This document shows positions 1 to 50,800 of a stretch of 50,800 nucleotides of DNA, one piece after another. The notes under the pieces were generated by a model. That model was not told where the DNA came from. It ran no database searches and was given only the letters and a program-made list of their open reading frames with translations. The DNA comes from Folioceros fuciformis (lineage: Eukaryota). The position numbers and the translations under genes were made by a program. The stretch is taken from positions 1 through 50,800 of the forward strand of contig JBNGIO010005748.1 of NCBI GenBank assembly GCA_049999805.1, in the 5' to 3' direction. Every line of letters starts with the position of its first letter. The first letter of the stretch is position 1.

Positions 1-132
1 CTTGGTTGTGGACAGTCGGATCCGTAACTTGGGGGCCCTGCTTTTTGGTGGGGAGATTTGGGAATTTTCGCGCTCTGGCTTTGGGGTCCATGGTGGTGGG
101 GAGCTGTAAATCCAACAAGGGATCTAATTACT

Positions 133-1923
133 ATGGACAGCAACGAGGCAGAGGTGTGTTGCTCTGGTGAACCGAATAATGGTGGTTGCTATCTGGACTA
201 ACATTGCGCTCCAGGCTACCCTGTTAATTGACCAAGGAATATCTCTCCCTGGTTTCATTGTTGGATTCCGACAGTTTCTCTTCCGAATAAAAACTGTGGG
301 CGCGACCTGAAAGTGAACAATGCATCGAGCGCTCTCGGAACTACAAAAATAATTTTGCACTTGTATGTTCCATGTAGCAGCTCCGTAGTGGATGACCAAC
401 TCCTGTTCGAGATTGATGGTATTCTTTTGTTGACTTGTGCCACAGGGGCAGAGGGGTACTCATGGATATATATCGGTCAAGGCTAATGGCTGGTTGAATC
501 AGATGCGCACAGGGGCAAGGATCTTTTCTCTGCTGGCCTCTGATATCTGCTTGTTGAACAGATTTGGGACATGCTTGCCGTTGCAAGAATTTTGAAATAT
601 AATGCCACCAACCCTAGTTACACCTTTTCTAGAGCACAGCTCTTTGTGGAACGACCAAAGGTTTGGAATTCCAGCTTATACTAGAACTATCACGCAAGTG
701 CATCAGAAGGCCCTTGCTCTCCTTCCTGACATGTTTGGTTTCTGTGCGTTGCAGTGAGTTTAAGGACATGTTTGATTTGAGATACTTCTTTGATACCCGT
801 GAAGAGGACGTGAGGATTGTACAATCTTTACGTCCATCTCTGGCTGACATCACTCCATACGCAAAGAACTTTCGACTCCTGATCTAAGGTCAGACGGAAC
901 CACTGACGATCTAGAGTTTATCAAAATCTCTCTCGACATTTGTCAATAGATGCAAAAATTGAGTTCTTTTATCTGATAGGTCGTATTTTGTTGGCAGCAC
1001 ACTTATTACGAGGAAGAACTCCTGCCTCTGTTGAAGAAACAAAAAGCCTTGTACGCTACACGTGCTGATTCCAGGCTCGCAGTCCTGACATACCTGAATC
1101 TGTGCAAGGTCTGCGGTGTTGCATCAATTATCGTGCATTGAAATATGTTGAGCCTATTGAGAAACTCAGGCAAGTGATGATTGAAAGGTTGTGCTCACAA
1201 TGCCCCTTCATCGCGATCTCTTCACTTAAAGGGAATATCTAACGTCAGGTGCATATACCAGATGTAGATTGTTGGATAAGAAATAGATGGTGAGTTGAGA
1301 CGCAGGGAAGGTGGTCGTCCCGTGACTCATTCTGAAACAGCTATGCTGTTGAAGGCCGTGGGTTACAAAAGCGACGCAACCATGCACATTGTCTCTGGTG
1401 AGATTCATGGCAATGACAGCATGGCTTCAATGCAAGCAGAGTTCCCTAATTCGTTTACCCATGCCATGCTTGTTACTGAGGAGGCGTTATGACAAAACGG
1501 TTTGAGAACAGACTTGCAGCAGTGGACTGGCCTTAGAGAGTGGCTTACTTTCGTCTACACGTACAATGGAAACATGGCACAAGGTCGCCTATCGACGATT
1601 TGAAGGCCATCAGAAAATCATAAATCCTGACAGGTAGGAGTTTCTCTCGGATGGCCTCCTCTGTGTTTTGTGTTTCACCTTAGTCACCTGAACTGTTGTT
1701 GTTGTGCAGGCGAAATTTGATCAATGACTTGGATTCTGGCGAGTTCGAGTGGGAGACGTTTGCCCGGCACGTCAGGGAAATCCATGGGTCTCGGATGGGT
1801 GCACCTCACGAAAGGATAGCTGGCGAGATCGCCAAATTTGAAGAGAGGTTTTATGCTAATCCCTTCCCCGGTTGCGTGTGTGAAAGGAAGGTTAGGAAGG
1901 ATCCTACGAGAGGAGATTATTGA
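133..1923 (+). pseudogene. O-fucosyltransferase (GT106/RRT-like) pseudogene, intron-containing
   Basis: Ordered fragments of family motifs: RIMVVAIWTNIALQ (TM-like, ~175), GYISVKANGWLNQMRTG (~465-515), DMLAVARIL, EFKDMFDLRYFFDT..EDVRIVQSL, YYEEELLPLLKK, ETAMLLKAVGY..MHIVSGEIHG, FYANPFPGCVCER. Interrupted by premature stops (e.g. TGA 1490-1492) and frameshifts. Ends approximate. Confidence 0.8.
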
Positions 1924-2099
1924 GTGGGTGAGAAGTGTAGGCCAAAATTTCAACACGTTTTCATCAATGTACCGAGTAATCTGTAAGCAATCATGGATGG
2001 TTACGAGCGTGTAGGTGGGAAGGGATTTTAGGTGCATCTTGCACGAGTCACATCCTGCAGTCCGGAATGCTTTGCGAGATGTAGAGAAGACCTCAATTA

Positions 2100-2500
2100 A
2101 TACGTGCGAATGGGGTGTGCACTCTGGACAACACCTCACGAATTCATGCAATTGGCCGTTGTCCCATCACGGGGTCAAAGGAACAACTTCAGTCACTGGC
2201 CACAATCACCAAGTCACCACATTCGTCACTGGAAGTTTCCGCAACTGCGACCATCAGTAAAGCCTTCAGAATACCTAGTCGCATTCTGTAATTCTTCACG
2301 GCAAGGTTCCGACAGGAGTGGCATCTAGTGAGTCCCTCAGTGTGCACCCGTCACTGGAACACACGACCCACAAACACCCATAACCCATTTGGTGGTAGTG
2401 GAGCTTAAGCTCGGTAATGAATTCCTTAACAATGGTCCTTTAATAATGGAATCACGAGCATGGTGTGCACCTTGTCCGTTATCTCCCGCCTACCGACACA
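2100..2500 (-). mobile_element. Highly degenerate Ty3/gypsy integrase zinc-binding (H2C2) remnant
   Basis: Minus-strand fragments across frames resemble GR-CVPSDG...HDAPxxGH...RLYWWxQLRK...EFVRxCPEC (seen as RLY*WSQLRK and HEFVRCCPEC); many stops and frameshifts. Confidence 0.35.
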
Positions 2501-3971
2501 TCGGTCAACATACGGGAAATTTTCTGTTTGACTCGAGGGCACATAGTTGCAAGGCAGCATTTTCTTCTGAATGTTTGGCATGCTAAAGTTTTGGGCACCT
2601 GTAGTAGGAATTTGTAGCAAGGAAGGAAGGGTGTGTCCACATTGGGAAAGGAGTGCAAGCCATTCAGAAATCCAGGGGCGTGGTGTCCTAGACTTGCGAG
2701 GTGTATACTGTGAACCTCGCTACATCCGTTTCCCACGGATTCCCCGAGAACAAGCCGGGGACAAGGAATCCCATAATAGTAGGGAACGGTCAGCAAGAAG
2801 GCGGAGGTCACAAGGCCCTTATCATGTACTAAAGACAAGACATGCTGTCTTTCTTCACATCTCTTGTGGAACGAAAGCATATGTGCTCTCACTTCCGGCC
2901 CCCGGGTTATGTAGTTCATGCGCTCTTCCTGGTGCCCTTTTGTCTCCTCATTTTCCCTTTCCCAGAAGGAAGCCTCATTGCCCTATAGTAAACAGTCCTT
3001 TGGCTAGAAGTACTGACGTCAAAGTTAAGAACTATTGAAGGAAGAGTGAAGAAAGACGCTAAAATCATTTAATTGTAAATATATTAAATACATATAAAAT
3101 CTTGGAAAGAAAGTACACAAGACTGCTAGCACTGAAGTCATTCGTTTGAGGTCCAACTGACATGTTGATGAAGGATAGCGAGGTCCAACGGTCTTCTTGA
3201 TGAAGGAAAGCTGCTTTCACCAACTCGGAGCAGTTGCAGTGTCAACGGGATGGAGATGAGGGGTGAGTTCAGTTTAGAGCCCAGGGCCATGAGTAATAAA
3301 CAATCAGACGATACTGTATGTGTTTCGTACCGTCGTGCCGGTGGTGTGAACCTGTCTACTGTGGTCGCATGCTCGTCTTATCCTGACCGTCTGTCCCGAA
3401 AGCTTAAAGCTCCTGCAATTCTGGAATTGCAGAGGTCCTCATAGTTGACGACTAGATGCTGACAAAGAAGTTGTTCCACCTTGCTGCCCCCCTGGTTGTT
3501 TCGTGGTCTTTCTGGAGAGCCTACCTTGGATCTGAAAGCTTTGTTGCTAAAAGAATCGGATTGGGAGCAGCTGTGAGGTATCCATCCGACTGCGATTCCT
3601 GGCAATGAGCATGAGCTGACTATCCGCTAGCTGCAGCCTTCAGCACACGCAAGTCTCCGGCGAAGTGAGGTGAAATCTATTTTTAGGCGTGACAGATGGA
3701 CCGAGTAGGAATACTTTTCACTACTGCGGTGCAGGTTGTTTGCAGTCTCTCAGCCACTTGCCCCTGATAGCTGCGCAGTCATGGGAGTTTGATTCGTCTG
3801 AACGCTACTGCCTAGAGCTGCTTGGTGTCTGAGCTCGCCTTTTGTCGATGATGTGCTGTGGGGATTGTCATGCGTGGGCGGAGAACTCTTGCAGGACGGA
3901 GTGGGAGGACGCTAAGAAGTACACAGCTGCTCCAGAGGAAGTGAACTTGAAAGGGAAGGGTAGACTGCCAG

Positions 3972-5526
3972 ATGGGTCAGGGGGTCTTCGCGGCTTTGGT
4001 CACGGTTGTCGTGTCACTTGTTCTTGCTGCTGCGTACCGGGCAGTGCTCAGAAACTCTCCTCTACAGGATCCACTGCCTACATATCTGCCACGTCTGCCG
4101 AAGCTTGAAGGTGTTTACACTCCAAACAACTTGCTGCAGGAGGCAAGGAAAATTGGAGTGGGTAAGCTGCCTATGCCGGAGGATATCGTAGCGGACCACC
4201 AAGGCATTTTACATGTGGGCTGCAGTGATGGTTGGGTCAAGCGGGTATGGCCATTTGAGGACAAGGTGGAGAATTGGACCTATGTGGGAGGTCACCCCTT
4301 GGGTCTTGCACTTGGGAATAATGGAGAGCTCATTGTCTGCGAACCTTACGATGAGCTGGTATTTTCCTCAGCATGGTACCCTTCATGGAAAGGCCTTGCG
4401 TGTGAGTCTTCATGGGGCTGGTTCTCTTGTGTTCCCAACTTTTACACGGGCTGTCCATGTCATTCCAGAAATTCAAGCCGTGGCCAGTGCTTACATGCAT
4501 TTACATCTGCTGCTGCTTTCAGGGATTATTGAATGTCACGGAGCAGGGAGTGACGGTTCTCACCGATGAGGCTGATGGAGTCAAATTCAAGTAAGTCTTT
4601 GGCCACCTCAGGATGGACATTTACAGATGCTTTTACAATTCTGTTGGATTCCGACCATTATCGTGTGCTCTTGTGCAAACAGTCCGCTGTTGGTGCTAAG
4701 ATGTAGTTCGTCCGCAGGCTTGTAGATGCTGCCGTTGTGGCAGATGATGGCATGATATATTTCACAGACGCTAGCTCAAAATACTCGTTGAAAAACTGGC
4801 GCATGGATGGCTTTGAGGGCCGACCCAATGGCAGGGTTCTCCGATACAATCCTGCAGACAAGACAACGAGTGTGCTGATCAAGGACTTGCACTTCCCAAA
4901 TGGAATAGCTCTGTCTACGAAGCAAGACTTCCTTGTTTTTGCAGAAACCACGCGGTGAGTTTGTGCAACAATCTACTCTGATATCCAAACTTCAGGTTGT
5001 TGCAGCTTTCACCATGGGGTCTTAATTTTGTCTGTTGCCAGCATGAGACTGCACAAATACTGGCTGAAGGGAGAAAAGCAAAGAACATCGGAGGTCTTCC
5101 TGGACGGTCTTCCAGGTTTTCCTGACAACGTTCATGCCAGTGGACATGGAACTTTCCATGTTGCCCTCGTTTCGGTAGGAAACTTCTTTGTGTTTTTTGA
5201 ATTCCGTGGAGGGAATGGGGGCCTGACAAATGACGCGGCTTCATGTTTCTGAGCAGGCTTCAAGCGCAGGAGTTCTACTACTAAGATCACCGTTTTTGAA
5301 ACATCTAATCACCCTGCTGCCACCTTCCGTGACGAGGATAGTGGATGCCGCATACTCAGGGGCGCGTATCCTTGAAGTGAGCGAGAATGGAAAACCTGTG
5401 AAGATGTATAGCGACTCCACCGGCGAGTTCTTCAATTTCGTAACTGTAGGTCAGCAGGTTGGAGACTACCTGTACATTGGGGGTCTCAATGCGGACTTCA
5501 TTGGACAGCTAGAGCTGAAAAGTTGA
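3972..5526 (+). CDS. Strictosidine synthase-like / APMAP-like beta-propeller protein, 5 exons
   Basis: N-terminal TM anchor, PEDI, GGHPLGL, IYFTDASSKY, GRVLRYNP, LHFPNGIALS, LPGFPDNV. Exons about 3972-4358, 4523-4590, 4719-4954, 5042-5174, 5258-5526 with GT-AG boundaries; stop TGA 5524-5526. Confidence 0.92.
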
Positions 5527-6404
5527 TGGGATGCCGGTAGTATGGAAAGTTGGTCCCCACTATATCTCAGCTGTACACCGCTCGAACACGCCAAGCCGTG
5601 GCAGGCACTGTGGCCGGAGACCAGACTTGTAGCCGCTTAAGGATACTGAACATACTCCGACGAGTCCACCCAGGCACGACGGTGTACGATGACGGAGACA
5701 AGATAGTTCCAAGCTACCGACTCAAGTGACATCGAAGAACAGGAAAAAAAAAAAAAAAAGTAAGTTGTTTCAGATCAAATCGAAGATCACAGGACACCGA
5801 ACATACTCCAACGAGTCCACCTAGAAATGATGGCCAGAGGAGGGAAATCCCAGTGCTCATATCCGCTGCTAAATGTGTACGATGTGGTGTACAAGAAAGT
5901 TCGCAGGCTATATATAGACTTGAGTGCCACATAAGAAGCAGAGAGAAAAAGAGAGGAAAACGAGAAAAAAACAAAAACGTTGTCTGGGCAATCGTGGGCA
6001 AGAGAGATGAGTGATTAAATTATCGATCGTTCCGAGCTTTCCATGCCCGCTCATCACAGACCTTACGGGATACAGCTGAGTGTGCAAAAAAACAGGCGGC
6101 ATTAGCAACGTGGAAGGTAGTGGCTACCTGGAGAAAGTCTAAGAAAGTTCTTAAGCTTGAATCCATTTCGGTGTGCTGAGCTCATCCAGCAAACCATGCA
6201 CAAGATCTCCTGTGCATGCCGCTGATGCAACTCATCCACCAAGTTGATCGAAACAGCAGCAACATTTCTGTGCCAGCCTTGACGCTTCTCATGCTGCCTG
6301 AGAAGGCACAACAAAATGTCGTACTTGAAACAGAACAAAATGAAGTAAAAATTAGCACGTGGCGGCGGGGTTTGTCATCCCAAACTTGATTTGACCTGCA
6401 CGCA

Positions 6405-8604
6405 TCAACCAGCCTCCAGTTCGCGCCTTTCAACTGATTCAGAAGTACACAAGGTGAGAGACAAAGCGTCACGCCTGGAAGGAAAGGCACAGCTTTCATC
6501 CTTGAGAGCTGCCGCCGACCCCTGTTGGTTATAATACACATGGACGGAAGGGAGCTGCGAGAAACCAGTCATCTTGGCCGTAGTGGACCTGGTGCTGTTG
6601 AAGCCGGTTCCCAGGCACAGGTCGTTCACAACCGGGCCATCATCACCTGCATAGTCCTCGTAATTCTCGGACACAGATGCAGACGGCGCTGTGGGGGTGC
6701 TGCCCCCCAGACCTGGCAAGATTGTGGTCTCATATTGAAACTCAGGAGCAGGGAGCATGTTCATATCCAAGAGACGAGTACTGAACGTGGAGACCTCCAT
6801 ATCATCAGGCTCGTTGATGTCGTAGCTGTGGCTCGCACCCAGCTGAGCAACACTTAACGTGAGTCTTCGCTCTTGTCTGTAAACTGCTTGCCGCATAGCA
6901 TTCCTCCGTAGCATTATCTCTGCAGTCCAGAGGGCAGCTATTAGCAGGAGACTGGTGGATTGATTGCACGCCGCTCGTGGACTAAGTTGGGGGGAGGGGA
7001 AAAAACGGAAAAGAAAAGGTACAGTGACAAAACTCTAGTAAGCCATTGTAGAACCGAACCTGAGGAAAGGGAGCTTCCAGGAAGCTGGTGCTGTAACGCT
7101 GACGGAATGCACGTCATTGCCTCGCAACCTCGAGGGCTCAAGTCGTAGCATGGTGTTCCGTTACTCCACTCCTCCTTGACCGCTGACAGGCCATGGCCAG
7201 GCGGCATGCTAAGCACAGTGGTAGGCGTGCCACAACCACCATCATCAATAAATGAGTGAAGGTCGCCCATGGATTGTGCCTTGAGATGATGATGTGCCCG
7301 GAGGTCAGCAGACGAGTCTGCGTGTAGGGCACTTGCCAGAAACTGATACTCGGACTTGCTCCTGGCCGAGATTTCAGAATCGGCTCTGTGAGGAGATCCC
7401 TGCCTTGAACCATTCCCGGCACGACTGGGCGGCACTGATATCAGGGGCTCCGCAAAACTGCAAGCGGGTGGAGGGCCTCGCATTTGAAAAGCGGTGGCGC
7501 TACTGAGGAGGCCGCCGCTGGCGCTCCGCGACAGTCGGCCTGAGCATGTGGTTTCATCACTTTGGTCGCCTCCTTGGCTGCAGGAAGAGGAGGGGCTCTC
7601 GGAGTGGAGACCGAGGCGGGTGTGCATCAAGTCCTGTCCGGCATCGGCATCGGCATCGGCCTCCCCATCGCCTTCGCCATCGCGATCCATGTGGGCTTCC
7701 GATTGCAAATCCTTGCTGGGCATGTCCTGCTGCTACAGGTTCACCAACAAAGCAACACAACAAGGAGTGAGTGAGTGAATGAGTGCGGCGGGTCTACGAC
7801 AAGGTTACGACAAAAAGGGAAGGCAGGCAAGACGGTGGTGACTGGGACAGTTTTTCAAGTGCAAGTGCACGTAATACTGCTGAATCAGATCCCGCACACA
7901 AACACACCTTCCGATAAATGGTGCCGTCCTCTTCGACGTGCCAGCCAGCTTCTGCACACAGAGCTTTGAGCACCTCGNNNNNNNNNNNNNNNNNNNNNNN
8001 NNNNNNNNNNNNNNNNNNNNNNNNNNNNNNNNNNNNNNNNNNNNNNNNNNNNNNNNNNNNNNNNNNNNNNNNNNNNNGCTTTGAGCACCTCGTTGTGATC
8101 CGCGTGCTTGGGAAGGCAGTAATTGCCATGAGCGCGAAGTCCTGCGAAAATCTTGGCCGCAACCGCTCTACGTCGGCGCTCTCGCCTCTTGTTGTTCTCC
8201 CTCTCGCGGGCAGAAGGCATCCGGAGAACGGATGTGGCGCTCCCGGCCGCCTGATTCCTGCCCGGCGGACGGCGCACAATCCATGGGCCGGAGGTGGACT
8301 TTATACAGCCCCGGATGGTGCACTTGCGCGCACAGTCAGCGCTGTCGGGAACAGTAGTATGGCTGTTGTTGTCTGCAACAGAGGCGCCAAATGCCAAGTG
8401 CTGCTGTAGAAGAGGCGTCTCGGAAGCCAAGTGGACGGACGCCATGTGCAAGCCGCTCAAGAGCTCCTTGGTAGCAGGAGTCAGAGGAGTCGTTGTGGTT
8501 TGCCTAGCTCCGTTAGTGCCATACATAACCAGCGCATTGGCAAGCTGGTCCGTCCAGGAGTCGGTCCTCGTCCGGCACGCGTAACGCCAATTGTGCCTGT
8601 ACAT
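6405..8604 (-). CDS. BES1/BZR1-family transcription factor, non-canonical (type-B-like), 3 exons
   Basis: BES1_N domain [67 protein letters not shown], preceded by [15 protein letters not shown]. Exons 8604 (alternative ATGs 8526, 8445)-7908, ~7726-7060, 6919-6405. C-terminal LSLTL EAR-like motif. The N gap inside exon 1 appears artefactual. Confidence 0.9.
7978..8077. other. Assembly gap (100 N) with 15-bp duplicated flanks
   Basis: gctttgagcacctcg occurs at both 7963-7977 and 8078-8092. Confidence 0.95.
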
Positions 8605-9192
8605 ACGCCAGCATGAGCCGGCACAGTGAGGTCAGGTGAGGCAGCGGAAAGACGATGGAAGGCAGAGTGAAGACGAGTCGGAGACAGAATTGTTGATGAG
8701 GCTAACTTGGTAAAGGCTGGCAGCCAGAGTGACTCCCTCGCCACAAGTTTGAGAGGCAGGCGTGACATGAGACGCACAAGAGGCTGCCAAAAGCCTCACA
8801 AGAGCAGAATTGAAGAGCCTTTGGGGCGCAGAGAAGCAACAGAGCAAGAATCCGGAGGAGCAAGGCCGTGGCACGTACCTAGCAAGAAGGGGCGCAGCTG
8901 GTGTCAATGCCACGTGTTGGCCTCCATGATTCCAGAAGCAGTCCGTGGGTTGAGGCGGGTTGCCAGCGTCGTGGAAGCTTGCAAGCTTGTGCGTGGCATC
9001 GAGGAGCACGTTTGGAGGGCAGGGCCACAGCGAGGGCAGTAGACGGTCCGGGACGGGGGCAATGCAGCGGGGCAAGGTGTGGCAGATGGTTGGCGTGACG
9101 ACGGGACACGAAAGATGGCTGAGGCCCGGCGGGAGATGAAAGAAAGGGAGCGGGTCCAAGGCGGGGCGGTGTCTGCAGGGATGTGAGAGTCT

Positions 9193-9260
9193 CCAAGCCC
9201 AAGCCCAGCCCAAGCCCAGGCCCAAGCCCAGGCCCAAGCCCAGGCCCAAGCCCAAGCCCG
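9193..9260. repeat. Hexamer microsatellite (cccaag/cccagg)n
   Basis: Direct reading of tandem ccaagc/ccaggc units. Confidence 0.9.
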
Positions 9261-9702
9261 CCGGCTCCCTCACCAGCACCAGCACAGTAGCTCTCCCGCG
9301 GCTCGCCCTGCCATGACAGCGAAACCCGGTGGCGGTGGCGGTGGGCGGTGCCGCTGTCCTCTCGCTCTCTCCCCGGGGCACGGCCAAGGAGCAGCAGCAG
9401 GAGCGGGAGCAGGAACAAGGTGGCGTGCAGTCCGGGCGGATCAAGAAGAAGCGGCCGCGGCTGGAGCTGGAGCTGGAGCTGGAGCTGGGGCTGGTCCCGT
9501 CCCGTCCTGTTCGCTCTGGCCGGCAAGCTTGTTACTGCCGAGTGGGAGACGCAGTCGCCTCTCCCAAGCTGCTGCTGATGCTGCACCGTCTCCGCCTACG
9601 ACTGGTAGCTGCGATGGTACAGGAGCGCGGCGATGGCAGCAACACCCTGGGCCGTCTACGCTGCTCTCCTGCCTGTGCCAGCAGCATCATCATCACGATT
9701 AC

Positions 9703-9803
9703 GCTGCCTGTGCCTGTGCCTGTGCCTGTGCCTCTGTCTGTGCCTGTGCCTCTGTCTCTGCCTCTGCCTCTGCCTCTGCCTCTGCCTCTGCCTTGGCCTC
9801 TGC
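9703..9803. repeat. Hexamer microsatellite (gcctgt/gcctct)n
   Basis: Direct reading; generates spurious PVPVP/ASAS/CLCL ORFs. Confidence 0.9.
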
Positions 9804-10160
9804 CGCTACCTTGCTCCAGCCAAGCCTTCATCAGGTCTGTGTTCGCTGGCCTGGCGTTGGCGTCCCTTCTCTCTCCCGCGGAAGGAAAGGCCCAGGGGGA
9901 ACCACAATTTGCCAGTTTCGCCAAGATTGTAGGCGAAACTAGCCTTACTCTTGGCCCCAGTGGAAGATGAAGGAAAGAAAAAGACATCGGAAAAGAAGGC
10001 GGCAAAGAAAGGCCAGGCAAGGCAGGGAGGCTCCCTCCCGTTCACCGGGCGACTGGAAGCTGCGTCACAGGCAAGCCCCCTTCCCTTCCCTTTGACCCAG
10101 CCCAACCCCGAGTGCTCATGAACAGAAGTGGTCCGGTGGTCCGGTAACAAGTCCGGTAGC

Positions 10161-10240
10161 AGGTCAGATCAGGTCAGGTCGGATCAGGTCAGATCAGGTC
10201 AGGTCAGATCAGATCAGGTCAGGTCAGGTCAGGTCAGTCA
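10161..10240. repeat. Pentamer microsatellite (aggtc/agatc)n
   Basis: About 15 tandem pentamer units. Confidence 0.9.
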
Positions 10241-10348
10241 TGGCGTCAGCGTCATTCTGGTTCCAAGATTAAACTGCTGTCAATGATGAAGTGGGGCATG
10301 CAAGTACAGGTCAGGGTAAGTGTAGGAAGATTCATCAGAGACCGGGCC

Positions 10349-10748
10349 NNNNNNNNNNNNNNNNNNNNNNNNNNNNNNNNNNNNNNNNNNNNNNNNNNNN
10401 NNNNNNNNNNNNNNNNNNNNNNNNNNNNNNNNNNNNNNNNNNNNNNNNNNNNNNNNNNNNNNNNNNNNNNNNNNNNNNNNNNNNNNNNNNNNNNNNNNNN
10501 NNNNNNNNNNNNNNNNNNNNNNNNNNNNNNNNNNNNNNNNNNNNNNNNNNNNNNNNNNNNNNNNNNNNNNNNNNNNNNNNNNNNNNNNNNNNNNNNNNNN
10601 NNNNNNNNNNNNNNNNNNNNNNNNNNNNNNNNNNNNNNNNNNNNNNNNNNNNNNNNNNNNNNNNNNNNNNNNNNNNNNNNNNNNNNNNNNNNNNNNNNNN
10701 NNNNNNNNNNNNNNNNNNNNNNNNNNNNNNNNNNNNNNNNNNNNNNNN
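10349..10748. other. Assembly gap (400 N)
   Basis: Run of N. Confidence 1.
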
Positions 10749-12139
10749 CAACCGCACTCACCCGCCTCTTGGCGGCTGCCTTATCTACCCACGTACACTA
10801 CATTCATTCCTGTCTATCAACTGCACCCTATACATACATACATACACACGTACATACACACGTACATACACGTATTCTGTACTTGTGCTTATTAAATACT
10901 TGTTTTAATCTTCTTTTTATTTTCATAAACATATCGATATAATGTTTTAATATCTATGAGCTCAGTTCCATAATTTGAATTTCATTCGTATGTAAGATGA
11001 CGAACAACCTCGTACTCCAGCTTACACAAAGTGGTTGCATACCAACCAGCTCCACCATTTGGGTACATGCATCACACGCTCAAATAATTATTTGTAAGAC
11101 AGCAACTAAGTCTTGGAAAATTTTATTATCCATGTATATAACACTTCTCTCATTCGATAACCCATTACCATTAATTTAAGTATAGAATGGATATAGTACT
11201 TGTGATATACAACATAACTTTCAAGCCTGTATTGTATTGCCTTTTGGTTGAGGCAAATCTTATCTTTTGATGACATGAAGTTTTGATAACGTAAAGTTTG
11301 AGGAAATGTGCGGTGACTGATGTTTTTGAATAATTTAATCTAAAAATATTTCTTTTAATGTCCTCTGTGACTCTTGATCTTTCTCTGTTTCGGGGGATAT
11401 GCTCAAAAAAAATTTGTTATGTGGCATCCAGCTCCGAAAAAGCTTTGGTTTGGCATTTTGCTTTGAAAATAAATGTTTTTCCTTGGTGCGTTCTGGTCTG
11501 GAAAGATAGATTCTGGTCACAATCTTAATATTAAAAAGTATTAAAATATTCGGGGGGTTAGCGAAACGTTCTTCTTCTTCGCTAGAGCCAGCGCTCCGTT
11601 CACACATTTCTGAACCCTAAACGAGCAAGAAATGTGTGAAGGGCGGACGCCAGCCGCAAGAAGAATGAAACTCCTCCACACGTATGTTTTTGTAAGAAGC
11701 GTGTTGCAGTATGTGTGCATGAATCTCCATAAACTCGTCCGAGGAACCCGGGTCCGGGTCCCAGTCCAAGCCCGAACCCAAGGCCGATGTGCATAGTTGT
11801 GTCAGCTCGTACTAAAAAACAATCTGGGAGCTGCGAAGCCCAAGACGCATGACATGGGAGTGCACCGCTGTGTATGAGCGGAGGCGAACCGCATTATCGC
11901 TCACAGGCCGAAGGCAGAGACAAAGGCAAAATGGATATGTCGTGCATGCGGGCACGCGGGCGGCTGGAGAGCAAATGCTGAACTGTGTGTTAACACGTAT
12001 GTACCTGCAATGCAAGCAGAAAGAATATTGGTGGGGAACGGCCACAGGTAGCGGAGGCGCCACATGCTAACTCGTGCCTGGGGTGCTGCACCACAGCACA
12101 GCACTGCACAGCACAGAAGACAACACAACAGCAGTGAAC

Positions 12140-12203
12140 AGCACAAGCACAAGCACAAGCACAAGCACAAGCACAAGCACAAACACAAACACAAACACAA
12201 ACA
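12140..12203. repeat. Hexamer microsatellite (agcaca/aacaca)n
   Basis: Direct reading. Confidence 0.9.
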
Positions 12204-14447
12204 CTGACCCGTTCCGTTTGGGAAGTTGTGGACGCGTTCCGTGTAAGGCCGAGCGCAGTGCACAAGGCGCAGTGCGCAGAGACTGTGAAATTCGCATAGC
12301 AGAGCAGAGCAGAACAGAAAGGAAGGTGTCAGACGGCAAAATCTCAGTGCTGGCGTGACTGCGAGCGCAGACAAGCGTGCAAAAGGGCGTCCCCATTGGA
12401 AAGTATGTGATGTATCCAGATCCCTAACCGTTTTGCCACTTGACTTGCAGCGGAGCCGGTCTTGGTCTCCTCTCCTTTCTCTCTGCTCCGCTCTGTTGTG
12501 TGTGCCTTGCCTCCCTAGGGGTGTGCGATAGTCATGAGAGAGAGAAGAGAGAAACAAGAAAGAGAGAAGAGGGAGGGCGGGGAGAGAGGGACACAAAGAG
12601 AGAGAGAGAGACAGGGGGTGTGCTCCGACGAGCCGGGCGGGCCCCCGAGGCAGGCAGGGCAGGGCAAGGGCAGGCGGGGCAGGTCGGACTCGGGACTCGG
12701 AGCTCGGAGCTGGGGGGGTTTCTTTAAATGTCAGGCATCATGCCCATGCCCCCACCAGCCACGCATACGGCGCTCTTGATGGCCCATTATCACGCTCCAA
12801 GTACAGGACACACGCCGCTTCCTGCTCGCTAAACTCGCATGCCACAGTCATGGAGTCTAGTTCGGTCCGGGTCACTTGCGGCGGCAGCGGCCTGCCACTG
12901 TCCCCATCGGAAGTGAAGCAAGCACAGAAGAAGCCAGGAAGCAGCCAGCGAGCAAGGGTCCAAGAGACGGCATAAAGGAAGCACCACAAGAAGCCAAGCC
13001 AAGCCAAGTGCCTTGATGAGGGAGGCTGGAGGCAGCACTGGCAGCAGCAACAGTAGCAGCAGCATCATCACCCAGCCCTAGAAGGAACACAGGGAGGAGA
13101 GATGTGCATTGCGTGCTGCCCGGGCTAGCCTTCAACAAGCCATGGGACTCGAGTGTCATCACACCTGGAGTGGATGTGGTCCTGGTCGGACCTCCAACTC
13201 AAAAAGCAGCAACACCAACAGCAGCAGTAGCAGCTGGAGGAAAGACATCAGACGAGTTCAGAAGCCTCGCACCTGGTGCCAACTGGGTTGCGCACCAATC
13301 CCGCTCCACTGTAACCTGGTATCCAGCAAAAGATCTTTCTTGAACTCCGGGTTCCAGATTATGTCCCTAAAATGCGGTGTCCACTCGCCTCGGACCCTGC
13401 GCCATACTTTCATTTAATGGCCCCCACCTTTGCCACACTCCTAACGTCACCTAACAGCCTGTCCGCCAGGGCCAGGGCCAGCGCCAGAGCCAGCGCCCGG
13501 GCCTGGGCCTCTCATCCACCAACAATTCCGTTCTGTCCTCTACTACTCTGGGTAGTCGCAGCCACCTCCCCGATTCCACAAAGACCCCACAACGGCAACG
13601 TAAGGGGGGCAGTGGCAGCGGCACCATTGCAGCAACCCGGCAGGCCCCCGGTCCCTTCAACTGCCCCCAATTCTCTCCCTTGCGTTTGTGTGACAACCAT
13701 GCCCAGGGAAGAGAAGCAAAGGTTAGAGAAAGGGAACGGAAGAGAAAGGAAGAGAAGGAACCAGCCTCATCCCTGGGTGGCAACATGGGACGACATGTCC
13801 TTGCCGGTCAAGAAAGCATATCGTGCCAGGATTCCACACTCATGTCACAGCGTCAGGCCCAGGTACCTCTCATGGACAACCCTGCTGCTCACTCCATACA
13901 GGCAGGGGAGGTATTACAAGGAGAGGAAGAAGGGAGGAAGGGAGGGGGGAACCGGAAAAGGGAAAGGAAAACAAACAAACAAACAAAAAAGCACAGGGAA
14001 GCGAGAGGGAGAAGGCTCCAAGACCCACCACCCACCACCGCAGATTTTATATGTTATCTGAGGCACCGACCGGGAGGACCCACTGGGGCTTGGGCCCATC
14101 CCTGTCCCAGCACAGCGCGGGCCCAGCGTCACCAACCCTCCCCACACACTCACGCAGTCGCACACAAATATACATACACGCACGTATTCATGGCCCTGGC
14201 TATCTATATACCACACTGCACTCACAAACAAACCACAAGATCCACAAAACCAGGACACCAGCACCAGAATCATCCTTGCACAAGCCATCACGTAAACACA
14301 TCGTCTTCCCTACGCCCCTACGGCCTGCGACCAGCGTAGGCTATCATCCTATGGGATGTGCAGCAGGTGCGCTGAAATCACATCTAATAGCCCCACTGGA
14401 GGCAACTGAACTGCCCTGCCCTGCCCTGCACTGCACCACTGCTATCA

Positions 14448-17400
14448 TCACTGCTGCTCTTCATCCACCAAGGTGCCCAAAATCACCCTCTTCATCTCCT
14501 CCTTGCTCACCGACGTCTGCACCAGTATCTGCAACACAACAGCAACAACCCCGCTGCTCACCACACATCCGCCACCATGCCACGTCATACAGTGCAATCA
14601 AGACTGCGTTTGCCGGCACCTCACCTCCTGGACTTCGTTGCCTGACCGAGCTAGCAGCTTGAACCCGTCGTCCACGGGCTCAGAGAGATAAATCTGTTCA
14701 AAGGCACCACGTGTAGCAGTGAGATTACGGACTCTGATGGCTATATACTTCAGGGTGCTGTCCCTTCATCCTACCCAACCTGGAAGCTGGTGGCCAAGGC
14801 TGCTCCCCGAAATCTACGCCCTTTCCGGACGCCAGAAATGCCCTCCGTGTCCACGAGCCTCTTCAGCACCGGCTCCAGTCCATTCATTTCCGGGACCTGA
14901 AGCACATCATAGCAAGTAGGTGACTACACAATTTGTGGAAACGCATAAGTCTTCCTCTGCTGGATGTTTTTCCGTCACATCACACAGGTCCAAGATACAA
15001 ACCTCAGAGTTGCTCTCCAGGCTCTCCGACAGGCCAAATTCGGGGGTACCAGGGGCTTGACTGGATACTAAAGATTCCAACGTCTCTTGTAGTGGATCCG
15101 GCTGTTTTGGCACCAGACGAACCGAAGTGTGAAGAGATGACAGGTAACAAACATCATGACACTGAACTGATATGTCTCAAGAGGGCATCCGAAGAGAAAT
15201 CCTACCTGCATTTGCCTCAGGGATAGGCTGATTCGTTGGAAGTGACGATCCAATCTAGTGACCTTGGCTTGGACTTCCTATGTAACCAAGTGCAAATTGG
15301 TTAATACGGAAACAAGTGAACCTCAAGATGAACGCGTCTACCACAGAAGTAGGAGGGAGGAGACGTCCAGACCTGCCCAACACTGATGTGTGCGCTTGGA
15401 TCGACAACACGGTTCCAGGATAGCTCAGATGCATGAATCAGTGCAGTCACCCCTTCCAGCTGGGAACACCAATGCCACCTTGTCAGAGCCCATGCATGCA
15501 TCGGAACACAACAAACCTGGATGAATCCTCCTCAAACACAAAGGGTAGCTTGATCAAACGAGTCGTGCATAAGAGCTGTCTAGGGATAGGAGCAATCATC
15601 ATGAAAAGAGGTGCAACAATACGCATGGCGAGTACAAACCTTAACAAATGCCCCAATTGTGGTTACTTTTGTCACCACGCAATCCACAACATCACCAATT
15701 TTCAAAGTAGCCTGTTTGCAGATTCAACCGATCAATACAGAAGGGAGAAAGAAAACAAGAACCCAGAAGTCGAAACGGCATTCATTTAGTGGCCGCCTGA
15801 GATCACCGTGGAGACTTACTATAAAGGCTGCCTTCTTCTGAGCAAGGACAAAAGCTTCACCCTCAGTTCGTCTTTCGGACCAAGTCATCCTTTTCCGAGT
15901 CTTATCAACAGATGTGATCACAACAGTTGCTTTCTGCAATTGAAGGAAAACACTTTGCTGACATCGTGCAAATTGTCACTGCCCTCTGTCGACATCTCTT
16001 GCAAACGAGGAGCCCACACCCAGCCAGCCATTCTTGCAGAGGGCACCATGGATAAGCCAAATCCTCGCTATCGTACAAGTAAACACCCCAGTGCACTATA
16101 CCTGTCCAACGAACGCCGAAAGAAGGATCGACCTCTCTTCTTTAAACACATCCAGCAGATCCTGACGTTGCTCATCGGTTGGGAAAACAAGCTCGCCACC
16201 ATCTGCCCGCGGCTGTGTTGTGTTTGTCCTTTCACCATTTTCCTGTGACAGTGGCTGAACCCCCACGGGTGCACGTTTCTGGGTCACATCTATCCCTCTC
16301 GCTTGTGCCCAGCTCCTGAAGGTAGAGATATTTCTGCTGGGACTCAGTTCCCATGCAGGGATGTAACCAGACATATTACCAAAGGAGGCCTGCAAATCAC
16401 CAAAACATAAGTCGTCCCCGAACCCACACAAAACCAGCTGTTACTAGCTTGCAGAGAGGTTGGCTTCCAATCATGTTTAACTGGTCGTACGTGGGTGGAT
16501 TGGCTTGAGCAAAGGTGCACTGTGGGAGAGAGCACTTACAACCACTCCATCCCCTACAACTTTGACAATCTCCACTTCGAAAGCAGATAATGACTCTCGA
16601 AGTGCTTCAGCTTGTGCCCAACTATCATCGTCAGTCTGCCCCAGAGAAAAGCAGAAATGATCAATATTTTAACAGGTGCCGCAACAACATCCTCTGCAAG
16701 CATGGTTGCCATGTCAAGCGCATTGACACACCTCATTCACCACTGCCGACTTGCTGTCTGGGCTGTTCATCACCTTATTCGAAATTGTTTCAAGTGTAGA
16801 CCTGCTTTCATCTGCTTCTTTGAAAACTGGCCTCAAGGGAGTTGGAGGTTTTGGGACGTAGGGACGAGTATCCTGGAGCTGCTGCCTCGATGATCGAGTT
16901 GTATATGAAGCAGTTGCCGGCCGCCTGAGCATTCCTGATTTCCATCTGTCTAGACACAAACAAAGACAGTTATCACATGCTCTGTACTTCATCCGTGGAA
17001 CAACCTATCCACCATCTTCAAGTCCTGCACAGGGCTGAAAAAAGAGCCGTACTCGACAGGAGGCTTTCCACTGGCAAGGTCATTTGCTTCTTGCCGTTGT
17101 TCTGCGTCTGCTGGCAACCTTGCTTCACTCTTCAACACTGCTCGTTTAACTAAATCCGACCAATTACCAAACCTGTCCGTGCCAACAGGCTCCACACTGC
17201 TTTCCTCCCGCTGATCTAGCTCTGGAGCAGTTTCTCCGATTGAGCCGGAAAAAAGCCTATCCGTGACAGGTTCTTTACCAAACCCATCAAGCTCTCCAGA
17301 CAAAACAGAACCACTACTGGACTCCTCCAGAACATTGGCCGCGCGGATCTGGGGCTCCAGAGTGGGCACAAACGACTTCGGTCTGGATTGTAAAGAAGGC

Positions 17401-19096
17401 CCTGAATCTAACCACGAGGAAAGCTCTTGAGAAGGATCATCTGGCAAGGACAACACAGCACCTAGACTTTCTTCAGCAGAAGCAAAGACTTTCTTGTCCG
17501 TCCTTTCTGCAGCTATTGGAGCACTGGAGGGATTTTCTAGCAAACCAGACGTTTGGACAGTAAAAACACTGGATTCAGCTAGACCACCCTCATAAGAGAC
17601 TACTTGTCTGATATCTGATTCAGAAGCCCTCTGAAGCGGAGTGGGCTTCCGCAAGATATCAGCGGCTTCAACTGACTCCGCTGCAGTTGCAGCCTTGGTT
17701 TGAATGGTGTAAGCACTGGATTTAGGCAGACTATCCTTGTCAGAGACTACGTCTTGTCTGACAGTTGGTCCAGACGCCAACTCAGCAACAAAGGGAACGC
17801 GCGAGGCATCCGAGACTTCACGTGATCCCGCTACAGTTGGAACTTCAGCTAGAATGGTGGAAGCACCGGATTCAGCTAGATCATCTTTATCAGAGACTAC
17901 ATCTTGTCCCACAGGTGATCCAGAAGCAAGGTTAGCAACAGATGGCTTCGGTAATACTCCAGAGGCTTCAGGAAATTCCGATACAGTTGCAGCCTTAGCT
18001 TGAATGGTGGAAGCACTGGAATCAGCTAGACCATCCTTAATAGGGACTACATCTTGTCTCAAAGTTGGTGCAGGAGCCAACTTAGCAACAGAGGGCTTCC
18101 GTAAGACACCAGAGGCCTCAAGTGATTCCGCTACAATTGCAGCTTTGGCTGGATCCTTCCCATCAGAAGATGATACCTCGTTCCCCGACTCTCCAGTTGT
18201 TGGCTTTGGAACTGGTTTCCGTAACATACTAGAAGCTGTCAGGGGATGGGCCACAGCAGAAGTTTCTTTTGCTCTCCGCAACGTCATAGGAGTTATCACC
18301 TCTACAGGTGCTACTTTGGGACCTACAACGATCGGCTTCCGTATCAACTGTCCGTAATCAGCATCCTCAACCTTCGGCTTCTCAGCCTTCACCTTCTTCC
18401 CTACTGGCCGCACTATCTGAATGCCCTGCCCCTGTCCCCTCTCCTTCCCCTCAGCCTCTGAGGCAGCTCTTGGCCTGGGTGGTCGTGACAACAGCTCAGG
18501 CACACTCCCATCGGACCCAGCACCACCCTGGGGACGTTTTGGTATGGCGGGAGGCCGTCGAATCTCTTGCGTCTCCTGAGCCTTGACCGCATTGACGGGT
18601 CTAGGGGGCTTTCCCTTCAGCAAAGCCTCTTCAACGTCCAAAAAGGTAGCATCTGGATCAGCCTTCGACCGGAGAATCTGTTGCAACCAACGAATTCCTC
18701 TCAGCCAGACCAGTAACATGGTGAGCAAAGCCACATTTTCTGCCAATTGCCCGTCCAGGGGAATCTCAGCACAACCCCACCTAGAATTCTTCGTCCCCTC
18801 ACCTTCGACAATGTGGTCTCACGAGACTCCCCCAGCAAGCGACCGAACTCCAGAGTCATCATGTCGTCCTCATTCAGCTTAATCTCCCGTCGACCACCCT
18901 CATTCCGTCCTCCAGACACCAGAATCTTCCACGCCCCATTCTTCCGAGTCAAACCCCCTGCGTTAACGCCCCAGGGACGAGGCAGACGTTGGCAAGAGGA
19001 AGAACTTGCGTTGCTGTGATGAGAGCCAGCTGCACGCTGCAATGTATCGTGCAAGCAGCGGGGAGTAAAACAGCCACAGCTGGCTATCGTTGCCAT
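14448..19096 (-). CDS. SDP: Chloroplast S1-domain RNA-binding protein, similar to Arabidopsis At1g12800 (SDP); multi-exon
   Basis: Transit-peptide-like start MATIASC (ATG 19096); EDDMMTLEFGRLLGE..TTLSK / DPDATFLDVEE; S1 motifs ASFGNMSGYIPAWEL and LIHASELSWNRVVDP..VGQV; C-terminal FKLLARSGNEVQE|ILVQTSVSKEEMKRVIL; stop TGA 14450-14448. Some internal exon boundaries (~16700-17060) unresolved. Confidence 0.82.
17550..18145 (-). repeat. Coding tandem repeat, 150-bp (50-aa) unit, about 4 diverged copies
   Basis: EASGVLRKPSVA..RQDVV..KDGLADSSASTIQAKAAT units; homologous DNA blocks recur at ~18110, 17960, 17810 and 17660. Confidence 0.85.
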
Positions 19097-19393
19097 CGGG
19101 CTTCCGAATCCTCGGGCCTGCAATCCGTCACTTGCTGAGACACAACAGCCCCACAACCCAAGTCAGCTTGCAGCCCATGTTTACAGAATCACATCGTACC
19201 GCATTGAGACTGGACCTCTCAGCTGATTGGCATGACTAGACCCCGCCTGATCGTTCCACGCCAACGCTCAGATTTGCTCGAGCATTCCACACTTTCACCA
19301 GTCAGGAGTGACAGAATCCATTCGAATCCCGTGGAATGTCGGAGATACTGTTGTTTCCTGTTCCCATGGTTTCCTTACCTGTTCCTAAACCCC

Positions 19394-19402
19394 AAACCCT
19401 AA
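19394..19402 (+). promoter_or_regulatory. Telobox (AAACCCTAA) in the shared SDP/PBE intergenic region
   Basis: Exact motif about 130 bp upstream of the PBE ATG; function inferred. Confidence 0.5.
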
Positions 19403-19529
19403 GTGGCCTCGTAACCGTGGCGTACTAACGTCCACACCGAAGATTATCAACTTACGTTTGCTTGGGGAAGAAGCTGAAGCCCCTTTTTCATCCGATCGTA
19501 AAGAAGAGTCCGGGAACTCGACACTCAGG

Positions 19530-21035
19530 ATGGTGGCCTTGGATCTCACAGGGCTGGAGCCGCGCACCTTGCGCAGTGGTCCTAGCGGGAGCAAGAATGG
19601 GCTGCCTAGCTCGTTTTCTGTTCCCTGCTTCGAGCTGCCTGCCGTCCGCGATGTGAGTTACAGGTCCAAATTATGGTTTGAATTGTGTAGTTTGACGAGG
19701 GATTTGTCGGGGCGGGGACTGCTGCTGCCTGCGTTGCGAGTGTGATGGACAATTTTCTAGGGTTTATGTGGTAAGGAGGTACGAGGAGAATTTTTGACTG
19801 GGATTGCTACAGTTGGATGGGTTTGAGAAAGCAGCAGTGCAAATGGTGAAGCCAGTCAGAGGGACAACAACCTTGGCTTTTGAGTTCGAGCACGGCATTA
19901 TTGTGGCAGCCGACTCCCGTGCCAGCATGGGAACCTATATCTGTGAGTGCATCCAATCTGGCCGTTCGTGCATCAGGCATTAGGTCAAGTAGCTGTACCG
20001 GTAAGAATTTCAAGCTGGTGGGATTGACTGTTTCGGGTGCCAGCTTCGCAGTCGGTCAAGAAAATATTGGAAATCAACCCCTACTTGCTTGGCACCATGG
20101 CTGGAGGCGCTGCAGACTGTCAATTTTGGCAAAGAAACCTTGGCACACGGGTAGCACATCTTTACCGATCGAATGTTCTTTGCTAAAGTGATAACTTGAG
20201 GTGACGGAGTATGCTTCTCTGCAGTGCCGTCTACATGAGCTAGCTAACAAGAGGAGGATTTCCGTAACGGGAGCTTCCAAGCTGCTGGCAAACACGCTGT
20301 ATTCTTATCGGGGGATGGGTCTTTCAATGGGTACCATGATTGCTGGTTGGGACGAAACTGTAAGTGATTTGACTCTTTCATGGCTAGGTGTACTGTACGT
20401 TATTAGTTAAGCTTCGGAGGCTCGGCCTCGCTGCAGCTGAGCATCACATCGTTGGTTACGCTGCTGACTTTCTCTCTTCGAGCAGGGTCCTGGTCTCTAC
20501 TACGTCGACAGTGAAGGAGGTCGCATCAAGGGCAAGCTCTTTTCTGTAGGATCTGGTTCAACTTATGCCTACGGTGTTCTCGACACAGGGTAACATGCTG
20601 TTTTCTTGTTTCTCTGGCTGCCCATTCAGACGCCCTTTTTGGACTGAATGTGACGCTGTGTCTCTGCATAACTGAAAGTTCAGAATCTGCGCAACTGACT
20701 GGCTTGCACGGATTCAGATTCCGCCATGAAATGTCCATTGAGGAAGCTGTGGAACTTGGACGGCGAGCAATATACCATGCCACCTTCCGTGATGGTGGAA
20801 GTGGAGGTGTTGCCAGTGGTAAGCATCTTGTAAAGAGCATACTTTGAGGTGAATTCACCAAGTTTATGGAGCATTTCCAATTCCTACCATGCTCGTTCGT
20901 CTCTGTCGTGCAGTGTACTACGTAGGGCCTCAAGGCTGGAGAAAGATGTCCGGGGACGATGTGGGCGAACTGCACTATAATTACTATCCAGTACCTGAGG
21001 TTGTCGTGGAGCAAGACATGGTTGAAGCTATCTAA
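19530..21035 (+). CDS. PBE: 20S proteasome subunit beta type-5, multi-exon
   Basis: Propeptide then [86 protein letters not shown]; stop TAA 21033-21035. Confidence 0.96.
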
Positions 21036-22337
21036 ATACAAAAGGCAGTACCTTTCAGGTACTTTAGGACCTAGAACTCTCCATTTCGTCGGCTCCGGGC
21101 TAGTTCGTCAGAAAATGTTTCCCTGCTCGTGGACGCAGAGGCCTATGGCCTAGTTGCCCCAATCATGTTCCCACGAGGCCCCCGTTTGTGAAGCAGAAAG
21201 CCGGTCGCAGGGTAGGAGTTGTTCTCCTGGAAGAACTAGCTTGCTCCAAGCTGGATTGCGCAGGGCTTACAGTTACGGAAGGAAAAGTGAGATGAAAACG
21301 ATGTAGACAGTGGTCCAGGCAACCTCCTACAATTCCTGCCTCGCAACTATCGGATCCCTTTATGCTCTCCTGTGATGTGCTGCCTGATAAGGTCAGACAA
21401 ACGTTCTCGCCAAGCACATTCGCCGCGACCTCGATGGAACCATTGCCACAAAACTGCATTGTGACTTGCAAGCGCCTGTTTATCTCGCATTGTGTCTTTA
21501 GGTCTGTCCGCTTGAGTCCGGTTGAGAGAGTAGGTTTGTCCGCTTGAGTTCGGTTGAGAGAGTTGTGGTGTCTGTTGTTTGTGTAGATTCCGATCTTCAT
21601 TTTCGTCTGTTGTGGAGAAATTTTGGTATATGCGCCTTCAACAGTAGGGGGTGGTCCACCACCACCAACTCCCACGCCTCACAAACGCAAAAGAACCTCC
21701 TGCTTGCGAGCTCGCCAAGGAGCTCGTGAAACCCCTTGGCCCAAGAGATGTGATACTTCTTGAGGTCGATTTGCAGGTCCTCCATCTAGGGGCGATTGCC
21801 CAGCTCACGGCAGTCTCGAGCTCTGGGCAGCAATGATCTCCGAAGCACGGAATGACCTACCTGCTTCAAAATCTCCACCAAGATTAGCAGATCTTCTCAC
21901 ACTGACCAAGTATGGATGCGACGACAAGCCCCTGCCAACATCAGAGCCCATAGACATGGGAATGTGATGGACCCCAGCCGCTATTCCCAACACCATCAGG
22001 GGAAGAATACCTATCCAACTGGATGTTGGATTCGAAGTATAAAAGTGCTGTGAAAGTGTTCCGGTAACAAATCCTGTTACCATCACAGTGGTTCCACGAG
22101 GCCCCAAATCAGGTGAGGCTTTTACAGCTTCATGTATAAGAAACCAATCCCCTGACCGCGTTGGAGTCGTTCATTCAAATCCTCCCGAAAGGCCTGTCTG
22201 GTGGCAGATTTGATACCGTCTAGGGCTGTCAGAAGTGAACTCGCTTTAAGATAGCAAGTGGGATGGTCCATCTAGGAACGACAGGCTGCCTGAAAATTGA
22301 CGTCGACCTACACTCCAGCCCCGGTATCAGGTGATGC

Positions 22338-24180
22338 TCAGCCGTCATCTCCACATGAGCATGACCCGTTCTTAAAATGATGAACGTGGTGAGCATCTCG
22401 GACAATTATCTCCCGCTTCTCAATATTGGAGATGATCTTTGTACCAGTATGGCAGTCACCACACATCCGAAGATTCTTAGTGATAAGAAGTGTTGTGCCT
22501 TCGGAAGTGTTGAGCAGACCATAAGCCAGAGCTAATTTCTCTGCATGTCCGCAAAGGGCATCCTCTTTCTCCTGGTCAGACTGCAGCCTCATAACTTTGT
22601 CAGTTTGTGGGACATAGCCACCTTCCTTCATCCTGGCGTTCAGACTTCTTAGCTTCAATGCCACATCATCCCTCTTCTCACCGACAGTGAACTCGTGAAC
22701 CCTCTGGTTTACTTCAATGAGCGCTTTTGCAGCTTTTTTATGAATTCCTGCACACCTTCTCAAGCTTTCTATGTTCTCTACGTCATCCCACCTGCCTGCA
22801 TCTGCATAGATACTGGACATGAGCGCGTACGATGAAGGATGATCCGAGTCCAATTGGAGGAGACGGTCGAAAGAGAGTCTCCCCCGGCTCACATCGCCAT
22901 ACTTTCTACAGGCACTCAACAGAGACATCCACCCGATACTATCACCACCAAATGGCATGGAGTTCAGCATATCTTCTGCATCATCCAAGCGCCCAGACCT
23001 GCCAAGAAGATCAACCATGATATTGAAGTGTTCCAGTGTGGGCTCTATACTATACTGTTCCTTCATCAACCTGAAATATTGGTGGCCCTCATTCAGCATC
23101 CCTACACGACTGCAGGCAACTAGAAGACAAGCAAATGTTGCAGCGGTGGGCTGGACTCCTCCCTGTTGCATCTCCTGGAAACACTGCACTGCCATTCTAC
23201 CATCATTGTGCTTGCCATACCCATCGATCAGCGCAGTCCATGTTACCACATCCTTGACTGGCAATCTGGCAAACAGTCTTTGGGCATCTTCCAGCCTTCC
23301 ACACTTACCATACATGTCCACAAGTGTGCTTGCAACAAAAGGATTAGCCTCTAACGCCCTTTCCATTATCCGACTATGCACCATCTTGCCTTCCTGTATG
23401 GCACCCACAGTGCCACAAGCTTTTAAGATACTCACGAACGTGATGACATTCGCTGGCATCACGCCATCCTCCTGCATAGCTGCATACAGATCTAGAGCGT
23501 CCTGACCAAGACCTTGCTGAGCATAACCTGCGATCATAGCACTCCACGTCACCACATTCTTCGTTGCTAATCCGTCAAACACATTGCGGGCATCTGTTAA
23601 GCTTTGACATTTGGCATACATGTCTACAAGGGTGCTTCCCACGAATACATTAGACCCGAAGCCATCGCGGACAACATCAGCATGGACCATCCTGCCTGAG
23701 GTCAAGTCCCCAGCATTGGCACATGCCTTCAGAACTGCTACAAACACATAGTCGTTCGCCTTCACAGTCGATTGCTTCATCTGGTTGTACAGTTCGATGG
23801 CCTGTTGAGCTCGTCCATGTTCACTGTTCGCTGAAATGATCGAAGCCCACACATGCGTATCTCTGTCACGCAATTCCACAAACACTTGGTTGGCATCTAG
23901 AAGACTTCCTTGAGAAGCATACAGGCGTATTATGTGGTTTCCAAAGAACGAATCGAGCGCATTCCCAGTTCTCTTTATAAGAAGCGAATGTAACCGTCTG
24001 CCGACAACCAGGTCCCTTCTGGCGATACAACTCTTAATAAGAGAGTACAACACATCATTCGGAATAAAGGTGCCCTCTTGTGCCAGGAGATGCACGGCCT
24101 CGAATGCCTCTTCAAGCTTCCCATCCTCACAAAGTCCCCTCCAGGCTCCAGTTTCAAAGCCAGAGCCATTCCTTGTGACC
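22338..24180 (-). CDS. PLS-class PPR protein with E1-E2-DYW deaminase of the DYW:KP type (organellar RNA-editing factor); main exon, 5-prime exon(s) unresolved
   Basis: About 12 P/L/S repeats ending P2-L2-S2, then E1, E2, KKAAKALIEV, HAEKLALAYGLL, KNLRMCGDCH, HHFKNGSCSCGDDG*. The frame stays open to a likely acceptor at ~24181. Confidence 0.93.
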
Positions 24181-25199
24181 CTAGCACATTTTTATACCGT
24201 CAAAACCAAGATACCCAGAATTAAGAAAAGCATCGATGCATGGCAGGTGCACACTCATCATTCACGTACTGACAGGCCAATACCGTGAAGGGTCTTGTGC
24301 TCGACAAGATGTTCTGCACGACACGACCTGTGCCCCCAAGGAGTTCAAAACCTTCCCTTTGATCCCCTGGAGGTTCACTCCACGATCAAGGTGCAGACAC
24401 CCGCTGGTCCTGACGAGGTCAAGGTCCAGAGAATTCGGATTTCTCTGCGATCATCACCTGATGAGCTGCAAACTCGACGCTTGCAAAAGAACCGACAGTG
24501 CCCAAGCTCAGAAACAAGCTTCACCTGGTTCAACGATTGGTCGGACCACTGCGAAGCGTGGCACTGGAGGTATCTCACACATGTCACATGCGCCTTCCAG
24601 CATCCCTCTCGTTGCGCACATGCAACTGCGAGGCACAGCTGAGGACATGGGAACAACATTCCCAGCTACCAGGAACTAGCAGGAACAACATCAATCAGAC
24701 AATCACCTGGCCATAATGCCGTGTTCCGCACCCTGCCACGACGCGTATGCCATCTCTTCAAACATGACATGCTCCTCCCTTGCTCCCAAGCCCACAAACG
24801 CACATGCGTCTTGCCCAGTTTCCTTCCGCTTCCGTTCACACACAAACTGTTTTGCTCCTCGAAACGTCATGGGAACAGCCCATGTTGGCGATTCAGACGC
24901 CGATTCTTTTCCTCGCAAGTAACAGAGCCTTTATACAGAGCACTGGCCAGCTCCCCACAAGGAATGACGACCGGAACGGGATGGTAGGCGCTCTTAGTCG
25001 GTACAAATTACACAGTGTTCCCAACCCACGTTATTATCGGAGAAATTACTTTTTTTAAATCTCAGCTGAATATCCATACTAATCTATTCGCCATTTTCAA
25101 TTCATTTTAAAACTCTGGTTAAACCGTTGGAGAAGCGAGTACCCATGAAGAAGAGGGGCCCAACTTGGTCCACTACCCAGCTGCAAAACATGGTATGCG

Positions 25200-25310
25200 C
25201 AAGCACGAGACAGAAATGCACAGACTCGGTCGAAGCAAGCAGACACAGAAACGTTACGGCGCGGTCGAAGCAAGCAGACACAGAAACGCAATGGCACGGT
25301 CGAAGCAAGT
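25200..25310. repeat. About 35-bp tandem repeat, ~3 copies
   Basis: cggtcgaagcaagcagacacagaaacg recurs at ~25227, 25262 and (partial) 25297. Confidence 0.85.
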
Positions 25311-25615
25311 AGGATGCAGACCAGAGGGCCTTTTCCCAGTGATAGTTAATAATCAATTCAACAAGCACCCGGCGATATTTCCTGTACCACTGGAAGCAAT
25401 GGGCCCCAACCTGTGTATCACAATGTTGCTGATCTTACGAGCCAAACGAGAAGCCATCCCGAAATTTAACGTCACTTAAGTGGGTTGCTGGGAAAACAAA
25501 ACCCCAAGCTTCACCAAAATTGTTTGAAGAGTTTTCACGTGAGGTTTTTCCCAAAACAGAAATACCCACGCATGATCAAGACTTTGACGACATAGAAAAG
25601 TGATTCCATCTGTCC

Positions 25616-26300
25616 CTAGGTGTTGGTCGCTCTGGTATAAATCTGCTGGTTGGCATGAGCAGCTACCAGCCTGATTGTCCCACGCTCCTTCAAATGTAAG
25701 ATCGCCTTCCTCGCAAGAGAACCGGTTATCTGCAAAATTTCACTACGTCAGGAGAGAGGAGAACCATTCTAATCGATCGATTCCACAAGGACCCAAGCCA
25801 ATTAGAGCAAGAAATAGGTGATTACAGAAATCTAACTCAGACCTATTTTTAAAGGACCCAAAGAGTGAGCACGACCAACATACCCGGAGACGATCGGACA
25901 GGACAGATGGAGTAATCAGCTTGTACTTGGGCACCTCAGACAAAAGCTTGTCGTAAGTAGCCTGATCGAAAAGAACCATGTTGTTCACTTTCTCCTTTTG
26001 CTTTCCTTTGCTCCATTTCTGCCGTCACCCCATAAACCACTCAGCTCAAACGCCAAAGTCAAACCAGCCACGCAGGCTCCAATGAAAATTGATGAAGTCC
26101 GTGGCCAGACTCAAGGACTCAACTCAGCCCTACCTTCTTCTTCTGCTTGCCACCTCCACCGCTCTTCGCAGGCTTAGCGGCAGCTGGCGGTGCTTTCTCC
26201 TTTTTGGGAGCCTGCACAAACGCGGACGCAAATCAATCGGGCGCACTCTCCCACAAATGTCCCAAACACATAACACCGGGGACGCGTAGTCACTCACCAT
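25616..26300 (-). CDS. RPS25: 40S ribosomal protein S25 (eS25), 4 exons
   Basis: [90 protein letters not shown]; first coding exon is ATG only (26300-26298). Confidence 0.97.
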
Positions 26301-26493
26301 CGTCCTTGTCTGCGACAAAGATGTGACCACCGGGAAGAAGGCGCTTGCAGGCCGGCACGGACGAGTGCTAGATTGCTAGGGCTTGTGTGATACTTCTAGG
26401 TTAAGATGGAAGGGGGTACATATATATAGACGAAAGGGAGTCAGTCGACACCGAGAATTTAATTTAGAAGTACAATTCTTTTTGGAAAATACT

Positions 26494-29393
26494 TTACAAC
26501 TGCTCTAAACCTTCTATTTGGGTTAAATATTGCAAAACTTTATCGGCAGTCTGCAAGTTCATATCCACCCTCCTCCAGGCACAAACACAAATGGCAGGGA
26601 AGACATTTTGAGGTTGTACAAAGCTACTGACGGCGGATGGATTGTACCTGGGTTTGGCTAATTCAGGGCCCTTGAACCCCTCAACGCTCTCTGTGGGTTT
26701 CACTTTCGAGGCAACCTGGGTTGGGAGAATTTGCGGAACAAATACGCTAACGTTCTTGCTTGGTGCCTGATCTTGACCAGCCTCTACCCCATCTTGCAGT
26801 AGACCCTTAGGAACAGCAGGAGCGCCAGCAGGGCCAACTACAGGTGCTGCTTGCATAATGCTGGCCGTTTCTCCCTGGTGAGCATCAGCAATTTTACTGT
26901 CGTCTCTTGCAAGCGCAGAAGGGTCCAAATTTTGGACTTCGTCCTGCACAGCTCTCTCATGTTGGCTGAAATCTCCATCTCCTTGCTGATTTGCTTGGAC
27001 GGTCTCAGGTTCGGTTGCCAATTGACAATGAGCATCAATCTCACCTCCCACATGTATCGCTTCCCGAGACAGGTCCATCGGAACCGCAGCCTCATTAGCA
27101 GGGCCAGGAGTAGGTGATCCTTCCTGACTCCTAGCTGCTCCTACTTGAAGGGCGTCAACAGTCCCACAGTCGTCTCTTACAAGTGAAGCAGCCTCTGTCA
27201 TTTCAATGTCCGCATTCTCAAATCCCTCCTGTACCCTGGAGCTGCTAGCATCTTCTTGCGTCCTTGACTCGGGAGTCACGTTATTAACTGTAGTAGTACC
27301 TGCCTTCAGAGCATCCTCAACTATGCACTCCGCAAAATCGATCTTTGATGAGCCACCTCTTTCAGCGGCAAGAACACATGTTGACTGCTGTCCAATTTCG
27401 GCTGCACAGTCACCATTGCTACATCTCTGCCCAGATTCTTGCGTCAAACCTTCTGCACTACCCATCCATTCTGGCTCCTTCGCACTCTCCACATTATTGC
27501 GGATAACGGCTTCACAACCTAAGAAATCCTCGGCTGTTTGGGTCCGATGAGGTAGAATACGGCCTATTCCTGGACCAAAGCTATCCTTGTAAAGACTGAA
27601 AGACCTCCAGATGTCATCTCGACTTTTGATTTCATTTACTTTCTGAACCACAAAGTCAAAGGCATCCATTCTTTTAATGCAATCTCTTCCTTCCTTGCTG
27701 GTAGTCTTCAATTTTTTTGCATGGGTACTACCTGGTAAAACAGGCAAGTTGTAGTCATCATCTTCATTCCAGTGCTCCACGCTTTCGTCCCTTGCCTTCA
27801 GCTTTTGTAAGTTCTTTTCTATTGCTCTCTTCAATCTTTGTCTGGCCCCCTCCTTCTTTTTGAAGTTCAGAGCTAACCTCACTCGCAAGCCATCTGCCAA
27901 CGTTAAGCCATCTACTGGAGTTTGATCGGATCCACTACTTTTAAGAACCTGCACATCCTCCACCAGCAGACGTCCATCATCTGAGAGTCCATCCACTGCT
28001 GGTCCATCAAAAGAGAACACTTCATCCAGCCAGGACATGCTCTTTGCATAACGGTCAAATCCTTCGTCCTCCAGCGAAGCTTCAATTTCATCATATTCTT
28101 TTAACTTGCGAAGCCTCCAGGCATTAAGCATATTGGCCTCCTGGAGGATCAGAGAAACAGTAGCTCAGTGGATCAGGCGTGGTTTGTGACCCCAGTTGTG
28201 AAGTAGGATACAGAGGCAGAACATCGAGGTAAAATCACCAAACAGGACAGCTAGCTGAACTTGAGCGGCGATCACCTTCTGCATAGCTTGTGAAGCAGCC
28301 CGGTAAGTCTTGAGTCGCATGTATTCCATTTGCTCCCTTGTCTGAGGGGTCACTTGTGGACCAGGGGCAACCTTTGACCAGTTGGCAGGGGCCTGTGATC
28401 CAGGGGCGGCTGGTCTGTAGAGCTGTGAACCACATGCCATCCCTGGGGTTGGAGTAGGATATCTCATGGGAACACCACCTCCGGGGGGCACATAAGTTGG
28501 AGGCGCCGGCTGTCTGAACTGAGGCGACACATGGCCCATGGTCCTGCAGGCAAGGTATTCGAACCTACGAATAAGCACATGACTCGATAGAAAAGGTCCA
28601 GGAAACAAGAATACAAGGGTACCAGTACAGATCAGACAAGCAACTAGGGCAAGCACATACATGGTCCCCGGCGATTGGTATCGCGGATCGAAGGACGTCC
28701 CCATCATTACTGAACCATTCGAAGTTACGTCAGGCCTCCCTTGCTTCACCACTGGAACAGAAGCGCGTTCCAGGTCATGGTATGCAAACACAATGGAAGA
28801 GGTGGGGACACCTGAAAGTGAGAGCAGAGATAGCGGGCGGCCTCCTGGACATTACCATGAATGTAGCACGACTTGTTGGACTTCATACAGCAAGTCCTGC
28901 ATTGACGAAAAGGGCACCTGCATCAAGATGGCTCGGTCAGATGGCATCCGCAGCGCGATGGCCAATTGTGGCAAACGAGCTTCTATCCCAGCAGCTACGA
29001 AGCGCAATTCCGGCCACTAGCTACAAACGGGAGCGAACGTCCAAGGCATCAGCATCCGTAATTGTACAGGGAAGCAGGCGTGAATAAAGAAAGCGAATTA
29101 AGCTGAAAAACTGACCGGGCTCGGGCAGTGTTGCCACAAGTAAGGCACTTTTGTTTCCTCTCGTTTTTCAGGTAACTCTCACGAAGTGCGGCCGCGTCTC
29201 GGCCAGTTTGAAATGCCGACACCGACGCCGTGGCCGGGGCAGCGGCGGCAATGGCGGACGGGAACGCCACACCTGCGACTGAGGCGCTGGCACTGGTTAC
29301 GACGAGTGACTGCTGCGCAACAGGTGCTCCCGCCTGCACCGAGTGCAGCCCGGGCTGCATGGGAACCGGAGCGTAGGGCTTGGAGCTGTCCAT
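26494..29393 (-). CDS. SHI-like Cys-rich zinc-finger protein similar to Arabidopsis At1g32730 (reported as plant SWI/SNF-associated PSA1); multi-exon
   Basis: KCLTCGNTARAR|CPFRQCRTCCMKSNKSCYIH spliced across ~29116/28917; later NAWRLRKLKEY..EDEGFDRYAKSMSWLDEVFS; C-terminus YLTQIEGLEQL*. ATG 29393. Orthology is from recalled motifs. Confidence 0.72.
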
Positions 29394-30243
29394 GGTCACT
29401 CGGTCTGCCGTGACGGAAAGAATTGCATCTGCACCTGCACCACAGCGTAGAGGAGGGAGCTGCGCGCAGTCTGATCCCTTCTGTCCGTCCGCTCAGCTGC
29501 CAGATTGTTGCATATGACTGGAGAAGAACGTCGGCAGGAAGAGCAAGACGGCGTCACATCAAGAAAACAGCGACGCAGCGTGCTGCACCCGCATTCGGCA
29601 CGCGACGTCCGTGGCTGCGTGGATGCGTCTCCTCCGTCTTTGATTGTTCGCAGCAGGAGACGAACCAGTTTTTCTCAGCAGCCCGATCGATCGAAGCGAT
29701 TGAGGTCGGTTTCCTTTGCCCGAATTTTCAGGACACCAGACCACCTCACTCACCTGCTCCAACACCAGTTGCGACGCGGCTTCTGTAACCTACGTATACT
29801 CTCTGCCGCTGCTACTTCGATCTTGACCGGCGGAGCCGGTGACTTCTCACTGGCGGTAGCCTGGCTGTCATAACATCCCTTCGAACTTCACCCTGGCGAG
29901 TTCCGGAATCCCCGATTGCGGAAGGGAGAAGGGCCCGATTCCGGAAGCGTAATAGCGGGGGCCAATTCTAAAGTGCAATCTGTCAATGATTATAATACAG
30001 TTTTGTACTAAACACTAAGATAAAATATGGCATTAGCTGGAGGAGACGAGGGACAAAATGTGTACACGCTTTACTCTGTAGGTGTTACTGTCCTCTCCAC
30101 TTACTTCCGTGACCTCCCTGTTACTCTACACCAAATTGCAAGGGGAAGAAACAGCAATAAGAAGAATTCTTCTAGAGTTCAATGAGAACAAATTTGTGGG
30201 ATTGGAATGTACTTCACATAGTACTAAACACAAAGATTAACAA

Positions 30244-30416
30244 CACCTAAACCAAGAAGAAGAAGAATGCCTTTGCTAGGTACTTTCACATGGATTGACT
30301 GCACCTAAACCAAGAAGAAGAGGAATGCCTTTGCTAGGTACTTTCACATGGATTGACTGCACCTAAACCAAGAACAAGAAGAATGTCTTTGCTAGGTACT
30401 TTCACAAAGATTGACA
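30244..30416. repeat. 58-bp tandem repeat x3
   Basis: cacctaaaccaagaagaaga..ctttgctaggtactttcaca starts at 30244, 30302 and 30360. Confidence 0.92.
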
Positions 30417-30489
30417 ATTGTTGTGCGACGTACAACAAAGCTCTGTTGGGGCCTAGTGGTGCTCCAAGTAGCCTGCTACACTGGGGCTG

Positions 30490-30600
30490 AGACTGCCCCA
30501 AGCATGGCCAAGACCAAGACTTGGACTGTCCTGAGTATGGCCAAGACCAAGACTGGGATTGTCTCGAGTATGGCTAAGACCAAGGCTGGGACTGTCCCCA
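30490..30600. repeat. 33-bp tandem repeat, ~3 copies
   Basis: agcatggccaagaccaagact..gactgtc units. Confidence 0.85.
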
Positions 30601-31111
30601 ATATACTCCACCTATCCCATCACAACTGTAACAAAAAATGAGTCCTTTGTTCGAACAAGTGAACAGCATTGCTTGTAGCATGTTGTCCAGCATTGAAGAG
30701 GATCGCGCAGTTTGTGTGATTACGAGTTGGAAAATCACACCAACACTTGCACATAGCATCCCGTTTCTCAAAAAAACATACTTTGAATCTAAGCTTCCAT
30801 TCAAAATTGCATTCCAGATTGCGTTTTCAACAAGAAGGATCTTGGGATTGCTCCCCAATGTGCAGCGTTCTCAGGTGCGACTTCAACAACTGCTTATAAC
30901 AACCCCAATCCTACGTTTTTGCAGCCTATCTAACTAGCTTGCAGTGGGGTGTCGTCGACCCGTCCTCTAACTTAGGGTTTGCAACTAATATGCTTATTTA
31001 GCATGTCTACTTGGCTGATAATGAACTGATCACTTATGTCTTAAAAATAAGGAATTTCTATACCAGCATATTTTGCAAATATCCACACTAGAATATTGTG
31101 TCCATATATTC

Positions 31112-31357
31112 CTTTTCATTCAGTAAACACTTTTCCTTACCTCGAGTCGTATGATGTTCAATTGTATGGCGGAATTGGGGACAATCCTGAGTATACTTTT
31201 CATTCAATAACACTCTTTCTTACCTCAAGTCGTATGATGTTCAATTGTATGGCGGAATTGGGGACAATCCTGAGTATACTTTTCATTCAATAACACTCTT
31301 CCTTACCTCGAGTCGTATGATGTTCAATTGTATGGCAGAATTGGGGACAATCCTGAG
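31112..31357. repeat. 83-bp tandem repeat x3
   Basis: cctcgagtcgtatgatgttcaattgtatgg recurs at 31140, 31223 and 31306. Confidence 0.92.
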
Positions 31358-31479
31358 ACACACACCGGGACTATCCGGGTATGTTCCACTTGTGCTGGTT
31401 GTCTTTCATGACACAACACACACACCGGGACTATCCGGGTATGTTCCACTTGTGCTGGTTGTCTTTCATGACACAACAC
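31358..31479. repeat. Exact 60-bp tandem duplication
   Basis: acacacaccgggactatccgggtatgttccacttgtgctggttgtctttcatgacacaac x2, followed by cctaaaccctaa. Confidence 0.95.
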
Positions 31480-31903
31480 CTAAACCCTAATCCCAAATAA
31501 CTAAACGATTCATTAACTATTCTGAATGGCGTGAAAATTGAGGCCTTAGTAGTACATTAGGACCCTGCGAATAGCTTTACAACGAGGCCTCAAAGAAACA
31601 AAAGCGGTGTAAAGCTAAATGCCGAAAGACGTCTTTAGCTCGGTCCGTGTACCAACCTCGGCGTTTTGTGTCCGGGTTGCATACGGGTCACCTTTGGAAA
31701 GTTTTGTCCACAAAAGGTTGAGAGAAGGTGGATCACGCTGGGAAGAGAGAGGATTGATTGTCCATAAATCGCTGCTCGGGGCTGAGCGGCATAGCGCACA
31801 ATAATGTACATTTCCGAGGGGTCACACGGACGGAACGGGGTGGGAGTGCTGCCAAACGAGGCAAGCGGAAGGCGATGCTTGTAACCACACAAGAACCCGC
31901 GAA

Positions 31904-33388
31904 TCACGCGAGCAAGAAGTGGAAGACGTCTCGTAAGGAAACGACACCAAGGACTCTGCGAGTGCCTTCCTCCACGCAGATGAGGCGGCGCACGCCGGGC
32001 AGAGCGAGGCGCTCGATGACGGAGCGGAGGGAGTCAGAGCGGCGGCAAACCTGGCACGCCCCGGCGGCCGCGGCCGGGTTGGAGCGGAGCTGCAGGGCCT
32101 GCGAGACTGTGAGCTCGTGCACCGGCCGGTGCGCGTAGGCCTGGTCCTTGGCCAGGCCGGTGATGTCGCTCCTGGTGTACACGTCCAGGAGGCAGCCATT
32201 GTCGTCCACGATGGGCACGGCGCTGATGCGCACTTCCAGCAGCAGGGAGAGCGCCGTCACGAGGGGCGCGCTGGGCCGGAGCATGGCCAGGGGCTTCCCC
32301 GGTCCCTGTCCAGGGGTCACCCAGGTGCCAAGCCGCTGGAACCGTTGAAGCGCGCCGATGGACTCCGACAGCAGGGGCAGCGTCCCGGCCACATGCCGGA
32401 AGTGTCGGCAGATGCATTTCAGGATCCCGCTCAGGCACGCCAGGTGCAGCAGCTCCGGGACGGATCCGGTGAAGTCCAGCACTGGCACCGTGGCCACCTG
32501 GTGCTGCAGCAGGATGTCCGCCACCCCGCGCAGGGAGCAGTCGGGGCCGACGTAAAGCAGCGTGGGCCGGGATCTGGCCGGGCCCTGGATCTGCACCTGT
32601 CCTTGTCCCTGCGCATCACTACCAACGTCCGCGTCCCTCCGATCGTCCAGATCCCGCGCCACCCCGACCTTCTCCTGCTTCCACCCCGCGATGCTGTGAG
32701 CGTCCAGATCCGCCTCCTGCTCGTCCGCGAGCACCGCTCCCGTGCGCCACAGGTGGCGCAGGATGAGGATGAAGTCGGACGCGGTGAGCATGCCGACGAA
32801 TTGTTGCGTCGTCGAATCCCAGAGCGGGGCCGTGGACACCCCCTGCTCGTACAACGCGTGGAAGGCCTGCCGCACCGGCAGAGTCACGTCCAGGGTCACA
32901 ACCTTCCCGGACTGCGGGAGCAGGTCGTAGGCGGAGGAGTGACGAAGCAGAAAGTCTGAGATCCGCTGCCTGGAGGCTTCCGCCTCGGTTGCGCTCACTG
33001 CCGTGCATGCCACCGGTAGCTGTGGCCGCACCGTCCCCGGCTGATCCACCTCCATGCTCCCCGTCCCTGTCCCCGCACCGGCCCTCTCACCCGCATCCTG
33101 CTCTCGCACCAGAAGCCAATTGTTGACGTTGCCGTGGGGATCCGGCATGCAGGTTTGGCCCTCGTCGTGGCGCCACTCGCCGTCCACGATAAACTTGTAC
33201 TGATGGTATCCTGGGGGAAGATCAAGAACAACCTGGAAGACTGGCCCAGATCCGTCCACCGGGGACATCCGCTGCGTGTCCTGCCATCCTGTGAAGGAGC
33301 CGCACAGGTAAACCAGGCGACCTCCATGGGGCCACACGAACCTGGTCGGCACTAACAGGGGAATAGCTCCCGTCTCCTCTCTGAACAT
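31904..33388 (-). CDS. SNF4: SnRK1 beta-gamma subunit (SNF4/KINbetagamma): CBM48 plus CBS domains; single exon, 494 aa
   Basis: VPTRFVWPHGGRLVYLCGSFTGW..LPPGYHQYKFIVDGEWRHDE (CBM); AYDLLPQSGKVVTLDVTLPVRQAFHALYEQG, FVGMLTASDFILIL, SAVPIVDDNG.LLDVYTRSDI, RVLGVVSLRDVFHFLL (CBS). Confidence 0.96.
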   Translation of the reverse strand: MFREETGAIPLLVPTRFVWPHGGRLVYLCGSFTGWQDTQRMSPVDGSGPVFQVVLDLPPGYHQYKFIVDGEWRHDEGQTCMPDPHGNVNNWLLVREQDAGERAGAGTGTGSMEVDQPGTVRPQLPVACTAVSATEAEASRQRISDFLLRHSSAYDLLPQSGKVVTLDVTLPVRQAFHALYEQGVSTAPLWDSTTQQFVGMLTASDFILILRHLWRTGAVLADEQEADLDAHSIAGWKQEKVGVARDLDDRRDADVGSDAQGQGQVQIQGPARSRPTLLYVGPDCSLRGVADILLQHQVATVPVLDFTGSVPELLHLACLSGILKCICRHFRHVAGTLPLLSESIGALQRFQRLGTWVTPGQGPGKPLAMLRPSAPLVTALSLLLEVRISAVPIVDDNGCLLDVYTRSDITGLAKDQAYAHRPVHELTVSQALQLRSNPAAAAGACQVCRRSDSLRSVIERLALPGVRRLICVEEGTRRVLGVVSLRDVFHFLLA

Positions 33389-33624
33389 CTGCTCTCCGAT
33401 CGCTTCCTCAAGTCTAGACCTTCACCTTGGCCTTCCCCTAGCGTTGCCTGGCGAAATCCCTAGTCCTCGATCGCGCTCTCATTCGAGCATGGCAGTGAGC
33501 GCTAGAGGCGATGGCCAAGCATAAAAGTCGAAGCAAAGCAGCTATAGCAGCGCCGGATGCTTTCTATTCCTGATCAGGCTGTGCTTCCTCCGTGGATTCA
33601 CTGGCCCTTTAGGTCTCAATGGAT

Positions 33625-33633
33625 AAACCCTAA
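33625..33633 (+). promoter_or_regulatory. Telobox (AAACCCTAA) upstream of RH28
   Basis: Exact motif about 65 bp before the ATG, with a site-II-like TGGCCC at ~33602; typical of ribosome-biogenesis genes. Confidence 0.55.
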
Positions 33634-33696
33634 AATCTGCGTTCATATATAGATGTCGATGTCAAGTGATCGAGAGAATCTGCAAGCAAATTCGGT

Positions 33697-36600
33697 ATGG
33701 GCACCGATGATTTCGTGTTCGATGATGGCGATGACGAGCAGCCAGTTCAGCCGCAGGCTGCTTGGGAGCTCTCCAAGTATGCAGGCGGTGGTAAGGAGGA
33801 GCATGCCAAGCGCAAAACAACGTCGGTTGATGACAAAATACTCCGGCTGCAGCTCAGGAAGGATCCTGTAAGGGGGAACCGGGCGCAGGGGGACGGAGAG
33901 GAGTCGCCGACTGAGGATGAAGAGAGCGAGGACGAGGAGGATTTGGGCGGTGACGGGGATGGCGATGAGGAAGAAGGGGTAGCGAGGTCCGACAGTGAGG
34001 ATGACGCTGCGGAGGACCAGGGCCGTCGTGGGAAAGGACACAAGCAGGGATCGAGAGAGAAGAGCGGGCCGGGAGCGCAGGTACTGGCCGGCAAGTTTCG
34101 TGCGCAGGCATGTTTGGGATTGCAGGGGCTGACGCGGAGATGAATATGACTGAAGGTGGTTGTCCAAGATGCGAATGGAGCTCAGGGTGGGAAGAAAGCA
34201 GCTGGCGGGTTTTTTGCATCCTCTGAAGGTGCTTCCTTCAGTGCCAAGTCGTTCGCGGAGCTCAACCTCTCTCGGCCTCTAACTCGGGCTTGTGAAGCTC
34301 TAGGCTATGTGAGGCCTACTCCGATTCAGGTGTGAAACCGTCGCCGACCTATTTTGATATGAGGTCGGCCTGGTCAAGTGGTGAAGTGCGTGCAGGGATG
34401 GCGGTCCTTGCCTTTCTGACGCGCCCAGCTGTACTTTTATCTCACAATCTTGTGCCGTGCAGGCAGCTTGTATTCCTTTGGGGCTAACAGGCCGTGACAT
34501 TTGCGGAAGTGCTATTACTGGCTCTGGGAAGGTCAGAGCCGCAAGTTTCTTGACGTGTTTGTCCGTTGTTGGATGCCCATGGGAATTAATATGTATGACT
34601 GCTAATGCTCTCTTGTTTGTAACTGCCATCCTCTGCAGACAGCCGCGTTTGCTCTGCCTCTGCTTGAAAGGTTGCTCTACCGGCCTCGAAGAGTGCCTGC
34701 TATTCGAGTTCTGATTTTGACTCCAACACGAGAACTTGCAGTCCAGTAGGTGTCTGTTACCTATCCTGGGAGTTCGCAAATTACACCATCGCAGCTTAGC
34801 TTATCTTGTTCACTGCTGGCTCTCAGAGTGCATAGTATGGTAGAAAATTTGGCACAGTTCACAGACATTCGAGCTTGCCTTATTGTTGGTGGACTTTCAA
34901 TGAAGGTACTTTCGTTTGCTTGCAGCGTTATGTGCGGTGTAGTGCCTGACTACGCTGCGCGAGTAGTGGTCTTTTGTCTAAGACTTTGTCCTTTTATTTT
35001 CAGATTCAAGAATCTGGACTCCGGTCAAACCCTGATATTGTTGTGGCAACACCAGGGCGTATGATTGATCACTTGCACAATACCCACTCAGTGGGTCTGG
35101 AGGATCTTGCAATTTTGGTTCTGGATGAAGCGGACCGGCTATTAGAGATGGGTTTCAGCAAAGAAGTAGAGGAACTGGTATGGATCTTGGTGGTGATATG
35201 GGAGCCGGTTGATGATCCTGTTTCTACAGCGCAAATAGATGTGCCATATACTATTGGCAGATCCTTCAAGGGTTTTAGGAAACGTTGGAGATAAAATTAA
35301 CGTGGGGTTCTTTGTTCCAACAAGATTCGGCTCTGCCCCAAGAGGAGGCAAACTATGCTTTTTTCTGCAACAATGAGTGATGAGATTGCAGAGCTAGTAA
35401 AGCTGTCACTGGATAGACCAGTCCGTCTTTCGGCCGACCCGTTAACCAAACGGCCCTCTACTCTCCATGAAGAGTACGTATCAGACCTTGCTTGAGTTAA
35501 TTCGACAAAGCTCTTCATTGTTTTGAAGGTCTTGACTGTTTTTGTGTTCTCCCAGGGTTGTCAGGTTCAAACCTGCTCAAGAAGGAGACAAAGAAGCTGT
35601 GCTGCTGGCCCTATGTCTACGCAGTTTCAAAAGTAGAGTCATTATTTTCAGGTAATATCCGAGTATGAGGCCCACTATGAGCTTTTGGAGATCTCCCTGG
35701 ATGCATCGTGGACCATATTGCAACTCTAAGAAACTTGTCCATGCAGTGGCACTAAGCTGGAAGCACATCGCCTGAAGATCCTTTTTGGATTGTCTGGTTT
35801 GAAAGCAGCTGAACTACATGGCAACCTGACTCAGTCACAGCGTCTGGAAGTAATTTTCCCTTAAGCGTTTAAAATGTTACATTGCATCTCAAACTCTAGT
35901 TTACAATCACTTGCAGTTACCTGTGATCCTCATGGAAGCCAAACGAACTTGCTTATCTTCAGGCTTTGGAGTCATTTCGGAACGGATGTGTCGACTTTTT
36001 GATAGCAACTGATGTAGCAGCTCGAGTAAGTCTGTCTGAGCATGAAATTGTTGGTTTGTGTTTGACAAGGTCCTTAGTTGCCCTGCCCTCTCCCTGTGTT
36101 TGCGGATCTTCTAAGAACTTGGCTTTCTTGGATGCAGGGTCTGGACATAATGGGAGTCGAGACTGTGATCAATTTTCATTGTCCAAGAGATATCACCACG
36201 TAAGTCCTGGTATTTGAGAGTGTAATCAATTAGTTGGAGGTACTAGCATTTTCGGGTGCCATGAAGACCCTGGGTACAGGGTTCTTGGCTTAGTTCTAAT
36301 ATTGACAGGATTTGGGATTTCTGAGTCCAGCTACGTTCATAGAGTCGGAAGAACAGCAAGAGCTGGGCAAAAGGGATGTGCAGTGACTTTTGTTCTTGAG
36401 AAAGAGCGCTCAATCTTGAAGGCAATGGTAGGAACTTCTTTGGTGTGTGGTAAACAGTTATAATTGCTGTGAATGTCATGTTTGACCTGGGTGTATTTGG
36501 TTGCAGGCCAAGCGAGTGGGGTCAAAGTTGCAAAGTAGAGTTGTAGCAACTGCAATTGTTGAAAAGTGCAGTAAACAAATCGAGGAAATGGAGGATGATG

Positions 36601-37803
36601 TACGTAGCATTATCCGAGAAGAGCGGTAAGCATGTTGATCAGTTTCAAAGTAAACAGTTCTGAATTCGTTTCAAATTGTACGAAACTGCCTTTGAGAGTA
36701 CTTAGCAAAATTAAGTGGCTGTTAGGGAAGAGAGAGCTCTCAGGAAGGCTGAAATGGAGGTCAATAAGGTACGAGCAGTTGCCCGTTGTAAACTTTGGCA
36801 GTCAAGTCCAAGTACCTCGAAGTCCAGTGCTGCAGATTTTCCGTGACACTGCTGTAATTTGCTGTTGCCGATTTCCTCAGGCCCAGAATATAATGGACCA
36901 TGAAGCTGAAATTTATGCCCGACCTAAACGAGTCTGGTTCCAGTCTTCCAGGGATAAAACTGTAGTTGCTGAGGCGGTTAAGGTAGTGTTCTGTGGCAGC
37001 AACTTGATTATGAACGTGCAATCACTTGCAATGTGTGCCGTGAAAGTTGAAAAATGTGTCCGTCATGAAGGCTGCAAGAGAAGGGAAGAAGGTCAAGAAG
37101 GTCCTCAGTGTTGAGGAAGGTGATAAACTTAAGAAGAAAGAAAAGAGAGAACGTGAACGTGAGGTGGGTCTCGCAGACACGTTTCCCCTTGAGTTTTATC
37201 CAAATATGGGCGCCGTAGTTTGTGTGCTGTTGCTTCTCACGCTTTGCGGGTGATGTTCCTTGATCAGAAGAACTTGACACGTAAGAAACGGCGACGGCTC
37301 GAAGCTTCTCGTGAGGATGCCGAGGATAGCATGGAGCCTGAAGAGGTACTAAAAGCGAATGCCCTGCTGTGTTCGCTCACGTTTGTTATCAGCCTTGGGA
37401 TCTTAGTATTGTCTTCTTTGCGTGAACAGACGGCCTCCGTGAAGGTAGGCAGACAGAAAAGTAAGAGGACTCTGGTAGATGTAGCATACCGGCGAGCCAA
37501 GGCCGCGAAAGCGGCTGAGAAGGCTCGGGAAGCTGGTAAAGTTGTCCCAAAAGTGAAGTCTCAAAAGAAATCTCTTCCTGAGCGAAAGCGGAAACGCGAG
37601 GAGGAGGAATCTATTGCAGGAGAAAGGACTGTAATCAGGCGCGATTTTGAGGGTCCAAAGCGCAACAAACCAGGTGTTTCGAGAAAAGCATTCAAAAGCA
37701 AAGCCAGGTAAGCTAGATGTCCCTTCTCACAATTATCGCACGCCTACACCTCTCGGTGAAATAATGTGCTATGTCATCTCACAGGTACAAACGGAGAAAG
37801 TAG
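33697..37803 (+). CDS. RH28: DEAD-box RNA helicase 28 (DDX27/Drs1 orthologue), multi-exon
   Basis: Acidic N-terminus, [93 protein letters not shown], end AFKSKAR|YKRRK* (TAG 37801-37803). Confidence 0.95.
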
Positions 37804-38765
37804 GATTCTTGCGTCCTGCCTGTGGGCCATTCAGTTTCAACATGGGTCTCAAGGTCTACACGCGTGAAGCATGTAGCCGGTTTGTCATTGTCCTTTTACA
37901 AATGACAGGGCTGACGTCCTAGGTTAACACAACTTAGACGATGTAGAAGGAGAGTTGTTTTAGTTAGTATACTCCATATGATCTTCCCTTCTACTGCTTT
38001 TGGCCTCTGACTACTGACTCACGGTCTGCCTCAAGCGCCTGGAGTGAGCTTCCTACTTAGGTTCGTCTCGCACTGGTTGTGTATTTTTTTAATTCAGGCT
38101 CAAACGAGGTTTCCTTCATATGTGCTTTGCAAGCACTTAAGTCCTTCCTGCTCCGGATCCCATAGATGCTCTTTTTCAGTCCTTTCCTTTATCCCACCAG
38201 TGTAACCAACTTCCAATGAAGCTACAGATACCCATGTTACTCTTCCAAGGAAAACTATTGTTATCCATGTCGAGATTTTATGATACATTGCATGGAAGGC
38301 GGCGATACTGCAACCTTTTGTAGAATTATGTTACTGTTTATATAAGTGTTTTTATTGTTTGTAAAATTATGGATAAGCTTCATGTCCTTGTTCCAATGAC
38401 TTAAAGAAGGCCTTGTGTTACGTTTTTTCAAATCAGTCCACATCATCGTTAAATATTGTTAAAAAAATCTTCTCAGTAATATAATATGATATTTAATTCT
38501 TCAAAATAAAACAGAGATGAATATTTTTATGATATTTACTATAAAAAGTACAAGTATCAAAAGAACATATTTTTTATTTAGATATTTAAAATTAATATAA
38601 TCCTGTAAACACTTTGATGATGAAAGATGACAAGTAAATATTTACATTGTAGATACTCAATCATCATAAAATCAATCTCCATTAAGAAGGTCTATGAGTT
38701 AAGCTTAATTAATTGATCATCTAATATTGATTATCACTACATTGCATCACATTTTATGTGTAAAA

Positions 38766-39236
38766 ATGTTGATATCTTCTAGATTAGGTCTCCTATGGGT
38801 TGTTATATGTTATATATGTGCAATACAACACAAAAATGTTTATGCTGAAACTTTTGCAACACCTCCCAATATGACTGAGATATCTTATAGATGCGGATCG
38901 AGAATGTTTTCTAATGATCCTAATAGGGCAATACTAAGAAACACTTTAACACTAATGATTGAAGAAGGACTGTTAAATTATAACAATCGTCTTCCCTTTT
39001 TCTTCACTCCCACTTATAATGATAAAATTTACTTTTGGGGGTTGATCAATTGTTATGAAAACAGTCCATCAATGTTATCGCATTGGCAATGTTTCATGTG
39101 TCTAGAAACTATAAGGGATAGACTACTTGACTTGCTTTGTCCAATTTGTGTTTCCGCACAATATCATGCAGCAGATTGCTTCATGCGCTATTCCTTGATT
39201 CTTCCATATGATTGTTGGATAGTTCCTCCTACTTAG
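38766..39236 (+). CDS. Secreted single-domain Gnk2/DUF26-like cysteine-rich protein
   Basis: Signal-peptide-like start MLISSRLGLLWVVICYICAI; FWGLINC-X12-CFMC..LCPICVSAQYHAADCFMRYS matches the Gnk2 C-terminal half; intronless. Confidence 0.75.
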   Translation: MLISSRLGLLWVVICYICAIQHKNVYAETFATPPNMTEISYRCGSRMFSNDPNRAILRNTLTLMIEEGLLNYNNRLPFFFTPTYNDKIYFWGLINCYENSPSMLSHWQCFMCLETIRDRLLDLLCPICVSAQYHAADCFMRYSLILPYDCWIVPPT

Positions 39237-39814
39237 CAAGTGAGACGCTCAAATATGAATCTGTCATAGTTGAGTCATTGGTCAATTTAAGTATCATGCA
39301 GTACATTTTTTTACCAGTGTATTTTAGTACTCTTATTTTATTTTATTTCTATTATTAATATGTAATATTTTATTATTATTAAACATCATATTTTAAATAG
39401 ATAGTAGTGAAAATAGATTTTTTTTCGTACACATGCACACAAAATGTCAATTTTTCCCCTTTATTCTTAAGTGCTTGTTATAAAAAAGTTTTGGCTTGCA
39501 TACGAGAGCTCTTGTCACACAATTAAGTGTTTACATTCCACTTAATTGAAAGTACAGTGAGAAACTTGAAAACAACCAAGGTAAGTGGTTGTAAGGCTCT
39601 GAAGAACATAGTGGACTATTATGGGTAAAAACTCATCTAATGTGCACACATGCTTAGAGCAGCTTGTATAGAGCAAGGGCAATGTTCAAGAGCTTCGTAA
39701 TAGAAGTCTTTTAAAGTATAAGTTAATAAATATTATGTATGATTTAAATTTATATAATACATAAAAGGTGGGGCACCATGTATTTTGATTCCCCTTGTTA
39801 GGCACTATACAATG

Positions 39815-40315
39815 TTAAGGAACCCAGCACTCCAATGGCTTGAAAAACGAATATCGCAATTGGCAATCAGCTGCAAGGTAGCTAGCTGCATATGCCATTG
39901 GACAAAGACGAATGAGTAGTTCATCACGAATGTATTGAAGACATATCCTACATTGCCATTGTAGTTCCATTGTTTTTGATTTAGGGTAACAATTCACAAG
40001 TCCCCAAAACACAGTCGCACCTACATCATTTTGAACCTCTTCAAAATAAGGAAGGTTTTCATTATAGTTCACAAGAGACATTAGAATCATATTATCAATC
40101 AAGCTTTCTAGTAAAAGTTTCTTAGTTGGATTTGTTGAAGAGCTACATTCACTTGCAATTCTTGTAGTATTTGGAAGATATAGATTTTGTCCATCAACGA
40201 AATTTGAGACTCTAAGATATATGAGCATAGCAACATACTTCAAATGTAGATTATGAAGAACAGTACGTGATTGAACTAACATTGTATATATTATTAGTAG
40301 AATTGTAAATAACAT
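39815..40315 (-). CDS. Secreted single-domain Gnk2/DUF26-like cysteine-rich protein (paralogue)
   Basis: FWGLVNC-X12-CRIC..LCPMAYAASYLAADCQLRYS; hydrophobic N-terminus; intronless; start may be the downstream Met (MLVQSR). Confidence 0.75.
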   Translation of the reverse strand: MLFTILLIIYTMLVQSRTVLHNLHLKYVAMLIYLRVSNFVDGQNLYLPNTTRIASECSSSTNPTKKLLLESLIDNMILMSLVNYNENLPYFEEVQNDVGATVFWGLVNCYPKSKTMELQWQCRICLQYIRDELLIRLCPMAYAASYLAADCQLRYSFFKPLECWVP

Positions 40316-40560
40316 TCAATGCAGTCTCAATATAGTTGGCATTTGTGGTGTTTAATACGTTGTTCTTCTTTAGCAAGAGGTAGATAGATTCCTTACTTCA
40401 TTCTATAAAGTCTCCATACATCTCACTTCAATCATATATTTTTAATTCTTAGTATAGAACTATATATTTGGAATATTAAAATTATATTTTATTAGTTTCA
40501 TATCACCTAAATCTATTCTAAATATGTATTTTAAGATTATAAATTAGGAAAAATCTAATT

Positions 40561-40563
<3 letters not shown>

Positions 40564-40602
<39 letters not shown>
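40564..40602. repeat. (TA)n microsatellite
   Basis: Direct reading. Confidence 0.95.
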
Positions 40603-40606
<4 letters not shown>

Positions 40607-43289
40607 ATCAACATGTAAAAACATCTTAATTTTCTAAATTTCAAAGCGTGACAATACTTATAATCTAGTAGTTGGAGAAAATCCTTTTCGATCCTAATAT
40701 ATATATACAAGAATGGTTGCATGAGTAATGGTTTGTGGTAACTCAACTTGCTTTATTGCATGTCAACATTGATATCAATAACAAAGCATAAAGTGAAACC
40801 GAAGGTACTCCTAATTAATAAGATTGTTGTTAAAGCCCAAAGCCCTACTACTGAGTATTTGTCAATAAAGGTATATTGCTTAGCATTGAATATTCTTACT
40901 CTACATTTCATTGAGATGTAAAATTTTGATTGTTTGGACCTTTTGTATCTTAGCGAGCTTAAGAAAGTAGGATGGTAAGCATGGGGCTATAAGTTGGTGA
41001 TCATCGAACTTGCCTTATTACATATATGATCTTTGAGAAGCATAAGCATATGACTTAAGGTATTGCTATGAAATCAAGTCCCAATTGCCTAGGTACCCAC
41101 TCATTAGAGCGATATGAAGTTTCTTACTCTACATTTCATTTCGTGTGGAAAAGGAATATTATTTTTCTCTTTTACGAAAAATATTCCTCTTTTAGCGAGG
41201 CTAAGAAAGCAAGCTTTCATTTATTTATTGCTTCTAGTATATGGTATGTAATCATTGCATAACATATAATATTTTCAAGTCTTGTATTTTTAAATTTGTA
41301 ATTGTCATGCTTTGTTGTATATATGATAAAGAGGGATCCCTCGCTACGCACAAAGAGGCAAAGATTGCATATATATTAGAGTATCGCAATCATATTTTGT
41401 CGAACTTGTAAAATGGTAAATTATTGTTTTACTGCTTCCCATTTATTCATTCTCATTGTCAACTTGGGGCCAATTGCAAGTTTCACAGAGGACCTGACCC
41501 TGCTGGTTCGCAAGGAGATGGCCTGGGTGATAATCAAAGGAGACCTTTAGGCTAACATGAGCAAGAACCCACATGTGATCAGGCAAATATGTCTTCGTTC
41601 GAAATGTGGGGTCCCCTAGGAAGAAAAACACTATAGATGTTGGACGAGACAAGAGGCTACTATTTGATGTGCCTTGCACATGGTAGGGAAGCTAGAGAGT
41701 AATATGACTGTAATAAAAAAAATCAATTTCTAGAAAGGGCATATGAAGGTACTTCTATTTGTAAACAATTGTCAGCGCACGTCCTTCACTATGCTAACTT
41801 CTTTGAGAACAAGGAGGGGGTGTTTGTAGTGCTAGAAGTGAGAGATGTGATAGTCCACGCATACCAGTGTGCGGGAGCTCAGAAAAGCTTTGCGTTCGTT
41901 GCAAGCTAGGAATATGCCTACTTGTTTGCACCTCGATCTTTGCAAATGCCAATAAATATGGAGGTGTTTCACTCGCATGGAGAATCATTGTTTTCATTTT
42001 ACTGAAGATAGTGGAGGGCCCAATCTAGTTAGTTTAGTAGTCTTTAACCACTGTCATGGCGATGCGATTATGTTTGTATGCAAGTGGGCTATTTTTTAGT
42101 TTTAGAGAAAAATGTGCCCACTTGTTGTTTTGTGTTTCAGTATTTGCCCATTTGGCAATGTTGTTTTTTTTCTGGCCTGTCCCACGTTACGCAAGCAAGC
42201 ATGAATATAGACGAATTTGATAAAAAGTTTTTTAGCTAGCTAGAATGCCTCAGCAGAAGACCCCTGTAGACACCTTGCACAAGACGTGTCACTATGGCTG
42301 TGTCCCCATGCAGTGACGGTGAAGAGGTTCTACCTTCAACATCAACTTTCTGTTAGTGTTCCTCAGGATTTTTGTAAGGCACAGGGCACTTTTCGTCCAG
42401 CAAAAGCGTCGCTTACATTTGTAGCTAACCACAATAACATCATTCGAGTCCATTTCCCGAAACAAACAAGCCTTGGACATGTAGTTGGTGTGGTGAGGCT
42501 CTTTCACTCTCCATCCAAACCCTACACTCCATGTGGTAGCGTACTACATATGGTTGACTACAAGAGTAAATGGAATCTAACAGGTGGATTACTCCAAGAG
42601 AAGGCTATATGAGCAAGAGACTTACTTGGTGCTGAAACATGGGTAGGGAACTATCAATCTAGGGATTTAAAAAACTAGCTCCGCTTTGAAATCAGTATTC
42701 GTAGATGGGAAAAAACTAGTTCTGTCGTGGCCAGTGACTATGTGGGTATGCCACAACTTGTAATTTTGCATCAAGACAACCTTGCTCTAATGCATTTATG
42801 ACAATTGGACACAAAGAAGCGTAAACAACATGCCAAAAACGACGTCAGCATAAGCAATCATGTGGTTGCCATAACATGATTTGGACTTCAGTGTATAAGC
42901 CCCTTGCATTCAGTAGTGAAAGAAAACTTGTTCATTTGAATGGACACTAGGCATTGTAAATAAGGAAGATTATCAATAAGGGAATATCTTGGAGAGGCCT
43001 CATCTTATACTCACATCGACTTGGTTTTAAAGAGATCTCAAACTTGCTCAAAGTTACTTGCCTACAGTTGAATTGCCCATCCACATTACACAAAGTATAC
43101 TTCGATATTGTGGTCACTTATGTCTAACACAAACAATACATTGTCACACATATTCATGCTACATATTCCCTCATTTCTACATCCTCTTCCTACATTGCCT
43201 TAGTATGTCTTTCATGTTTATATTCTTTTTTAGTACGTCTTCTCGCACTTTTGCAAGACATGCCATGATTGTTCCCCTCAGCACTTTTA

Positions 43290-43812
43290 TGACCCTACTT
43301 GTTCAAAATCTTGAAATCTTATATCTTTGAGGACTCCTAGAATCAAGCTTTCTTTTGAGTGACTTTTTCAAGTTGAAGACAAAGTCTAGAGTCTAGATGT
43401 ACGTTTAGATTGGTGAATGAGGAGAAAACCTTTGAGAGCCCATACCTATCCATGTACTTGTTCGAAATTACCATCTTATATCTTTGAACAGCTCTTGAAT
43501 CAACTTAATTTTCCCTTTTTCTTTAAGACAAAGTGTGATATCTAAGAATAACATACAAAGTGAAGCTATAGATTTAGACTGGTTGATTAACAGCAAAACT
43601 TTTGAGGCTTCTTATCTATCCATTACTCGTCCAAAAATTGTAAAGCCTTTTACCTTTAAATAACACTTGAAACAGGCTTTCTTTTAAATGCCCTTTCCAC
43701 TTTTAAACAAAGTATAGAGTCTTGAAGTTGCATACAAAGTTGTAGTTCTAAAGTACAATTTGGTGATCAAGGTAGAAGTACAATTTGGTGATCAAGGAAA
43801 AAAACTTTGAGC
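43290..43812. repeat. Diverged ~160-180-bp tandem repeat, ~3 copies
   Basis: Recurring blocks tatctttga..aatcaa, acaaagt..agtct, gattggtga and aaaac(c/t)tttgag at roughly 170-bp spacing. Confidence 0.6.
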
Positions 43813-43825
43813 TTGAGAGGTTGAT

Positions 43826-44460
43826 GTTGCTCAACTCACCCTCTCTTAAAAGTCCGTTGACTTTGCTCAACTCANNNNNNNNNNTCACCCTCTCTCAAAA
43901 GCCCTTTGACTATGCTCAACTCACCCTCTCTCCAGAGTCCCATTGACTATGCTCAACTCACCCTCTCTCAAGAGCCAATTGACCCTCATCAACTCACCTT
44001 CTCTTTGACACCCTCTCTCCCAACCTCAAGAACACATTGAACGTGCTTAGCTCACCCTGTCCCCCAACCTCAAGGGCTTGTTGACCCTACTTAGCTCACC
44101 CTTTCCCCCTACCTCAAGAGCCCGTTGACCCTACTTAGCTCACCCTCTCCCCCAATCTCAAGAGCTTGTTGACCCTGCTTACCTCACCATCTTTCCCAAT
44201 CTCAAGAGTTTGTTGACCCTACTTAGCTCACCCTCTCCCCCAATCTCAAGAGCCTATTGACCCTGCTTACCTCACCCTCTCCCCAACCTCAAGAGCTCGT
44301 TGACCCTACTTAGCTCACTTCCTCCACTCCCTCCACTAATCTTAGGATCTTGTTGACCCTACATATCTCACTCTCTCCTCACCCTCCACTAACCTTAGGA
44401 TCTTGTTGACCCTATTTAGCTCACCCCAACCTCAAGAGCCCATTGACTTTGCTCATCCCA
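43826..44460. repeat. Minisatellite array of ~36-41-bp related units (ttgaccctacttagctcaccctctcccccaacctcaagagc), with a 10-N gap at 43875-43884
   Basis: About 15 diverged copies visible. Confidence 0.9.
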
Positions 44461-45184
44461 AGCTCCCTCCATTGCAACTTATGAAAGAGGGGATAATAAC
44501 ACCAATTAATTACTTGGAATTTCCCTTAGACCAATTAGCAACAAGAATGCACGATGTTGATGTTCTTGTTGTGCAAATTGAAGTAGCTTCTTTTACTCAC
44601 ACTTTCTCGATAACCATTTAGAGCATTCGTGGAATCAAATTCCATGATTTGGAAATTTTCACTACTCGTACAAGTGAACATTATTGGCTCTAAATCTTGA
44701 ACCTAAACCATGGAAAAAGGTTATGAACTGTAAACATCAAAACTTGGGTACACGACTGCATTGCCAACTAATGGTCGTCCTGAAGACTACAATCACTCTC
44801 TCCAAGGATCTCTTATTTCATTTCACTTGCAACCTAAACACATGGAGCTCCACTTCCACTTTTAAACTAAAGCCCTCCACATGGTGCTCCACTTCCACTT
44901 TTAAACCAGAGTTCTCCTAGAATTAAACAATGTATGCACTAAGAATATTATATAATTTTATCTATAAAATTATTTATTTTAAATTCTTTCTCTTAGGATG
45001 AGCCCTTTTTCCATAGGGAAAGGGAAAATGGTTTGGAAATCAAAATCAACTGGTACTGAGGGAGAAAAAAGAAAGACTACTCGATTTTCGAGAGTATCCT
45101 TGGATGGCCTTCCCAGGTGCCTTCGCACATACATTAATGTACATACTTTTGCGCACAGAGAATAAGGAGCGTTTTCAGCTTGAC

Positions 45185-45722
45185 TCATTCAACACTGAGT
45201 GCCTTGAAGTACTTGCGATCCACTAAGAAGGAGCCCACAGCAAATCGCACTGCCCACACATCCTTCGGTCTCCTGTCAATTATCCTTCAACACCCGGCAC
45301 AAATTTTCATCGTCACACTTCAGTTGCACGCAGCGGGTTGGCAGACGGGGGAAGCAGGGTAGTGAGACCAACCTCCCAGCATCTCCCGGTTTGATCAGTC
45401 CCTTATTCACCCGCATCATGGGCATGGGTTCTGCGGTCTTCAACATCGGAGGCTGCTCCACAATCACAATGGGGCTCCCGACCTTCAAGTTCTCATCGCC
45501 CTGCTGAGCCCTAGCAAAGCCTGTCGTCCCAGTCACAGACTGGCCAGGCCACCAGTGACACTCCGAGCGTCGCCTGAGGGCTCTCAGGCTCGCCTCTGAT
45601 CCCCGCACCTCTTTCCCGATTCTGAAGCCTGGCCTTGACAATACCGCCGAATCCGTACAGCTAAATCCACGTCGTGATGACAGGGAACAAGATGCAGCAT
45701 ACGTGCACATGACCATAGACAT
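45185..45722 (-). CDS. CRR42: CHLORORESPIRATORY REDUCTION 42 (DUF3148/SipA-like NDH assembly factor), 2 exons
   Basis: Transit-peptide-like start; LKVGSPIVIVEQPPMLKTAEPMPMMRVNKGLIKPGDAGR|IIDRRPKDVWAVRFAVGSFLVDRKYFKAL; exons 45722-45373 and 45284-45185. Confidence 0.88.
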
Positions 45723-45925
45723 TTTGAGCTGGAAGGACTCAGCTAAGCTTGTACCCACAGTTGCTGTGACCTAGCGGTTTGGAAAGTGGACGTACATATG
45801 TACCAGGGACTGTGCGAGATTGATTAGGTCTAGTGGGCGAGCGAGTTGAGTGCAGCTCCAGGATCTCTAAGGGAAGTCCTTGCTGGAATGTAGCCAAACG
45901 TTGGATTGATTCCTGGTTGCGAATC

Positions 45926-48890
45926 ATGCCGTCCAAGGATCGTGTTGCATACTTCTACGATGGTGAGCCTTCCTGCGTGGCGGAATTTCTCATGCTGTGC
46001 TACAGAGTTTGTATTCGTCCTGGGCATGGAGCTTGTGGGGAAGGATTGTCACTGCTCTCGCCTGTGCGAGCTGTTATGGTCTGAAATTACATCGTTGCGC
46101 AGGAGACATCGGTGGTATTTACTACGGCCCGAATCATCCGATGAAGCCACATCGATTGTGCATGACGCATCACCTTGTTCTCGCTTACGATCTCCATCTC
46201 AAGATGGAAATATATGTAAGTTGACTGTTATGCGAGCAGGATTCTAGCACTTCGGATGCCGCTTCCACTTTAAGTTAATCTCAAGTCTCTGTATCTCTTT
46301 CGGCAGAGGCCTCACAGAGCAGATCCCATGGAGTTAGCGCAATTTCATTCATCTGACTACGTGGAGTTTCTACATCGAATCACACCCGATCATGTCGATC
46401 GGTATGAAAAGGAGCTGCAGAAATGTATTCTTCCCACCTCGTCAGTTGTGGTAGAAGGACATTGCTCTGGAGGCTTGTTTTCTCCTTTTGAAATAAAAAT
46501 AAAAATCTGAAGATGGTTGTGTTCTTCGATGGATAGTTGCTGCTAGTCTTTGTTTCTGTTCTGTTTTTCTGTTTTACACGGGGTAGGACCATATTGTATT
46601 TTTGCAGATAATCTGGGGCCGGGACATGACAGTCCAGTATTTGACAACTTGTTTGAGTTTTGTCAAATGTATGCTGGTGGGACAATCGGTAGGTCCTGGT
46701 CTTGCTTGACCTCTTCACCGTGTAGGGAAATATTGTATGTTTGCAGATAATATGGGCGAGGATTGTCCAGTGTTTGACAACTTGTTTGAGTTTTGTCAGA
46801 TTTATGCTGGTGGGACAATCGGTATGTAGTGATATTGTTTGTACTGGGCATCATGTGACATATATCCTTGCTCTCACAGACAGCTAACTTCCTTTCTGCA
46901 GTGACGTAAGAGCAGTTAGTAATGTTCCCCTGCTCTATTGGTCAGATGCTGCTCGCAGGTTAAACAATCAGTCTTGTGATATTGCGATAAATTGGGCTGG
47001 TGGGCTGCATCACGCTAAGAAGTGCGAGGCATCTGGCTTCTGCTATGTCAATGATCTGGTGCTCGGAATCTTGGAGCTACTTAAGTATTTTGCACGGGTT
47101 CTATATATCGACATTGACATTCACCATGGGGATGGTGTTGAGGAAGCTTTCTATCTCACTGACAGGTATGTTGCTGTGGAGGAATCTCATGGCAGATTGG
47201 TCTCAGTTAGTTTCAGCACTGATTTTTGCCCTGGAATGTTAGCCAAGACCTGAGTTTAATTCTCATGCAAGTACTCGACCTCCTTGTCTCAGGGTAATGA
47301 CTGTCAGTTTTCACAAATACGGAGATTTCTTTTTCCCTGGTACTGGCGACGTGAAAGTAAGTCTAGCATACGGTTGCAGGGTTTTCGTTTTTCCATGCTA
47401 TGAGACGTAGCACTTTGACTGATCCAAAGATGTCCTCCAATAGTGGGTCTCTGATTGTCAGTTGTGCCTAACAGGACATTGGATCACAAGATGGGAAATA
47501 TTATGCAGTAAATGTGCCCTTGAAAGATGGCATTGATGACAAAGGCTTCAAGCAGATGTTTGAAGCAGTGAGTCAGTCTCCTCCTTGGGTCTTCTCTACA
47601 TAACTGTGGAATGGACTTCTCGCTTGTTTACTTTATGACACTTCCCTTCATCTTTTTGTCTGGTTGCAGCTGCCATTGGGTAGCTGTTCTTGAGGAAAGC
47701 AACTTTCGCCGACTCTATATTTTGAGATGCTGAATAAAGAATGGGCAACTGTCAGCGCAGGTAATTTCCAAGGTGGTTGAAATGTATCAACCGGGGGCCA
47801 TTGTTCTTCAGTGCGGGGCAGATTCACTAGCTGGGGACCGACTTGGTTGCTTCAATCTTTCTATAGACGGTACCTAAATCCGTTTTGTTTTCTTGCAGAT
47901 GAACTTCTGTAAGTCCATACCATCATTTCTTTTTACTATTTCTTATAGGCGAGCTGGTCAGTTGGAGTTGTTATGCCTTTGACTGTAGGTCATTCTGAAT
48001 GTGTGAAGTATGTGAAGAAGCTCAACATACCGCTGCTGGTGATTATGCTGATATCTGGCATTTCCTAATACTCCCCGTTATACCTAGTCCTTCTGTTGTT
48101 GTATCGCTTGCTATATTTCCTCAGAATATCTGGCATTGTTCTAGGTGACTGGAGGTGGAGGGTACACAAAGGAGAATGTCGCCCGCTGCTGGACAGTGGA
48201 GACAGGAGCGCTAGTTGATACACAGCTTTCAGACAGTAGGACCTCCTCACTCTGCAGGAGCTGAACTCTTTTGGAAAGTGCTCAGGAGGCCATACGTTCA
48301 CTAACCCGTTATCTCATGCAGACATCCCAGACAACGACTACCTGAAGTACTTCAAGCCTGACTACACGCTCAAAGTCAATCCCGGGAATCACATGGTGAA
48401 TTCTCTGTTTAGCCTGTTCTTTACGCTCAGTGCGTGCTTTTCTCAATGTTTTGTGTTTGTTGTGCAGGAGAACCTGAATAGCGTTAAGTACCTCAGTAGT
48501 ATCCAGAGGCAGGTCCTTGAGAATCTGAGGAGCCTAGCACATGCCCCGAGTGTGCAAATGCAGGAGGTTTTTCCCGCAACCTTGGCCGCTAGTTTTGCGA
48601 GGTATGAGTATTGTTCTTAAACTTTGCGTGATGGGTGCAGCTGCCTCCGGACACCTGGTTCCCAGAGTTTGACGAGGATGAGACTAACCCCGATGAGCGC
48701 ATCAACCGTAAGTTGCGGCGCATGTTCTTCATTCATAGTTTGAAGTGCTGTCGGTGAAAATTCTGTAATTTTTTTAACTGGGACAGTTATGTCTTTTGCA
48801 GAGCATGTTCAAGATAAGCATGTTCAACGGGACGACGAGTACTTCGATGGAGACAATGACAACGACCATGAAATGGAGGATGCTGGGTGA
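45926..48890 (+). CDS. HDA9: Class I RPD3-type histone deacetylase, HDA9/HDAC3 clade, multi-exon
   Basis: [101 protein letters not shown], end [20 protein letters not shown] (TGA 48888-48890). Confidence 0.96.
46608..46821 (+). other. HDA9: Tandemly duplicated HDA9 exon pair: A 46608-46688 (81 nt) and B 46747-46821 (75 nt)
   Basis: Both flanked by ttgcag| and |gta, both phase 1-1. A encodes [28 protein letters not shown] encodes [25 protein letters not shown]. Confidence 0.9.
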
Positions 48891-49778
48891 TGAGAACGAA
48901 GTTTGTTTTGCTCTCACGAACGATTGAACTTGAGAATGTGAACGGTTCATCAGCATCTGCGTCGTGGGATGGGCAAATTCTTCCTTTTTCCTTTTTCCTG
49001 CCATGCATTCGAGCTTCTACGCGTTGTCACCTCGTCTTCATGTTTTAAGTAGAAGACGTCGTCAACGTTCAATGGAACCCTTGTATTCAACCTTGTGTTT
49101 CATCTACTTGGACTCTAATATTATCAAGTTTTCGTGTCCGACGTCCAGGGTAGAATCCATTTTAGGTCAGTGGAATGGCCTGTTGAGTAGCCTGGTCCTT
49201 GACTAACGGACAACCACACTCTGTTGGTTTCATCGTACTCTGTCGGTGTACGGATGTTTTCATCAGCCTCAAGTTCACTATGTGGCAAAACACTTGGGTT
49301 CAATGTCTTCGGTTGGACGTGTGGGAAGCCCAAACTCCTCCTGTTGTGACGTGTGTGGAGTTTGTTTGAGAAAATTGTGAAGCCTGTGGTGGACTATTTT
49401 TCAACTACAACAAATATGTGCATTTTCACACACGGCTCCTCAACTCGTTGCGAAGAAATGAGCGGCTGTGGCTCTCCGCTGTCAGGATGGTAAGTGCGGT
49501 TTTAAGTGTGACATCGAACGGCTGGCCAGCTGTGAGGATGATCAAGCGTTGCCACTGTTGGTAATGCTTGTAAGAGTGGATTAGCTGATTATCATCGAAA
49601 TCCAAAATAATTAAAAATATTTAATAATTAATATAATATAATTATACCATGCAAGGTGGTGTATTGTTGTACTTTGGAAGAAACCCGGTATCACTGCTCA
49701 TTCAGCTAAGTTTTTCTTTGGAGAAGTTTGTATAAGAATCAATAGTAGCAAGCTCAATCAAGTATGAGTAGCGATAAA

Positions 49779-49935
49779 CAAAGGTCTAGGAAAACTAAGG
49801 TGTTAAAGTAGCTAGTCCTTGCACACACCAAAGGTCTAGGAAACGTAAGGTGTTAAAGTCGATAGTCCTTGCACACACCAAAGGTCTAGGGAAACTAACT
49901 TGTGTTAAGGTAGATAGGTCTTGCACACACCAAAA
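49779..49935. repeat. About 50-bp tandem repeat x3
   Basis: caaaggtctagg..taaggtgttaaagt..tagtccttgcacacacca units at ~49780, 49829 and 49879. Confidence 0.88.
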
Positions 49936-50800
49936 TAGGGCTCAACCAAAGGAAAAAGCAAGCCCACACACCCACCAAGGAAGAAATAAGTGCTAAAGTA
50001 GTCAACTAAAGTAATTAACCACAAAATACACAAGATAGGGAAAATATAGATAGGAAAGATAGGATGAGGCCAAAGGAAAAAGCCAACTCACACATCCATC
50101 ATGGAACTAGCAAATACTTGAACCCTCCAAGAGAGTAAAACATATGCTTGCTAGTGTGCTCATGTCCCAAGTTGCAACTAGTGCAAGATGGCCAGCTCGT
50201 AGCTTCAACGAAGCCATTCCACATGTAGTAGTTAGGGAGGGTGGTGCATAGTATTTTGCTCAATACTGCATTGATATCAATCTAGCATGCATGGACTCTT
50301 CCAAAACCATTCTCAATACTTGAGTGGAAAGTATATTTAACATGGTATTTTGTTGCAATTCGAGGGCTTGGAGTTTGCTACCAAAAGTTTGTACATGAGA
50401 AATTGAAAACAATGAAAAAAGACTTTGATGCATAGCCTTGCATACTTTGAGAGTTAATAACCTTCTTAAATTCGCCACCTTCTTACCTCCTCTTCCCCCT
50501 TTCTTCCTCCACTCCTCATTCAAAAGAGCTTTAGAGTAGATCTTTAGCCAAAACAACAAAATTTCCTTATTAATTTCGGAAATTCGAGTACTAACTTATT
50601 TGCTATCAAGAAGCTTCAATCAACTACTTAGGTCATTGCCTTCAAAAGTTGTTGGTAGTAACCCACATGGGACATATTGAAAATGTGGTGACAAAAGGAA
50701 AGCGTTATGGGCATAGGAGCTTTGGAGACGTTAAGCACATATAAAAATCTTGAAGATAAGTTGACTTGAAAACCTTGGAACTAGGTAGGTATGTGAGACA

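Follow-up and report, generated by a model that had tools for sequence, protein, structure and literature searches.

The window, by which we mean the whole 50,800-nt stretch of DNA analyzed here, contains a complete gene for an HDA9/HDAC3-type class I histone deacetylase in which the fourth exon is present as two tandem copies. These copies, here termed exon 4A (upstream) and exon 4B (downstream), encode different versions of L2, the loop at the rim of the active site, and a spliced transcript includes 4A and skips 4B. On balance we lean towards the view that 4A and 4B constitute a lineage-specific pair of mutually exclusive exons, and the gene probably makes two forms of the enzyme.

Structure of the gene and its identity

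Beyond the duplicated exon 4, the gene comprises 14 exons (Table 1), and the reading frame stays open with either copy, predicting a protein of 434 aa with 4A or 432 aa with 4B. A protein database search returned HDA9 proteins of 426–433 aa as the closest named relatives, and over its full length the protein is 78% identical to angiosperm HDA9-type proteins and 81–82% identical to bryophyte proteins. Exon 5 alone recovers the PF00850 domain at 88.8 bits (cut-off 27.9), and the related proteins carry the same domain. The best match to this exon among solved structures is human HDAC3 (4a69_A), and in the alignment with this chain the GGLHHAKK and DIDIHHGDG stretches of exon 5, which we take to be those that hold the catalytic and zinc-binding residues, correspond column for column. 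The initial annotation of this DNA had exon 5 beginning at 46947, which is off by one base, as both the gene model and the transcript joint place its start at 46946.

Table 1. Coordinates in the window of the deacetylase gene and of the features around its duplicated exon
Feature	Position	Strand	Remarks
Entire coding region, HDA9/HDAC3-type class I histone deacetylase gene	45926..48890	+	Model built on homology and splice sites, with open frames checked; the X1 contig contains the full set of 13 joints for the 4A form
Exon 3	46307..46424	+	Donor AAAT^GTATTC, facing two possible acceptors; joint 46424 to 46608 in the X1 contig
183-nt intron separating exons 3 and 4A	46425..46607	+	Last 31 nt (46577-46607) are part of the duplicated unit
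Exon 4A, derived copy, 81 nt, phase 1-1	46608..46688	+	26 residues; loop G-P-G-H-D-S-P-V-F; included in the X1 contig
Spacer between 4A donor and 4B acceptor, 58 nt	46689..46746	+	Branch-like motifs, with A at 46709 and 46717
Exon 4B, ancestral-type copy, 75 nt, phase 1-1	46747..46821	+	24 residues; loop G-E-D-C-P-V-F; skipped in the X1 contig
124-nt intron separating exons 4B and 5	46822..46945	+	Opens with 27 nt that form the diverged end of the second copy of the duplicated unit
Exon 5, shared by the two forms	46946..47165	+	Catalytic His pair, DIDIHHGDG and L3-loop Cys (GFCYVND); joint 46688 to 46946 in the X1 contig

Examination of the sequence confirmed the two tandem copies that the annotation had described, with their AG/GT sites, their common phase of 1-1, lengths divisible by three and no stop codons. 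The copies are thus adjacent homologous exons of similar length (81 and 75 nt) and the same phase, each with splice sites of its own. The duplicated acceptor context that had been quoted is likewise present, with 6 differences in the 31 nt that precede each exon. The unit of duplication spans about 139 nt (46577-46715 and 46716-46848), so that it takes in intron sequence in addition to the exon. Given that the exon pair is 88% identical, that the unit includes intron sequence and that both copies fit the frame of a complete gene, the likeness of 4A and 4B is not due to chance. Over the aligned 75 nt the exons differ by 9 substitutions, together with the 6-nt indel. As annotated, four of the substitutions are synonymous (in Gly, Asp, Val and Gln codons) and a few are replacements, these being five nucleotide changes distributed over four codons (L/M, H/E, S/C and M/I).

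Inclusion of exon 4A in a spliced transcript

The only public run that we found (X1) holds one spliced contig of this gene, which is 2107 nt long, has a depth of 68, matches the gene with 0 mismatches and contains 13 GT..AG joints. The RNA label of this run is a guess, and we take it to be RNA because these joints fall at exon borders; the run consists of assembled contigs in which one path is kept, and it informs on neither proportions nor absence. The joints 46424 to 46608 and 46688 to 46946 place exons 3, 4A and 5 in succession in one molecule in which 4B is skipped. An mRNA with the first of the two exons alone is therefore on record, and 4A is neither a dead duplicate nor one half of a constitutive double exon. 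The annotation had named these two outcomes as ones that would overturn its proposal, and both fail, the first as 4A lies in a spliced transcript and the second as it is spliced straight to exon 5. Neither an mRNA with 4B alone nor the 46688 to 46747 joint of a double inclusion is seen in X1, where the single contig keeps one path and gives no read counts. Of the proposal of mutual exclusion, the part concerning an mRNA restricted to 4A consequently stands, and its counterpart, a 4B transcript, is not seen in this one contig.

These observations bear most directly on the main rival explanation, namely exon replacement, in which 4A would always be used, 4B would be a silent or near-silent relic, and the gene would make essentially one enzyme with an altered loop. 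We hold this to be rather unlikely, despite the fact that the sole transcript seen includes 4A and skips 4B, with no 4B-containing RNA of the species found in the one run. The order of the exons also favors it, as 4A comes first, and so does the pyrimidine content of the acceptors, which in the 20 nt before the AG is 0.60 for 4A and 0.45 for 4B. However, a contig that keeps one path cannot prove that 4B is unused, and the state of preservation of 4B speaks against replacement.

Divergence of the two copies

All 24 residues encoded by 4B are identical to the bryophyte-type consensus (loci L001, L003, L004, L005 and L024) and both of its splice sites are intact, whereas the duplicated intron flanks have diverged at 17 of 58 sites, 6 of the 31 before the exon and 11 of the 27 after it. 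If 4B had been drifting at half the flank rates, 5.2–7.9 replacements would be expected in its 24 codons, in place of the zero that are seen (Poisson P 0.006–0.0004). A relic of exon replacement would thus have had to escape some 5–8 replacements. The unchanged residues, when set against the diverged flanks, argue for purifying selection on 4B, and its conservation would imply that 4B is used in mRNA. The 3' part shared by the two exons differs at only 3 of 54 sites, and comparison with the flanks (17/58; Fisher p = 0.0011) suggests that this part of the exons is under constraint.

All replacements, as well as the 6-nt insertion, fall on the 4A side. On this lineage we count 5 replacements and no more than 4 synonymous changes, which is close to the expectation for neutral drift. 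At positions outside the loop, the residues of 4A all recur in working orthologues, Leu in the context NLGEDC and Met in FCQMY, and the changes clustered in the loop could represent one complex mutation. The near-neutral pattern would suit a second alternative, in which most cells rely on 4B and 4A is a minor or noisy inclusion that yields an impaired product, so that the pair has no adaptive role. This alternative would also account for the loop of 4B being that of all other HDA9-type proteins examined, and for the 4A-type loop not being found outside this gene among the distant relatives searched. Nevertheless, we consider it improbable given that the contig which survived the X1 assembly at a depth of 68 is the 4A form, that 4A outside its loop retains the frame and splice sites along with the residues of working orthologues, and that its 3' 54 nt are so little removed from those of 4B. 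It is scarcely credible that the second copy stems from an assembly error, be it an allele put in the wrong place or a false tandem repeat. Although the tandem arrangement is known from the genome assembly alone, the differences at 9/75 exon sites and 17/58 flank sites and the 6-nt indel are far above those of alleles or assembly stutter, the remainder of the gene is not duplicated, and the transcript agrees at every base with 4A and with the exons on either side of it.

Residues of the L2 loop and a putative redox switch

In keeping with the initial annotation, 4B specifies the canonical GEDCPVF loop, and it aligns to residues 93-118 or 95-118 of HDAC1, in either case including D99 and C100. 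The loop of 4A was correctly described as retaining the Asp, being two residues longer and having Ser in place of Cys; in addition, it shows a change of Glu to His. In the alignment, the P-G-H-D-S of 4A lies on V96-G97-E98-D99-C100 of HDAC1. The Asp that matches D99, presumably the residue that holds the substrate backbone, is accordingly present in both copies, and the Cys beside it is seen in 4B (D-C-P) and is Ser in 4A (D-S-P). A candidate partner for this Cys is found in the L3 loop, in the GFCYVND motif of the shared exon 5, where it is aligned with C145 of HDAC3.

The pairing of these residues is of interest in light of HDAC8, in which C102 and C153 form a redox switch by means of a reversible disulfide, the C102S mutant retains catalytic efficiency and an enzyme without the Cys pair is insensitive to peroxide (PMC6174833). 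The same paper states that C102 is conserved in class I and is Ser in class IIa enzymes, and that the L3-loop Cys is conserved across classes I, IIa and IIb (PMC6174833). From the latter statement, the Cys of GFCYVND would be the equivalent of HDAC8 C153. With regard to plants, another study reports that HDA9 of flowering plants is oxidised upon salicylate treatment, and that the oxidised Cys of Arabidopsis HDA19 belongs to another peptide, outside the L2 loop (PMC4342551). As for the length of the 4A loop, a loop that is likewise two residues longer at this position occurs in two further class I deacetylase genes, both from metagenomes (L060 and L062), indicating that the extra length is tolerated in nature.

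Spacer length and a possible basis of exclusion

The 58-nt spacer is indeed shorter than every other intron of the gene (72–193 nt). In the branch-like TTGAC motif, which the annotation put about 20 nt from the 4A donor, the A lies at 46709 and the exact distance is 21 nt. A second branch-like motif, with its A at 46717, lies 29 nt from the donor and 30 nt from the acceptor. We propose that the 4A donor may be unable to use the 4B acceptor because the intron is too short, its branch site being 21–29 nt from the donor. Mutual exclusion within exon pairs has been ascribed in print to introns of insufficient length (PMC6071210). Within this gene, introns of 72 and 73-74 nt do get spliced, as judged from the X1 joints, and in the 72-nt one a branch-like motif lies 28 nt downstream of the donor, which tells against the steric reading. 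A scan for branch motifs over all introns proved too noisy to identify true branch points, with several introns having no motif at all.

Other routes to exclusion were considered. An mRNA with both 4A and 4B would remain in frame at 459 aa, as would one with neither exon at 407 aa; retention of the spacer would shift the frame and lead to a TAA at 46748-46750. The same source on exon pairs states that decay of double-inclusion mRNAs is inapplicable to exons that are multiples of three (PMC6071210), and we rejected this mechanism since both exons here are of such length. Incompatibility of U2- and U12-type splice sites was likewise rejected, for although the GTATTC of the exon 3 donor is loosely U12-like, no U12-type branch motif occurs in 46425-46945. 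The longest inverted repeat has 12-nt arms (46575-46586 and 46713-46724) that are 83% complementary; it would loop out 4A and is part of the minimum-energy fold. However, folds around the exons were no stabler than those of shuffled sequences (z -0.76 for 521 nt and -1.56 for 191 nt), and competing RNA structures are not relied on as a mechanism.

Search for the duplication in relatives

Neither a 4A-type loop nor a duplicated exon was found in 120 related proteins. A protein search with the frame around 4A yielded one candidate in the range of 73-2000 aa and three in that of 36-118 aa, all with the ordinary loop; few sequences were scored, and this constitutes weak evidence. No database match to exon 5 exceeded 94% identity, suggesting that the proteins of this species are themselves not in the protein collection. 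In metagenomes, a scan with the 4A frame alone gave 588 pattern matches, none of which was a relative, and a scan with an alignment of both frames recovered 63 loci, all with a B-type exon only and with no tandem second copy. The relatives covered by these searches are distant, with about 75-88% DNA identity in the exon, and some of the loci are spliced transcripts or end near the match. One locus (L042) has two matches 2.2 kb apart, which represent two separate intronless genes.

Proposed origin and consequences of the exon pair

A tandem duplication of about 139 nt copied exon 4, its acceptor region and the first part of the intron that follows. Under the mutually exclusive reading that we favor, this would have occurred in the lineage of this land plant; 4B, the second copy, would have retained the ancestral sequence, and the upstream copy would have been altered only at the active-site rim loop L2, with the substrate-gripping Asp being kept. 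With both copies competent for splicing, the exon 3 donor could pair with either acceptor, such that one exon is included; once 4A is chosen, its donor would be unable to reach the 4B acceptor 58 nt away and would be joined to exon 5. The predicted outcome is two enzymes that differ in the L2 loop alone, of which the 4B form would have a Cys able to form a disulfide with the L3-loop Cys, and the 4A form, with its Ser, should escape being switched off in this manner. In its fullest version, this scheme would have the active-site rim toggled by mutually exclusive splicing, with the 58-nt spacer enforcing exclusion, the 4B form being lockable by a disulfide under oxidation, and the 4A form, with its Ser and two additional residues, remaining active under oxidative stress and perhaps acting on other substrates. 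We advance this combination tentatively, as a possible rather than a probable account.

Many homologous mutually exclusive exons are known from animals, but, to our knowledge, they are scarcely documented in plants. Furthermore, what is swapped in this gene is no peripheral segment but the loop by which HDA9 grips its substrate at the entrance to the catalytic pocket. Should the toggling prove true, the gene would offer a validated plant example of homologous mutually exclusive exons and, to the extent of our literature searches, the first such case reported for a class I histone deacetylase. If both forms are made, the gene would serve as a natural experiment on the L2-loop Cys and loop length of class I deacetylases and as a straightforward system for testing exclusion by intron length in plants, and redox state might be linked to histone acetylation through splicing. 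If, on the other hand, 4A has replaced 4B, the only HDA9-type enzyme of this species would operate with a loop that is absent from all other orthologues examined.

Comparison with known systems

The gene resembles HDA9 of flowering plants and human HDAC3 in its domain, its length (432 aa with 4B), its catalytic motifs and its exon 4 structure. It differs from all other genes and proteins examined in possessing a second copy of exon 4 and an H-D-S loop. The textbook case of exclusion by a too-short intron is that of exons 2 and 3 of alpha-tropomyosin. With published pairs of this type, 4A and 4B share the features of being neighbouring homologous exons of the same phase with a short separating intron, here of 58 nt (PMC6071210). 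They are unlike these pairs in that the effect of the spacer is predicted from the sequence, with RNA showing the 4A form alone.

The parallel with the HDAC8 redox switch, as laid out in PMC6174833, lies in 4B supplying the L2 Cys, exon 5 the L3 Cys and 4A a Ser like that of C102S. HDAC8 is, however, a different class I enzyme, and it is there, not in HDA9/HDAC3-type enzymes, that the disulfide has been shown. Moreover, 4A departs from C102S in additionally having two more residues and the change of Glu to His.

In the Kassiopeia analysis, 99 candidate exons were reported for Arabidopsis thaliana, with initial and 3'-terminal exons excluded, none of which was annotated as mutually exclusive, and genes with mutually exclusive exons were stated not to have been described for Arabidopsis (PMC3923563). 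The pair reported here resembles the candidates in consisting of neighbouring exons of similar length and the same frame, with conserved splice sites and homology (PMC3923563). It is distinguished from them by its occurrence in another land plant, by its location in a histone deacetylase gene, and by the observation of one of the two single-exon transcripts.

Gene structure and anatomy of the duplicated exon

A complete class I histone deacetylase gene was found on the forward strand of the window, its coding sequence spanning 45926-48890. The model, built from homology to related proteins together with splice sites and verified for an open frame, comprises 14 exons, with exon 4 present in an additional copy. 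Exon 5 alone matches PF00850 with 88.8 bits (cut-off 27.9), its best alignment to a solved structure is with human HDAC3, and the named proteins nearest to the gene product are HDA9s of plants. Over the full length, the product shares 81% identity with a liverwort protein, 82% with a bryophyte-like protein and ~78% with angiosperm HDA9-type proteins. A search of the protein collection with exon 5 returned no match above 94% identity, suggesting that F. fuciformis itself is missing from it.

The initial annotation described two tandem copies of exon 4 (4A upstream, 4B downstream) with AG/GT borders, a preserved frame, an indel and a 58-nt spacer, and all of these are present in the sequence; its start for exon 5 (46947) is corrected here to 46946. 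Each copy is preceded by AG and followed by GT; at its 5' end stand the final two bases of a Tyr codon, at its 3' end the initial base of an Asp codon. The repeat unit of ~139 nt (46577-46715 and 46716-46848) extends beyond the exon into the acceptor region (31 nt) and the intron downstream (27 nt). Between the aligned exons there are 9 substitutions in 75 positions and a single 6-nt indel; four of the substitutions are synonymous and the remainder change L/M, H/E, S/C and M/I. In the duplicated flanks, 6 of 31 positions upstream and 11 of 27 downstream differ between the copies. The other introns of the gene measure 72-193 nt. The predicted product has 434 aa with 4A, 432 with 4B, 459 with both and 407 with neither, all four versions being in frame. 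An antisense stop-free frame of 156 codons (46380-46850, reverse strand), which spans exon 3, both copies and the intervening introns, is probably due to chance.

At 45276-45770 (reverse strand) and 45700-45961 (forward strand), a CRR42-like frame and the deacetylase gene face each other head to head. The CRR42-like gene, together with the PPR-DYW editing-factor type and SNF4-like genes tabulated below, is characteristic of a land plant. Downstream of the gene, about three tandem copies of a ~60-nt unit (..caccaaaggtctaggaaa..gtgttaaagt..tagtccttgcacaca) were recognized by eye at 49760-49930 on the forward strand, and a large AT-rich stretch (33-39% G+C) occupies ~38-44 kb of the window.

Location of the exon copies, of other genes in the window and of metagenome loci with a longer L2 loop
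Feature	Location	Strand	Source	Description
Exon 4A	46608-46688	+	window	81 nt
Exon 4B	46747-46821	+	window	75 nt
PPR-DYW editing-factor type gene	22338-24191	-	window	intron-free, E motif and DYW deaminase domain, 617 aa
SNF4-like protein gene	31904-33421	-	window	glycogen-binding module and CBS domains, 505 aa frame
Longer-loop class I deacetylase gene	L060:1120-1197		metagenome	G-E-F-T-D-C-P-V-F
Longer-loop class I deacetylase gene	L062:586-663		metagenome	G-E-Y-T-D-C-P-V-F

Transcript evidence

The public run X1, whose contigs we take to represent RNA from their GT..AG joints, contained 32% of sampled words of the deacetylase gene. On 45700-49300 it is represented by a single contig of 2107 nt (depth 68) without mismatch or indel, and its 13 GT..AG joints fall precisely at the modelled exon borders. 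Two of these, 46424 to 46608 and 46688 to 46946, link exon 3 with 4A and 4A with exon 5, leaving out 4B. They show directly that 4A is in use as an exon and that its donor passes over the adjacent 4B acceptor. Both outcomes that the initial annotation had held to be contrary to its proposal thus fail: 4A is no dead duplicate, being present in a spliced contig, and it is joined directly to exon 5 rather than constitutively to 4B. X1 speaks of presence only, as assembly retains one path and loses minor ones, and the share of 4B mRNA is not readable from it. The proposed mutual exclusion is thereby supported in part, in the use of 4A and the bypass of 4B, and a mutually exclusive pair yielding two enzymes is, by a modest measure, the probable reading. 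The contig also extends 328 nt past 45700 and overlaps part of the CRR42-like frame, reflecting either overlap of the two transcripts at their 5' ends or a long leader on the deacetylase mRNA.

Ancestral copy and signs of selection

All 63 metagenome loci encoding exon 4 have the B-type loop, and five of them (L001, L003, L004, L005 and L024) encode the 24 residues of 4B exactly; in the genomic loci, exon borders and phase are identical to those of exon 4 here. This places the four replacements and the insertion all on 4A and none on 4B, the relatives being distant (~75% to 88% identity over exon segments in the best-matching loci). With flank divergence (19% upstream, 29% overall) or synonymous sites (~23%), halved per lineage, as the neutral yardstick, an unused 4B is expected to show 5.2-7.9 replacements against none observed (Poisson P 0.006 to 0.0004), and the common 3' part of the copies has 3 differing sites in 54 nt, compared with 17 in 58 for the flanks (Fisher p = 0.0011); these figures are small and assume equal rates and absence of gene conversion. 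The splice sites of 4B are intact. Together, these patterns point to selection maintaining 4B, which would require that 4B reach functional mRNA. They speak against the rival reading that 4A has replaced 4B, which agrees with the 4A-containing contig and which we regard as possible, though rather unlikely. In 4A, five replacement changes stand against at most four synonymous ones, and four of the five lie within six loop codons adjoining the insertion, a pattern compatible with selection on the loop as well as with a single complex mutation.

Predicted effect on the enzyme

Exon 4 encodes the L2 loop at the active-site rim. In an alignment of 4B to HDAC1 residues 93-118, Asp pairs with D99 and Cys with C100, whereas P-G-H-D-S of 4A falls on V96-G97-E98-D99-C100. 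The 4A loop thus keeps the G-x-D-x-P-V-F frame and the Asp, the residue that holds the substrate backbone, while Glu is changed to His, Cys to Ser and two residues are added N-terminally. The partner Cys lies in the common exon 5 (GFCYVND), aligned with HDAC3 C145.

In HDAC8, a reversible, inactivating disulfide connects C102 in the L2 loop with C153 in the L3 loop, C102S retains catalytic efficiency, and enzyme without the Cys pair is peroxide-insensitive; C102 is conserved across class I, with Ser at that site in class IIa (PMC6174833). The Cys residues of 4B and exon 5 resemble the C102/C153 pair, and 4A has Ser like C102S. Arabidopsis HDA9 and HDA19 are oxidised after salicylate, the HDA19 peptide listed in that study holding a different Cys (PMC4342551). 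It is plausible that the 4A enzyme would be redox-insensitive, with a possibly altered substrate preference. In two unrelated class I deacetylase genes (L060 and L062) the L2 loop is two residues longer where 4A is longer, so such an extension is tolerated in nature.

That 4A is a minor, impaired form we consider, given the presence of 4A in the X1 contig, improbable. An assembly artefact behind the second exon copy is very improbable indeed: the copies differ in exon and flanks, and 4A matches the contig perfectly. Anything else takes up the small remainder.

Proposed mechanism of exclusion

Mutual exclusion of paired exons is known to be enforced by an intron too short to splice, by U2/U12 incompatibility, by decay of mRNA with both exons or by competing RNA structures (PMC6071210). 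Decay is ruled out, since each exon is divisible by three in length and the double form is in frame, and no U12-type branch motif was found in 46425-46945. A 12-nt inverted repeat (46575-46586 / 46713-46724, 83% complementary) is part of the minimum-energy fold and could loop out 4A; folds around the exons had no greater stability than those of shuffled sequence (z -0.76 and -1.56). With decay, U12 splicing and RNA structure unsupported, the 58-nt spacer remains as the candidate: it would be too short for splicing, such that the 4A donor could not join the 4B acceptor. Within the spacer, branch-like motifs are located at 21 and 29 nt from the donor of 4A, the second, TTCAC (A at 46717), being the duplicate counterpart of TTTAC, 32 nt upstream of the 4A acceptor. 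Retention of the spacer would give a frameshift and a stop at 46748-46750. The X1 contig shows introns of 72 and 73-74 nt spliced in this gene; for flowering plants, a minimum of ~70 nt is reported. The steric reading, though inferred, is the best available explanation.

Comparison with known exon pairs and related proteins

For Arabidopsis, Kassiopeia predicted 99 candidate exons, initial and 3'-terminal exons excluded, of which none was annotated as mutually exclusive, such genes being undescribed there according to that report (PMC3923563). No such exon pair was met in the literature on HDA9 alternative splicing, judged by title and start of abstract, and no deacetylase example in that on plant tandem exon duplication, Arabidopsis mutually exclusive exons and bryophytes or lycophytes, judged largely by listings.

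Among related proteins, P0005 (a 496 aa class I deacetylase from a metagenome-type source, similar to the oomycete P0002) has two consecutive ~66-residue copies spanning the L2 loop, with differing loops (N-M-D-N-D-D-C-P-A-F and N-V-G-E-D-C-P-V-F), and may reflect an independent tandem duplication of an exon that a gene caller read through. Papilio HDAC3 (P0006, 501 aa) shows an exact ~63-residue tandem repeat over the loop and catalytic His region, likely an assembly or annotation artefact as the copies are identical. A Marchantia model (P0089, 360 aa) has no exon 4 segment at all: ..LLRY, where exon 3 ends, is followed directly by AAHRL.., where exon 5 begins, owing either to an error of annotation or to a transcript that skips the exon.

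Tandem-duplicated mutually exclusive exons are well known in animals. The mRNA seen here being the 4A-containing one only, the 4A/4B pair joins this known kind as a candidate.
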